Source of the DNA: a virus | DNA: 64,000 bases | Virus record (IMG/VR): IMGVR_UViG_3300037155_000072 | Span: 1-64,000 of that record | Reading direction: 5' to 3' (one strand) | Part shown: in pieces, positions 1 to 64,000 of the stretch | Position numbering within the stretch: the stretch's first letter is position 1 | Layout of the letters: the number at the start of each line of letters is the position of its first letter | Translations under genes and position numbers: made by a program | The notes under the pieces: generated by a model | What the model saw: only the letters and a program-made list of their open reading frames with translations | Told to the model about the DNA's origin: nothing | Database searches by the model: none

Positions 1-123
1 TTTCCAAAGATAACGGGGGCGCTTGTTCACTATGGATACCCCATGAAGGCGGCCGGGCACTGGCCCAAGTGGGAAAATATAGAGGCCATTAGGCCCTTCT
101 GACGGTAACCACTGGAGTAGACC

Positions 124-615
124 ATGCCACTCTCAGGAAACAGCGGAACTCGCTCCGGCCAATTTTCAAAGTCGGCCCGGGTCATCCTCCCGATTACGAC
201 CGTCGCGTATGCCAGCGGACAAGTCATGGGCGGCCTGATTCTTTTCCCGCAAGGGGTTCGGCTGGTTGGAGAGGGTGCGAGCATCACGAAGATGTTCGTG
301 ATTGACCGGTCCAGCCAGAAAGCTCGTTTTCACGTTTTATTCTTTGACGCACTCCCGACTCTCGCCACGCTCACGGACCACTCGCCTTTTTCGTTTTCTG
401 GTGACGACGTGAAATGCGCCGCGCGCGTTTCTGTCTACGCGGCGGATTGGGTTACGACTAGCCTAGACGGACTGTCCGCATCTTCTGATTGTGATGCGTA
501 TATCAGGAATAATGAGAATTCCTTATTCCTCTACGCGGTGGTGATTGCGGCGGCTCCGGCGCACTACGCCTCGGCGTCCGATTTGACTTTTGTCTTCTCT
601 TTTGCCCAAGACTAA
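124..615 (+). CDS. Virion decoration-like protein, paralog 1 of a four-gene family
   Basis: Shares AY-x-G-x-V-GG, DRSxQKA, T(T/L)TDH, LYAV and C-terminal F-x-F-x-QD motifs with the genes at 620, 1283 and 4137; lies in the capsid region. Confidence 0.55.
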   Translation: MPLSGNSGTRSGQFSKSARVILPITTVAYASGQVMGGLILFPQGVRLVGEGASITKMFVIDRSSQKARFHVLFFDALPTLATLTDHSPFSFSGDDVKCAARVSVYAADWVTTSLDGLSASSDCDAYIRNNENSLFLYAVVIAAAPAHYASASDLTFVFSFAQD

Positions 616-619
616 CCCT

Positions 620-1237
620 ATGTTGAACGATACAAACTATCAGGTTGGCGACACGGACAACAATCTGTTGAGAAAAATACTTCAGACACTCCAGGGTTCG
701 GGCGATAATGGACTGGTGCTTCAGGAGCTACAGGCGATTCATTCGTCCCTACTCTTCCCCGGACCGAACGGGAGCATCCCACAAAGCTTCGGCGCGCGCA
801 CGTTGGTTTCTGTTTCGAATCCGACAATCAGCACGTTGGCATACTCCTCGGGAATGGTTGTCGGAGGCACTCAGGTCGTTCCCCTTCTCATCCCCACTGG
901 GTTAGGTGTTTTGGACTCCCTTTCCCTTATTGATAGGTCGGCCCAGAAGGCCCCAAATGACCTATTGATTTTCTCTTCTAGGCCCACGACCGCGACGACC
1001 GGCGACCGGCAAACTTTTGCGTTCGGGGAAGATGCCAATAAGCTTCTGCTCGTTTTGTCCAGCGTATCCAGCGACTGGATTTCTGTCGCTGGCCAAGCGG
1101 TAGTGACTCACTTGGCTATGGGTGCGGCGATTCAGTCGAACGATGGAAATTTATATATAGTGATGATTAACTACGGAACCCCCACCTACTCAGGGACTCA
1201 CGATTTGCAGTTTACTTGGGGCGCGATGCAGGGTTGA
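620..1237 (+). CDS. Virion decoration-like protein, paralog 2
   Basis: Likely start ATG 620 (MLNDTNYQVGDTDNNLLRKIL); same C-terminal domain as the other paralogs. Confidence 0.55.
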   Translation: MLNDTNYQVGDTDNNLLRKILQTLQGSGDNGLVLQELQAIHSSLLFPGPNGSIPQSFGARTLVSVSNPTISTLAYSSGMVVGGTQVVPLLIPTGLGVLDSLSLIDRSAQKAPNDLLIFSSRPTTATTGDRQTFAFGEDANKLLLVLSSVSSDWISVAGQAVVTHLAMGAAIQSNDGNLYIVMINYGTPTYSGTHDLQFTWGAMQG

Positions 1238-1263
1238 CGGTGGAGAATTGGGGGGCGACTCTT
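1234..1263 (+). promoter_or_regulatory. Phage-type promoter TTGACG-N15-GCGACTCTT
   Basis: Same bipartite motif and spacing as at 2543 and 53595. Confidence 0.6.
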
Positions 1264-1282
1264 GGGTAACTAAAGGAAATTT

Positions 1283-2029
1283 ATGGCACTAGACGTAACT
1301 TACACTCAGGGCGAATCGGAACTTTCGATTCTCAGCAAGCTTTTACTCGGGTTCGACCAAGGCGGCTTCGGCGCGCTCGGCACCCAGGCCCTCATGGTTG
1401 ACGGCAGCGCCGTGATTCAACCGATTTCTGGCAGTGTTGGAATCCTCGGCACCGTTCCAATCTCCGGTAGCGTCAGCGTCATTGGGGAGACTTTCGTGGC
1501 TGGCGCGCTGAAGGTGGACGGTAGTGCCGTCACACAGCCCGTCTCGATTGCAGGGACCGTCACAGTGACTGGGGTTGAGAACATTCATCCAGTCATTCAG
1601 ACGAATCCTACCATCAGCACCTCGGCCTATTCGATTGGATTTTCCATCGGCGGTATCCAGATTTTGGCGAATGCTGTCGGCGTCAAGGGCACTGGGATTT
1701 TGGACTCCCTCTCCATTTTCGACAACTCCAACCAGGGTAAGAAAATGGATGTCTACATTTTCAACGCCAGTCCCGCGGTTGCCGCGACGACTGACCACGC
1801 CGCATTTCTGTTCAACACTGACGGGTTCAAGTGCATCGGTCGCATCCCGATTGCCCTGGCGGACTGGGGCTCTTTGGACGCTACCAAAACCATGTGCCTG
1901 AAAACCGGCCTGGGCATCACCGTGAAGGCGGCCGCCGGGACTTCTCTTTTCGCCGTGGCAGTTTTGGGAGCCACCGCAACGTATGCGGCCCTGGCGCTGC
2001 AATTCACTTACGGATTCGAGCAAGATTAA
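1283..2029 (+). CDS. Virion decoration-like protein, paralog 3
   Basis: NPTISTSAY...GTGILDSL...ATTDH...LQFTYGFEQD matches the paralogs; internal VDGSAVxQP repeats. Confidence 0.55.
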   Translation: MALDVTYTQGESELSILSKLLLGFDQGGFGALGTQALMVDGSAVIQPISGSVGILGTVPISGSVSVIGETFVAGALKVDGSAVTQPVSIAGTVTVTGVENIHPVIQTNPTISTSAYSIGFSIGGIQILANAVGVKGTGILDSLSIFDNSNQGKKMDVYIFNASPAVAATTDHAAFLFNTDGFKCIGRIPIALADWGSLDATKTMCLKTGLGITVKAAAGTSLFAVAVLGATATYAALALQFTYGFEQD

Positions 2030-2493
2030 GCCGGGCGAGACCGGAGATACTCCGCCGCTTTCTGACAGTTCTCGGGGGAGTCTTGGAAAAGCCCAACCCC
2101 CCGGTTGCAATTACAGCATAGAAGCCCCCGAATCACGAGGGGCTGGCTTCCGTGAATGGGGTCAACCGCCAATCGCATTCCCGACACGCACGGTTTACGG
2201 CAAATCGCGCACACTCCACCCTGTTTGACGAGGAGAGCTTCATATCCTTCGGGGGTCAATCCATATTTGCAATTCAGTTCGGACTTCCGAACAGTGGCCC
2301 GCTGTTTCCCAGGATTCTCCTGGGTCCGGGACCTTTGCGCAGCGTTAAGCTCCGCGTGGTGGGCCGCCCGGTAGTTTGCCCAATACACCTTGCCGCACGT
2401 TTTGCAATAACTCCTGTGGCCGTCCAATTCCGCACGGTCTAGGTTGAACGCCGTAATGTCTTTTTCCACCCTACATCTTGAACACGCTTTCAT
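2026..2493 (-). CDS. Endonuclease VII-like (HNH) protein, possibly catalytically altered
   Basis: CSRC..CKTC zinc finger, KYGLT..Y..L..Q.GVCAIC, RGLLC..CN; DPIH in place of the usual DHxH; ATG 2493 follows TTGTGA-N16-TACGGT. Confidence 0.8.
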   Translation of the reverse strand: MKACSRCRVEKDITAFNLDRAELDGHRSYCKTCGKVYWANYRAAHHAELNAAQRSRTQENPGKQRATVRKSELNCKYGLTPEGYEALLVKQGGVCAICRKPCVSGMRLAVDPIHGSQPLVIRGLLCCNCNRGVGLFQDSPENCQKAAEYLRSRPA

Positions 2494-2542
2494 ATCAGTC
2501 ACCGTAACACATACAGGCGGTTTCACAACTGTTTTATTTGGG

Positions 2543-2572
2543 TTGACGCGTCTTCGAACCACCGCGACTCCT
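2543..2572 (+). promoter_or_regulatory. Phage-type promoter TTGACG-N15-GCGACTCCT for the capsid gene
   Basis: Motif repeated upstream of several structural genes. Confidence 0.6.
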
Positions 2573-2574
2573 CT

Positions 2575-2720
2575 CTGACATCTCAAGCAATTCTCCGCCT
2601 GATGTCAGGAGAAACGGCCTAACTATTTTGGTGGATGGCCCCCACTGAAACCTGCGGTTGCGCAGAATTTCGCAACGACCCGAGAACTGGGTTAATAAGT
2701 TCAAGTTAGTTGTTTCTCTT
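2575..2720 (+). promoter_or_regulatory. Structured 5' leader of the capsid gene
   Basis: CTGACATC/GATGTCAG stem; GAGAAAC/GTTTCTC and CTAACT/AGTTAG long-range pairings; three internal hairpins. Confidence 0.5.
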
Positions 2721-2728
2721 TTAATATT

Positions 2729-4045
2729 ATGGCATTTTTCTGTGATAGTCCCGGCGCAATCTCCGATATTGCTTCTAAAGATACCAATAGAATAGTTGGG
2801 GTAATAGCCAAGGCACTCGCTGCCAACGCCCCTTATATGAACGTCATCGGCGGCGGAGTTTTTCCGTCCGGAACCAGTGACTCGATCCGGTCGATCGTGC
2901 AGATGCAAGCTGCTCCAGGAGACCATCTTGCGATTCCTACGTTCGTCTGCGATACCGATATTTGCGGGCAGACCGGCGCGCAGGATTTGACGGATACCGT
3001 CGAGTTTACCCTCCGCCTGGAAAGCTTCCGCGGTAAGGGTCCCAACATCTGCGTTAAGAAAGGCTACGCCGCTTTCAAAGGCAGCTACGTCATGGCTGAA
3101 GACAGCTTGAAGAAGCTCATCGTTCAGTATGTGAACGCCGACATCCGCGCCCAGTTGTATCTGCGCTCGGCCTCGAAGTTCACCGCGAACGCCAATTATG
3201 ATTTCAACTCGCTGTTTACCGGCGGGCTGGAGACTGACCTCGGCGTCAAGTTCGCTCCACTTTTGCCCACGGGTCCCATGACCTTCAAGGCTCTGCACTA
3301 CATCGCCCGCTACATGCGCGAGGTGTTGTTTGCCGAATGGTATAGCCAGGACGGTGCGATGCCGCACTTCCGGTTCATCGGCGGCGCTGACCAAATCGAG
3401 TATTTTCGTTCCGAGGTTGGCGTGCAGAACGTCATGGCCGCGCTGACTACTGGCGGCTACAAGCTCGGCGAGACCTCGCTGACCGCTTACAGCTTCGAAC
3501 AGAGCCCCGCCTATCGCGGCCTCGCGTTCGGTGTTGACCAACGGCCTTTACGTTCCACCGGCTTTGCGGCTGACGGCACGCTCATCCTGATTGACCCCGT
3601 CACCATCGTCAGCAATCCGTCGCGCGGCGTCGCCTTCGCGAAGCCCAATCCTACGTGGCTCGGTGCCCCGTATGAAGTCGGTGTGCTCATCGCAGACGGC
3701 ACGTTCGAACGCCTCGTTCCCGAGAAGTATGTCGGGGAAGGCTCGTTCAAGTTCGCGCCCCAGTTGCACATGGGCGAGCTCGAATGGCACTACATCATCG
3801 ACAACCAATGTAACCAGTGGGGTGATTTTGGTTGGCACAAATACCAGATTACTCGCGCCTACCGGCCTTTGCGTCCGCAGCACATCGTGCCCATCCTGTA
3901 TAGCCGATGCCCAGCCGACCTCGGCTTGGTCGCGTGTGTGAATACCAACTCGTCCAGCTTCTCTGGCGCGTTCAGCTACACCAATATTGGGGTGTGCGGT
4001 GATAACGAGGCTCCAGTCATTGGACCCGGTTACCCGACCCTCTGA
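2729..4045 (+). CDS. Probable major capsid protein
   Basis: 438 aa, strong C-ending codon bias suggesting high expression, own promoter and leader, downstream hairpin, position ahead of the tail genes; no direct motif proof. Confidence 0.7.
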   Translation: MAFFCDSPGAISDIASKDTNRIVGVIAKALAANAPYMNVIGGGVFPSGTSDSIRSIVQMQAAPGDHLAIPTFVCDTDICGQTGAQDLTDTVEFTLRLESFRGKGPNICVKKGYAAFKGSYVMAEDSLKKLIVQYVNADIRAQLYLRSASKFTANANYDFNSLFTGGLETDLGVKFAPLLPTGPMTFKALHYIARYMREVLFAEWYSQDGAMPHFRFIGGADQIEYFRSEVGVQNVMAALTTGGYKLGETSLTAYSFEQSPAYRGLAFGVDQRPLRSTGFAADGTLILIDPVTIVSNPSRGVAFAKPNPTWLGAPYEVGVLIADGTFERLVPEKYVGEGSFKFAPQLHMGELEWHYIIDNQCNQWGDFGWHKYQITRAYRPLRPQHIVPILYSRCPADLGLVACVNTNSSSFSGAFSYTNIGVCGDNEAPVIGPGYPTL

Positions 4046-4075
4046 GTCTTTCCCCGTAGGGTGAGGGAATAACGC

Positions 4076-4106
4076 GGGGCGGCAGTCTTGCTCGGGCTGC
4101 CGCCCC
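4076..4106 (+). terminator. GC-rich hairpin after the capsid gene (terminator or mRNA stabiliser)
   Basis: GGGGCGGCAGTC / GGCTGCCGCCCC 12-bp stem; the T-tract is ~18 nt downstream rather than adjacent. Confidence 0.55.
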
Positions 4107-4136
4107 AACACAATAGAGCACCAATTTTTTTTTCTT

Positions 4137-4850
4137 ATGGCCGCCGACGAGACAGTCTACAAAATCGGAGATAACGACAACAACATCCTCCGGAAACTTC
4201 TTGAGGGGTTTGCCACTGGTAAGTTCAGTATCGGCGGAGGTGGGGGCGGAGGCGGAGGCAGTTCTAGCGTCACGGTGACGGGTGGGACCATCTCTACCAT
4301 CACGAACCCCGTCACAGTAGCCGGGGCAGTCACTTCGATTGTCTCCCAGGCGACGGCCGCGAATCTTAACGCGACGGTGACGGGAAACGTGGGCGGATTC
4401 ACTTTTTCACTCCAGGTCAACCCAGCTATCTCTACCTCAGCATACGTGGCGGGGAATGTAGTCGGCGGAATTCAGATTCTTACCGGCGCGATGCGGACAG
4501 TCGGCGGCACGGGAATTCTGGAGTCTCTAGTCATCCTCGACCGCACTCCCGCGAGCGCACCGATGGACATTTTCATTTTCAGTTCGAACCCGGCCGCAGC
4601 GACGACTACCGACCACACAACTTTTGTGTGGTCTACGGATGCCCTCAAAGTGATTGCCAGGATTTCTATTCTGACTACCGACTACGTGACCGTAGCGGCC
4701 GAAGCCGTCGCAGTGAAATCAGGTCTCGGCATCGCGGTGAAATCAGTCGGCACCGCGAATCTATACGCGGTGGCGATTACCTCGGCGACTCCGACCTATG
4801 GCGCGCCTCCTAACTCGCTTCAGTTCACTTGGGGAATTCTTCAGGACTAA
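4137..4850 (+). CDS. Virion decoration-like protein, paralog 4
   Basis: N-terminal YKIGDNDNNILRKLL, poly-Gly linker, same C-terminal domain ending LQFTWGILQD. Confidence 0.55.
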   Translation: MAADETVYKIGDNDNNILRKLLEGFATGKFSIGGGGGGGGGSSSVTVTGGTISTITNPVTVAGAVTSIVSQATAANLNATVTGNVGGFTFSLQVNPAISTSAYVAGNVVGGIQILTGAMRTVGGTGILESLVILDRTPASAPMDIFIFSSNPAAATTTDHTTFVWSTDALKVIARISILTTDYVTVAAEAVAVKSGLGIAVKSVGTANLYAVAITSATPTYGAPPNSLQFTWGILQD

Positions 4851-6433
4851 TGCCTAACCCAGTCATAGTTCGACGGCTGGGAAGCGGCGGACAAGCGGCC
4901 TCTTTGGCTGCGTCCCTGGGAGCCTACTGGACGCTGGACGCCAACGTCGCCGGTCAAGTGTTGGATGCCACGACCAATGGGCTCAACCTGAATATCAACG
5001 GCGGATTCACGGGGACCTTTCCCGTCGCCTTGATTAACCGCGGCTTCGAGGCCGGTAGTTTTTTCGACGGGATTACTTTAACCGAAGGAACGAAGCTCGT
5101 AGCCGGTGCGGGGAAGTCATTTACGTTTCAGGTTTGGTCATTTTACAACGACAGCACAAACGGGCAACCTCTTGGTGGCCGGGCCAGCACTGGCGGCGGC
5201 GCGTATGATTTTCTACTAAGCACCAACGACGGAGCTATTAATGCCCGTCTTTTTCGATTCGATACTTCTAATGCGGTGGGCCTTACTACTGGGGTTACTT
5301 TTACCGGTGTTACAATCACGAACGGCGTATGGTATCACGTTGTTTGCGGGTATGACTTCAGTTTGCAACAGATTTGGATTCAAGTCAATGGGGGAACCCG
5401 GCTGACCCTCGGTCCCGTGACCGACGTAGCGAATCTACTCCCTACATTTTCACTGGGAAACTTCGCAGACTTATCGAATGCTTCGAGCACTACTTTGGAT
5501 GAATGTGCCTTTTGGAACCGTTCCCTTGGTTCGGCAGAAGTCATTGCCCTCTACAACGGCGGCGCTGGACAACCATTTAGTAAACTCAACGCTCTTTTCA
5601 GCAACACTAATGGTTCCCCCAGTAGAACGAGAGGGCAAGTTTGGTCTACGGTAGTGGTCTCCAAAGGAGGCGCGGCCCCTAGTGTGGGCACAGTTTCTGC
5701 CCTGGATACGTTTTATTCTGGCCTTATCTCAAATAGTTTAACATCGTCAGTGGTAGCCTTCAACGCAGTCGTTCCGGACAACCTAGTTGCGGCTCTTACC
5801 CCCTTCATTCAAGGCCCGGGGCTCGCTCTTTGGACGAACAACAATTTTGTTTTGGGGGATTTGACGGTTAACGGATTGGCGGGCGACGGAGTGACAAAAT
5901 ATTTGGACACGGGAATTCGCCCCGCCGCACCCCTCACCTCAACTTCAGCGGGCCTTGTTTGCTACGTCTTCGATAACTCTTCTATTGCCTCTAGCTGGCT
6001 TTTTGGGGTGCACGACTCCGCTCCAGCTAACAACTCAATCGCGTTCCTCCCTTCTCAGGCCGGACCCATTACGACGGCCGAGTTGTGGAGTTTTGCAGGC
6101 GCAACTAATTTTGCCAGTGCGGCTAAACCAGCCTCGGGCGGTTACTTTTCGATGCAGCGCACGAGTGCCAGCATATTAAATCTTTACTTTGCCAACTCTG
6201 GCAATGTGCATTCATCCCTGGCCGCAACTGGTTCGGCACAAACGGGGGCAATATCTTCGGGAGGGCAATCCATATATGCTTTTGCTCTGAATAATGTCGG
6301 GAGTGCGTTTGGTTTCTCTACTTGTCGGGTATCGAGTTTTGCCGTCACTACTGGTCTATCCAGTGCCCAGGATAATATCTTATCCGGTCTGGTGCAGCAA
6401 CTCCGGACATCTCTCGGTGGAGGATTTATCTAA
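4850..6433 (+). CDS. LamG/concanavalin-like lectin-domain virion fibre or spike protein
   Basis: AYWTLD...FTFQVW...WYHVVCGYD...LDECAFWNRSL..AEV.ALYN LamG signature; start overlaps the previous stop (TAATG). Confidence 0.7.
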   Translation: MPNPVIVRRLGSGGQAASLAASLGAYWTLDANVAGQVLDATTNGLNLNINGGFTGTFPVALINRGFEAGSFFDGITLTEGTKLVAGAGKSFTFQVWSFYNDSTNGQPLGGRASTGGGAYDFLLSTNDGAINARLFRFDTSNAVGLTTGVTFTGVTITNGVWYHVVCGYDFSLQQIWIQVNGGTRLTLGPVTDVANLLPTFSLGNFADLSNASSTTLDECAFWNRSLGSAEVIALYNGGAGQPFSKLNALFSNTNGSPSRTRGQVWSTVVVSKGGAAPSVGTVSALDTFYSGLISNSLTSSVVAFNAVVPDNLVAALTPFIQGPGLALWTNNNFVLGDLTVNGLAGDGVTKYLDTGIRPAAPLTSTSAGLVCYVFDNSSIASSWLFGVHDSAPANNSIAFLPSQAGPITTAELWSFAGATNFASAAKPASGGYFSMQRTSASILNLYFANSGNVHSSLAATGSAQTGAISSGGQSIYAFALNNVGSAFGFSTCRVSSFAVTTGLSSAQDNILSGLVQQLRTSLGGGFI

Positions 6434-6681
6434 TGAAACAACTCATCGAAGGCGAGTTTCCTCTCGGCACTCTGACAGTGGCAAACATTTCGTTGGTGGC
6501 GGTCAGTTCGTTCTTGCACCGGATTAAGCCCGAGCTCGATGCGGCCTTGACTGTTGTTCAAATTGTGGTTGGTATTATAACCGTAATCCACGTCGTCAAG
6601 AAGTGGGTTCAAACTCGAAGAGCAAAAAATGAAAAAACTCCGCTCCCTCCTAGCTCTACTGTTCCTGGTGCTCCTATGTAA
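6433..6681 (+). CDS. Putative holin
   Basis: 82 aa, two hydrophobic segments and a basic C-terminal tail; overlaps the lipoprotein gene. Confidence 0.5.
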   Translation: MKQLIEGEFPLGTLTVANISLVAVSSFLHRIKPELDAALTVVQIVVGIITVIHVVKKWVQTRRAKNEKTPLPPSSTVPGAPM

Positions 6682-7285
6682 CGGCTGCGCGCTTATTCCT
6701 AAGCCCGTCGAGCTGTTCCAGAAAAAAGTCCATGCCTTCCCCGAAGCTTCTGCCAAGCTGGTAGAGGTGCAGAAGGAAACCGCGCAGCGGGCGAAGGAAG
6801 CCGCCCGCACTACTTTCGAAACCGCCCTTCAACAGGACGTGAGTCCGGAGCTCCGGGCCGACGCTCGGGATACCGTCGTTTTGACGGACGCCGTCGCTAC
6901 TTCTATCGGCCCACCGGCCAAGCCTTCAGGTGTCTCGGCCGACCTCCTTGCCAAGGAACTTCGCGCGGAGATTGCCCGGCTAAATCAGAAAATAGACGCT
7001 TTTCAGGAGCAGAACGAAAAGGTTGCTGGCAAAAAAATCGAGGGCACTGGATGGCTCCAAATTCCCTACTTCGTTTACTTAGCCGTTGTCATTTTTGTCC
7101 TGATTATCGGATGGCACCTGTTGCACACTGTGGTAACGGGCCTGCAAGTGGCCGGTGTGGCCAACCCGGCCCTGGGGGTGGCGGGTTCAGTCGGCTCGGC
7201 CGCGATGTCAGAGATTGAGACGATGATGAAAAAAGTCATGGCGGGCGCGCAGAAAGTCGCCAGTGAGGTAACTACTAAGATATGA
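6629..7285 (+). CDS. Lipoprotein with C-terminal TM segment; unimolecular spanin candidate
   Basis: MKKLRSLLALLFLVLLCNG-C lipoprotein-like signal, helical/coiled-coil middle, TM segment IPYFVYLAVVIFVLIIGW. Confidence 0.5.
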   Translation: MKKLRSLLALLFLVLLCNGCALIPKPVELFQKKVHAFPEASAKLVEVQKETAQRAKEAARTTFETALQQDVSPELRADARDTVVLTDAVATSIGPPAKPSGVSADLLAKELRAEIARLNQKIDAFQEQNEKVAGKKIEGTGWLQIPYFVYLAVVIFVLIIGWHLLHTVVTGLQVAGVANPALGVAGSVGSAAMSEIETMMKKVMAGAQKVASEVTTKI

Positions 7286-8439
7286 GTTGCGGATGCCCCG
7301 ATAATAAACCCAACGGCGAACACCACGAGCACGAACGCGAGGAGTGCGAAAATCCTTGCCGAGTGGGCCGGAGCAACACGCCCACGTGCGAATCGCTTCC
7401 TAGCCAAATATCGAATTTTTCCGCGCAATTCTTCGGACCCCTCGTTAAGGCCGTTGACGGCCTCGGAAACGTGGTTTGGCAGCTCCCGTGCGGGCTCGGG
7501 GTAGGCATCCCGGCGACTCCTCGGGCGGCCGGTGAGGGTTTAGCTTGCTATTTCCTCCGGCTGTTCCAGGACGGTATCACCGCCGCGCAAGGCCCCAAGG
7601 GAGACCCTGGGACTCCAGGCACCAACGGGTTCAACGCCTACGGGGTGACAATCCAGCCCTTTGCGCAGCCAACCCTGGCCAACCCCGTCATTCAGGTGGC
7701 GCTCGGGTTCAATCCGTCGATTCTGCCAGGGCAGTTCGTTTTCATTGACACGTCCGGGTGGTATCAGGTCATTAGCACCGACCCTTCGGGGATTGACGTT
7801 CTGACGCTCGTGGCAGCCCTTCCTGGCGCGCCAGTGAACCATCCCGGAGAGATTGTCCCGCCGGGCATCGTGGCGGCTGGCAGGCTAGTGGTGCCGTCCG
7901 GGGCACCTGGGCCGAAGGGAAACACCGGCCCGCAAGGAATTCAGGGGCTGACGGGCGGGATAGGTGCTCCAGGCGCTACCGGTGCGGTAGGGCCGCAGGG
8001 ATTAACCGGGAATTCCCCAACTCTTTCGTCCGCGCAGTATATTGACGGTTCTGGAGCGACCTACGCGCTAACCACCTCGTTTGCGTGGGTTGATTCGGGA
8101 GGCAACGGCCCGCAGATTACCCTGGCAGTCGCGGGGACTTATCTAATCCTGATGCTGGTATCCTTCCAGTCCGTGGGCGGAGCAGCTTCATGGCTGGCGC
8201 AGTATGAACTTTTCGACGCGAATACCCTGGCGGTTCTTTCCGGCCCGTGGCCGACGAGCGGCGGAGGAACGGTCTCAGGAGTGCCCTTGATTACCCGCTC
8301 TCCCCTCGAAGTTTTCATAACCACGGCTGGCCCGGGGCACGTGATTAAACTCTACGCAAAGGAGACAACTCTCGTCCCGGTCAGCGATGTAACCGTTGCT
8401 TTTGCTCAGGTCCAATTCGTGGCCCTAAAGATTTCTTAA
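7282..8439 (+). CDS. Collagen-like virion fibre protein A
   Basis: Two Gly-X-Y tracts; Cys-containing N-terminal domain shared with the next gene. Confidence 0.65.
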   Translation: MSCGCPDNKPNGEHHEHEREECENPCRVGRSNTPTCESLPSQISNFSAQFFGPLVKAVDGLGNVVWQLPCGLGVGIPATPRAAGEGLACYFLRLFQDGITAAQGPKGDPGTPGTNGFNAYGVTIQPFAQPTLANPVIQVALGFNPSILPGQFVFIDTSGWYQVISTDPSGIDVLTLVAALPGAPVNHPGEIVPPGIVAAGRLVVPSGAPGPKGNTGPQGIQGLTGGIGAPGATGAVGPQGLTGNSPTLSSAQYIDGSGATYALTTSFAWVDSGGNGPQITLAVAGTYLILMLVSFQSVGGAASWLAQYELFDANTLAVLSGPWPTSGGGTVSGVPLITRSPLEVFITTAGPGHVIKLYAKETTLVPVSDVTVAFAQVQFVALKIS

Positions 8440-9527
8440 TGCACCGGCACCACCATAATCCGTGCAGCGAAAAGCCGCCCGTGAATACGGCGGCCTGCGA
8501 AGTCCTGTCTAGTCAAGTCGAGAATTTTACCCTGAATTTTTTCGGAGAGATTTTCAAGACGGAGGTAAATGGTGCAGTTCAGTGGTCCCTCCCATGTCGT
8601 CTCGATGTCGGGCTTACCGGGAACCCCCGAGGCTCTACTGAGCCGCTCGGGTGCTATTTTCTACGGTTGTTTCGGGACGGAATAGTCGGAGCGAAAGGCG
8701 CGAAGGGCGACCCGGGCCTGATTGGGTGTAACGGTAGCACGCCCTATGTGCAGGTGTTGATTGCGTTCACTCAGCCCGCGTTCGATGTGGTGTTTCCAAT
8801 CCTTGTGACCCGCAACCCCTCTATCCTTCCGGGCATGGACGTGTTTATCGACGGCTCCGGCTGGTATGAGATTATCACCTCGGACGGCTTAGGCCACATT
8901 ACGGTGGCGCTTCGAGTCGCGGTTGTCAATCCTCAAGGTCTGATTACAGTTGGGACCGTGCTTCTTCCTTCGGGGAAAGTCGGGATTCCGGGCGACCAGG
9001 GCGTCCAAGGCATCGTGGGGAATAACGGCCCGAAGGGGTTAACTGGCGCGACCGGTGCGCAAGGACCTCTGGGTAATCCAGGGGATTTAAGTCACGCAAA
9101 CCTGCCGCTCACCGTTGCCGTCCTGCCGCCGCTCAACGTCACCCCATTTCCTCCGTCTTTCGACGCGCAAACGCACGGCTGGGAAGGTGGCTTTACTCCC
9201 TCGGGGTTCGTCAATATCATTCTTTTCCCTGGGGCACTCCCCGCTTCGGTAAGTCTCCCGACCGCCGGAACCTATCTGATTATGGCGCGTGTCGTGGCCG
9301 CCGATGTCACTGCCACGGGAGCGTTCAGTATTATTGATTTTCGGTTGAAGAATATTTCGACGAATTCTGTCGTGCCGCAATCGACTATCCGAATATTGCG
9401 CTCTGGGAGAATTACGACTTTCGTTTCAACCTTGGCGGCGAACAACACGGTTCAGCTTCAGGCGCAGTCCCTGGTTGGTTCGGGCACCGTGTCCGTGAAC
9501 TACCTTTGGGCGTTCAAAATTGCATGA
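8439..9527 (+). CDS. Collagen-like virion fibre protein B (paralog of A)
   Basis: CE.L.SQ..NF...FFG...W.LPC.L.VG...CYFLRLF.DGI and NPSILPG..VFID.SGWY shared with 7282. Confidence 0.65.
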   Translation: MHRHHHNPCSEKPPVNTAACEVLSSQVENFTLNFFGEIFKTEVNGAVQWSLPCRLDVGLTGNPRGSTEPLGCYFLRLFRDGIVGAKGAKGDPGLIGCNGSTPYVQVLIAFTQPAFDVVFPILVTRNPSILPGMDVFIDGSGWYEIITSDGLGHITVALRVAVVNPQGLITVGTVLLPSGKVGIPGDQGVQGIVGNNGPKGLTGATGAQGPLGNPGDLSHANLPLTVAVLPPLNVTPFPPSFDAQTHGWEGGFTPSGFVNIILFPGALPASVSLPTAGTYLIMARVVAADVTATGAFSIIDFRLKNISTNSVVPQSTIRILRSGRITTFVSTLAANNTVQLQAQSLVGSGTVSVNYLWAFKIA

Positions 9528-9640
9528 AAAAGTCTTGCGCCATACCCATAATCCGGGACCGCGAGAAGGCTTTGACTGGCCGGTGCAAGAAAGAAAGGGG
9601 CGGCGATATGACCGTGAAACCCCCTGCCTACGTTTTGATT

Positions 9641-9671
9641 GTGACGAATCCCGCCCCTTCCGTAACTACTT
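9641..9671 (+). promoter_or_regulatory. Phage-type promoter GTGACG-N15-GTAACTACTT
   Basis: Matches the repeated motif; lies in the intergenic gap before ATG 9685. Confidence 0.6.
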
Positions 9672-9684
9672 AGATAATGATACC

Positions 9685-10062
9685 ATGAAACAGCTTAACC
9701 TTGACCTCGGCCAGACCCACGAAGAACGCTACGGTTCCGGACTTTCGATGCCGGACAAGGATGAGGAACACTACCCCTCGTTCACCTATAGCGGCGAGGA
9801 CGAACTCGAATTGCCCGAGTGTGGCAAGATGGTAATTGAGTTTGAGGAGGGGGGCAGCTCGAAGGCCAAACGAGACGGCGAGGACTACTACACCTGCACG
9901 ATTAAGGTGCGAAAAATTCTCGGCGTAGAGGCCGAGAAGAAGGACAATAAAGAAGCCAAGGCGGGCGAGGCCCTCGACGCAATCAAGGAAGCCCTAGAGT
10001 CCGCCGATGAAGACGACGAAGGTGCAGACGACGAAGGTGAAGACGACGAAGGTGAAGAATAA
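9685..10062 (+). CDS. Small acidic protein of unknown function
   Basis: Start moved to ATG 9685 (MKQLNLDLG), downstream of the promoter motif; D/E-rich C-terminus. Confidence 0.6.
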   Translation: MKQLNLDLGQTHEERYGSGLSMPDKDEEHYPSFTYSGEDELELPECGKMVIEFEEGGSSKAKRDGEDYYTCTIKVRKILGVEAEKKDNKEAKAGEALDAIKEALESADEDDEGADDEGEDDEGEE

Positions 10063-10065
10063 TTT

Positions 10066-11070
10066 ATGTTCAGGGTTGATGACGTCTTCGACGAGGCAAA
10101 AAAAATCTTTGGCGCTTGCGACGATGGCCAGCTTTTTAAGTGGCTGGGCGATGCTGTTTCCCTTATCTGCAACAAGGCGGACCTGGAGGGGTGGAAGGGC
10201 TACCTCGATATTTGCACCACCGGCTGCCATTGTGAGGGAAGCAGCCCCTGCAACTCGCCAAGGGGCTGTGGCCGACTGTGCGTTACACTTCCCCGAGAGG
10301 TTCAGACTGTCATCGGGGTCAACATTGCTGGGCGGCCTGCTTTGGGATTTGACCAGCTCTTCGAATTCCATTTAAACGGTCCCGGTAGCAAAGACCACAA
10401 AACTTGCGACTGGACTTGGGCGGACCAGGGACATTTTCACAGCACCTACCGCGATTTAGTTTTCCCGGCGAAGCTCATTTCGTATCTTCAGCTCCCCGAC
10501 GACAACGGGAAGCGGTTCATCGTTTACGGGTTCGACACTGCCGGGCAAGTCCTGCGACGGTTCGAAAACGGCCAGTGGCTGAACGGCTACCTCGTGCCGA
10601 CAATCTACGGCTATGCAATTCCCGAGGCTTCAGCCCCCCTAATCGCTCGAATTACCGGCGTTTTCAAGGAGCGTTCGGCCGGGTCTATGCGGCTCTCGAC
10701 GGTTGACGACTCTGGAACTACTGGGACCCTCCTGGGAGTTTACGAGCCGGATGAAACCCTCCCCCAGTATCGCCGAATCAAACTCAACCGCGCGTGTAAC
10801 TGGGTCAGGATTGCTTACCTGAAAAACAATCCCATTTTCACCAGCCGCTACGACCACATCGAACTTTCTAGCCGGATTGGTTTTCTTTTGGCGATGCAGG
10901 CAAGAAAAATGTATAAGGATTTGCGCACGGACGAGGCCCACTCTTTTGAAGCGGATGCGGCGCGACTGGAGCAAGAAGCTCAGTGGAAGATGGACCCCCC
11001 GACCTACATGCCCCCGCAGGTTAACGACATGAATAACATCCGGGACAAGGCCGATTACGACATTCGATGA
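10066..11070 (+). CDS. Probable head-tail adaptor (tail tubular protein A-like)
   Basis: Position before the nozzle-like gene; helical N- and C-termini with a beta-rich middle; inferred from synteny. Confidence 0.45.
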   Translation: MFRVDDVFDEAKKIFGACDDGQLFKWLGDAVSLICNKADLEGWKGYLDICTTGCHCEGSSPCNSPRGCGRLCVTLPREVQTVIGVNIAGRPALGFDQLFEFHLNGPGSKDHKTCDWTWADQGHFHSTYRDLVFPAKLISYLQLPDDNGKRFIVYGFDTAGQVLRRFENGQWLNGYLVPTIYGYAIPEASAPLIARITGVFKERSAGSMRLSTVDDSGTTGTLLGVYEPDETLPQYRRIKLNRACNWVRIAYLKNNPIFTSRYDHIELSSRIGFLLAMQARKMYKDLRTDEAHSFEADAARLEQEAQWKMDPPTYMPPQVNDMNNIRDKADYDIR

Positions 11071-13076
11071 ACGCGGCCCAGATACAAATTGACTGGGACA
11101 TGACATTCTTCCGAGGTGCGAAGTCGGACCAGGACCCTTCTTCTCTCCCGCAGGGATATTATTTCACCGGGCTGAATATGCTCAACGTGGGCGGCGTTCT
11201 CTCGACCCGGCCCGGGTATAACTGCGTCGTGAAGCTAGCGGACGGGCGACTCCAGGGCGCGGCATTGTTCCGGCCTATCTTGGGACTTGAGCAGATTCTC
11301 GTAGCAATCCAGGGGCAGGTTTTCGTTTCTACATTCCCCTTCGAGACTTTTGCGCTCGTGCCCAACATAACACTTTCCCCCAGCGCCAAGCAGGTTTTTT
11401 GGGCTCAGTGTTTGCAAGCGGCGATGCGAACCTCGCCAGGGCTTGTCTCTGCAATCACTCTGATTCCCCCCAAAGCAATCATGTTCATCACGGACGGGGC
11501 CGAGTCGGCTCCCGCGTGGTATGACGGTGCGAACGCCGGTCAGGTCAGTGGGAATTCCCTGGACACTCCCGGCGGCGGCCCGATGGCTTGGGTTGGAGAC
11601 CGGCTATGGATTGGGCGGGACAACCAAGTATTTGCGTCCGACATTGCCAACCCATTTAGCTTCCGCGAGAGAGTATATCTCGGCGGAAGTGAATCGTTTT
11701 ACTTCAACGGAGAAGTCACCGCCTTAGTTCCTACTCCGTCTGTTGAGTCTCCCCAGCTTTTCGTATTCACCGCGCAGAACGGCTCAATCATCCAGGCGAA
11801 TATCCGAGACCGGACTCAGTGGCCGATTACCCCGGATTTCCAAAGCGAGGTTATTCAAGTGGGCTGCCGCGCGCCACGTTCGGCAAAGTCCCACTACGGT
11901 CATTTGATTTGGTTTTCGCAGTCGGGCGTTGCAATTTACGACCCGGCCACTTCTGGAAAACTGACAGCGCGCTTGCCCGTCCGAGACAATGAAATGCTGG
12001 CCAGCAAAGCGTATATCGACAACGATGTCAGCCTAGTCGCCGGAGGGACGTTCGGACAGTTTTTCATGATGAGTGTCCCGAGTGAAGATATTTTCAACAA
12101 GCACACCTGGGTCATGAACAACGCTAGCTTCGCAACTCTGAACGATGATTCAGGCCCCTCGTGGGCCGGGCTATGGACGGGAACGCGGCCGGTAGAGTGG
12201 GTGTGCGGGGAGATTGCCGGGGTAGAACGCGCGTTCTATGTTTCGGTGGACGTAGACGGTCACAACCGTCTTTGGGAAGCTTTTCAACCGAACCGCCTAG
12301 ACAATGGTTGCCCGATTACGTGGGCAGTTGAAACCCGTTCGCACTTCGGTATTACCTCCTCGAATCCCCAGAAGCCCCCGGGCTCCCGATGCCGCCTGAC
12401 CTGGATGGACGTTGCTTTGGCCGGGGTTCCTGAAGACCTGGACATTGCTGTATTTTTCGCTGGCGGACCTCGGGGTGCATATCGCCCCATGCTCACGAAG
12501 CAGCTCTCGATTCAGCGCGGCAGCCTGGACTCCGGCCAAGAAATCACAATGGCGTCCTCGCTCTTTGCTTTCAAGCCTCAATCTCGGGTGGTTCGGACTG
12601 AGGACGCAAATAACCAAGCGGCCGACCCGCTTGCGGGCTCGTGCGGAGTCGAGAGAATCGACAACGACAACGTAGATGAGAGCTTTCAATTTCTGATTGT
12701 AGGGCATGGCCCGGCGACCATTCGCTGGATTCGCTCCTTCGCTTATCCGGTGCCCGAAGACACGGCTGGCGATGGGCTGGCGTGTTCTGATGAAACGCGT
12801 TTAAACGCCGTGCGGTTCGATGGCGTTGCCGCAGCGGCGGATGACATAGGGTCCCTAATCGCCGAGCTCAGCACCGCGACAACCCAGGGTTTCTTTTCGA
12901 ATCAGACACAGGTTTTGCGCAACGGTGATTTTAGTGCGGTGGGCGTGGGCTCCGCAGAGAGCATCGTCTCGCAAAAGGCGGCCGACAGGGTTGCCACGAT
13001 TGTAGCTACACAACAGGCTCAGGCGGAGCTTGACTCCGTGGTGCCGCCCGTTTTATCGGTTGGGCTTGGATTATGA
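11067..13076 (+). CDS. Probable tail nozzle (tubular protein B / P22 gp10-like) beta-propeller protein
   Basis: 669 aa, N-terminal N..NVGGVLSTRPG motif, DRLW..R..VFASD repeats, podovirus synteny. Confidence 0.55.
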   Translation: MNAAQIQIDWDMTFFRGAKSDQDPSSLPQGYYFTGLNMLNVGGVLSTRPGYNCVVKLADGRLQGAALFRPILGLEQILVAIQGQVFVSTFPFETFALVPNITLSPSAKQVFWAQCLQAAMRTSPGLVSAITLIPPKAIMFITDGAESAPAWYDGANAGQVSGNSLDTPGGGPMAWVGDRLWIGRDNQVFASDIANPFSFRERVYLGGSESFYFNGEVTALVPTPSVESPQLFVFTAQNGSIIQANIRDRTQWPITPDFQSEVIQVGCRAPRSAKSHYGHLIWFSQSGVAIYDPATSGKLTARLPVRDNEMLASKAYIDNDVSLVAGGTFGQFFMMSVPSEDIFNKHTWVMNNASFATLNDDSGPSWAGLWTGTRPVEWVCGEIAGVERAFYVSVDVDGHNRLWEAFQPNRLDNGCPITWAVETRSHFGITSSNPQKPPGSRCRLTWMDVALAGVPEDLDIAVFFAGGPRGAYRPMLTKQLSIQRGSLDSGQEITMASSLFAFKPQSRVVRTEDANNQAADPLAGSCGVERIDNDNVDESFQFLIVGHGPATIRWIRSFAYPVPEDTAGDGLACSDETRLNAVRFDGVAAAADDIGSLIAELSTATTQGFFSNQTQVLRNGDFSAVGVGSAESIVSQKAADRVATIVATQQAQAELDSVVPPVLSVGLGL

Positions 13077-14158
13077 ACACAATCCTGGAAATGCTTTTTC
13101 TCCGTCGCCCGCGCATTGAATACGTGTCGTCGCCGGTTTGTCCAATTCACTTCAGTGCCAGCGGAACCGCTTTTTTTGACCAATGCTTCAACGACTTGGC
13201 CTTCTGCTCCGGAGTGAATATTAACGGCAATTTTCTAAACTTCCAGGAACCTTCAGATGGGCTTGCCTACAACGTCTACGTTTCTACGCAACCGTCCGGG
13301 CAGCCATTTCAGATTATGAATGACGGTCTGCTCCCCGGGCAGGCCGTGGTTTTCACAGACGGAATTTACTGGTTCACGATTAACACCCCCGCCGGGGAGT
13401 CACTACCATTCCCTTCTACGGCTGCTCCGGGAGGAGTGTATGTTATCCTTCAAATTCCAAAAACTTCTGATGCCGGGAGTTGGAATCTTTACCGCAGTGG
13501 AGTGAAGTTGATTTCTTCGTTTACCGGCACTGTCGTAGAATGTTCAGTTGAGGGCTGGTATCAGGCGACGAAAATTACCGTAGACGGAGAAACCCCCTTG
13601 TCTGGGTGTCATCCGATTTTATTGGGCGTTCCGGCTCCGCCTCCTCCGCCCCCACCTCCCGGTCCCAACTGGGATGTAGCTACTGAAATTGCGGCTTGGC
13701 AGGTCTACACGGGAGATTTTGGCGGGACGTTTCCTCCAGTCGTTTCCTACGGCATGACAGGCCCCGGGTTTAACAAGGCGGGATTTTCCACCATTACGGC
13801 GGGTCTTAATTTTAACTACGCGTGCTATTCCTGGCAGGGGTCTCTCTTCTATACCGGTCCGGATGCACACTGTCGGCTGACGCTGGCAGTCACGACGGAT
13901 TCTCTAAGTGGTATTGTCTTCTGGGTTGGGCCGTTTCTAGGGACCGGGCTCGCCTCCTACATCTCAACTGTCGGACAGGGCGGTGCTGCAATAATCCCGA
14001 ACGCCCCGTCCGGGGTTTACGTTCAGGATTTCTTCGTCCCCTCCGGACCGTTTACTTTGTTCTTTAATCTAAGCGGATGCACTGGACCTAAACCCGGTCC
14101 CGGGCCGGGGTTCAGCTCCTCACTAAACGTATCCCTAATGTTCGAAAACATTCCCTAA
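13073..14158 (+). CDS. Tail-associated protein with poly-Pro linker
   Basis: Beta-rich two-part protein in the tail operon. Confidence 0.45.
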   Translation: MNTILEMLFLRRPRIEYVSSPVCPIHFSASGTAFFDQCFNDLAFCSGVNINGNFLNFQEPSDGLAYNVYVSTQPSGQPFQIMNDGLLPGQAVVFTDGIYWFTINTPAGESLPFPSTAAPGGVYVILQIPKTSDAGSWNLYRSGVKLISSFTGTVVECSVEGWYQATKITVDGETPLSGCHPILLGVPAPPPPPPPPGPNWDVATEIAAWQVYTGDFGGTFPPVVSYGMTGPGFNKAGFSTITAGLNFNYACYSWQGSLFYTGPDAHCRLTLAVTTDSLSGIVFWVGPFLGTGLASYISTVGQGGAAIIPNAPSGVYVQDFFVPSGPFTLFFNLSGCTGPKPGPGPGFSSSLNVSLMFENIP

Positions 14159-14161
14159 TTT

Positions 14162-14992
14162 ATGTCATTAGTCTCAACTAACTTGTTCATTCAGATGGCG
14201 CAGTTGCCCGTCACATTCAAAGGCAGCCCACAGGACCTCTCCGTGGAGATGGTGAAGCGCATGCGAATCGTGTCGCCCAACGGAGTGAACTTCATTTTCA
14301 TTGGCGACGTTGCGCCCACATCGAATGTCGGCCCCTGGCTTAGGGGCGGAACGCAGTGGTGGGTCTGGGATACCGCGACCAACCAATACGTGCCCCTGGA
14401 CTTAAGCGCGTCGTTCACTACGCCTTTTGCAATCGGGAACAGCACTCCTTCGGCGACCAATCCTCCGGTGTGGTTGCGGACTACCCAGGACCGGTCAGAC
14501 GTAAATCCTACCGCTGTCGGGGAGCCGCTCGGCTGGTTTGTTTTCGACGGCGTTTCTTGGGTGCCGTTCAACAGTCTTGTGAATTCTGGCGGCACCGCTG
14601 GCAGACCCTCGAATCCGGTTAATTTGCAGCAGTATTTCGATTCAGACATCGGAACCCTTATATGGTTCGAAGGCGGGAACTGGAAAACGGTGGACGGTGT
14701 GCGAGGGGATTTGAAGTTCGTTACGGCGGCGACCGCGGCCGCTGCCCTACTGCCTAACCCGGGGTGGGCGATTGCTGTGAGTCAGTTTCCCCAGTTCGCG
14801 GGATTAGCTCCCGTGACGGCTACGAGCGACCCCGGTTTAGCGCCAGCTTTCACAATCGCACCGTCCGCCGGGGCCGCCGCGCAACCACAGGGTGCGGTTG
14901 TCGGAACCGGTCCGCAACTCTTGCAAATTAACCCCCTCTCGGCCTTGGCCTACACGCCAACTATTGCCCTCCACCTTCTAGTCAAGCTGTAA
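14162..14992 (+). CDS. Tail fibre/collar-like protein
   Basis: Trp-rich repeats and a GTAGRPSNP...QYFDSDIG.LIWF.G.NW fibre motif. Confidence 0.5.
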   Translation: MSLVSTNLFIQMAQLPVTFKGSPQDLSVEMVKRMRIVSPNGVNFIFIGDVAPTSNVGPWLRGGTQWWVWDTATNQYVPLDLSASFTTPFAIGNSTPSATNPPVWLRTTQDRSDVNPTAVGEPLGWFVFDGVSWVPFNSLVNSGGTAGRPSNPVNLQQYFDSDIGTLIWFEGGNWKTVDGVRGDLKFVTAATAAAALLPNPGWAIAVSQFPQFAGLAPVTATSDPGLAPAFTIAPSAGAAAQPQGAVVGTGPQLLQINPLSALAYTPTIALHLLVKL

Positions 14993-15029
14993 GCTACGGG
15001 CTGGAGATGCGAGGTAACTACTTGAGTGA

Positions 15030-15470
15030 ATGGTCTATCGTCTGCCCGCGAATCTAGTCAAGCAAGCCGTCCTGGATGTCGGCACGCGGATGATGCCCGA
15101 TTTGAAGTATTGGGCTCCGGTGAATCTGGAATTTTTGGGAAACGCCTGGGAGAAAATGTGCGCGCACGATTCGTGTCGCGCTTACGGTTTGGATATGGGC
15201 GGAGCGACAGTTGGGTTGCTCCTCGGGATGATGATGCCGGACCTGAACTCGGGCTGCCTCCAGGGCATCGAGTTTTTCTGGGGAGTGGAAAAGAAATTTC
15301 GGTCGCGGGCGGTCGGGCTTCTTCGCAGGTTCGAAAAGGACTGCAAAGAAGCGGGGTGTTTGGTGGTGGTTGCCGGGGCAATTCAGAGCATGAACCCTGA
15401 AAAGATGTTCAAGCTCTATGACCGATTGGGTTACCACTTGCACACGGAAGAATATTTGAAGAGATTATGA
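15030..15470 (+). CDS. GNAT-family acetyltransferase-like protein
   Basis: EFFWGVEKKFRSRAVGLL...LYDRLGY GNAT pattern; usual podovirus position between tail and ejection genes; preceded by GTAACTACTT at 15014. Confidence 0.75.
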   Translation: MVYRLPANLVKQAVLDVGTRMMPDLKYWAPVNLEFLGNAWEKMCAHDSCRAYGLDMGGATVGLLLGMMMPDLNSGCLQGIEFFWGVEKKFRSRAVGLLRRFEKDCKEAGCLVVVAGAIQSMNPEKMFKLYDRLGYHLHTEEYLKRL

Positions 15471-15793
15471 GCACTTTTATACCGGATTACGGGTTTTTGA
15501 ACGGCGCCCCTAAAGGATGCAACCGTTGCGGAAGGGTGCTGCCCGCAACCCGAGAGTATTTTCGGGTTGATAACGCCATAAAGTGCGGGATTGCGCCGCT
15601 GTGCCTACGCTGTCAAGTGGACAAGACCGCTTCTGACGCTGCTCGGGACCCGAATGCTGGGAGTGCGCGGGTGAGGCGATGGGCGGTGTTCGAGTTGAAA
15701 CACTCGGAAGAGCAGGAAATCGCTTTTCATTGGTCCAATCAACGTCCCTTGTCCGGAGTCGAAAACCGGGCGAAGAGGGATAAAATAATTTAA
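15467..15793 (+). pseudogene. Internally deleted HNH endonuclease remnant
   Basis: N-terminal CxxC..CxxC finger joined directly to the FEL...EEQ..AFHWSNQRPL...ENRAK.DK C-terminal tail; the H-x-D-H catalytic strand is absent. Confidence 0.55.
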
Positions 15794-15805
15794 CGTAACG
15801 CATTT

Positions 15806-16816
15806 ATGGGTAGTATCATAGGGGCTGGGGGGGCTATCATGGCAGGCGCGGTGCAGGCTGACGCGGTAAAAGGCGCAGCGGCCGCGCAACAGGCGTCTCT
15901 AACTCAGGAGTTGAATAACATCAACCTGGGGATGGACCCGGCGACAGTCACCGCGATTGCAAACACCGCAGGCCAGAACCAAGCGGTGAATCAGCTCGCG
16001 CTTCAGAAGCTCGTTGACCCATCTCTTGCGGCGGTTCGCACTGGTGCCAGCGCGGATATAAACAGCAGCGTCAACGCAATTAATGACCCGAATTCTCAGT
16101 CGAATCAGATTGCGACTGCGGCAGTTCAAAACGCTACCACTGGCAGCGCGGGACTTGACCAGGGAAAGTCGGCATTGATTTCAGCGGCGCTTGACCAGCT
16201 CAAAGCCGGGGCCACGTTGCCTCCGGATGTCGAGGCACAGATGATGCAGGCCGGTCTCTCCCAGGGCGGCTCAGCTACCGGCTCAGCGACCGGCACGGGT
16301 ATGGGCGGCAACATTCTCCGCACTGTCCTCGGCACCGCAGGACTTAATCTCCAGCAGCAACGGCAGTCCCAGGCGGCCGGACTTCTCCAGCAGGCCGGTG
16401 TGCTCCAGCAGCAAAAGCAGAACACGCTGCAAACACTTTTTCCGTCGCTGGCCCAGACACAGCTTAGCAACCTCAGCGGCACTCAGGGTGCCCTAGCTCA
16501 ATCAAATTCTTTAATGCCGAATACCGGCCTCTCCGCTACGCAGACCGCCAATCTTTGGCTACAACGTGTCGGCGCGCAGAATCAGGTCTACACCGGTCAG
16601 GGTGGCGTGAAGGCACAGGGTATTATGGGCCAGGGCCAAGCTTGGTCCCAGGCTATCGGCACCGCGTCGAGCGACATCGGCTCCGGCGTCAATAGTATGG
16701 GCATGGGCGGCATGGGCGGCGGCATGGGCGGAGGCGGAGGCGGCGGCGGCGGCGGCGGTGGCAACATCGCGGGTCCTGGCGGCGGCGGCTCTTTTAACTC
16801 CTTCAACTACGTTTAA
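15806..16816 (+). CDS. Internal virion / DNA ejection protein 1
   Basis: Gly/Ala/Gln-rich, hydrophobic N-terminus MGSIIGAGGAIMAGA, almost no aromatics, typical position. Confidence 0.65.
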   Translation: MGSIIGAGGAIMAGAVQADAVKGAAAAQQASLTQELNNINLGMDPATVTAIANTAGQNQAVNQLALQKLVDPSLAAVRTGASADINSSVNAINDPNSQSNQIATAAVQNATTGSAGLDQGKSALISAALDQLKAGATLPPDVEAQMMQAGLSQGGSATGSATGTGMGGNILRTVLGTAGLNLQQQRQSQAAGLLQQAGVLQQQKQNTLQTLFPSLAQTQLSNLSGTQGALAQSNSLMPNTGLSATQTANLWLQRVGAQNQVYTGQGGVKAQGIMGQGQAWSQAIGTASSDIGSGVNSMGMGGMGGGMGGGGGGGGGGGGNIAGPGGGGSFNSFNYV

Positions 16817-16818
16817 AC

Positions 16819-18348
16819 ATGGCCTTTGGAAATCAGACGGAACAACCTTTAGTCGCGGGGCTTTCTTCGCAACCGGCCGTGACGGGACCGGCGAACGTCA
16901 TCACACCAGACGCTGTAACGGCGCTTGTCGATTCGTTCGGCAAGGGCGTGATAACGGGAGACGATATTAACGCGCATTCGGGATTCATGGCGCACTTGCG
17001 AGACCGCGCGGAAGCGCAGCGGCTTCAGGAGTCTACCAATCCCCAGTCGGTAGCGGCTCGGCAGGCCGCCCTGGAGTCCCAGACCGCAAACGCGAATCTC
17101 GTCACCGCCCAAGCTGGCGCACAGCAGGCGCAAATCCCCGCGAAGTCCGCCCTAGTCACCGCGCAGAATCAGAAAGCGCAGTCAGAAGTCTGGAATAAGC
17201 GCGCGACGGACGCCTACCTCGAATACAACCCCACGCTCTACAAAGAGGATGGGAGCACCCCAGACGTTGGAGGCATGGCAGAAGCCGGGCGGCACTATCT
17301 CCGCGCGCAGGACGCCTTGACGTATGCGGGCCAGGGTATGGCCAGCACTCCCTCGAAAGAGACTGACCCAACCACGAACCAGCCGATTGTGGTGCAGCGA
17401 AACTCTATGGGCGAGGACGTTACTCCCCGAGAAGATAATCCGGCCTACACCCACTACCGGGACCTACGCCAAAAAGCGATTGAAACCCTTTTCGCTCCGA
17501 CTAAGCCGCACGCGTCCCGTGATACGGGAACTGAGGTTCCGATTTCAGACGAGCCGCCTTCGGGGATGATTACCGCCCCTGGCGGCGCTCCTGCGCCTAC
17601 GGCAGATTTAGTGTCTCCCGTCACTCCTACGGCTCCCCCATACCCCTCCGTGGGTGCCCCAGCTCCGGTTTATCAGTCCGGCCAAGGGCGGCCGGTGGGA
17701 CCTATTCCTGGAACGACAGAACCGGAGACGCGCGCGGAGCTCGCGAAGATGCCCGCCTACGAACAATGGGCGCAGAAGGTAGGTAGTATTAACTCTTTTC
17801 AATCCGCCGCGCAGAAAAGTATGGCCGATTCTTCGGATACTACTCTCGGGGTGCCGGTTCGAAATCAATCGGACATCGCCCTGATTAATGCGGTGAAGCA
17901 ACTAGCTTCGCCCGTGGTATCAGCGAGCACTGGCGGACGGGCGAGTCCAGACCTTCAGGCGAAGGCTTTGGAGGAGAATATGCCTTCCTGGGAGAGGGCC
18001 CAGGATTGGAAGCAGACTTTGCTCCACCAGGGTATTCTGACCGATGGCACGCGCCGCCGGTTAATCGACATGGGCAACCAATATATCCGGGACAAGGAAA
18101 CTACGGTCAAGCCGAGTCTGCAATGGGCCGCGAAGAACGCCGGAAGCACTCCCGAAAAGCTTTGGGGAGATACCTCTTTTGAGGCTCGGCTCCTGCGAGG
18201 CGAGAGCTTAGCTTCTGCTCCGGCTGCCCCAGGTGCCGCCGCTCCTGGCGCTGCCCCGGCCGCCGCCAATTCAGGGGTTGTGATTCTAAAGACGGGGCCG
18301 TATGCTGGTTGGAAATATGACGCCCGGACCGGCACCGTTTCTCAATGA
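16819..18348 (+). CDS. Internal virion / DNA ejection protein 2
   Basis: Ala/Gln/Pro-rich helical protein following ejection protein 1. Confidence 0.55.
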   Translation: MAFGNQTEQPLVAGLSSQPAVTGPANVITPDAVTALVDSFGKGVITGDDINAHSGFMAHLRDRAEAQRLQESTNPQSVAARQAALESQTANANLVTAQAGAQQAQIPAKSALVTAQNQKAQSEVWNKRATDAYLEYNPTLYKEDGSTPDVGGMAEAGRHYLRAQDALTYAGQGMASTPSKETDPTTNQPIVVQRNSMGEDVTPREDNPAYTHYRDLRQKAIETLFAPTKPHASRDTGTEVPISDEPPSGMITAPGGAPAPTADLVSPVTPTAPPYPSVGAPAPVYQSGQGRPVGPIPGTTEPETRAELAKMPAYEQWAQKVGSINSFQSAAQKSMADSSDTTLGVPVRNQSDIALINAVKQLASPVVSASTGGRASPDLQAKALEENMPSWERAQDWKQTLLHQGILTDGTRRRLIDMGNQYIRDKETTVKPSLQWAAKNAGSTPEKLWGDTSFEARLLRGESLASAPAAPGAAAPGAAPAAANSGVVILKTGPYAGWKYDARTGTVSQ

Positions 18349-18355
18349 GAATATG

Positions 18356-18751
18356 TCACACTCTTTGGTTCGCCAACGCTGCATTTTGGACAAGTTCGTC
18401 TGCGTCCTCCGTGTCCTGACCTTCGCCAAGGAAGTGGCAGCGCAGGAAAAATTTAATTTCACACGGGGAGAATCCGGCATCATCCAGGGAACTCCAAAGC
18501 CAGCTATCATGTTGGCTCGAACCGGGCTGGCAACTATCAATCGCGGCGTGACTGCACCCCTCCATAATATTGAAAGCCAGGGTATGGCGGGCAGCCGCCT
18601 CATCTCCCTTTCGCTCCTGTTTAGCAAGCTGCGCCTGGGGGGAAGGACGCTTTTCAAACTCGGCCAAAACCCGGTCAATGCGCTTGTTCCGGCGATTGTA
18701 GCCCCAGACATAGCAGAATATTATGACGGCCCAAAATGCGGTTACATGCAT
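18356..18751 (-). CDS. Antisense single-TM membrane protein (moron-like)
   Basis: N-terminal hydrophobic segment; own promoter TTGACA(18781-18786)-N17-TAGTTT(18758-18763), 6 nt before the ATG. Confidence 0.6.
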   Translation of the reverse strand: MHVTAFWAVIIFCYVWGYNRRNKRIDRVLAEFEKRPSPQAQLAKQERKGDEAAARHTLAFNIMEGCSHAAIDSCQPGSSQHDSWLWSSLDDAGFSPCEIKFFLRCHFLGEGQDTEDADELVQNAALANQRV

Positions 18752-18817
18752 GCCTAAAAACTACCTGAGTTGCCGGAATATGTCAACCCCAATCTTACGA
18801 TTTCAGGAATCCTAATA

Positions 18818-21800
18818 ATGCCTAACGACGTTCCTAATGTGCCGATTTCGACGCCCCCAGCGCCCGCTCCGGACATTACCCAGGGCATGTTTTCTGCCGC
18901 CCAGCTCCAGGCACCCCTCCCCGAGACGCCCGCCCCCGCCGCGCCGGTAAAATATACCCCGACGGCCCAGGAACTCGCCTCGGCCGCTCCGGTTGCCCCG
19001 GCCGCGCCCGTGAAGTATTCTCCGACTGCCGCAGAGCTCTCCAGCGCCACTCCGGTTGCCCCGCCCAGCGCCCTCGAAGTGATGACGCCGGAGCAACTCG
19101 TTGCTGAGGCAAAAGCAAACCCCAAAAAATTTGACCCAATCTCCGCATTCCAGGCGTTGCCAGCCCAGAAGCAGACCGAGCTTTTCGATAAGGCCGCTGA
19201 GACATATTACCAGCTTCTACAGGCCGGGCACTTCACGCCAAGCCTGGTGGACATGCTTACGAACGTAGGAAAAGGAATTAAGGACCTTGCGTTGACTGGC
19301 GCGACTCTCGCAAATATCGGTTTGGGTGCTGCGGTATCAGCCGGAGCAGAACCGGACCCTTCCACTTTTCGCGGTGCTCTCTCTTTACAGACTCAACAGC
19401 AATCCGGAGAATTCCTGGCGGGCCAAAAGGTTGCGGCGCTCGGGATTGGGCAGATGCTCACCAAGGGAGCAGCTTGGGCTGCACGCGGGCTGCACCTTAC
19501 TAAGGGCCTTCAGGACTACACTCCGGAGGATAAGTGGAACGCTTTTGCGACGGAGCTTGCGACGCGAAACGGAATGGCCAACGTCGTGAAGCAGGGCATC
19601 AGCCCAGAAGCCGCTGCGAACCTCGCGAAACAAGGATACCCACTTCGCCCGGAAAAAGTGGAAGAAGCCGCCTCCGGCTCGCCCTTTGCCTGGGAATTTG
19701 CGGGAAAGCTTTTCGGTGGTGCTACCGGAATGGTCGCGGACTCCGCCACTCCCCTACTCGCGACGCTCGCGGGAGATACATCTGAAGCGGGCCTTGCGAG
19801 TGCCCGGGCGGCAATTCATTCTATTCCCTCGATTGCGTCCGAAGCCTCGACAAAAGTCGTGGGCGGAGCACTCAAAGCTGCCGGGAAAGCGGGCGAATTT
19901 ACGGCAGAGAAAATCGAACCTCTCGTTACGCCCATCGCGAAAGTGGCGGGTATGGCAGGCGGTGCTTTTGCAGGTCATCACATCGGCGGACCCTGGACTA
20001 TTCCGTTGGGTATCGCGGAAGGTCTGGAAAAGGGCGGAAAGCTCGGGGAGAAAATTTCGACGGGCGTAGCGAAGGCGGGTGGGAAGCTGGCCGACCTAGC
20101 GGACATGGGAAAACAGATTGCAACCGGCGAAGGCGTGTCATCCAACACCGCGCAGTTCGTTAGAGACGTAGCACAGGCCGCACCGGGTGCCCTGGCGCAC
20201 GTAGGCGCAGGTGTGGCGATGGACGTAGGTCTCGGGGCAGCAACCACCGAAACACCCGGTGAACGCGCCAACATTACCCCGTTCGGGACAGTTCTCGGCG
20301 GTGTCGGTGCCGCGAAAGGCGTTGCGGGTCGGGCGATTAGCGGCCACATTATCGCGCCTCGGGCTTGGGGAAGTGAGGGAGTCCCACAACGTCCGGATAC
20401 CTTTACGCAGAATTTTCCCGCGCTCAACGCGGAGCATACAGACGCCATGGCGAATGCTCCTGTTGGAGTGCAGCAACGCTTCAACGCGGTTCAGAAGTTT
20501 GTGGACGGCGCTGCCCCGGGCACCCAGATAGTTTATGCGCCGAGGCCGGAAGTCGGACACGAGGACACGTTGCCCGCCGCGCTTCAGCAGTCGGGAATAA
20601 ACCCGAAATTCGCGGCCCGGGATGGCTTTTCAACCAAGGTGCAAGGCACCGATGGCAAAACCCACAATATTGTTGTAGTTCGTGATATGGAAGCCGCGCC
20701 ACACGAGGCTCGGCACGCGATGGACGACGTTATAGGAGCTGGAGCGACCGCCGATTTAAATGCCACCGCGAAGCAAGAATTCGCTGACAAGTGGGATGCG
20801 TTTAAACAAAGGTATGCGGACCGGCTCACGCCCACCGGACTTCCGACCTCAGACCCGAACGGGACAATCCTACGAGAGTCCGGATACGGAGACGCAGCCG
20901 CAAAAGAGAAAATTATCTCACAAGCGCGAGACGCGTTAGGCCCTAATGCTACCGAAGCGCAGGTGCATGCCGAAGCGGGGAAAGCAATTACCGACTTACG
21001 GGGGCAGGCGCAAGCTGCCGGACAGGAATTGTGGCAGCACGTGCTCACTCCTGACGAGCAGTCGAATCAGGTGGACCAATATGTAGGCAGCGAAGTCCGC
21101 GCGGAGCATCACGATGCTTGGTTCAAGGCCGGGCAGCCCGGCACGATGCGGGGCAAGATGGGAATGTTGGGCGGCCGCGTGTTATCGGCGCTCGGGATTA
21201 ACCCCGTCGAAGGCCGTTCCTCTACCTATGGCACGCCGCTCGAAGGCTCTCTCGTTTCCCAGGCACAAAAGACTGCGCCTAAAGGGGTGATGGCTCCCGA
21301 GGCACCTGCCCCGGAAGGCAGTGACGCCGCCCATCAGAAAGGTGTAGTGAACGCCCAGAAGGCCGCCGCCGAAGCCTCGGGGCAACCCGTCGCGGGAGCG
21401 GTCAAATCCCAAAAGGAAGTTCTCGGAATTGTGGCCGAAGCAATCGCGCGCAAGCAAGGCGTTAAGCTGACCAAGCTCTCCGCCCCCGAAGAGCCCGCCG
21501 CTTCTCTGACCTCCGACCGCGAGACCCGCAGGCAGATGATTGAGACATATCGCACGATGCCCGATGCGGCGAAAAAGCTTTGGGGCAAACTCTTTTTCCC
21601 GACTGATGTCCCGGTGCCGGGGCGCGGGGGGAATCTACAAATTTTCGGTTATAGCCCCGAAGTATTCGCCGCCAACGCGCACAAGACTGCCGAGGCAATG
21701 AACACCCTCGCCGACAAAGGCTCGAACCTTTCGCCCTACGAATTGGACCCGGCGACAAAATCATTCACGGAGTCAGGCTGGCGGGAGCTCTACGACGACG

Positions 21801-24800
21801 TTCAAAAATATGTTCAGAACCAAGCGGCCGGGCGAACCGGTTCGGGGACTCCTCTCTCAGTCCCGGCGGCAGTCACGGCTGCTGGTGGGCATGCGCCGCC
21901 GTTACGGGGAGAAGCTGCGCCGCTGACCCAGGACCGCGCGGATTTTATCAGCGCAATGTTTCACGCGAAACTGCCCGATACCGGGATTGCTCGCCAGGGG
22001 GCAATCAACATGCCTCTGAACAAGGCGGGGCAGTTGGTCAGTGCCGCCACAATTCCGGGCCGCGTTGCGCCGCCGGTTGAACCTCGTGGATCTTTTCGCG
22101 GAGCGGTAGCGGTTCGCCAAGGAGTCAAGGGCGAGCCGATTATGGAAGTAAACCCCTTCCGTAATAAATTCGAGTCCGCGTTGAAACAGGCGGGCGTCGA
22201 GAAGCCCTCCCTGATTGAGGCCAATCAACGTCTTAATCTCAAGGATTTGAAGGACGCGGAGCTCGCCCCAGAACAGGGAAAATTCGGCGCAAACTCACTC
22301 GCGTTGCAGGCCGGTTTTCAACCGCGACAACTCATCAATCCCGAAATCGAATCCCGATTGAAGGACAGCAAAGTCCGATTCGAGGACGGAACTCTCAAAC
22401 CCGTTTTCCACTCGACCGTTTTCCAATTTCCCACGAAGGAGATTAGGACCGAAGGATTTCAAGCGCACTTCGGAACCCCAGACCAAGCCGCTGCCCGGTC
22501 TATCGGACCTACAGGCAACCGCAACGCTTCGGCTCTGCAATCTGCCACAGGGGCTCGAACCATACCAGCGTTTCTCGACATGAAAAACCCACTACGAGTG
22601 GATGATGTTGGAAATTGGGCCAACGCGCAAGATGTCGCGACGGGGCTGGAGAAGGCGGGAGTGTCTCTACCAAAAGAATTGTCGAGCCGAATGATTAACG
22701 CGGCCGTCGAGACCGCGCAGGATAAGTTGCCCAGCACACAGAGCAATCAGGATGAGGAGGATTCCTGGGGCCAAGCGAATCAGGCGGTAAACTCTAGGCT
22801 GCAAAACCATCTCCGGGGGAAAGGTTACGACGGGATTGTTTACGCAAACCACTACGAGGACTCCGCCCCGAAGCTGAACTATGGCGGCCGTCAAGAAGAA
22901 CACACATACCGGGGTCAGGAGGAATACAACCCGAGTCTTTACCCGGATAGCTTCATCCCCTTTGACGCAAAGCAGATTCACAACGCCGTTGACACGAAAG
23001 TCCAGTATCAACCATCCGCGCCGAAGAACGCGCACGAGCTCACCGACTTCCTTGACAAGTCCAGCCCGGAGGAGTATAAAACGGCGGTGAACAGCTACAA
23101 AGGCAAATACGGCGGCGGCCAAACGGGCATGAGCTTCGACACTGGCGCACAGGTTTCCACGGCTGATGAACTCGCCAAGCTCCACACCGCACATCAGAAG
23201 TTCCAGCAGATGAGCCGGGACGCGATGGCGCACAAGGATTTCAATACCGCCATGGACATGGCTAGCCGCTCTCAGGCCGCCCGCGAAGCTTACGAAGCCG
23301 CAGAGAATGGCCCTTCGGCCGCGTTCATCCGGGACCACTACGACAAGAATTTTCAGGGCAGCCCATTGCATAAGGGGACCTCGCTGAATTCGGAGCATGT
23401 GAACTTCATGCCGAAGGGCGACCCGCGCGCGATTCGTGCAGCCGCAGTTCAGGACGCAGACAACGGTAAGATTTTCGAGGGGCCGATGCACTTCTACGCG
23501 CATAGCCAAATGATTGCGGCCGGATACAACCACAATGATTTGTTTCGGCACCCCCAGGGGTTCGTCACCAACACGCCGGGAGAATTCTTAGACCGTCAGC
23601 AGGCGTTTAAACGGGCAGAAGAGTTGAACCAACTCAAGGGGTATAAAGAGGGGGACCCGGACATCATGCACCCAACGGGAGGGTTAGCTGCCGACAATTT
23701 GGGCCTAGTTGCGGAACATACGCAGATGCAGCCTCCAAAAAAAGACAAAGAAATCGAGCTGACGCACTACTCGCACACCCCTGGTATCAAGATTCTAGAC
23801 CCCGCTTTTCACGGCACCGGTTTATCTGGGGATGAACGCGCGCGCCAGCGGGACTACCCGGAAATTTATCATCCTCGAACTTATTTCGGCACCAAGGACT
23901 ACAACAAGGAGCCGAACCTGGGGAACGAACAATACCGTGCGATGGTTCAATCCAAAAAGCTGTATCCGTTCCAGGAAGACCCCAAGGACTTATTCCCAGG
24001 TCCGCAGCAAGTGGAAGACGCTGGCTACGCCCCGATGGACAGCAAAGCGGCAAACACGCTCTATGAGCACAAAATATCGCAGGCCGGTTACGAGGGATAT
24101 ATCCACCGCGACTCCGCCGTCGCCGCGAAGTTCACGAAGACCCCGGTTGAACAAACCGGCGGCGCTAATTTTCAACCGCCAAAACTACCCGCTCCCGCCC
24201 CAGAAGAATTCGCGCACGAGGACACAATCGGCACCGCACTCGCGAAGCCGAATTGGGCAATCCTAACCGGCACTCAGGAAGCCCTGGGACCCGCAACCAA
24301 CGAAGCCAACGCTGCGAACAACGAGCGGCTCTACCGTGCGCTGGCCAAAGCGGGCCACACTCCGATTGAAGTCTCAGGTTCTTATAAAGGCGTAGACCAG
24401 GGACGCAATTTTTTGGTAACTGGGATGTCCCCCGAGGAGGCCCGCGATTGGGGCAAAGAATACAAACAGGATTCGGTGCTGACTCCGCACGGGTTACTCT
24501 ATTCGGACGGCAGCATTCAACCGCCGGACGCGTCCCTAACGAAAATCGGCAAGGCGGCCGAGAAGGAAGATTTTTACTCCAAAGTAGACAAAGGCCCCGC
24601 CTTTTCGATGGGATTCGACAAGCGGGAGATGCCAGCCGCAGGCGAGAGCATGCTCGGCGATTTAGGCGCATCGAAGACGCCACTGTCGAGCAAGCAAGTC
24701 GGGGACATGACAAAGAACCAGCTCGCGGCGCATTACCCCGAGTCTGTTATTCCAAAAGCCAAGGATGATGAGATTCATTCCGACATCGTAAACTCGCCCC

Positions 24801-25753
24801 TGGCAAAAGAAGCCGGTAGCCGAGAGAACGCAGTAAAAGTGTTCGGAAAAAAGCTTGCTGAAATGGGGCGCGCCCTGGAGAAGTCCAGCGGGTATCAATC
24901 CGGGCTGAAGTGGTATTCTGAATTCGTGCCGAAGCTGAAAAAGGTCTACGGAAAGCACGCGCAGATGATGGGGGAACTTCTTGCGGCCACGAGTCCAAAC
25001 AATAACCCAACGACGAATTTTGGATTTGCGAACGACGCAATGGAGGGGTTCATCTCGGGGCGGTTCGACAAACAGCTCAAGAAATTCAAAGAGGGCTGGA
25101 ACAAAGTTGAAGATGGGTCCTGGAAAAAATGGCTTGATAAAGAGCTAAAAGCTGGGAATGTCAATAATCCTCCGGAGACTCCCTCGGATGCTACCTTCCT
25201 GGACCACTGGATTACCAAGCACGACTTGAATCCCAGGCAGAGCAACGGCGCACTCTACTCGATGCACTCGGTCGCGGTGCTGAAAGTTTTGGCAAGGCAA
25301 TGGCTGGAGCAAACCCCGGGGCCGAAGACTCAAAACTTCGTAAAGAACTTATTGGGCACCGGCCATGAGGCTACAATCGACGTGTGGGCGGACCGGACAA
25401 TGCGCCGACTCGGCTACGCGGACCACCAAGCGCGGTGGAGAATTCTGCCAAAGAACGGCACCGGAGTTTCGGATGCGGACTTCGCGTTTTCGCAAGAAGC
25501 GTTTCGGCATGCGGCCGACGAGTTGGGCGTGAAGCCTGACGCGTTGCAAGGCGGACTGTGGTTCGCTGAAAAACAGAAGTGGGCTGACGAGGGTTGGGGC
25601 CGACTGGATTTGGGCGATTATCGAAAAGAGCTCGCCAAGGTGGAGATGTTGAACGCCGGAATTACCCAACGGCTAGCGATTCAAAAAGCCAAAGCAAAAG
25701 CGGTGCAAATGGAGCAACCCGATTTGATGTCCCTAGTCACCCCACGACCATGA
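18818..25753 (+). CDS. Giant polyvalent internal virion protein (zincin peptidase, two ART-like domains, DUF3293/SAM-lyase-like domain, C-terminal HhH-glycosylase-like domain)
   Basis: HEARH at 20702; SKVR..DG.LKPVFH..KNPL..GYDG..F.PFD..QI; THYS..LDP..GTG..RTYFG..AGYEG; WAILT..G.Y..QDSVL; WY..LAATSP..N..GPKT.NF..N..TIDVW..Q..LW; start moved to ATG 18818. Confidence 0.75.
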   Translation: MPNDVPNVPISTPPAPAPDITQGMFSAAQLQAPLPETPAPAAPVKYTPTAQELASAAPVAPAAPVKYSPTAAELSSATPVAPPSALEVMTPEQLVAEAKANPKKFDPISAFQALPAQKQTELFDKAAETYYQLLQAGHFTPSLVDMLTNVGKGIKDLALTGATLANIGLGAAVSAGAEPDPSTFRGALSLQTQQQSGEFLAGQKVAALGIGQMLTKGAAWAARGLHLTKGLQDYTPEDKWNAFATELATRNGMANVVKQGISPEAAANLAKQGYPLRPEKVEEAASGSPFAWEFAGKLFGGATGMVADSATPLLATLAGDTSEAGLASARAAIHSIPSIASEASTKVVGGALKAAGKAGEFTAEKIEPLVTPIAKVAGMAGGAFAGHHIGGPWTIPLGIAEGLEKGGKLGEKISTGVAKAGGKLADLADMGKQIATGEGVSSNTAQFVRDVAQAAPGALAHVGAGVAMDVGLGAATTETPGERANITPFGTVLGGVGAAKGVAGRAISGHIIAPRAWGSEGVPQRPDTFTQNFPALNAEHTDAMANAPVGVQQRFNAVQKFVDGAAPGTQIVYAPRPEVGHEDTLPAALQQSGINPKFAARDGFSTKVQGTDGKTHNIVVVRDMEAAPHEARHAMDDVIGAGATADLNATAKQEFADKWDAFKQRYADRLTPTGLPTSDPNGTILRESGYGDAAAKEKIISQARDALGPNATEAQVHAEAGKAITDLRGQAQAAGQELWQHVLTPDEQSNQVDQYVGSEVRAEHHDAWFKAGQPGTMRGKMGMLGGRVLSALGINPVEGRSSTYGTPLEGSLVSQAQKTAPKGVMAPEAPAPEGSDAAHQKGVVNAQKAAAEASGQPVAGAVKSQKEVLGIVAEAIARKQGVKLTKLSAPEEPAASLTSDRETRRQMIETYRTMPDAAKKLWGKLFFPTDVPVPGRGGNLQIFGYSPEVFAANAHKTAEAMNTLADKGSNLSPYELDPATKSFTESGWRELYDDVQKYVQNQAAGRTGSGTPLSVPAAVTAAGGHAPPLRGEAAPLTQDRADFISAMFHAKLPDTGIARQGAINMPLNKAGQLVSAATIPGRVAPPVEPRGSFRGAVAVRQGVKGEPIMEVNPFRNKFESALKQAGVEKPSLIEANQRLNLKDLKDAELAPEQGKFGANSLALQAGFQPRQLINPEIESRLKDSKVRFEDGTLKPVFHSTVFQFPTKEIRTEGFQAHFGTPDQAAARSIGPTGNRNASALQSATGARTIPAFLDMKNPLRVDDVGNWANAQDVATGLEKAGVSLPKELSSRMINAAVETAQDKLPSTQSNQDEEDSWGQANQAVNSRLQNHLRGKGYDGIVYANHYEDSAPKLNYGGRQEEHTYRGQEEYNPSLYPDSFIPFDAKQIHNAVDTKVQYQPSAPKNAHELTDFLDKSSPEEYKTAVNSYKGKYGGGQTGMSFDTGAQVSTADELAKLHTAHQKFQQMSRDAMAHKDFNTAMDMASRSQAAREAYEAAENGPSAAFIRDHYDKNFQGSPLHKGTSLNSEHVNFMPKGDPRAIRAAAVQDADNGKIFEGPMHFYAHSQMIAAGYNHNDLFRHPQGFVTNTPGEFLDRQQAFKRAEELNQLKGYKEGDPDIMHPTGGLAADNLGLVAEHTQMQPPKKDKEIELTHYSHTPGIKILDPAFHGTGLSGDERARQRDYPEIYHPRTYFGTKDYNKEPNLGNEQYRAMVQSKKLYPFQEDPKDLFPGPQQVEDAGYAPMDSKAANTLYEHKISQAGYEGYIHRDSAVAAKFTKTPVEQTGGANFQPPKLPAPAPEEFAHEDTIGTALAKPNWAILTGTQEALGPATNEANAANNERLYRALAKAGHTPIEVSGSYKGVDQGRNFLVTGMSPEEARDWGKEYKQDSVLTPHGLLYSDGSIQPPDASLTKIGKAAEKEDFYSKVDKGPAFSMGFDKREMPAAGESMLGDLGASKTPLSSKQVGDMTKNQLAAHYPESVIPKAKDDEIHSDIVNSPLAKEAGSRENAVKVFGKKLAEMGRALEKSSGYQSGLKWYSEFVPKLKKVYGKHAQMMGELLAATSPNNNPTTNFGFANDAMEGFISGRFDKQLKKFKEGWNKVEDGSWKKWLDKELKAGNVNNPPETPSDATFLDHWITKHDLNPRQSNGALYSMHSVAVLKVLARQWLEQTPGPKTQNFVKNLLGTGHEATIDVWADRTMRRLGYADHQARWRILPKNGTGVSDADFAFSQEAFRHAADELGVKPDALQGGLWFAEKQKWADEGWGRLDLGDYRKELAKVEMLNAGITQRLAIQKAKAKAVQMEQPDLMSLVTPRP

Positions 25754-25932
25754 AAACAAAATCAGCTCCACTAGGCTACGACGAAGCCGCCCAACATGCC
25801 GCTAGGACGGCTGCCGCCCCTGGCGACTCCCGCTGGGATACGTTGTGGGCGGAAGTCCACAAGCTCCAGGACACCCGGCAAGCCCGGGATGCCGACTTGG
25901 TATCCAAGCGACCAACCCGAGACGACGCGTAA
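25750..25932 (+). CDS. Small hypothetical protein
   Basis: ATGA overlap with the giant gene stop; MKTKSAPLGY. Confidence 0.5.
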   Translation: MKTKSAPLGYDEAAQHAARTAAAPGDSRWDTLWAEVHKLQDTRQARDADLVSKRPTRDDA

Positions 25933-25946
25933 CTACTTACCAGAAT

Positions 25947-26618
25947 ATGCCAAACCTCGTTTCTGCCGCCGCCCCTCAAGCCCCCGACGTTACCCCGCAA
26001 GCTCCAGCGCCCGCACCTGATGCCGATGCTGCCGCTCCTGCTCCCGCTGCGCCCTCCCTGCCGCCCTCGCTGACAAAGATACCAGCGATTCAGGGACTCA
26101 TGGCCGGTGCGCCCGTTGCCTTTTCGGCCAGGATTTCCGAATTTAAAGATACCCCCGTGGGTAAGGACATCATTAAGCACGCCGAAACATTGAAGGCGGC
26201 CGGGTTTGGATTCTACCGCAGTGTGCAGGGAGATTTGGCCGTCCTCTATAACCGCTTTCATGTGCATGGCAGTGATTTGCAACAAGCCGACAAGGCCGGA
26301 AAGCTCCAAGTCCTCGCGCCGCCATTTGAGCAGGTTGACCACGCTTTGAGTAAAATGGGCGGAAAGCACATGCTCGGGAAGACCGTTCCCCAAGGATTTG
26401 CGGCTCCAAGCCCCCAGGCGGCCCCCCAGGCGGGCGCTCAAGACGCCGGACCTCAGCCACCAGCCCAGGCGACTACGAACGCAGGTGGGGCCAGCGCCGC
26501 GCTCCAGAAGCGCCTTATGGCAGCTCGTCTCTCGAATATGGCTCCGGGTGCCCCTACCTCCGGACCGGCTCCCGGCGGCGGCCGGTTACTCCAGTCGATT
26601 CTTAAGCCCGTAATTTGA
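25947..26618 (+). CDS. Pro/Ala-rich hypothetical late protein
   Basis: ATG 25947 follows GTAACTACTT at 25929. Confidence 0.6.
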   Translation: MPNLVSAAAPQAPDVTPQAPAPAPDADAAAPAPAAPSLPPSLTKIPAIQGLMAGAPVAFSARISEFKDTPVGKDIIKHAETLKAAGFGFYRSVQGDLAVLYNRFHVHGSDLQQADKAGKLQVLAPPFEQVDHALSKMGGKHMLGKTVPQGFAAPSPQAAPQAGAQDAGPQPPAQATTNAGGASAALQKRLMAARLSNMAPGAPTSGPAPGGGRLLQSILKPVI

Positions 26619-28340
26619 CCCTTTTGAGAGATTCTCCTCGACGTAGGTCAACCGTTTTTTTGCTCGGGTTGCCGCAACGTAAGATAAATTTTCCTCTTCA
26701 CCCCCGCGCTCGGGACGGAAGGTTCGGGCAATAAGGAAAACTCTATCTGCCTCCAGGCCCTTGAATTTATGGACAGAGCTCAGTATAACGCACGGACGTT
26801 GAAAGCCTTCCTTGTCCACGAAAATGTCCGCGATGCAAACAAAAATCGACTCGACATTCACGCAGCCCTCGGCCAGCGCGGTCAAACAACCTACTTGGTC
26901 CTGAATCATTTCGATTTTCGATTCTGCGTGCGGACCGGCCACTACTCGGGCGGTGAGGCGTTTGCCCCAGGCGTGCGCGCGCTCAATGAAATGCGGCACG
27001 GACTTAGCCTTGAGCTTCTTGGCGATACCGGCGAGCTGAGCGCCCACGTCCCGGCCCCGGATGCGCGCCGGGGTGCCCTTACGGAGGAGTGCGAGGCAAA
27101 CCGGCATCAGCGGAGCGTTTGAGCGGCTAAGCACCGCGTCGCCCACCTGGAGAGCGTCTACGAGGGCAGCCCCGCCGATATGCAGCAACTCCCCCTTCGG
27201 GGCGTCCGGGGCGGCCTTGTAATCCGGCACCCACTGCGCGGCGTGCTCCACGACCACCTGAGGGCACCGGCGAGTCACTGTCAGCCCGAGCTCGACCGCG
27301 TTCAACTTGACTTTCATCAGGTCCAGGCCATTCTGCGCGGCACCCCGGAAGGCGTAAATCGCCTGCCGGTCGTCTCCTACGACCGCAATCCGGCCGCCCA
27401 CCCTCACCGAGCGTTGCGCCATTATCAACTGGGGCAGGCTCATATCCTGAGCCTCGTCCACAACCACTAAATCGTAGCACGGGGTCACCCAGTTCATTAC
27501 CACGGGCAGCCAGACCATATCGTTGCCACTAACGCGATGCTGGGGGTCGCGCACCATTGCCGCCCTCATGGCGCGAATCGCAATCTCCGCCAGGGCGTTG
27601 GCAGAAAAATCTTCACTCTCAACCTGGACGTTTCGGGCGTCAGCAAGGTCCAGCATTTCAGCGAGAGTCGGGACGGTCGCGAAGCAGTTTTTCGCAAACC
27701 CGACCAGCTTGACCACGGCCGCCAGGACATCCACCGGAGTATTGCGAGGGGCGGAAGCGACCGCGCGGTCCATTTCCACGTCCCCGGCCTTGTCGAACTT
27801 AGAGCCGGACCAAACGGAATTGATGCAGCGCAGGCCCCGGGAGTGCAAAGTCATCACATCGACATTGGGGTCGGCGATTTTGGCTTCCGCTTCAAGCTTA
27901 TTCTCGGTGCCGAAAACGAAATACGCCTTGAGTTTCTCGGGCGCGCGAGAAATTGCATAGACGATGGTGAATGTCTTGCCAGTGCCAGCCCGCGCGCGAA
28001 CCACGAGGTTGCGCCCGAACTGGCCGGTTGCGAACCACTCCACAATCAAAAGCTGCTCAGCAGAGAGGATGACGCCCTCGGGAAGCGGGGGCGGCACGAA
28101 GGAGGAGACCGGGGCAGCCGGGGCGGTATAGGTGGTGTAGAACACGTGCCACTGGCCGCCGAACGGCCGGACTCGAATTCCGGCGGCCTTCAGGGCTTCC
28201 TTGTCAGTCTTCCACTCGGCCCAGAACAGCGGGCACCGGCCTACAGCCCGGCGGACGAAGAAGCCATTTTCCATTACGGCTTCAGACCACTCAGCGAGAG
28301 ATTCGATATTCACGCTCTTAACACGAGACGTAAAACCCAT
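26586..28340 (-). CDS. UvrD/Rep-like superfamily 1 helicase
   Basis: ARAGTGKT, VVDEAQD, VGDDRQAIYAFRGA, TRRCP, SSVHKFKGLEAD, YVAATRAK; start approximate. Confidence 0.92.
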   Translation of the reverse strand: MGFTSRVKSVNIESLAEWSEAVMENGFFVRRAVGRCPLFWAEWKTDKEALKAAGIRVRPFGGQWHVFYTTYTAPAAPVSSFVPPPLPEGVILSAEQLLIVEWFATGQFGRNLVVRARAGTGKTFTIVYAISRAPEKLKAYFVFGTENKLEAEAKIADPNVDVMTLHSRGLRCINSVWSGSKFDKAGDVEMDRAVASAPRNTPVDVLAAVVKLVGFAKNCFATVPTLAEMLDLADARNVQVESEDFSANALAEIAIRAMRAAMVRDPQHRVSGNDMVWLPVVMNWVTPCYDLVVVDEAQDMSLPQLIMAQRSVRVGGRIAVVGDDRQAIYAFRGAAQNGLDLMKVKLNAVELGLTVTRRCPQVVVEHAAQWVPDYKAAPDAPKGELLHIGGAALVDALQVGDAVLSRSNAPLMPVCLALLRKGTPARIRGRDVGAQLAGIAKKLKAKSVPHFIERAHAWGKRLTARVVAGPHAESKIEMIQDQVGCLTALAEGCVNVESIFVCIADIFVDKEGFQRPCVILSSVHKFKGLEADRVFLIARTFRPERGGEEENLSYVAATRAKKRLTYVEENLSKGSNYGLKNRLE

Positions 28341-28436
28341 CCCCCGTATCGTGTTTCGACCAGGGGTGGATGAGTAGGGACGAATCCTCGGAATCAAGTC
28401 GGACCCTCTCCCCAGACGGCAGCATCAGATTAACAA

Positions 28437-29729
28437 TCATGGAGTGACTGAAAAGGTCCCAACATTGCCGTGTTCGGGATGCCACACAAATGCCTCAGCA
28501 GCGCGAAGTCCGTCGTAGCCCTTCATTTTATGCCAAGCATCCGCCGGACAGAGACTAGGAATAATTCGAACCCGAATTCCATTACTTTCACCCACGGGCT
28601 GAAAGTGAATCTCCTTCTTATGGTGCCAGTGCCCGAGGTGAATCTCGCGGAACTTCGAAGCGGCCCAAAGCGACGGCACTTCCGTTGCCATAATTAGTGG
28701 AAGATTTTTATGGGGTTCGTTGTGCCCGTGGGTATATCCAATCAGACACTTTCCGAAGGCATAATATTTTCGCTGTGTGGGCGAGTTGTTCACAGTGACC
28801 CCGGGAGTTTTTGACAACCAGCCTTCGAGGGCGTCCCCGAGGTAGAAAATACGTTCGGTATCATGATTTCCCGAAACCATAACCACGTCCACCGGAGCAA
28901 TCTCCCGGAGGCGCAGAATTGCGTCCACCATCAGCTTCCGACCGGCGACAAAAGATTTTTGGTAGCGACCGTCTTCATCTTGGGGTGTCCCGGCCGTAGT
29001 GGTCTGCGCCGCGTTGTCCACATTGAAAAAATCGTTTCCAACTGGGAACACTATGCGAGAGACCTGAAAACCCTCCGCACGGGCGATGAGGGTTTCGAGA
29101 GCTGACCCGAAGGTCTCTTTCGAAATTTTGGCGTCATAGTGTTCGCCGCACTCCGGACCCCAGCAGAGCTTGCCCAGATGCAAGTCAAAAATCGAAATCT
29201 CCAACAGATGCCCATCCATTTTCAGCGAGCGGTATTGAAATACCGGCGGTCGCTTCGGGGCTTCTGTGCGAAACTGCTCCAGCATCTCCTTTATAAGGCT
29301 CCGCGTCTTGTTTACCAGCATTCGCTTCTTCAGCCACGCCTTGACTTGAAAAAGCGGCTTCGTGTTTGCCTCGCCGTCGCCGTCCACATATCCCATTTCC
29401 CACTTGTTTACGAGATACCGCTCGACTTCCCAAACAGCCAAATCAACTTTTGAAAAGGTGAGTAACTCTTCTAAGCTCGTTATCGTGGGACTCACCGACG
29501 ACGTGAACCCGGTATTCCCGGAGTCCTCGAAAGTTGTTCCCTCTTGCGGAGGGCTTTTTTGCTCAGTCGCGGGCGTCCCTCCCTTGCGTTTCAGGTGCAC
29601 CCGGACCGCAGTTTCTGAGCGGTCAACTACGTCACCGATTTCCGCCCAGGTTTTGCCTTGCTTACGCAGGATTTGCGCGTGAACCGTCTCCAGGTTTGTC
29701 CAATTCGGTGTCGTCATTGTTTTTTTCAT
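28437..29729 (-). CDS. Calcineurin-like metallophosphoesterase with N-terminal HTH
   Basis: DLHLG, GNDFF, GNHD, HGH and GHWHH motifs; HTH GKTWAEIGDVVDRSETAVR. Confidence 0.85.
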   Translation of the reverse strand: MKKTMTTPNWTNLETVHAQILRKQGKTWAEIGDVVDRSETAVRVHLKRKGGTPATEQKSPPQEGTTFEDSGNTGFTSSVSPTITSLEELLTFSKVDLAVWEVERYLVNKWEMGYVDGDGEANTKPLFQVKAWLKKRMLVNKTRSLIKEMLEQFRTEAPKRPPVFQYRSLKMDGHLLEISIFDLHLGKLCWGPECGEHYDAKISKETFGSALETLIARAEGFQVSRIVFPVGNDFFNVDNAAQTTTAGTPQDEDGRYQKSFVAGRKLMVDAILRLREIAPVDVVMVSGNHDTERIFYLGDALEGWLSKTPGVTVNNSPTQRKYYAFGKCLIGYTHGHNEPHKNLPLIMATEVPSLWAASKFREIHLGHWHHKKEIHFQPVGESNGIRVRIIPSLCPADAWHKMKGYDGLRAAEAFVWHPEHGNVGTFSVTP

Positions 29730-30369
29730 GAGTTTGTTCTTTGTTCGGAAAAGGCTTCAGTGTGCGTTTTGATTCAAAATCTTGCTCGCGGCCCTGGCAC
29801 CATTCAGCTACGTTCTTCGGAATGCCTTGGCGAAAAACGCAGTCAAATTCTTCCAAAGCCCGTTGGGCAGAATCCCCAATACCATAAACGGCAAACTCAA
29901 GTCGCTTAACATCCCCCAACACCGCCATCCAGTTTCCGTCTTGAAGCCGGTGAAGGGCCGGATGATAACGAAAATGTGGGCTGGTGACTTCCTCGGCCGC
30001 CGCGCGCTGTTTTTCGATTGCATCCATCTGTAGCTTGTGCAGTTCGTCATAGTCCTTCTCTACCTTCGTCTGGAAAGAACTATCCCACCGGGTATCATCC
30101 CCGAGAATTTTCTCCATCCGGTCACAGGCCGCCCACAGAGTCTTCTCCAGGGCAATCTGGCCCTCGGTCATTTTGAACGGCGGCGGGTCTTTGGGCGTGC
30201 CCCCGTTATCAACATCGAAGAGATTCATCGGGCGAAACTGGTATTGGCTCAGCGCCCCGGCCAAGTTCCCAATGACATGAAGCACGTGGGTAACCTGCGC
30301 GGCAGTTTCGACAGTCCGGTTTGAGAGCGCGAGTTGTGGTATTTGCTTCTCTTGATATTTCTTACTCAC
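29662..30369 (-). CDS. Hypothetical protein
   Basis: 235-aa ORF coupled (ATGA-type overlap) to the resolvase gene. Confidence 0.6.
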   Translation of the reverse strand: MSKKYQEKQIPQLALSNRTVETAAQVTHVLHVIGNLAGALSQYQFRPMNLFDVDNGGTPKDPPPFKMTEGQIALEKTLWAACDRMEKILGDDTRWDSSFQTKVEKDYDELHKLQMDAIEKQRAAAEEVTSPHFRYHPALHRLQDGNWMAVLGDVKRLEFAVYGIGDSAQRALEEFDCVFRQGIPKNVAEWCQGREQDFESKRTLKPFPNKEQTHEKNNDDTELDKPGDGSRANPA

Positions 30370-30863
30370 GATTTTAGTCTAGCAAAGGTTTTCTCAGCCC
30401 ACAACCACAAAAATAAGGCGTCAACGGCGTCGTCATTCAGCCCTCGGCCCTTCCACTCGGGATACTGACGAAAGAGAGCTGCTTCCATCATAGCCTTGTC
30501 CGCCCCTCCGTTTCCTGTCGCGAATTTTTTCAAGGTTCCAACGGGAACACACTCCAGCAAACAGGATTTGCCAAACGCCAACCATACCGTTGTTCTGTAG
30601 CTCGACCATAGCTGCACTTGGGAGGTATAAGATGAAAAATTTACATCCTCCCACACGACGGCATCCGGCGCGGGCAACGACTTTAAAAATGCAGCGAACC
30701 GATGAATACGCTCGTCGTTTCTTCGGGTTAGTCTTTGCTTTCCCCACGAGGTTATTTCTTTCGCCGTCGCTAACTTCAGGGTGTGCGCTTCCAGGGAGCC
30801 GTTCAGATTGTGGGCAACCCCCGTGTCGGTCCCCAGGTCCAGGGCTAGAATTTTCAGTGGCAC
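30366..30863 (-). CDS. ruvC: RuvC-like Holliday junction resolvase
   Basis: ILALDLG..TG, WED, LKKFATGNGGADK, DDAVDA acidic tetrad. Confidence 0.85.
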   Translation of the reverse strand: MPLKILALDLGTDTGVAHNLNGSLEAHTLKLATAKEITSWGKQRLTRRNDERIHRFAAFLKSLPAPDAVVWEDVNFSSYTSQVQLWSSYRTTVWLAFGKSCLLECVPVGTLKKFATGNGGADKAMMEAALFRQYPEWKGRGLNDDAVDALFLWLWAEKTFARLKS

Positions 30864-30874
30864 TCATAGAACAG

Positions 30875-31561
30875 TCACGTGAAGAGCTGCTTGCGGCGCG
30901 TAAGTTCAGTGCGTAGCTTTTTAACGGCGCGCCAGTGAGTCCTCTGAATCGCGGAGCGAGTAACCCCGAGCAGGTCGCCCTGCTCTTGGAAATTCAAACC
31001 GGATTCATAAGTCAATGTCAATACCATTTTCTCCTGCTCGCTGCACTTCTGCGCTACTATCGGCTTTACTAATTCCCAGCGGTCCCTGGTAAAAATCCCT
31101 TCCATATCGGACTCGATTACGTTCTCCGGGGACACCTGTTCGTAGTCCTGCATAGCCTCCAGGGGGCTGACTATCGCCGGGTCGCGATGCACGTGCGTTC
31201 TTTCGCCCACTGGTTTGCATTGCACACCTTTTGCAGGATGCCCAGCCTTCGCTTTATTGTAGTTGCGATAAATCGCTCCTCGAAGCCCCGCTTTGGCGAA
31301 CGCGAAGAAGCGTTGCCGGGCGGGGTCAAAGCGTTTCGCGTTTCGCATTAGAGCCTCATAGCACACGCTGATAAGCGCGCCCTCGTCCAGGCTCCGGGCC
31401 ATTCCCCGGGTGTAAAGAAACGCCTCACGCATGTTGCGCATAACCAACTCATTCAAGTCTCCCTCGTTCCCCTTGGCGATGCCCTTCGCCAGAATGGCCT
31501 CTAGGCCGCTCCGACAGTTCCTATCGTGAGGCAGCGGCAAGGATTCAAATAGGGCGCTCAT
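30875..31561 (-). CDS. Sigma70-family RNA polymerase sigma factor
   Basis: Region 2 (NELV.RNMR...LMRNAKRFDP..RFFAFA) and region 4 (SEQEK.VL...LNFQE.GDLLGVTRSAIQR). Confidence 0.88.
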   Translation of the reverse strand: MSALFESLPLPHDRNCRSGLEAILAKGIAKGNEGDLNELVMRNMREAFLYTRGMARSLDEGALISVCYEALMRNAKRFDPARQRFFAFAKAGLRGAIYRNYNKAKAGHPAKGVQCKPVGERTHVHRDPAIVSPLEAMQDYEQVSPENVIESDMEGIFTRDRWELVKPIVAQKCSEQEKMVLTLTYESGLNFQEQGDLLGVTRSAIQRTHWRAVKKLRTELTRRKQLFT

Positions 31562-33792
31562 GTGGTGGGCGGAAGTTGGAATTTATTAACCTCGTCGCTC
31601 GGGGCAGTCGGAGTGGGTGCCGAAGCTTTCGGCATAAAGTTCTTGAAGCGGAACATCCGTAGGTTGTGCTTCTCACTCGTGAAGACAGTAACCTCTAGGC
31701 TGTTTTCTTTGAGCATCGCATCCATGCTGCGATTCACGGTATCGACGTTGGCCTTGAGTATGTCTCCGGTCTCAAGCTTCATCATCTGGAGAATCTCGAC
31801 GGCGGTGCCCTCGAAATGCTCTGCCCCGGGTGTCTCCAGGAAATAGCGGGTCAGGGTTTTAATCAGACACTCCTTGAACCCGGCAGCCCGGCTGGTTTGG
31901 TATCCCTGGTCAAGCAAGCTTTGCTCGTGATGAGCTTCGTAACCAAATCGCTCGTCAACCTTAACGTAGTCTGGAACCTTGAAGTGAGTTATGCCCCATT
32001 TTAGCAGACACGGAAGCTGAGCCGCGACTATCTTCGCCCAGGTTAGACGGTCAGGAAATTTAAAATTCACGTCTGGGGAGCACTTGAACAGATGGGTCTT
32101 GTCCAGGGAATTGTTATCCATTCCGGACAGCGCGCGCGAGGAAATGAAATCCAGGTTAGCAGTGATGATGATGCGGCCGCCCCAGTGAAGCATTGACGAC
32201 GTGAGAAATTTTTCATTGTAGAGGAAATCGCTGTTGGCCGCGAACTTCTTCAGGAGAGTCATGAACCTCTGTAATGAGGCATCGGTGTTACTAGGCGTCT
32301 CATCATCTACGCACCAAACGACGTGTTTAAACAGGTGGGCGTTGAAGGTGCTGTCTTTAATTAGAAAGTCGGATGCGTCAGCGAATCCTCCCACGGAGCC
32401 ACCGACAAACATTCGGGACAACATGGTTTTTCCTCTTCCCGGCTTTCCGAATAAAAACACATTCTGTCCCGAGAGGGGTTCGAAGTTCAGGCACGCTTTG
32501 TATAGATACATCCACCATGCGAACCAGTGCCAAAGCTGCTCGGGCGAACTAAAGAAACCATCGAGGAACCGGGATAGGTCGGGGAATGTCCCTTTCGGCC
32601 CCCAGTAATGTTCGTCTCCCTCGGCGGGTTGAATGCACTGGGCGTTGTATATATTAAGCACTCGGTCTCCATTGTAGCGCATTGGTCCCGGCCGGTGAAA
32701 CGCGAAGGGCAGCGCGGCCTTGACTCGGTTACGTTTCTGAATGTGGTTCAGGGCAACCTTATATTGCGAGGGCGTGCCTCCAGGGCCGGGCTTTATGGAA
32801 AGGCGGCACTCCACTTCGAGGTGCGTTGCCAGCTCCGTTGCTTCCATGGGCTGATACGCGTTTCCACTCTCCGGGTCTTCGAACTTCATCCAGAATTTTC
32901 TGCTGTCAAAAAATATCCCAGTCGTCGCTGCCGTGATTGACTCGTTTTTAAAATTCTTGCAAAACTCTACCCCCAAAAGAAGGGGAGAATCCCAGGGTGT
33001 GAAGGGCTTTCCTGCGTGGGCCGCAAAGGAGAACATGCCGCCGGGCTTCACTAGGGCAGAGTTTGAAGACGTGCTTCCCTCGGCCCAGAATGAAGGTCCC
33101 TTGGTATCCACCGAAAAGTCAGAGGGCCAGCTCATGGCTGGATACTTCTTGAGTAGCTCGGCGTAAACTATGTCCAGGGGAATTGTGGTCTCTTCCTTCT
33201 CCGGCCAATGGAATTTTTTGGCGGAGTCCACGAGAAAAGATTGAGTCAGCGTATGCGCCACCGGCTTGTGCCCCGTAGCCTTCCACACTCCGCCATTGCA
33301 ATATAGCCTAGTGGGCGATTTGAACGCGGGCTCGTCCAGTCCCGGGAGTAGGTCCAGACTGAGAAATTTTATCGCCCGCTCATAGAGGAAGGCGCAAAAC
33401 TCGTAGCTGTCCAGGCGTATAGGCGACGCGAGAATCCACACCAACCGGAGATTTCCCCCCAGGGACCTCTCAGTGTAGGTCGGTTTAATCGGCATCGTCT
33501 TAATCACCTCGGCGGCACGCTCATCCGTAATCGGAAGGTCAAAGTCCGCGACGAACGCGTTGACAAACAGCGGGGGATTATTTTCTCGATTAACTCGGAG
33601 GTTGGGATTCAGCGGCTCAACCCCCGTATAAAATTGATGCACTGTGCTGACTGACGTGGCCCAATTTTGACGGTCTTCCTTATTCCCACGAATCTGCATC
33701 GAAATCTCGGTCTCTATTTTGAAGTCCCAAGGGACGCAGGGAGATAATGAGTTGGAGACGAGATTCGTAACAGCAAAAAACATTGAGCTCAT
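31558..33792 (-). CDS. Primase fused to SF3 helicase (NrS-1/DUF5906-like)
   Basis: FVADFD acidic motif and SLGGNLRLVW in the N-terminal part; GKPGRGKT, VDDE, IIITAN in the C-terminal part. Confidence 0.8.
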   Translation of the reverse strand: MSSMFFAVTNLVSNSLSPCVPWDFKIETEISMQIRGNKEDRQNWATSVSTVHQFYTGVEPLNPNLRVNRENNPPLFVNAFVADFDLPITDERAAEVIKTMPIKPTYTERSLGGNLRLVWILASPIRLDSYEFCAFLYERAIKFLSLDLLPGLDEPAFKSPTRLYCNGGVWKATGHKPVAHTLTQSFLVDSAKKFHWPEKEETTIPLDIVYAELLKKYPAMSWPSDFSVDTKGPSFWAEGSTSSNSALVKPGGMFSFAAHAGKPFTPWDSPLLLGVEFCKNFKNESITAATTGIFFDSRKFWMKFEDPESGNAYQPMEATELATHLEVECRLSIKPGPGGTPSQYKVALNHIQKRNRVKAALPFAFHRPGPMRYNGDRVLNIYNAQCIQPAEGDEHYWGPKGTFPDLSRFLDGFFSSPEQLWHWFAWWMYLYKACLNFEPLSGQNVFLFGKPGRGKTMLSRMFVGGSVGGFADASDFLIKDSTFNAHLFKHVVWCVDDETPSNTDASLQRFMTLLKKFAANSDFLYNEKFLTSSMLHWGGRIIITANLDFISSRALSGMDNNSLDKTHLFKCSPDVNFKFPDRLTWAKIVAAQLPCLLKWGITHFKVPDYVKVDERFGYEAHHEQSLLDQGYQTSRAAGFKECLIKTLTRYFLETPGAEHFEGTAVEILQMMKLETGDILKANVDTVNRSMDAMLKENSLEVTVFTSEKHNLRMFRFKNFMPKASAPTPTAPSDEVNKFQLPPTT

Positions 33793-33821
33793 ACTATGCG
33801 AACCAGCCCCGACCCACAACC

Positions 33822-35783
33822 TTACTTTTTATAGTGTGCGACCTCTTCGGCTTCCGCTGAAATGGGGCAGCCCGGGAGCCACTCGGGGCAAACGCTCATG
33901 GCCGCCTGCACGTCCTTGGCGGTGACAGAAGGGTCCACCTCCAGGATAGCCTCATCATGCGACGAGAATAGGTTGCGCCAGCCTCGGTCCTCCATGGCGA
34001 CCACGTGGGTAGCAAAGACATCTCGGGCGATTGCTTGGGTGATATTCTCCGTGAGCTTCCCACCGTAGAATTTTTTTCGCTTCCCACCGATGTCGGCCGT
34101 GTAGGCTTCCTCGCGCTTCGGTTTGCCAGTCACCGGGTCTTTGACAATAGTAACGGACACCTTGACGTGGCCGTAGGTCATCTTCCTTCCGGAAGGCAAT
34201 GTCATCACGAAATCCTCCCCGATGCTCCGCCTGAACCCCTCGTCGAGTTGCTTCCACAGATTGGTGATACAGGGATTTTCCGCACGAAACTTTTTGACAA
34301 TCGCCTTGCTGGTTGTGCCATAGCCGGGCACTTGCTTCTCCACCTTAGTGAACGGATGAACCTCGGTGATAAACTCCGGGTCGTCCTTGCACAAGTCTAT
34401 TCCGTAGCCCGACGCAATGGTGATAAACTTCTCCCAGCCCGCGCCATACCCCAGGCCCAGAACCTGAACCTTTGTCATCTTATAAGGGTCTTGTTTCTTC
34501 TCCGCCTTGGAAAAAGCTCGCCCAGAAAAAGCCTCATAAACTGATAGTCCCTCGCGAATCAGGGCGAGCATCTTGTGGTTCTTACCCAGCCATGCCAGGA
34601 CGCGAGGTTCAATCGCGGCCAAGTCGCAGACAATCATTTTCTTGCCGGGGCGCGCGATAAAGATTGCTCGGAAGTCGATTGCGTAGCGCACCCAGTCCGG
34701 CCACTTTTTATTCTCCTCGCGGTAGTCCGTGGCGTCGTTTATCCGCTTGCCGTCGGTCTCCATAAGTCCCTCCTGGTTGCAGAACAGTGGGACCTTGCGC
34801 ATGTTTTGGAAGTTGATTTTCTCGGCTCCAGCCCACCGGCCAGTGTGCGCACCGAAATACTTCAAGCCAAAAGGAAGAGTGCCGTCTGAGCGCAATCTTT
34901 CCTTGACGGTGCAGAAAGTTTTGTAGAGTTTGTTGATAGCTCTCCAGGCTTCGACTGCCCGAATCCACGGGTTTTTTGGTGCGTGTTGTTCTACCCATAA
35001 TTCGTAAGCTTCCTCATCGTCCGCCTTCGTAGGCGGGCATGGCAGCCCTGTCTTTCTACACTGTTGAGCAATGCACTTCGTGCTCGTGGGTTTGGTCTTA
35101 AAGTCGTCCCACTCTTCCTCTTCGGCGTCACGAATCCATGGGATGATGTTTTCCACCGTGCAGCGCATTTCATGACAAGCCATGATGTAGGTATCCAAAA
35201 GATTCCGGTCAACCTGGACGCCCCTCATCCCTTGCGCAATCGTTATGTTCGAGACCTTGCGCTCCATTTCAGGCCACTGACTTGAGAATTTGTCCCACAA
35301 TAACCAACACAAATGACTATCAACTTTCCCCGCATCCACTACCTGCTTCATCTGCTCCGGTGTGTAATCTCGCGGCCAACTACGACCGTCCGAAGTCTCC
35401 CTGTAGCTTTTATCCACCTTAAGGCCGGGGAAAAGGTGCTCTGTAGACTCCTGAAGAGAGCGGCGATTGCAAAGAAACGAGGTAAGGTTCGCCGTGCAGT
35501 GGTAGTTTTCAAACTGCATTCTCGGGGCGAGTTTACGATGAACTAGCTCTTCATAGACACTCGCGTCAAAATATTTATTGTGGCTAAGCAGGGTCTGCCC
35601 GCTTAAGGCCGACCAGTTAAAATCTCGCGGGTGCCCCGCCCACGTCTGCCCCCCATCGCTTACCGCGATTTGGTAACAATCGAATAATTCGTGTTTACAG
35701 TATCCCTCCGCTATATACTGCCGAAGGCCGTATTTGAGTTTCTTGGAATAGAAACATTCATAATCTACGCTAATGGTGCTCAT
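33822..35783 (-). CDS. polA: Family A DNA polymerase
   Basis: Exo motifs VDYE, HNKYFD; AHTGRW; motif A CDLAAIEPRV; motif B KVQVLGLGYG; motif C HDE. Confidence 0.93.
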   Translation of the reverse strand: MSTISVDYECFYSKKLKYGLRQYIAEGYCKHELFDCYQIAVSDGGQTWAGHPRDFNWSALSGQTLLSHNKYFDASVYEELVHRKLAPRMQFENYHCTANLTSFLCNRRSLQESTEHLFPGLKVDKSYRETSDGRSWPRDYTPEQMKQVVDAGKVDSHLCWLLWDKFSSQWPEMERKVSNITIAQGMRGVQVDRNLLDTYIMACHEMRCTVENIIPWIRDAEEEEWDDFKTKPTSTKCIAQQCRKTGLPCPPTKADDEEAYELWVEQHAPKNPWIRAVEAWRAINKLYKTFCTVKERLRSDGTLPFGLKYFGAHTGRWAGAEKINFQNMRKVPLFCNQEGLMETDGKRINDATDYREENKKWPDWVRYAIDFRAIFIARPGKKMIVCDLAAIEPRVLAWLGKNHKMLALIREGLSVYEAFSGRAFSKAEKKQDPYKMTKVQVLGLGYGAGWEKFITIASGYGIDLCKDDPEFITEVHPFTKVEKQVPGYGTTSKAIVKKFRAENPCITNLWKQLDEGFRRSIGEDFVMTLPSGRKMTYGHVKVSVTIVKDPVTGKPKREEAYTADIGGKRKKFYGGKLTENITQAIARDVFATHVVAMEDRGWRNLFSSHDEAILEVDPSVTAKDVQAAMSVCPEWLPGCPISAEAEEVAHYKK

Positions 35784-36316
35784 GTAGGAAAATTAAGTCT
35801 CGCGAACTCCCCGAAATATTGACTAGCCGCTGCATCGTAGGCTTTTGCCGCCTCTTCCGGAGAAAAAAATTCCCCTAGAAAAAGTTGGCGTCCTTCGACT
35901 CTTATTCTTGCACGCCACTTATGTGTGCAGCGGCTTTGTAAACTGACTCCCTTAAATCCGGAGATGTTATTTTTCTGGACAGAACGGTTCCATTGATTTT
36001 GGAGAGTAGTGGCCGGGCGGAGATTTTGTCTTCGATTATTCAAACCGTCGCCGTCACGGTGGTCCACGGGCTTTACGCCTAAAATCTGATTGTGCATCCG
36101 AATCGAGTGGCTTTTTTCATTTCGACGACCATTCCGAACCGCATACCACAATCCGTGCACATACTTTGCATACCATAGAAATTGGGACAGCGCCGGGTAG
36201 TCGGCGCTATCCACTGTGGTTACCTTCCCGAGTGTAAGCGGAATTTCTACCGCGTCCGGGACAGCGTGCAACCCACTGAAGGTTGCTTCTGGGTTTTGTT
36301 CTGAATGAGTCGGCAT
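35780..36316 (-). CDS. HNH-AP2 homing endonuclease
   Basis: VDHRDGDGLNNRRQNLR plus SGFKGV..KWRARI..LG.F...[17 protein letters not shown]. Confidence 0.9.
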   Translation of the reverse strand: MPTHSEQNPEATFSGLHAVPDAVEIPLTLGKVTTVDSADYPALSQFLWYAKYVHGLWYAVRNGRRNEKSHSIRMHNQILGVKPVDHRDGDGLNNRRQNLRPATTLQNQWNRSVQKNNISGFKGVSLQSRCTHKWRARIRVEGRQLFLGEFFSPEEAAKAYDAAASQYFGEFARLNFPT

Positions 36317-36591
36317 ATTGCTCGGTTAAGTTCAGCTTCTACCTTATCACATAATGCCCCAGCTACAACTCGATTCTGTCCAGGCTCCAGAGACGCGTGC
36401 AGGGTAGGATATTTATTCCGAAGCTCCCGGACCAGTGCCTCAACATCGGCTTTGACTTCATCCAGGAATTCCTGGCCGACCCTGGTGAATTTTCCGGCCC
36501 GATACGCGCGACTACAGGCGAGTGCGTGATTACGAACGGCGGTCTCGTTTAGAAAGCGCCCGGAGGAGATGTCAATATTTTCTTCTTGCAT
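36247..36591 (-). CDS. Small helical protein, possible histone-like fold
   Basis: NETAVR.HAL...FTRVGQEFLDEV...PSVGCTL pattern. Confidence 0.35.
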   Translation of the reverse strand: MQEENIDISSGRFLNETAVRNHALACSRAYRAGKFTRVGQEFLDEVKADVEALVRELRNKYPTLHASLEPGQNRVVAGALCDKVEAELNRAICRLIQNKTQKQPSVGCTLSRTR

Positions 36592-36794
36592 AGGATTACT
36601 CGGTTAACCGAAACGAATTTTGCGTGCCCCCGAAGCTCCAGGGCCGCGATTGTGTGAACACTGGCGAACGTATCGCCCAATTCATACCACCGGGGCACCC
36701 AATAACCCCCGGGCCGCCGATAGAGCGTCCGGGAGCGCCCCGCGATACGAAAAGCATGCAGCATCGCGGGTGAGAATTTTACCGCGCTAGGCAT
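36549..36794 (-). CDS. Hypothetical protein
   Basis: Probable start MPSAVKF; LYRRPGGYW...TIAALELRG. Confidence 0.45.
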   Translation of the reverse strand: MPSAVKFSPAMLHAFRIAGRSRTLYRRPGGYWVPRWYELGDTFASVHTIAALELRGHAKFVSVNRVILCKKKILTSPPGAF

Positions 36795-36933
36795 AGAGCG
36801 ATAAGCATGATAGTGGCTCCGATGCAGAAAATACCACCGATGATTAGCCAGTTTATGGCCGACTGCACTTCGATTTGCTGCTGAGCAAGGGTTCGGTGCC
36901 AGCGAGAAATCCACTCGCGATATTCTTGGTCGT

Positions 36934-37572
36934 TCACTCCTCGTCTCCCCCTTCCAGCTCGTCCGAGATTTCGAAGTTCATAGGTTTCGAGTTGCATGGG
37001 CAGTGGGGCGCGCCGAACTCCAACCACTTCCGGGTAGTCCGGACGGTGTAGCCGCAATCCTTGCACTCGCATTTCACTGCGCGCGTGGTCTGCTTCTTCG
37101 TGGGGCGGCCGGAGGGTTTGAGCTCCGCGTGAGGATATTCCCCAATTTTGGCGACAATCGCTTTCGCCTTGGCCAGGAATAATTCGCCGCCATGGGCCCT
37201 TGTCAGTTTACCTTCCAGGCCGATGCCCCGGACACACTTGCCGAAAACCTTATTGTGGCCCTCGGGGATGCCTACGATTGCGTGGGCCAGTTCGTGGGCC
37301 AGGGTAGGGAGTATGCCGCAGGCGTCGCAGGCTTGCGCGTAACGCGGTGAAATGAATATCTGATGCAGCTTGTCGGACGCCGCTTTCGCATCCCAGCACT
37401 CGCCGATTGCAATTTTCTTGTTGCCGAGGCCCCGGGATGAAGGCCAGCCGCAGGATACCCGAACAGCAGGCACTTTGTAGCCCTGCTCGATGAAAAGCGG
37501 AGTCAGCTCCGCCGTTGCGTCTATCAGCCACTTCTCGCGATTCGAGTCAGTGGGTATTTTTGTTTTGCTCAT
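36934..37572 (-). CDS. SprT-like zinc metallopeptidase with C-terminal zinc ribbon
   Basis: LAHELAH...GH...F and C-terminal CxC..CGY.VR...CPC. Confidence 0.8.
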   Translation of the reverse strand: MSKTKIPTDSNREKWLIDATAELTPLFIEQGYKVPAVRVSCGWPSSRGLGNKKIAIGECWDAKAASDKLHQIFISPRYAQACDACGILPTLAHELAHAIVGIPEGHNKVFGKCVRGIGLEGKLTRAHGGELFLAKAKAIVAKIGEYPHAELKPSGRPTKKQTTRAVKCECKDCGYTVRTTRKWLEFGAPHCPCNSKPMNFEISDELEGGDEE

Positions 37573-37700
37573 AAAACGTAGGTGGTCAGTTCGTAGCGGC
37601 CGGAGTCCAGCCGGTAAATCGACACGTGGAAAAATTTCTTGGTGGGCTTGTCGCGGAGCGCGTCCTGGTTTTGCTGTTCGAATGTTCTAATCAGGCTTAC

Positions 37701-37728
37701 AGAATACGCCCTCCCCGTTTAAACGCAA
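37701..37728 (-). promoter_or_regulatory. Sigma70-type promoter TTGCGT-N16-TATTCT
   Basis: Consensus-like boxes with an AT-rich upstream tract in an intergenic gap. Confidence 0.6.
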
Positions 37729-37766
37729 GAACTATTTTCGATTATTTTTATCCGTAATCATACAGA

Positions 37767-37794
37767 GGGCCGGATAAGTTTCCCTATCCGGCCC
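37767..37794 (-). terminator. Hairpin downstream of the SSB-like gene
   Basis: GGGCCGGATA / TATCCGGCCC perfect 10-bp stem; weak U-tract. Confidence 0.5.
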
Positions 37795-37855
37795 CATTAG
37801 GTGCGTTATTTGTTATTCCCTCAGTTATCCAGGTCAAACCACGCCACACCGAAAA

Positions 37856-38761
37856 CTATGCGCCAAGAACCGACTTCGCGAAGTTCAGAAACTCCGGAGA
37901 ATTTTTTTGGTTCGGCACGCAGACTGGAATCCAGCTCTGCACTCCCGCGCCCCACTTCTCCTCCCGCGAAGAAAAAGCGTAGCTCCAGGTCGTGTAGCCT
38001 CCGGAGATTGCGCCAGTAAAGGGGTCGGTTTTCTTCTTCAGGCAGCCCATTACCCGAGCCGGGAACAGCACGCGCCTGGCGGCCGCGTTGTAGAGGGACC
38101 CTTTGAAGTTCCACATGGCCAGGGCGTAGAATTTGCCTTCCACCTCGAAAGTAAAGTCGGTCTCGTTATCCTTGGCAATTTCCGGCCGCTCAATCGCGAG
38201 CATGCAATCCGCCCCGCACTCGAAGCGTTTCATGCCGTCTTTTTCCTTGAGCTTCCATTCGTTGTAGTCCAAGGTGCCCCCACTGTCGCGGACTTCCTTT
38301 TCGGTTTTCACAATCGTGCCGCGAACGCCGCCCTCGAATTTCACCTTTTCGTAGTAGAGCGTATCCTTGAAGCCGAGCACGGTCATGATAACCGGAGCAG
38401 TAGCGGGACGCTCCAGGGTCTGGGTCTGGGTGTTCACCTTGCCGGGAACGAACAGCTCCACTTGCTTGCTGTAGACGATGGTTCCGTTTTCGAAACTCTC
38501 GGTCATACCGCCGAGATTCTGCACGAGGTTGAGCCGGGGCAGAATGATGTCCTTCATTTCCGGCAGCCGGTCACCGAGAAGGAGCCCGGACGAAGTTGCG
38601 GGAAGTTGTGATGCAGCCGGAGTAGGAGCGCCCGCACCGACCTGGGAGTCGGTATTTCTGACCACTCCGGCGGGAGTCGCTACGGGGGTTACGGTTGAAG
38701 CCACGTCCAACACTGCGTTAGCAGGAGTAGCGGGAGTTTTGTCGCTGAAGTTTACTTCCAT
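37856..38761 (-). CDS. Putative single-stranded DNA-binding / replication protein
   Basis: DIILPRLNLVQ motif, aromatic beta-rich core, high codon bias, located between the Cas4-like nuclease and polA. Confidence 0.5.
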   Translation of the reverse strand: MEVNFSDKTPATPANAVLDVASTVTPVATPAGVVRNTDSQVGAGAPTPAASQLPATSSGLLLGDRLPEMKDIILPRLNLVQNLGGMTESFENGTIVYSKQVELFVPGKVNTQTQTLERPATAPVIMTVLGFKDTLYYEKVKFEGGVRGTIVKTEKEVRDSGGTLDYNEWKLKEKDGMKRFECGADCMLAIERPEIAKDNETDFTFEVEGKFYALAMWNFKGSLYNAAARRVLFPARVMGCLKKKTDPFTGAISGGYTTWSYAFSSREEKWGAGVQSWIPVCVPNQKNSPEFLNFAKSVLGA

Positions 38762-38836
38762 ATATGTGCTTTTGTGTTTTGTGTTTTTGATTTACTATTT
38801 ACCAAAGTGTATCAGGATTTTTTCGTCTCACTACCT

Positions 38837-40060
38837 TTATTTTTTATCCTTCGCCCCCGCCACTCGAAGAAAAGTGAAATTGTCTCCCGGCTTAACGGAA
38901 CCGGATGACAACAGCTCTTTCTGAAACTGGTCCACCATGGCGGTCTTTTTCCCGCGCGGGGTTTTGTTCGAAATCGTTTCCTCGATGGGCGTCAAGTGGT
39001 AGTCTGCTTCCCGAGCCAGTTCCTCGGGAGTGAGATATTTCAGCGCGACCTGTTTGAAGATTTCGAGGTTATCGATTTTCCTTCGGCCGCCGCCTTGAGC
39101 CAAGGCGTAGCCCTCCGGCATATCGCACTTGCCCTGTAGCACGCGGTCAAGATTTCTCTGACGAAAACCATCAGCCCAGATTTTCACCACCGATGAAAGC
39201 GTCATTGCTAGCGCACTTTGGTGCGCGTCAAGGATGGTGTGCGAGTCTATCGAATCGGGGAATTCCAAAGGCGCGAACTTCTTCGCAATCTTCAGCGCGT
39301 TCGTCAGATGTATTGGACACTCCGCGATGTGGCGACAGAAGTTGCAGACCGGAACATACGGCGTCGCCATAGACCAATCGCCCTTTGCCAGCAGTCCCCG
39401 CGCCTTCCTGGCGCGGGCCACGACAGTTTGCACCCGCAGGTAGAGCTCCGGAACCATGGCCCTTGTAAAAAGTGCGTCAGTCAGGGAGTCTAAGGGCGGC
39501 TGCTTAAAGAAAAATCGAACTGCCCGGAGCCAGGGGTATTTTTTGAACAGGCCCAGCGCATAAGAGATACCCTGTAGGTTTTTGTCTGCATCTTCCACCG
39601 GCCACATGCCGAATTTCCAGTCATGAAGTTCACCGTAGAAAAAGGCACGGACGAGAAAAGCGTTGTCCACATATCCGGCCGTAGTCGCTTTGCAGTCGGC
39701 GAATTCACAGTCGTCAATCGGTAGGTAGACCTCGGTCAGCTCCTGGACAATATAGTCATCGGAGAGTCCGGCCTTGTTCGTGGGACTGGCCGAGTAAGCT
39801 TTGTTTGCCGCCTCCTGCAATTCAGCCCGGCGTTTCTCTCGAAAGTCAATGCACTCGGCGGCCGCGAGCGCGTCCTCGTCCGATATGCTGTTGTTGTCTT
39901 CTCCGCTCTCCACTACTCCGTGCGCTAGCGTCCCGGCTATGCTGCGTTCATTCTGCGAGTCCCGGCCCTGGTAGCACGGACATGCTTCTGTGTTCTGGAG
40001 CGTGGAGGGTGAAAATGGGTGGTGGCTGCGCTCTGTTGCTGATTCGGTGGGTGTGGTCAT
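38837..40060 (-). CDS. Cas4-like PD-(D/E)XK exonuclease (DUF2800 type)
   Basis: H..FSPS..CP, GTLAH, GYVD, DWKFG, Q.ISYALG, CNFC...CP. Confidence 0.85.
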   Translation of the reverse strand: MTTPTESATERSHHPFSPSTLQNTEACPCYQGRDSQNERSIAGTLAHGVVESGEDNNSISDEDALAAAECIDFREKRRAELQEAANKAYSASPTNKAGLSDDYIVQELTEVYLPIDDCEFADCKATTAGYVDNAFLVRAFFYGELHDWKFGMWPVEDADKNLQGISYALGLFKKYPWLRAVRFFFKQPPLDSLTDALFTRAMVPELYLRVQTVVARARKARGLLAKGDWSMATPYVPVCNFCRHIAECPIHLTNALKIAKKFAPLEFPDSIDSHTILDAHQSALAMTLSSVVKIWADGFRQRNLDRVLQGKCDMPEGYALAQGGGRRKIDNLEIFKQVALKYLTPEELAREADYHLTPIEETISNKTPRGKKTAMVDQFQKELLSSGSVKPGDNFTFLRVAGAKDKK

Positions 40061-40551
40061 ATTTTATTTAAAAGGGTGAAAGGTCCAAAAAACTTTTGGG
40101 CAGCGGCATTGTAGGCCCTGGCAGCGTCTTCTTCCGTTTGAAAACAGCCGAGGTAATATCGGCGTTTCTGGTGTTGAATTTGTGCCTGAAATGGGCCGTC
40201 TTTACGGTGGACGACGCCTTTAAATTTACTTGTGGTCGCGTCCAAGTGCTTCCGTGCGTTGGCCTGATTCTGGGAAGCTGTCGCTACTCGCAGGTTCCCT
40301 CGCCGATTTCGCAGGCCGTTAGAATCCCAGTGGTCAACCTCGACGGATGGGTCCGTTATTCCCAAGACCTCTCGGTGGAACATTCGTTTCGTGTATAGTC
40401 CCGAAGCGAGTCGGACCTTTCGGACGACATACCGAAGTCTACCTCCAGGCGGTGCCCAGGTAAACCAGTTAAACCGCTCCGCTAGCGGGCGGTCCCTCTC
40501 GTCGAAGAGGAAAACATGACCGCCCGCTAGTATCCTATAGGCTCCGCTCAT
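40057..40551 (-). CDS. HNH-AP2 homing endonuclease
   Basis: VDHWDSNGLRNRRGNLR plus AP2 domain. Confidence 0.88.
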   Translation of the reverse strand: MSGAYRILAGGHVFLFDERDRPLAERFNWFTWAPPGGRLRYVVRKVRLASGLYTKRMFHREVLGITDPSVEVDHWDSNGLRNRRGNLRVATASQNQANARKHLDATTSKFKGVVHRKDGPFQAQIQHQKRRYYLGCFQTEEDAARAYNAAAQKFFGPFTLLNKI

Positions 40552-40558
40552 TACCCCG

Positions 40559-40783
40559 CTACTCTACCCCAGTATCGGGACAAGCTACAACCCTTTTCAG
40601 GCCGGATTGAATTTTATAGAGCGCCTGCCGCTCTATCCGGCTAACCATCTGCTGGCTAATCCCCAGCCGCCGGGCCACCTCGGTTTGCGACATTACCTGG
40701 GTCAGTTTTGAAGCTAGAGCACCGCCAATCCGGAGCTGCTCTTTGAACCCGAAACTCTTCTGCGAGTTGCTCCGCGGTTTCAT
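40559..40783 (-). CDS. Small sigma-region-4-like HTH protein
   Basis: MSQTEVARRLGISQQMVSRIERQALYKI. Confidence 0.75.
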   Translation of the reverse strand: MKPRSNSQKSFGFKEQLRIGGALASKLTQVMSQTEVARRLGISQQMVSRIERQALYKIQSGLKRVVACPDTGVE

Positions 40784-41037
40784 GGATTTAGGAGTCGTGG
40801 CGCGATGCCCAAGTGAAGACCCCGCTCCACCAGCGTCCGAATCTGCGCGTTGGCCGGCCCGACCTCCTCGCGGAGGTTGCGAATAAACAGCTTTCGGTTT
40901 TCATCCGTGATTGACTCGTCGTTTTCGAGGTGGTCAATCCTGGCCTGCGCGGCGCGGGTCAGTGTGAGGAGCTCATGAATCCGGCGCGGGATGCGGCGGA
41001 TGCGGTTAGCTATTTGATGTTTTTGTATTCCAGTCAT
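40780..41037 (-). CDS. Hypothetical protein
   Basis: 85-aa ORF overlapping the start of the HTH gene. Confidence 0.5.
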   Translation of the reverse strand: MTGIQKHQIANRIRRIPRRIHELLTLTRAAQARIDHLENDESITDENRKLFIRNLREEVGPANAQIRTLVERGLHLGIAPRLLNP

Positions 41038-41095
41038 TAGTTTTTATGGGGCTTAGGGTGCTGGATGCCCCGTCCAGTTTTGTGTTTACCGAAAA

Positions 41096-41266
41096 TCAAT
41101 ATTTCTTCATCACCCGCTTCTCCGTCGGCGACCAGCCGTGGTCTACCGCGTTCAGCAACCGTTTTTGCGCGGCCGCCTTCTTAGGCGTGGTGGATTTTGA
41201 TTTTATTCCGTTCGGAGTCCGGACCTGGACTCGTCCCTTACCAACCGATTTTGTAGTTATAGGCAT
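41096..41266 (-). CDS. Small basic protein, 56 aa (not in the ORF track)
   Basis: MPITTKSVGKGRVQVRTPNGIKSKSTTPKKAAAQKRLLNAVDHGWSPTEKRVMKKY; preceded by TTGACA-N15-TAGACT. Confidence 0.7.
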   Translation of the reverse strand: MPITTKSVGKGRVQVRTPNGIKSKSTTPKKAAAQKRLLNAVDHGWSPTEKRVMKKY

Positions 41267-41398
41267 ACCCAAAAGTCTACATTAACAACATGAATGTCAA
41301 CCAAATCCAAATGATATTCCGAAGAATAATCCGGTCAGATACGTGGGTTCTGAGATTTTTCATGAGATTAAACGCAGATTCCTATATTTTTCTCGGTT

Positions 41399-42031
41399 TT
41401 AAGGTTCAAAAAGAATCTCCCTCGCGTGGTCTAAATAGTCCGGGGTATTTAAACACTTCAGACAAGGGTTCAGCCGAGTTCCCGGGACGAGGGTCGGGGG
41501 TAGCCACCAGAATATGTGACGAAACTCTACCCCGCAATAACTCCGAATGTATTCAACGGGTTGCCCGGTGCGATAACGAAGTAGCATAGCGCCGAATTCG
41601 TTTGTCGCCACATGAACCACCAAGTCCCGTTGGCGGACGCTGATTTGCGCTGGAACTCCGGACTGTTCGCAGAATCGGACTATGAGGGCGGCAAGGAGGA
41701 GAGTTGGCTTTGGGTCCTGGCCCTCATAGACGCGCAGCGAGGTGAATTCCCGGTTGGCCCCTGGGAGTATCGGGATTCGCTGTGCGTCCGCCGATAGCCG
41801 CGTTGCGCGTTTCAACTCTTTCCCCCGGAGGAAAGAGAGCACGGGCTTGTATCGGCGGACAATAGACGGGTAGGCTTCTTTGGCGTCGCGCACCAGGAAG
41901 TGAATCGTCTCACCACAGTCCTTCTCCCAGGCTGCCCGTAGCGCCCGGTGGTAGGCCGCCGTGACGCGGCAGAGGGTATTTGAATGGCTCAGCCGGAGGA
42001 GCTGGCCGAACGTGAGATTTGCGATATTCAT
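41399..42031 (-). CDS. Hypothetical protein
   Basis: 210-aa ORF in the early-gene orientation. Confidence 0.55.
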   Translation of the reverse strand: MNIANLTFGQLLRLSHSNTLCRVTAAYHRALRAAWEKDCGETIHFLVRDAKEAYPSIVRRYKPVLSFLRGKELKRATRLSADAQRIPILPGANREFTSLRVYEGQDPKPTLLLAALIVRFCEQSGVPAQISVRQRDLVVHVATNEFGAMLLRYRTGQPVEYIRSYCGVEFRHIFWWLPPTLVPGTRLNPCLKCLNTPDYLDHAREILFEP

Positions 42032-42116
42032 CTTTTACGCCATAACCAAATTGCGAACGCGACCTCCGCCGCTGCGACGGGGATTAGCATAACTAGAACT
42101 AAGCAGTCGAAATAAC

Positions 42117-42365
42117 TCATTCGAAAAACCTTTCCACGAGCGTATTGCGCGCGTCCTGCGAGTTGACCGACAACCAGCGGCGCACAAAGTCGGCCGCCAG
42201 CTTGGGGCGGAGGAACACCGTGTTCCTGAACTTCGCGGAGTGCAGGACGATGCCCCGCTTAGAGTCCCCGGACCAGGAGCAGAGCCGGTCAAAGTTATTT
42301 TCGGCCTTGACCGCTTTGACGGCGGCCCTACGGTTCATTTCTACGATTTCAGCGAGTGCGAACAT
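42117..42365 (-). CDS. Hypothetical protein
   Basis: 82-aa ORF in an operon. Confidence 0.55.
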   Translation of the reverse strand: MFALAEIVEMNRRAAVKAVKAENNFDRLCSWSGDSKRGIVLHSAKFRNTVFLRPKLAADFVRRWLSVNSQDARNTLVERFFE

Positions 42366-42371
42366 AGGATT

Positions 42372-42575
42372 TTAGTTCAGGTTGAGGAATGTTTCAGCGT
42401 CGCCAATCCAGCACGAGCAGCCGGGGGCGTTGTGGGCCGGGTGATTCGAGGGGAGATACGCGTTCTTCAGGAGCCAAGCGCCCTTGTTGCAGAGCTCGTC
42501 GTGGCGTTTGACTGCCAGCGCGCGGCGAAGCAGGACTTTCGCCTGCTCCAAAAGTTCGTTTTGTTTATCGTTCAT
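42372..42575 (-). CDS. Hypothetical protein (leaderless)
   Basis: TTGACA(42604-42609)-N16-TATTGT(42582-42587), 6 nt before the ATG. Confidence 0.6.
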   Translation of the reverse strand: MNDKQNELLEQAKVLLRRALAVKRHDELCNKGAWLLKNAYLPSNHPAHNAPGCSCWIGDAETFLNLN

Positions 42576-42622
42576 GCCTACACAATATCAAACCCTGGCC
42601 CGATGTCAACACTCTACAACCT

Positions 42623-43135
42623 TTATTTTACGGTTGTAGTTGAGCTTATAGGGAAGTTAAGACGGGCGAATTCTCCGAAATACTTGAGGGCGGCACGGTC
42701 ATAGGCTCGGGCGGCCTCTTCTTCGGTAGAAAAGAGGCCCAAATGAATTGCGCCCTCGCGCGGTTGTAAGAGTGCCCTCCAGGGATTCAGTTGGCTCCCT
42801 GACCGACTTACGCCCTTGAACGCACTGGCACAGAGAGAAAACTTTCTCCGATTGCCTTGGTTTTGCGTCGGAGTTGCCTCCCGCAGGTTCGCGCGTCGAT
42901 TGTCCAAACCAATTCCGTCAATGTGGTCGGCCCGATTAATCCAGCCCCATCGTTGGGCTAAGTTTTGGTGCATAAGATACTGCCGCTGTCGCCCGTCTTC
43001 CAGACGCCGCTGCCGCCCCGCATAAAAATTCCCGTTCGGACGGCGCACAGCAAACCACTCCCATTGAGTTAAATATTCAAAACTATCGTCATCCACGATT
43101 GCCACCTGAGATTGAGTAAGGAGGATTGTATTCAT
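42623..43135 (-). CDS. HNH-AP2 homing endonuclease
   Basis: Start MNTILLTQ; [17 protein letters not shown] plus AP2 domain. Confidence 0.88.
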
Positions 43136-44630
43136 GTAAATTTTAGATTGTCGGGAGTTAAGTCGCCGTCTGTCAGAGCATCCAAACAGTTTAATTTTCC
43201 GACCAGACTTCGGTGCATTTTCACTTCTACCGTCCCAGCAGCAAAAATCACCCTGTAGTAGGACCGGCTCTTGCCATTTTCTCTTTGGAAGCGTCCAAAG
43301 ACTTGCTGGAGCGTCACGGCCGAGAAGCAGGGAGAAACCAACCCGACACGAGGAAAAGCCCCGTGTAGGTCGTGCAGAGAGAGGCAGACGCCCCCCGCTT
43401 CGGAGTTGACGAGGAGCGACCGGCATACGTTGTCTTGAAATAGGTCAACCGTTTTCTCACGAGTGCGAACCGACTCCGGGCTGCCGTCTATAATCCTGGC
43501 CTTCGGCAGTAATTTCTGGAGCTCTTCAATCGTTTGCCGGAAGTTCAGGAATATCGCCACTGAAAAGCCCTTATCCAGGTAATCCTGCGCGAGCTCGGTG
43601 AAAATGGGCACTTTCAGCAACTCCACCTCTTGCCGGAGCCGAAGGATTTTTGTCAGCGGATGCTCGGGGTCTTTATCCGCGTCCCGGCACTCGCGCAGGC
43701 GGCCCAGGGCCTCGGACATCTGCGAGTAGGCCCCGTTGATTTTCTCCGGGTCGTCAATGTCGTAGAGCTCGGCCTGGATGTCGCGTTCGGGGAAGCCGGG
43801 GATGTCTTCGGCGGTGACACGAACGCCGCGTTCGGGAATAATTGAGGCTCGGATTTGCGCCATCGTTTCTTGAAGCTCTGTTTGACCTCCGAAATATTTC
43901 CAACCATGCCAGCGAGGGTCGTAGCGGCAGCCAAAAGATTCGGCCCACCGTTTAAACGACGGGGAGCGAAGCTGGACGCCTAGCTTGGCCGGGCCAACCT
44001 TGTCCGCGTCTAGATTGTGCAAGTCGAGTAGGTATCCAAGCGCACGGAATTGTATCGGACTATGCGCCAACGTCGCGGAAAGCCCAAGGACTTTATGAGG
44101 GCCTCGTTTCGCTCCAATGAGCATGTCCGCATTAAGAGAATCGACGCCATTACATCGGTGTGTTTCATCGAAAATGATGGTTCCGATTGACGGATGAAAA
44201 CTAAAATGGCCGTAACGCGGAGCCCGGCGCTTGACGACGATGCAGTGTATCCCTCGTGGGTGATGCGGACACGGTTGCGGCTTAATAGGGTCAATCCGGC
44301 ACTGGCAAATCTCACAGTGCAGAAAAGTAGTCGGTTGAATATTCTCGTTGCTCCATTTTCCGAAAGGAGAACGGCCAGTCCGTAGCATCTCATAACCTAT
44401 GACACTGATTTTTTCTCCGAGGTATTCCGCTGCGCGTTCCCAGGAGGACCGAGCAATTTTCGGAGCGACCACCAAAGTAGGCAGCCCCAGACTGATTCCG
44501 ACAGCAGTGCCCACATACGTTTTGCCAGTCCCGGTCCCACTGCAATCGACGGCACTGCCTCGGGTTTGCAGCACGGCCCGCAGGTGCGAGAAGGGCGCGC
44601 GTTGGTGTGGTCTAAGTTTTTCATTCAGGT
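43132..44630 (-). CDS. Superfamily 2 helicase (start uncertain)
   Basis: [30 protein letters not shown]; CxxC..C.H..H.C insert. Confidence 0.88.
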
Positions 44631-44827
44631 CCGAATTGCTTAGCAAGAGAATCCTCCTGGCACCATTCTGCGTGCTCGTTGGTGATTGTGCCGCAGGTAT
44701 CACATCTGGCTAGCGCCCCACACTTAGGGCATTCATATCCGTAGACGAATCGCTGAAGTCCAACGCCGATGTCTACTTCCTCGGCGCATTCTTCACAGCC
44801 CTCAAGGTTGCATCGGGGACACCTCAT
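44621..44827 (-). CDS. Small Cys-rich zinc-finger protein
   Basis: MRCPRC...VDIGVG...CPKC..CDTC. Confidence 0.55.
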   Translation of the reverse strand: MRCPRCNLEGCEECAEEVDIGVGLQRFVYGYECPKCGALARCDTCGTITNEHAEWCQEDSLAKQFGPE

Positions 44828-45114
44828 GGGACTCCTAAACACACGTGGGGGCCAAAGCAGTTGCACAATGGGCAGGGCTCATCGCGAAAAACGGTGGGTC
44901 CGAGAATCTTGGGCACCTTGTCGAGCTCCGGCTCGCGGTTCTCGTCTTTGAATTTATAGGTTCCTGGGGCGCGGTTGGTTTCACCGGGCGACGCGTCGTT
45001 GTTGTCGATTGCAGTTTTTTCACTCATAATCAGTAGTCACTCAGTCAAGGTCGTGGAGCACCCCAAAGTAGAACGCGAGCAGGAAGACGAAAAGCGCGAG
45101 GTGCCAGAGGTGCA

Positions 45115-45339
45115 TCAGTTTCTAGAAAAGTCCTGGGGTTCGCCCCAGCCAATTCGTTTCGACGCTTCCACGAACGCGTTCACGTCTTTGTGCCTCAGCT
45201 CGCGCAGCCGGACCAACCAATACTGACCAGTCTCACCGCACACCCATTGCTCGCCGGGCTTGGCGAACCTAACCACAGCGAGGAGTTGCTCTACTCCTTT
45301 GGCGTCGATGGTTGCTTTATTTTCGGGCGTCAGGTCCAT
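45115..45339 (-). CDS. Hypothetical protein
   Basis: 74-aa ORF with GETGQYW...ASKRIGW. Confidence 0.55.
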   Translation of the reverse strand: MDLTPENKATIDAKGVEQLLAVVRFAKPGEQWVCGETGQYWLVRLRELRHKDVNAFVEASKRIGWGEPQDFSRN

Positions 45340-45510
45340 ATTAGTCCGGCGACTGCGAGCCTCTAAAATCCTCCCGGATTACAAACCACATCAGCACGAG
45401 AACGACCACCACGAGACTCCCCACGAAAACGGGAAAGCACTCGTAAGCGACGGCCCCTAACCCCAGTAGCGTTCCCATAACGCAAGAAGCCTTAATTCCA
45501 GGTGTAATTT

Positions 45511-45972
45511 TCATGAGTGTAGTTTTGCAACAGCGCGCATGTGTTCATGAAGGGCCTCGTCGGTCAGGTTCCTCAACTGAGTCCCGTCAAGAGTTTGGTT
45601 GGGGGAGCCGGGGTCTTTCAACTTCTCGGCTTCAATTTCCTTCTGAAGCAGGGCCAGCGCGCGCCATGCCATTTTCACCGAATGGCGGACCCCGTCGGTG
45701 TCCATAGTGCCGCGTTGGAGAAAATGGCGCATCATCGTGTCCGCTTCGTCTGCTGACTTTCCACGCGCCCAGTGTAAAGGCTGCCCAGGGTTATGCTGTT
45801 CGTTCCCGCGGCGGGATAGATTCGCAATGGCACAGATTGCATCTGGGAAGTAGTCCAGGAACCCCGAGGCGACTGGGAACATCTTGCGCTCGTCAGCCTT
45901 CAACGGGAGAGTAGTGGCTCGGGTGGGCGCGCCGCCAATGCCCGTCATGGCGTAGGGTGTGCTGGCGCTCAT
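45511..45972 (-). CDS. DUF5664 dATP/dGTP diphosphohydrolase-like protein
   Basis: YFPDAI.AIA.LS..GN.QH...W...RH....D.DG.RH....AWRALALL pattern. Confidence 0.7.
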   Translation of the reverse strand: MSASTPYAMTGIGGAPTRATTLPLKADERKMFPVASGFLDYFPDAICAIANLSRRGNEQHNPGQPLHWARGKSADEADTMMRHFLQRGTMDTDGVRHSVKMAWRALALLQKEIEAEKLKDPGSPNQTLDGTQLRNLTDEALHEHMRAVAKLHS

Positions 45973-46532
45973 ACTAAATCAATCTGGACGCGGTAGTCCT
46001 CGGAGTGTGGTAAGTCGGTGAGGTTAAAACTCCCGTCGTGGGTAGGGTGAATGAACTGAAATGGGATGCCGAATCCTCGGGCTATCTCGATTTCCGCAGC
46101 CACCCCGGTAGACTCGCGCCAGCCCGGCAACGTGAGAATAACGAACCGGCAGGAGAGTTGGATAAACTCGGTGTCTATCCGCTTCCAGAAATTCCAATCC
46201 CCTTTTACCTCGGGGTAGAGCACGTGAATGGGGTGCGAGTGGGTAATCGGACTGAGAATATTCCAGCCGCAAGTATTAATAAGATACCCCGCTGCACGAG
46301 TCACTGCCTCGAATCTAAATCGCTGCACGAGCTCAGTGATTCGTTTGTCCGGAGACTTGTAAGAGTAGGGCACCGCGAGATAGGTGAGTGGCGCGGCAAC
46401 TAATCCGTGAAAAGGTTTCTTCTTCACGCTGTCCGGCTCCGGTAGAGTGAGTTTTACGGGTAGCACGTGCCGGTAGGTTTCAATCCCACCAACTAAGGGA
46501 GGACAGGAGTTGTCTATTTCTGGATTGTTCAT
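45969..46532 (-). CDS. DUF1937 nucleoside deoxyribosyltransferase-like protein
   Basis: YLAVPYS, SPITHSH, W...D, LPGWRESTGV.AEI. Confidence 0.75.
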   Translation of the reverse strand: MNNPEIDNSCPPLVGGIETYRHVLPVKLTLPEPDSVKKKPFHGLVAAPLTYLAVPYSYKSPDKRITELVQRFRFEAVTRAAGYLINTCGWNILSPITHSHPIHVLYPEVKGDWNFWKRIDTEFIQLSCRFVILTLPGWRESTGVAAEIEIARGFGIPFQFIHPTHDGSFNLTDLPHSEDYRVQIDLV

Positions 46533-46535
46533 AGT

Positions 46536-47525
46536 TTATTCGAAAGCGGAAAAGGTTTCAACCGGTGCCGCATCCAGCGACGTGAGGAATTCCTGGACGG
46601 TCCAGACGCGTGTCGAGGGAGGCGCTTCCGGCGCGTTCCAAATCACCGGCAGCCTGTCGCCTTGCCGTTGAGCAGAGACTTTTCGAATCGCGTCCTGGTC
46701 CAGCGCGGCCGCCATATGGTCGTCTACGCCCGGTTTCTTCGTCCGTTGCATATACGCCTGGGGCGAGGTCATGACGTGGAAGTGTTGGAAGCCCGCTTCT
46801 TTGAGCGCGTTGAACCCGGCCGTGGTCGTCACGTTGGTAATTGCCACGCGGGGGAAATTCACAGACCCGGCGAAAGCAACCAGCAGCTTAATCCAAAATC
46901 CTGGTGTGCCGAAGTCCGGCCATTCTTTTGCCACCGACTGAACGAACAACCAGCGCGCGGGAGTCAGCGGCACCTCTTTCGAGATAGTGCCTTCGCCCCA
47001 GGCAAACACCGTAGGGAACAGCGTGGAAAAATGTTCGGGCTTGTTCGCGAGAGGGAACACGGCTCGGGCGGCCGCTACTAACGGAGCCGAGGCATCCAGC
47101 ACCTTTGCCTTGATTTGCTGCGCCAGCCAATCCTTCCCTACCCCAGTGCGGCCGGTGAAGAAAAAGCGAGTGTTCGTCACTGGCGCGGGTTCAGTGGCGA
47201 AGGTGGATATGTCCATAGTCGGCGGAGACGCGGACAACACGAGTGGCGCGAGCGGAGCGAGCGGAGCCTCAGTCGCGGCACCGGGGAGTGTATTCTTAAC
47301 GCTAGGCCCCACCACCGTCTTCGGGGAAGGGGCGGGCGACGTAAATAAAGGGTCGTGGTCGGTGATTGTCGCTCCGTCCGTCCGTTGCGGGCCGCTGTAA
47401 TCCTTGTCCGGGATTATCTGCGTGGTCGGAGGCAAGTCCTCCCTCTGTGCTGAGGGACTCTGTGCCACCAATGCCGCCAGGGCAGACATCGGGTCCAGGT
47501 TTTGAGGTATGTTCAGTGTTTCCAT
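46536..47525 (-). CDS. P-loop dNMP kinase-like protein with Pro-rich N-terminus
   Basis: FFTGRTGVGKDWLA Walker A; FWIK...VAITNV. Confidence 0.55.
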   Translation of the reverse strand: METLNIPQNLDPMSALAALVAQSPSAQREDLPPTTQIIPDKDYSGPQRTDGATITDHDPLFTSPAPSPKTVVGPSVKNTLPGAATEAPLAPLAPLVLSASPPTMDISTFATEPAPVTNTRFFFTGRTGVGKDWLAQQIKAKVLDASAPLVAAARAVFPLANKPEHFSTLFPTVFAWGEGTISKEVPLTPARWLFVQSVAKEWPDFGTPGFWIKLLVAFAGSVNFPRVAITNVTTTAGFNALKEAGFQHFHVMTSPQAYMQRTKKPGVDDHMAAALDQDAIRKVSAQRQGDRLPVIWNAPEAPPSTRVWTVQEFLTSLDAAPVETFSAFE

Positions 47526-47813
47526 ATTTTAATTCCGTATCGGTATCTACAAAATAGTGCGGTGGAACCTGGAGCGGGACCTCATCGGCCTCGCCCTCTA
47601 TCAGATAGACTTCTATGCAACCGTTCATAATTCATCTTTCACTGTGCCGAGGTTAGCAGTCCCTCGGCATAGTCACAACCTCATTCTACAACCCAAGCAA
47701 CGGCTGTCACACGCTGAGGTGTTGCATTCCCGGCATAGTCCATCTTTACGCACCAGTCCGCTGCTGCCTTAGTAAAAAAAGGCCCGGAACCGCAGACATA
47801 CCAAACCCAGATT

Positions 47814-48380
47814 TTAACCTTTCGCGGCATAGCCACAAAGCTTTCTCCGGAGAGCCTTCGCCACCGAGGGGGTAAGAGAGGACAGGGTTTTGCAAAAGTT
47901 CTGGCGGCGTTCTATTTCGTTCTCGATTGCTTCCCACAACGCGTCGAGCCCGGCCACGTGCAGCTCAATAGCGGACATCTGGCGCTCCAGAAGAACGAGA
48001 GTTGTTTTCTGCGCCGGAACTCGGGAGTCCAGCACCGTGCCGCGCCGTTGAAAAAGCTTGTAGGCGCGCTGGGCGTTCTCTCGTGTCGCACAAACCCGGT
48101 GCAAACGCCGGTCCAGTTTCTCCCAGGTCAGTGACTGGAGACGCACCGAGACTTTCTGCTCTTGGGGAATTGCAACCCGCTTGGACTCGAATACCGTAGC
48201 TCGTGCCTCGCGCCAAGTCTTTCGTTCGCTATTGGTTGAGTGTGCCAGGGGCGCACAAAGCATTTCTGTCGCGACTTCCTTGGGCAGGTGGTCTTTATCC
48301 ACGATTTTGAGTTGTTCGCCCCGGTTCCGTTGGTTGACGAATTCGGCATCCCGTCGATTTTGATTAATGTGATTATTCAT
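47814..48380 (-). CDS. Coiled-coil hypothetical protein
   Basis: 188-aa helical ORF overlapping the end of the ligase gene. Confidence 0.55.
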   Translation of the reverse strand: MNNHINQNRRDAEFVNQRNRGEQLKIVDKDHLPKEVATEMLCAPLAHSTNSERKTWREARATVFESKRVAIPQEQKVSVRLQSLTWEKLDRRLHRVCATRENAQRAYKLFQRRGTVLDSRVPAQKTTLVLLERQMSAIELHVAGLDALWEAIENEIERRQNFCKTLSSLTPSVAKALRRKLCGYAAKG

Positions 48381-49359
48381 TTGTATTAGTTTTGTTTGTG
48401 TCTTGTTTGTTTAAAATCTCCACCTCTTTGAAAACTGTCCAGCCCGAGGTGAGTTTGCCGAGATACCATTGCGCGAACCCTTGAACTACCCCTCGGAGAA
48501 TTCCCTGTTTAAACTCTGCGAAAAGTTCTTGCTTAATCCAATCAGACTCCTCGGCAAGTAAATCGGTTTGGAGCTCGGCGATGAGCGGACCGATGTCTTT
48601 GGCTTCCTGTTTCAAGACGCCCTGTTCGCGGAGGTGCTGCACGGCTTTCAACCACCGGGCTTCCGTTCGTAGCTTCTTGGTCAGCTTTTCACCAATCGGA
48701 CCAAATCCAGCCTCCCCCTTCGGGTGCGCTTTGAACCCCATTTTTTCTTTGAACTTGTCGCTGACTACCTTGGCCGTCATCGGATGCCCGGGGCGCTCGC
48801 CGTGGGATTTCGAATAGTTCTTGAGCACGAAGCCCTCGATTTTACAGCCTCCGAGGCTCGACTCAAGGTGTAGTAACGTCGAGGAAAAATCCGCGGTCGG
48901 TGCGGGCTGCCCATGCCACAGCCTCGCAACTACCTCCAGGCCCAAAAACATAGCGTGACGTTCCTTCTCCGCCACGTCCAGATATTCCCCGGAGGAGTCG
49001 ATAACGTCGAACAGCACCAGATTGCCCTTCGGCACCCGGCCGTATGTTAGGACGTTATGCTTCGGCTTGGCAAGGAATTCGCATTGATACGTCCAGCCCT
49101 CGCTTAGCACCGCGTCTTTAAAGCAGCGATGCGCGGATTCGACAGCGAGTTTAAACATGCCGGGATTTTCTTGGTCAATCACGGTGGACTTGCTACGGCA
49201 AATAAGCGCCATGAGTGCCCCCGTCATGGAATAGGCATCGGGCGCAACATTAAACGAAAATTGGCTGCCGTCGTATTTCTCTTCAACGACGACGGTGCCG
49301 TCGAGGATACCGGCGGTGTGCCGTTCGCCCAGGCGATATATTTTTGGTATTGTAGTCAT
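48373..49359 (-). CDS. ATP-dependent RNA ligase (Rnl2-like nucleotidyltransferase)
   Basis: Motif I EEKYDGSQ, CEF, LFDV, EGFVLK, AKVVSDKFKE; helical C-terminal domain and no OB domain. Confidence 0.8.
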   Translation of the reverse strand: MTTIPKIYRLGERHTAGILDGTVVVEEKYDGSQFSFNVAPDAYSMTGALMALICRSKSTVIDQENPGMFKLAVESAHRCFKDAVLSEGWTYQCEFLAKPKHNVLTYGRVPKGNLVLFDVIDSSGEYLDVAEKERHAMFLGLEVVARLWHGQPAPTADFSSTLLHLESSLGGCKIEGFVLKNYSKSHGERPGHPMTAKVVSDKFKEKMGFKAHPKGEAGFGPIGEKLTKKLRTEARWLKAVQHLREQGVLKQEAKDIGPLIAELQTDLLAEESDWIKQELFAEFKQGILRGVVQGFAQWYLGKLTSGWTVFKEVEILNKQDTNKTNTNE

Positions 49360-49363
49360 AATC

Positions 49364-49669
49364 TCAAAGAACCGCTGACACATTATCAGACTCTACCGAA
49401 GGTGCAACCCCTATTTCACTGATTTCTACGATTTCAGTTTCGATAATAGGTTGGTTAAGTTCAGCACAGAAATCTACTGCCACCTTTACCAGCCGGTCAA
49501 ACACGAACGGGGGCACCACGTAACCGCACGGGCCGCCCGAGGATGAAATGATTATTTTCTCCGGACCGTTCCATCCATAAGAGATTTGACCGTGCTTAAA
49601 CTCCTCGCGCAAGACAGAGATTTCGTAGTAAGTCCCCGAGCATCCGAAAACATTGACTTTCCATTTCAT
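49364..49669 (-). CDS. Hypothetical protein
   Basis: 101-aa ORF in an operon. Confidence 0.5.
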   Translation of the reverse strand: MKWKVNVFGCSGTYYEISVLREEFKHGQISYGWNGPEKIIISSSGGPCGYVVPPFVFDRLVKVAVDFCAELNQPIIETEIVEISEIGVAPSVESDNVSAVL

Positions 49670-50470
49670 AATATTGGTAATTCATGGACCTGATATAGTG
49701 GCGCACCCTCAGTAGGCTCGGGGAGGTTAGCCCACACATGCGCCGGAGCTAAAGACTTCGATTGCACTCCATTCTCATCCAGGCTCGCAGTCCAGCCATA
49801 ATAGCAGACCCTAATCGCGTAATCAAACTGAGGCGTGAGCTGGCGCGGATTATCAGGCGGCGCAAGTTTAGGCGCGGTTTCCATTGTCAAGGCTCCATAA
49901 AAGTCCAATCCTCGCCAAACACAGTCTGCTCAGCTTTGGACGGTTCGCCGTTCTTCTTAAGAATTCGACAAGTCAACCAGGGCTGACAGTCGTCGTCATC
50001 GAAGCTGTGATGTTGAAAAGCGACGACTTGTAACACGTTGCGCTTTCCTTTTGTGCGCACTCGGCAACCCACCGTCACCCCGAAGTTACGACGCCAGTGC
50101 TCTTCTCGAATACTCCTCAATGAACTTTTCATTGAGGCCCAGCGCGATGAGAGCTCTGCGCTCCGACTCCGTAACCACTGCGCGACTTGCCCGAGATATT
50201 CGAGACTGCAACCTTTTAAATCGCTTTTCTCTATATCGCTCGCACTCGTCGATTTCGTCGAGGAGGTAGGGCAGGGCGTGCCGGGCGGCCACCCAGAAGT
50301 AATAGAGTCGCCAGCAGTGGATGCAATCGGTTTCTGGTCGAGGAATTTTCCGCAGTAGCACAAATCCGTCCCCGAGAAGGAAGCGGCTGATGGATTTATG
50401 TTGTGCGATTTTGTAGTGGTGTTTTTCACATTCGATACAGGTTCGGCCGTTTATTGGCGACCAGCGCAAA

Positions 50471-51046
50471 TCAGCCCGGCGGGATTTGCGTTTGGGTTTT
50501 GTCCACATTTAGCGAGGCCCTCTCGGTCATTTCCTGCACGCTCTTCGCCGCGTCTGCGTCACTACATTCACAGCGGCGCATTAACTCAGCAACTGAAATC
50601 GACACTCCGTCGTTACCGTGCAGTAGATATTTTTCAGGGTCCGTAAGGGCTTCAACCGTCTGTTGGCCGTGCGAAACCACCCTTACCCGGTCCTGGTAAG
50701 CCGATTTGATTTTCGCACGCTGCACCAGAAAAGCGTCAATCCTGCGCTTGTATTCACGGGCCAAATTCTCCCAATGACCGGCTTCGCCTAGTTTACGAAA
50801 AGACTTACTGTCCCGTTCCGCCTTCTGAAGTTTAACGAGGTATTTTTGTGTCAGCCGCTGTGATTGGGCCAGCATACGTTCATAGCCATCTGCAAAATCC
50901 TCCGCTTTCCACTTCGCTTCGCGTTCTTCCCGATACCACCGCCCGTGAACCAGCGAAAACATATCTGGGCACTGAGTAATCAGCCCCCACATACCGAATG
51001 CGCCACACACCGCACCGACCACCATAAGAAAGAAAAGCCCCATCAT
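50471..51046 (-). CDS. Membrane-anchored coiled-coil protein
   Basis: N-terminal TM segment followed by charged helices. Confidence 0.55.
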   Translation of the reverse strand: MMGLFFLMVVGAVCGAFGMWGLITQCPDMFSLVHGRWYREEREAKWKAEDFADGYERMLAQSQRLTQKYLVKLQKAERDSKSFRKLGEAGHWENLAREYKRRIDAFLVQRAKIKSAYQDRVRVVSHGQQTVEALTDPEKYLLHGNDGVSISVAELMRRCECSDADAAKSVQEMTERASLNVDKTQTQIPPG

Positions 51047-51327
51047 TGTATCCTCCTAAAATTCTTTTCCCAAAGTTCTTTTGCTATGACTGTTGCCACC
51101 TCGGTGACAAACTCCTCGCGCAGCAAAGGCATCTCGCGATGCATTAACTCATGAATCAGTGTATCCAGATAATCTAATGGGCGCAGCCGAGGGTCTACCT
51201 CGATTGCGCCACTACTCTGATAGCATACGCCCCAGCCTGGATGCCCCTTACTATAGGGACCTTTCTTGGTCTGGTTGCGCTCGATGACCGGCGGGTAGGT
51301 CTTGCTGGTGTTGAGTTTGACTCTCAT
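51043..51327 (-). CDS. Minimal zincin-like metallopeptidase
   Basis: DTLIHELMH...EE.V. Confidence 0.65.
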   Translation of the reverse strand: MRVKLNTSKTYPPVIERNQTKKGPYSKGHPGWGVCYQSSGAIEVDPRLRPLDYLDTLIHELMHREMPLLREEFVTEVATVIAKELWEKNFRRIQ

Positions 51328-51874
51328 TTCCTGGCTCTTGGTATGAACTCTCTCACTTCGTCCCAGGTGTAACTGAAGCAGCCAGAGTAGTTACAGCGAT
51401 ACGCGTCGCCTGAACCCCCTACCCGGACCACCGTTTTCAGTCGGCGGCACAGGGGACACGTCACCCGCAACGGATTTACTGAGGTCACGGCACTCACAGC
51501 ATTCTTCGACGGCGGTGCATCCACAATTTGAACTCCGTCCAGAATCAGGTCCGCCAGTGACGCCCGTATCCGAATCTCCGGCCGGTGTTGATTTGCCTCG
51601 CAGGTCAATCCCGTCGCTAGCAGCTCCGCTTCGCTGTAGGGGGGATGGTCGTTGTATTCCGCCATCACCCTCTCGTTCTGTTTCGCACGCTCTAAAGCTG
51701 TTCGCTGGAGCGACTGGACTACCATAGCTCTTGCGGCTGCGATTGTTTCCACTGGGTTCGAAGCCAGTGGCAGGTGTGCCAAAGTTGATTTCGTCATAGT
51801 TGTGTCTCCATCCCGGCGACCGTTCTTTGTCGCCTTTTCCTGCGCAGTGATTTAGTTCATTCATAAGAAAAAAC

Positions 51875-51948
51875 GTGCTGGCCTACTTTCTTTTGCCCGG
51901 ACCAACGCGGGAGTTCTGGCCTATTTTATAAACACCGGACCAGCGCGG
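51875..51948 (-). repeat. Two imperfect 36-nt tandem repeats in an intergenic region
   Basis: 51875-51910 and 51913-51948, both GTnCTGGCCTAnTTT...CCGGACCAnCGCGG on the + strand. Confidence 0.75.
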
Positions 51949-51963
51949 CACAGCGAGTTAGCT

Positions 51964-52341
51964 TCAGGCCGTCTTGGCAACCTCTTCAGTGGCCTGCGCG
52001 CGGTTGGCGGCATTCTGGTAATCAATGCGGGTCAGCGCGCGCTGAAGCAGGGCAGTGAAGCCGGTAATCAGCGGCGTGTATTCCTGATTGATTGCGACCC
52101 AGCAGCCGAAAAACTCTTCAGCATGCGCCAGCAAGGCACCGTGCAGAAAATTAATTAGGCCCGCCTTCTCCGCATCATCGCGAGGGTTGGATATTGCATT
52201 TGCGTTGAGCTGCTTCAGCTTCGCATAGGCACCGATGATTTGCTGCGCTTCCGCAGGAGTCAGTGAGGTGCGCGGTGCAACAGCGGGGTTGGGTTCGCCG
52301 GTGGGTGTGGTGGGTTGTCCATTAACATTTACGATGCTCAT
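51964..52341 (-). CDS. Hypothetical protein
   Basis: 125-aa ORF with biased codon use. Confidence 0.6.
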   Translation of the reverse strand: MSIVNVNGQPTTPTGEPNPAVAPRTSLTPAEAQQIIGAYAKLKQLNANAISNPRDDAEKAGLINFLHGALLAHAEEFFGCWVAINQEYTPLITGFTALLQRALTRIDYQNAANRAQATEEVAKTA

Positions 52342-52535
52342 GTATTAGTTTGTGTTGTTTTGTTTAACTATGCGTTGAATCTATCATGGTGCGTCAGGCA
52401 CCACAACCTCTAAGTGAAAGAAAAACTGGGTGCCGTCGTGTCCCCGGGCGAGTGTGGTTTTAACTGGAAAAATATCCATTCCCAAACACCACACTAGAAT
52501 TTTCTCCAGGTCCCACTTCGATGGAAATATCCAGG

Positions 52536-53336
52536 TCATGATACCTCATCCCCGGCGATGGTGTCGGAGATACGTTTAAACGTGTCGGCACAGTCCGGTA
52601 TGGCGTTGATTGCGTTTTGGAGATTGGCAAATCTTTGAGTCGTCTCCTGATACCTAGACTCCTCCTCCCGGCAGGCACGGCTCATATCTTCCTGCTGTTG
52701 CGTGCCCATGTCTGCTAACCGGGTGAGTAGTTGAGTGAGTTGTTGTTCGAGTTGGCTAATGTGCTTGTTCATGCCCAGCAGCTCACCGCGTATCGTGAGA
52801 AAACCCTGGCGTTGCTCGTCGAGTAGCTGCTCCAGGGCGTCCCGAATCGATTCGTTAGTGCCCTTCCCTACCGCTTTCAACGCAACCTGCTCCGACAGCT
52901 CCTCCGCCGAAGGAAGGAGCTTCAGACTAATCAGGATGTTCTCGTAATCCTCCAGCAGCCCGCGATGGACTGGCTCCTCCCCCATATCTCGGGAGGCTTG
53001 GTCCAGTGAAAAATTGAACCGAGTGGGGAGTGCGCCGCCACGCTTGCGATACTTCCAAAAGAAAAGCAGCGCCATGTCCGCAATCCGAAGCGCATTTAGG
53101 TAGTCCTTTTGCGGGAGTTGGCCCACGGTGATTTGTTGGCCGCATACCAGGACACGGACCAACAGCTTAGGGTGCTTCGAGTCGGGCCGCAGGAGACTCA
53201 CGTTGCACCACTCGGCGGTCTGGAGTGCGAGGAGGGCGGCACGCGCTTCGCTGTCCGCGTGAAGCTTTGTCATGAAGCCCGTGGTGTTAATTAGCTCCTG
53301 GTGCGCCCGGAGCTGAGGGTATTTTGGTTTGTTCAT
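52536..53336 (-). CDS. Hypothetical protein, first gene of the leftward arm (AP2-like N-terminus, coiled-coil C-terminus)
   Basis: Leaderless start after TTGTAG-N17-TATGGT; ALRIADMA.L.FW...FNF resembles an AP2 helix. Confidence 0.55.
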   Translation of the reverse strand: MNKPKYPQLRAHQELINTTGFMTKLHADSEARAALLALQTAEWCNVSLLRPDSKHPKLLVRVLVCGQQITVGQLPQKDYLNALRIADMALLFFWKYRKRGGALPTRFNFSLDQASRDMGEEPVHRGLLEDYENILISLKLLPSAEELSEQVALKAVGKGTNESIRDALEQLLDEQRQGFLTIRGELLGMNKHISQLEQQLTQLLTRLADMGTQQQEDMSRACREEESRYQETTQRFANLQNAINAIPDCADTFKRISDTIAGDEVS

Positions 53337-53387
53337 GCCGCCACCATACCAGCCTCTACCACGAACTACAACCTCATTTCATTAAGT

Positions 53388-53565
53388 CATTACATTAGGT
53401 CGTCGGCATGCCTACAGGCCCCCCCAGCAGCCTCCTACTGTTTTACATCGCCCCACTACATCTTTTCTGTATATAATTTTTCATAGCATAACTATGTAAG
53501 ACCTATGTAAAACAGTAGAAGGATGCTGGGGGGGTTTGTAGGCATGCCAACGACCTATTGCAATG
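53388..53565. repeat. Long imperfect inverted repeat, candidate replication origin
   Basis: Arms 53388-53448 and 53505-53565 (54/61 complementary by my alignment) around a 56-nt spacer with an AT-rich core. Confidence 0.85.
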
Positions 53566-53594
53566 GATTAATAATACAGTTGATTAGTAGTTGG

Positions 53595-53624
53595 TTGACG
53601 CCCAGCCTCGGGTCAGCGACACCT
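53595..53624 (+). promoter_or_regulatory. Phage-type promoter TTGACG-N15-GCGACACCT
   Basis: Third exact TTGACG-N15-GCGAC copy; starts the rightward arm. Confidence 0.6.
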
Positions 53625-53628
53625 TTTC

Positions 53629-53796
53629 GTGAACAAGCCTTCCGATGTCGCCAAACGCCTATTCGCGGGCTCCCCTCCAGGGATACGCAAGTTGGCCACC
53701 CAGTCTCGTAAAGAGCGCAGGGAGACAGCGCGGAAGGAGTTTAAACGCACCCAGCAGGAGATTGGTGCTTGGCAACAACAGAAGCCCCGAACATGA
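53629..53796 (+). CDS. Small basic protein, 55 aa (not in the ORF track)
   Basis: GTG start just after the promoter; stop overlaps the next ATG (ATGA). Confidence 0.5.
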   Translation: MNKPSDVAKRLFAGSPPGIRKLATQSRKERRETARKEFKRTQQEIGAWQQQKPRT

Positions 53797-53984
53797 GCAA
53801 CCAGACCATCGAAGTAACTCGGCGCGATTTGCGCCTACTATGCACTGCGATTGAAAGTCGCAAAGACCGCATCGCCCCATCGGAGTTCCGCATAGTGGAG
53901 AACCTGAAGATTCTCGGCGCGCAGGACCACACTGGAACCGTGTTCATTCCCACTCCCCTCTACGACATTTTTCTAAGCTTATGA
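53793..53984 (+). CDS. Hypothetical protein
   Basis: MSNQTIEV; ATGA coupling on both sides. Confidence 0.55.
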   Translation: MSNQTIEVTRRDLRLLCTAIESRKDRIAPSEFRIVENLKILGAQDHTGTVFIPTPLYDIFLSL

Positions 53985-54211
53985 GTAAACTAACAGGAAT
54001 GGACCGCTGCCCCAGGTGCGGCCACAAATCAGTTGATTGGGACAATCGCATGTGCGCACGCATTGAATGCCGCGCGCCATTGCTGCGCCAGGGCGATAGC
54101 GCAATCAAGCTGGACCCCGAGCAACCTTGGTATATGTGGATTGTGCGCGGTGCCAATGGGCGAACCGGCTGGTTCCGCAAGCCCTTCGTGACTCAATTCA
54201 AAAACTGGTGA
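53981..54211 (+). CDS. Small zinc-finger protein
   Basis: CPRC...C....C. Confidence 0.55.
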   Translation: MSKLTGMDRCPRCGHKSVDWDNRMCARIECRAPLLRQGDSAIKLDPEQPWYMWIVRGANGRTGWFRKPFVTQFKNW

Positions 54212-54214
54212 CGT

Positions 54215-55030
54215 ATGGTCGGTGAATCAGATTTGCAGACTCTACGAATGAAGGACGCTCAGCGCCGGGCCGAGGAGGCATTACGTGAATGCAACCGTGA
54301 CGTGCCCGTGGCGCGCGGCTACACCGAGGTGCCATTTGACCGAGAGCAGGCTTTTCTACTTTACGCATCCTTCAGTGGCGACATCACACGCACTGCACAC
54401 GCCCTCGGCACCTCGGCCGAGGTGGTGATAAAGATTGTCGAGGAGGGCGACTGGCATACTCGGCTCAAGGCTGTGCTGTTGCTTCGTGGGTGTGGCCGCC
54501 CCGGTGACGTAGAGCGCAGTATAAATCGAAGCGTGAATTTTGCCCAGGCCCATCGAGCCCGGCTTTTCCTTGAGCGCCTTATCACCAAGATATACCGGCT
54601 GACTGATGATGAGCTTCAGGAGTATTGCTTCATGACCGAGACCAAGACTCGTAAGGACAAGGTGACTGGCGAGGTTGAGGAGACAACCGAGAAGAAGATT
54701 TCAACCCGGCCGTTCGCAGACCTTGCGAGCGCAATCGAGAAGATACACAACCTCACCTATGTCGCCCTGGCGGACAGCGCCGCAGAGCGTAAGGGCAGAG
54801 CAGAGCGTGAGGCATCGGAGGACACCACACCCACCTTGGACATCCATGCGGCTATCAGCGCAGCGGTAGCGGCCGCCCAAGGCGACGGCGGGCCTCGTGC
54901 TCAACTCTTCGAGGGCCAGCTTGAGCAGGTCAAGAACCTTGCGGCCGAGCACGAGATAATCAAGGACCAGAAGCTGGCCGGGACTCGTGACGACCTGACT
55001 ATTCACCCACTCCACCCACTAGCAACATGA
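54215..55030 (+). CDS. Putative terminase small subunit
   Basis: N-terminal HTH (AFLLYA...TRTAHALG......DW..R), helical oligomerisation-like region, upstream of terL in the late arm. Confidence 0.45.
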   Translation: MVGESDLQTLRMKDAQRRAEEALRECNRDVPVARGYTEVPFDREQAFLLYASFSGDITRTAHALGTSAEVVIKIVEEGDWHTRLKAVLLLRGCGRPGDVERSINRSVNFAQAHRARLFLERLITKIYRLTDDELQEYCFMTETKTRKDKVTGEVEETTEKKISTRPFADLASAIEKIHNLTYVALADSAAERKGRAEREASEDTTPTLDIHAAISAAVAAAQGDGGPRAQLFEGQLEQVKNLAAEHEIIKDQKLAGTRDDLTIHPLHPLAT

Positions 55031-55341
55031 TTAGACCAATGACAGTTTATGGGCTCGTTGCATCTGACGCTCCCACGTGCATTCGATACGTAGGCATGAC
55101 GGGGCTCCCCTTCAATACACGAGCTCGACTACATCAGGTGTGTCCCACCAACCCCAAGATGAGGGCGTGGTTCGGCGCAGTGAAATCGAGACGAGCAAAG
55201 GTCGGCGCGGTGACATTGGGCCGCTACTCTAATCTGGCCGGGGCAGCGCGCGGGGAGCGTTGCTGGTTTGACCTTCTCTCGTGGTATTCGGAGCTGCTTA
55301 ATGGTGTGGTCCCGGGCACCAACCAGCGACTGGCAGCGTAA
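55027..55341 (+). CDS. GIY-YIG endonuclease-like protein
   Basis: VYGL...IRYVGMT...R...H...ER.W...LLN. Confidence 0.7.
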   Translation: MIRPMTVYGLVASDAPTCIRYVGMTGLPFNTRARLHQVCPTNPKMRAWFGAVKSRRAKVGAVTLGRYSNLAGAARGERCWFDLLSWYSELLNGVVPGTNQRLAA

Positions 55342-55692
55342 GCGAGTCCGAACCGAAAGTGTCCCGTGTTTGGACAGTGTGCTCGGCCTCCGCTCTATTG
55401 TAGGGCCTATACCACTACAGGTTGTGGTGTGACAAGGCTCACCACCATTAGGCCAGTGCGCCTTTCTTTAGAAAGATTTCCAATACCCCCGACCCGCACC
55501 TGGAGCCGCGCAGGGCGGCTAGCCGCGGCCGGTCGGCGGCACGAGGTGCCCCGGCCCTCCCAAAATCGGCCGGGGGTGTCGGGGGGTTTTTCGTGGCACG
55601 ATTCTCGCTTAGTGGCTCAAACGAGAGATGAAAAAACTGGTATCGAAAAAAAAAGGTTGTGGCCCCGGCCGCCCCGTGCTAAGGTTTGCGCC

Positions 55693-56013
55693 ATGAGCAA
55701 TACTCCTCCGACACCGATTGAGCAGTCCCAGGCGGACTACGACCATTTCTATGCGCACCCTATGCTGACCATGGAGTCGGCGGCTCTACTCGCCAACGCA
55801 ACCGCCCTGAACCGGCAGACGGCCCTCCGCGCGGAGGCCTGGGAGAAACCTCCCGTGACCGTCCCGATTCACCCGGACCTGGACGAGCTGTCCCAGGAGC
55901 TCCTAACGACCCGGACTTACCTCGCCCGGTTGTGCAGCTTGGTTGACCACAACAGCAGCGCCCTCACCGCCGAAGTTCGAGACCTACTTTTCGAAATCAA
56001 AACAAACCTGTAA
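55693..56013 (+). CDS. Hypothetical protein (leaderless)
   Basis: MSNTPPT start 7 nt after a TTGTGG...TGC-TAAGGT promoter. Confidence 0.55.
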   Translation: MSNTPPTPIEQSQADYDHFYAHPMLTMESAALLANATALNRQTALRAEAWEKPPVTVPIHPDLDELSQELLTTRTYLARLCSLVDHNSSALTAEVRDLLFEIKTNL

Positions 56014-56016
56014 AAT

Positions 56017-56367
56017 ATGAGCAACCAAATCTCCTCTGGATTAGACCCGCGCATAGTCTCCGCCTACGACGCCTCAATAACCCTCAGTGGCACCCCCGAG
56101 TGCCGCGCGCGGCTCGTGCAGGCCCACGTGCAGCTCATCACTTCCGGGGCGGTCGAGTTGGAGAAGCAAATCCAGTCTCTTCAGATGGAGGTAGTCCATT
56201 TGAGGGATGAGGTCCAGAAGTGGAAGGGCTACACCGGTAAGCTCCAGCTTTTTCTCATCGCCATAGAGCGGCACATTCTCGGCCGGGACTCGTTTGCTAT
56301 TCGGGACTTCAATCACGTGAACTTCGCCGCCGATACGAAAAAAATTCTCGAAGAAACTTCGAAATAA
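56017..56367 (+). CDS. Coiled-coil hypothetical protein
   Basis: 116-aa ORF. Confidence 0.55.
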   Translation: MSNQISSGLDPRIVSAYDASITLSGTPECRARLVQAHVQLITSGAVELEKQIQSLQMEVVHLRDEVQKWKGYTGKLQLFLIAIERHILGRDSFAIRDFNHVNFAADTKKILEETSK

Positions 56368-56370
56368 CGG

Positions 56371-56418
56371 TTGTGGTTTTTCGGGGTTGTGGTAACGTAT
56401 GGATAGTTCTTTGTCAAT
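56371..56418 (+). promoter_or_regulatory. RNA-island promoter plus boxA-like element
   Basis: TTGTGG-N16-TAACGT with TG extension, then GTTCTTTGTCAAT (56406-56418), repeated exactly at 57049-57061. Confidence 0.6.
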
Positions 56419-56494
56419 CGCGGGGTAGCTCAGAGAAAGAGCACCGGGGTGTATTCCCCGGAGGTCGGAGGTTCAATTCCTTCTCCCGCGACCA
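56419..56494 (+). tRNA. tRNA with abnormal 8-nt anticodon loop (GTA after U33; identity unclear)
   Basis: CGCGGGG/TCCCGCG acceptor, GCTC/GAGC D-stem, CCGGG-GTGTATTC-CCCGG, GGAGG-TTCAATT-CCTTC, ACCA. Confidence 0.8.
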
Positions 56495-56503
56495 ATTTTA
56501 AAT

Positions 56504-56580
56504 TGCGGGGTGGAGCAGCCTGATAGCTCGTCGCGCTCATAACGCGAAGGTCGGTGGTTTAAATCCACCTCCCGCAACCA
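56504..56580 (+). tRNA. tRNA-Met(CAT), initiator-like variant
   Basis: Body closely resembles bacterial tRNA-fMet (GGAGCAGCCTG..AGCTCGTCG.GCTCATAAC.CGAAGGTC); encoded CCA. Confidence 0.9.
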
Positions 56581-56583
56581 ATT

Positions 56584-56656
56584 TGGGCGGTCGTCTAACA
56601 ATGTAGGACACCGGTCTTGACCGGAAAAGTAGGATTCTAAACCTGCCCGCCCGCCA
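56584..56656 (+). ncRNA. tRNA-like RNA with a collapsed anticodon loop (Gln/Glu-like body)
   Basis: GGGCGG/CCGCCC acceptor, GTCT..AGGAC D-arm, CCGGT-CTTG-ACCGG, GTAGG/CCTGC T-arm, GCCA end. Confidence 0.7.
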
Positions 56657-56663
56657 ATCTAAT

Positions 56664-64000: not shown

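Follow-up and report, generated by a model that had tools for sequence, protein, structure and literature searches.

The window analysed here, a stretch of 64,000 nucleotides, stems from an uncultured phage with a genome of about 75 kb. It contains a giant ORF which is the largest late gene of this phage and the last gene of a late block on the + strand that also holds tail-fibre genes. The true start of the ORF is likely ATG 18818, with AGGA about 10 nt upstream; all residue numbers given below count from TTG 18770, not from this ATG. The phage is without cultured relative: megablast against public phages and plasmids and tblastn against phages gave no match, and no cultured phage has a DNA polymerase more than 26% identical to its own. 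For the giant protein itself, at least 372 representative relatives were retrieved at E<=1e-30 (50% clustering), none of them cultured. The family analyses were done on 164 full-length relatives, all from metagenomes, with the presence of individual cassettes counted over 163. We found no publication describing this protein family and its junction motif. The features of the gene are:

18770-25753, + strand: giant ORF, 2327 residues counted from TTG 18770
18818-22312, + strand: conserved N-terminal carrier, to A1181
20387-21286, + strand: zincin-like domain (residues 540-839), with HEARH at 20702-20716 (residues 645-649) and the putative third-ligand Glu775 at 21092-21094
21350-22306, + strand: WYL-like-domain region (residues 861-1179)
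22313-22324, + strand: junction 1, G-F-Q-P (residues 1182-1185)
22325-23002, + strand: cassette 1, ART-PolyVal-like (Pfam PF18760), poorly modelled
23003-23014, + strand: junction 2, Q-Y-Q-P (residues 1412-1415)
23015-23401, + strand: cassette 2, helical domain
23402-23413, + strand: junction 3, N-F-M-P (residues 1545-1548)
23414-23722, + strand: cassette 3, possibly T4 Y16D-like small alpha/beta domain (residues 1546-1652)
23723-23734, + strand: junction 4, Q-M-Q-P (residues 1652-1655)
23735-24166, + strand: cassette 4, second ART-like domain (predicted AcrIF11-like fold)
24167-24178, + strand: junction 5, N-F-Q-P (residues 1800-1803)
24179-24634, + strand: cassette 5, DUF3293, predicted T3 SAM-lyase-like fold, ending in R-E-M-P
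24671-25750, + strand: C-terminal domain (residues 1968-2327), DUF7178, predicted helix-hairpin-helix (HhH) glycosylase-like fold, in 159/163 relatives

Along the carrier, a Pro/Ala-rich start is followed by a Gly/Ala-rich region, then by the zincin domain and last by the WYL-like domain. In BLASTP alignments, about 100 of 120 relatives span it up to residue 1185, and coverage collapses beyond this point. An earlier note on this DNA had named HEARH as a zincin motif, and conservation in the family bears this out, as none of H645, H649 and E775 varies in the 32-61 sequences compared and E646 is conserved to at least 90%. In the AlphaFold2 (AF2) model of the carrier, two strands lie ahead of the HExxH helix. 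Comparison of the zincin region with anthrax lethal factor (LF) gave VIA Z-scores of 6.4/6.2, only to its zincin-like N-terminal domain, which is non-catalytic (chain residues 39-256), and that with the catalytic protease PPEP-1 gave Z 5.5 (148/198 residues aligned). These are the best protease-like structural matches of the region, and all these scores are in a range in which chance similarity is common. Over the LF/PPEP-1 group, 148-169 residues were aligned, with Foldseek E-values above 0.1 and no match at the sequence level. These results support a conserved zincin-type site formed by HExxH and the downstream Glu, in a modelled fold that appears weakly LF/PPEP-1-like. The WYL-like domain matched PafBC and BrxR (Z 9.9 each) and CapW (Z 9.3) over 84-90 residues at an rmsd of 2.1-2.7. 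In neither AF2 model is junction 1 placed in the zincin active site with any confidence. Since no Foldseek match reached E<=0.001 with either model, the fold statements made here rest on VIA Z-scores.

At least seven folded modules were recognised in the giant protein by AF2, Pfam and fold search; an RNA polymerase domain was looked for in it and not found. Downstream of the carrier, the earlier note had proposed two ART-like domains, a small helical domain, a DUF3293-like domain and an HhH-glycosylase-like domain. For the first of these, PF18760 (ART-PolyVal) aligns at residues 1205-1409 with 27.3 bits (E 7e-6), which is below the cut-off of 31.2 bits, yet close relatives carry a precomputed PF18760 match, and we therefore label cassette 1 'ART-like'. 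Cassette 2 is modelled entirely as helices with a pLDDT of about 90. Cassette 4 (residues 1656-1796) aligned to the ADP-ribosyltransferase AcrIF11 (6kyf) with Z 5.8 and 114/137 residues. DUF3293 matched residues 1842-1903 of cassette 5 with 32 bits against a cut-off of 25. For residues 1802-1949 of this cassette we obtained Z 11.8 to 8bb1_E (rmsd 3.8, 123 residues aligned) and Z 10.3 to 7ock_A, and a Foldseek probability of 1.0 (E 0.013) to SAM lyase; the T3-type SAM lyase family PF23780 scored 13.8 bits against a cut-off of 28. As modelled, cassette 5 has a T3-type SAM-lyase fold. In the C-terminal domain, DUF7178 matched residues 2178-2267 with 36.3 bits, and residues 2029-2284 aligned to MjaOgg (3knt_C, 8-oxoG glycosylase fold) with Z 10.1 over 180 residues, followed by 3n0u_C (Z 9.1) and EndoIII-3 (Z 7.2), so that its predicted structure is that of a helix-hairpin-helix glycosylase. 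The likeness of cassette 3 to T4 Y16D is a lead only, from an Atlas match to PF26092 (score 0.88); this Pfam family is precomputed on most relatives, and cassette 3 is the commonest cassette.

The makeup of the variable part differs strongly within the family. Cassettes 1 to 5 are independently present in 11, 56, 91, 31 and 46 of the 163 relatives, respectively, a total of 122 cassette clusters was counted across the relatives, and the precomputed Pfam sets differ from one relative to the next. Cassettes found elsewhere in the family include radical SAM, His-phosphatase and GNAT modules. Short relatives were considered as natural splits at the motif and discarded, as they appear to be gene calls cut short where contigs end. 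One short relative begins at the M of an F-M-P.

The earlier note had described a repeated (F/Y/M)(Q/M)P linker at each apparent domain boundary. The expression [FYM][QM]P has exactly five matches in the giant protein, at F1183 (nt 22316), Y1413 (23006), F1546 (23405), M1653 (23726) and F1801 (24170), all in the variable part, where about 1.0 would be expected over the full length of the protein and 0.56 over its last 1178 residues. The remaining 80 phage ORFs (20,527 residues) hold 8 matches versus 6.1 expected and are thus not enriched. Among the 164 relatives, [QG][FY]xP occurs 792 times versus 135.5 expected. The general motif is [Q/G]-[F/Y]-x-P with a lineage-specific residue x, of which the form first described is only the local lineage version. 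An aromatic residue is needed two positions before the Pro, no Glu is invariant, and another Pro follows the motif directly in only about 14% of the sites. At junction 1, the G is invariant and F and P are at least 90% conserved in 61 relatives.

The weaker REMP (E1953-M-P, 24626), which had been counted as a sixth site, turned out to be the conserved end of the DUF3293 cassette. In relatives, a true Q-F-x-P lies a few residues past the REMP equivalent (e.g. ..REPAQFKP.., ..VPAQFAP..). This junction, about 370 residues from the C-terminus in many relatives, has been lost in the giant protein and its closest relatives. Every cassette boundary but the last is marked by the motif.

Each of the five sites falls within a linker modelled with pLDDT<50 or at its C-terminal edge (model residues 34, 264, 397, 504 and 652), 5-8 residues ahead of the next folded element. 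Junction 1 is in the pLDDT<50 tail of both models, junction 2 at the end of such a stretch (model residues 211-266), junction 3 directly after one (376-396), and junctions 4 and 5 within one each (476-510 and 649-656, respectively). The homology breakpoints of the relatives agree with this placement. Relative to the F of the motif in the relatives, BLASTP matches start most often at offsets -1 and 0 and end most often at +2, and 19-23% of all breakpoints lie at most 5 residues from a motif, compared to 3.4% for random positions. In the giant protein, 26 matches end exactly at P1185, 9 start at 1412 and 44 start at 1544-1546, and around junction 4 ends and starts cluster at 1644-1663. The median spacing of the motif is 152 residues, and none of the Pfam domains in three large relatives is interrupted by a motif site. 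Free-standing enzymes fit the same frame, with residues -4 to 132 of AcrIF11 aligning to residues 1656-1796, i.e. from junction to junction, and residues 3-153 of the T3 SAM lyase to residues 1802-1949, residue 3 falling on Q1802 of junction 5. Exchange of cassettes at the motif, which the earlier note had suspected, is therefore well supported, as the breakpoints of the relatives fall exactly on it.

The residue x is uniform across the junctions of one protein and differs between lineages, in which it can be Q, M, S, L, K, E or A. Within proteins, 1866 pairs of sites were concordant for x versus 1120 +/- 31, and when only sites before different cassettes were compared, 649/2144 pairs versus 319 +/- 18. 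In front of a given cassette family stands FQP, FSP, FLP, YKP or YMP, depending on the host protein, and cassette 3 occurs as 65 motif-delimited copies in 49 proteins with seven classes of x. On the tree of the carrier, x switches at least 16 times. We searched for covariation by mutual information between the class of x and the alignment columns of the carrier (residues 560-1190) and of the C-terminal domain, and by nearest-neighbour switch pairs. In these two regions no column tracks x cleanly other than the x of junction 1 itself; a partial association, confounded by phylogeny, was seen for residue 648, which lies inside HExxH, and for D782, which follows the zinc-ligand Glu.

The giant protein is devoid of Cys over its 2327 residues, compared to 1.45% Cys in the other large ORFs of the phage. 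The same is true for 132 of the 164 relatives, and those with a radical SAM cassette keep only the CxxxCxxC of that cassette. Such a total avoidance of Cys fits a protein that is translocated or ejected. Together with the gene position and analogy, this property leads us to infer a packaged virion protein that is injected.

With a little better than even confidence, we read the giant protein as a phage-type polyvalent protein whose motifs are polyprotein processing sites releasing the cassettes. It would be built of three parts, namely a conserved carrier of about 1170 residues with a zincin-type metallopeptidase site, a series of autonomous effector cassettes (two ART-like, one helical, one T4 Y16D-like and one SAM-lyase-like), and a conserved HhH-glycosylase-like C-terminal domain. 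A flexible linker ending in [Q/G]-[F/Y/(M)]-x-P would lead into each cassette, and all junctions would be read as the same short peptide by one protease, most probably the resident zincin, which would free the cassettes as separate proteins either while in the head or once ejected into the host. A single reader for all junctions would keep x uniform within a protein while x drifts or switches between lineages, and since any cassette flanked by the motif would be a valid substrate, the motif would permit gain, loss, duplication and exchange of cassettes. Cleavage, the enzyme responsible and the scissile bond are conjectural; the cut may fall at Q↓F, as for zincins with a hydrophobic S1' preference, or at P↓X, as for LF/PPEP-type enzymes. 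Autoprocessing of polyvalent proteins by their metallopeptidase (MPTase) has been proposed, and P1 DdrB is processed (PMC5512222).

It is unlikely that the motif stays uncut and acts as a docking or handling signal (for head anchoring, a packaging chaperone or tail threading) or as a folding insulator that caps the modules. Short linear motifs in flexible linkers would suit such a role, a common binding partner would suffice for a uniform x with no need for a protease, and the N4 virion RNA polymerase as well as some plasmid polyvalent proteins travel uncut (PMC5512222). However, a pure folding insulator would have no need for one x shared by all junctions or for x to switch in concert. The end-to-end match of cassettes to free-standing enzymes also argues against an uncut chain, as it suggests that they function as separate proteins, and the loss of the last junction, with both flanking domains kept, fits an optional cut better than an obligatory signal.

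If the motif is cut, the reader could also act in trans, as a head-maturation protease, one of two other HExxH proteins or a host protease, and the resident zincin would then have another task, e.g. attack on host proteins or the cell wall. We regard this as unlikely. In its favour, clean covariation with x was found for none of the carrier residues compared, and further HExxH ORFs are located at 36934-37572 (- strand) and 51043-51327 (- strand), one of which is probably the ORF with the single SprT-like Pfam match. In T4 and phiKZ-type phages, head proteases process packaged proteins at short motifs, and such an enzyme could hide in this phage since most of its structural genes are unrecognisable: searches of PHROGs, Pfam and PDB sequences for head genes or a head protease were almost blank, with an Atlas lead to a scaffolding protein for genome positions 69044-70390 as sole result. 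On the other hand, known head proteases favour Glu at P1, which the motif does not provide invariantly, and a host protease would not explain a lineage-specific x with its many switches in related phages. Moreover, the resident HExxH...E is the only protease-like site conserved in every relative examined.

A mere recombination seam, i.e. DNA microhomology kept for cassette exchange without a role of the peptide, is most improbable even though the homology breakpoints coincide with the motif, since the five sites use four different 9-nt codings between flanks of 0.31 nucleotide identity, no better than chance, which rules out a DNA-level repeat or recombination hook, since 9 bases are too short for homologous exchange, and since conservation tracks amino-acid classes (F/Y; Q/M) and not codons, the differing codons pointing to selection on the peptide.

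Processing at the junctions would liken the giant protein to viral polyproteins and MARTX toxins, in which a train of autonomous domains is punctuated by a short recurrent linker peptide, the protease resides in the same chain and the effectors are shuffled between strains. The proteases of these systems are cysteine or serine proteases, with the 3C-type enzymes of viral polyproteins cutting after Gln and the CPD of MARTX toxins after Leu, whereas the giant protein has a zincin as candidate protease and [Q/G]-[F/Y]-x-P as motif, and its cutting is inferred. Closer in kind are the phage-type polyvalent proteins with a zincin-like MPTase hub described by Iyer, Burroughs, Anand, de Souza and Aravind in 2017 (PMC5512222). 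As in these, and in line with what the earlier note had stated on known polyvalent proteins, a giant phage polypeptide joins an HExxH...E metallopeptidase with ART and other conflict enzymes, in a domain makeup that varies among relatives (PMC5512222). Autoproteolytic release of domains was proposed there; no cleavage site was named and the word 'linker' is absent from the text (PMC5512222). The present family differs in that its junctions carry a defined motif with a lineage-specific residue, in its fixed carrier and fixed C-terminal DUF7178 domain, and in cassettes that include SAM-lyase-like, T4 Y16D-like, radical SAM, His-phosphatase and GNAT modules. Two of the known proteins, P1 DdrB and the N4 virion RNA polymerase, are packaged in the head and carry an MPTase domain; DdrB is processed before packaging, whereas the N4 enzyme is packaged unprocessed (PMC5512222). 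Unlike the giant protein, both are without a cassette train and repeated junction motifs, and DdrB is processed in a single event for which a motif is not known. Finally, the HExxH zincins PPEP-1, -2 and -3 cut VNP↓PVP or PLP↓PVP, with a consensus XXP↓PXP that is found 13 times in their substrates (PMC10413326). The pairing of a zincin-type HExxH site with a short, repeated, proline-containing motif resembles that of enzyme and substrate motif in PPEPs and anthrax lethal factor (M34-type zincins) (PMC10413326). PPEPs are secreted and act in trans on adhesins.

A more specific and rather improbable version of the processing reading is a private junction code, in which x would co-evolve with the specificity of the resident zincin, so that only the cognate carrier frees the cargo. 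Cassettes captured from other lineages would then need recoding to the x of their new protein. If the cut were at Q↓F, each freed effector would start with Phe or Tyr. These residues are primary N-degrons of the bacterial ClpS-ClpAP pathway, and the injected effectors would thus carry a built-in timer.

Polyvalent proteins are thought to be the first weapons of a phage or plasmid in the cell. The proposal of 2017 that their metallopeptidase cuts them came without defined sites, and the junction motif now supplies exact candidate positions, along with natural specificity variants in the family (FQP, FMP, FSP, FLP, FKP, FEP and FAP). If pairs of protease and site were orthogonal, they could form a toolbox of specific proteases. 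The motif also provides a rule for parsing the cargo, as splitting at it gives single-domain units, and could act as a landmark for mining effectors in viromes. Many of these cassette units are unknown proteins and good candidates for anti-defence or host-takeover functions.

The giant protein P0001 (2327 aa, encoded at 18770-25753 on the plus strand) contains exactly five [FYM][QM]P sites, at F1183, Y1413, F1546, M1653 and F1801, where about 1.0 is expected in the whole protein and 0.56 in its last 1178 aa. The linker described in the earlier note is therefore real, and no enrichment of it was seen outside the giant open reading frame (ORF) (8 matches versus 6.1 expected in the 80 other ORFs, 20,527 aa). 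The HEARH zincin motif also lies at the position claimed for it. In an AF2 model of aa 1150-2327 (mean pLDDT 75), folded blocks are separated by stretches with pLDDT<50, and every site lies inside one of these stretches or at its C-terminal edge, with 5-8 residues between the site and the next secondary-structure element, so that the motif does coincide with domain boundaries as had been proposed. The following folds or domains were assigned to the units between the junctions and to the C-terminal part, all on the plus strand:

aa 1546-1652, T4 Y16D-like domain, the commonest cassette (an Atlas lead; PF26092 precomputed on relatives)
aa 1656-1796, AcrIF11 fold (6kyf; Z 5.8, spanning residues -4 to 132 of 137)
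aa 1802-1949, T3 SAM lyase fold (Z 11.8; enzyme residue 3 aligns to Q1802)
aa 2029-2284, 8-oxoguanine glycosylase fold, archaeal and bacterial (Z 10.1 and 9.1)

6KYF is the ADP-ribosyltransferase AcrIF11. Since the fold alignments run from junction to junction, the modelled units match whole free-standing phage proteins end to end. The first ART-like cassette was poorly modelled by AF2 and scored below the Pfam cut-off.

A word-indexed search gave at least 120 related proteins among the matches listed (1300-3600 aa, mostly on contigs of 60-75 kb), and an exhaustive search gave 372 cluster representatives at E<=1e-30. The carrier, i.e. the N-terminal part with the zincin motif, is common to the relatives (about 100 of the 120 listed cover P0001 up to aa 1185), and the last ~350 aa are kept in 159 of 163 relatives. 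Over the 40 residues past P1185 coverage drops from 103 to 13, and the middle of the protein is a mosaic in which each of the five cassettes is present or absent independently of the others; modules found in other relatives include radical SAM, histidine phosphatase, GNAT and methyltransferase. As the earlier note had suspected, relatives switch cassettes exactly at the motif: among BLASTP matches to P0001, 26 end at P1185, 44 begin at 1544-1546 and 9 begin at 1412. When 164 full-length proteins were compared all against all, match starts peaked at offsets -1 and 0 and ends at +2 relative to the motif F, and a motif was no more than 5 aa away at 19-23% of all breakpoints versus 3.4% of random positions. 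Division of 79 proteins at each motif yielded 454 segments (median spacing 152 aa; 122 clusters, 90 singletons), and in three large relatives examined no Pfam domain was interrupted by a site. Support for cassette exchange at the motif is good.

The motif form first given is correct for P0001 and too narrow for the family, in which 351 contexts gave A-[Q/G]-[F/Y]-[Q/M]-P. The alignable first junction reads FQP, FMP, FLP, FAP, FEP, FKP, FSP or others, and sites of the form [QG][FY]xP number 792 in 164 relatives versus 135.5 expected. The middle residue x is alike at nearly all junctions of any one protein, with FSP repeated 11 times, FLP 9 times, FEP 7 times, and [F/Y]KP and [F/Y]MP 6 times each in single proteins. 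Concordant pairs within proteins amounted to 1866 versus 1120 ± 31 in shuffles and, for [QG][FY]xP pairs before different cassettes only, to 649 of 2144 versus 319 ± 18. The variant in front of the Y16D-like cassette is that of the protein in which the cassette occurs. Since the same cassette shows the variant of its host protein and x is uniform within proteins, x is a property of the carrier lineage rather than of the cassette, with all junctions changing in concert. On a FastTree carrier tree of 67 classified proteins, with branch support unassessed, the class of x changes at least 16 times.

Such concerted variation is expected if one factor reads every site. We consider it likely that P0001 is cut at the motif by an enzyme of some kind, and we lean slightly towards the resident zincin as that enzyme. 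Two scissile bonds would fit by analogy. Cleavage at Q↓F-x-P would have the aromatic side chain occupy a hydrophobic S1' pocket of the kind found in thermolysin-type zincins, and cleavage at F-x-P↓X would place Pro at P1, as in lethal factor (LF) and PPEP substrates. PPEPs resemble this reading of the P0001 zincin in that they are zincins cutting short, recurring proline-containing motifs (VNP↓PVP and PLP↓PVP, with 13 copies in their substrates; PMC10413326).

Alignments of 32-61 relatives show no variation at H645, H649, E775 or, at junction 1, G1182; conservation reaches 90% or more at E646 and at A1181, F1183 and P1185 of the same junction. When aa 540-1200 were modelled with AF2 (mean pLDDT 83), two strands came first, then the HExxH helix and, later in the chain, a helix bearing the Glu; junction 1 falls in the disordered tail of the model. 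The likeness of aa 540-839 to proteases is weak, with Foldseek E-values >0.1 and VIA Z of 5.5 to PPEP-1 and 6.4/6.2 to anthrax lethal factor, where the aligned part (chain residues 39-256) is the zincin-like but non-catalytic N-terminal domain. This weak likeness agrees with published HHpred results that tie the metallopeptidase (MPTase) domains of polyvalent proteins to lethal factor (PMC5512222). Just upstream of junction 1, aa 861-1179 (nt 21350-22306) contain a WYL-like match to PafBC, BrxR and CapW (VIA, Z 9-10, ~90 residues aligned). The WYL domain of these defence regulators senses ligands or ssDNA.

Among carrier and C-terminal-domain residues, none was found to track x besides junction 1's own x. 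All three K-class proteins have K at position 648 within HExxH, where the Q class mostly has F. D782, seven residues past the zinc-ligand Glu, is D in 39/40 Q-class proteins; the large L/M clade has S or T there, and two lineages of the E class have M or N. Several non-Q lineages retain D, and D is lost from three Q lineages, so that the apparent following of x by these positions is a hint, not evidence. A non-proteolytic role of the motif is rather unlikely in our estimation. Cutting by a trans-acting protease seems unlikely; the phage does encode two other HExxH ORFs, both in the early/replication block:

36934-37572, minus strand, 212 aa
51043-51327, minus strand, 94 aa

One of them is probably the single ORF of the genome with a SprT-like Pfam match (E 4.9e-4), and no head protease was recognised among the phage ORFs. 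A purely DNA-level seam is highly improbable, because the five P0001 sites are written in four different 9-nt codings and their 36 flanking bases are on average 31% identical, which is chance level; for the same reasons, selection on the motif acts at the peptide and not the DNA level.

The window comprises the first 64 kb of one contig of 74,866 bp, and the source genome is a phage. The minus strand carries genes for a helicase, exonucleases, an RNA ligase and a family A DNA polymerase whose identity to cultured-phage polymerases does not exceed 26%, and the plus strand carries collagen-like tail-fibre genes. Searches of phage and plasmid collections with the giant gene and the P0001 protein gave zero matches. 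The plus-strand late block runs from ~63 kb across the contig ends to 25.7 kb and is closed by the giant ORF, beyond which genes lie on the minus strand; this position before a strand turn is repeated in one related viral contig. The annotated TTG start (18770), from which residues are numbered here, is probably wrong, since the ATG at 18818 is preceded by AGGA and agrees with the 'MP..P' beginning of relatives. Some relatives, e.g. P0024, P0025 and P0033, have an extra junction-like A-A-F-Q-P ~20 residues from the N-terminus. A Pfam scan of 52 ORFs of the whole genome taken together, which gave families without assignment to single ORFs, returned an ice-binding domain (E 4e-55), a serine recombinase (Resolvase and Recombinase), a sigma-70 region 4 protein, two endonuclease VII, AP2 and HNH domains and a dATP/dGTP diphosphohydrolase N-domain. 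Further genes were located as follows:

71997-74072 (locus L001 9997-12072), late block, two adjacent nucleotide-sugar epimerase-like genes (PHROG 540, E 5e-66 and 3e-84)
69044-70390 (L001 7044-8390), putative scaffolding protein gene, a lead from Atlas features (score 0.90-0.92)

If the latter is a scaffolding protein, the preceding 715-aa ORF would be the portal; neither product was matched by PHROGs, Pfam or a PDB sequence search.

P0001 belongs with the phage-type polyvalent proteins described by Iyer et al. 2017 (PMC5512222), who proposed autoprocessing by the MPTase without giving a cleavage site. It has no Cys in 2327 residues, versus 1.45% in eight other large ORFs of the phage; 132 of 164 relatives are also Cys-free, and those with the radical-SAM cassette hold only its three cluster cysteines (CxxxCxxC). 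Gene position, the polyvalent-protein analogy and this complete avoidance of Cys suggest that P0001 may be injected into the host. Its closest mechanistic analogues are viral polyproteins and MARTX-type toxins. In the searchable literature we found no account of the P0001 family, DUF7178 or the junction motif; new are the defined motif, the way it varies in concert and by lineage, and how large this uncultured family is.

REMP, counted as a sixth site in the earlier note, had to be discarded, as E1953-M-P (24626) belongs to the DUF3293 cassette and forms its conserved end. Relatives with a junction between DUF3293 and the C-terminal domain (DUF7178) have Q-F-x-P shortly past that end, and many relatives lacking DUF3293 have a junction ~370 aa before the C-terminus. 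In a second group, including P0001, the final site lies ~520-545 aa before the C-terminus, and the DUF3293/C-terminal-domain junction (24626-24637) is lost in P0001 and its closest relatives. Were the motif to be cut, DUF3293 would stay attached to the C-terminal domain in this lineage, which would then be a natural 'uncleavable' variant at that boundary.
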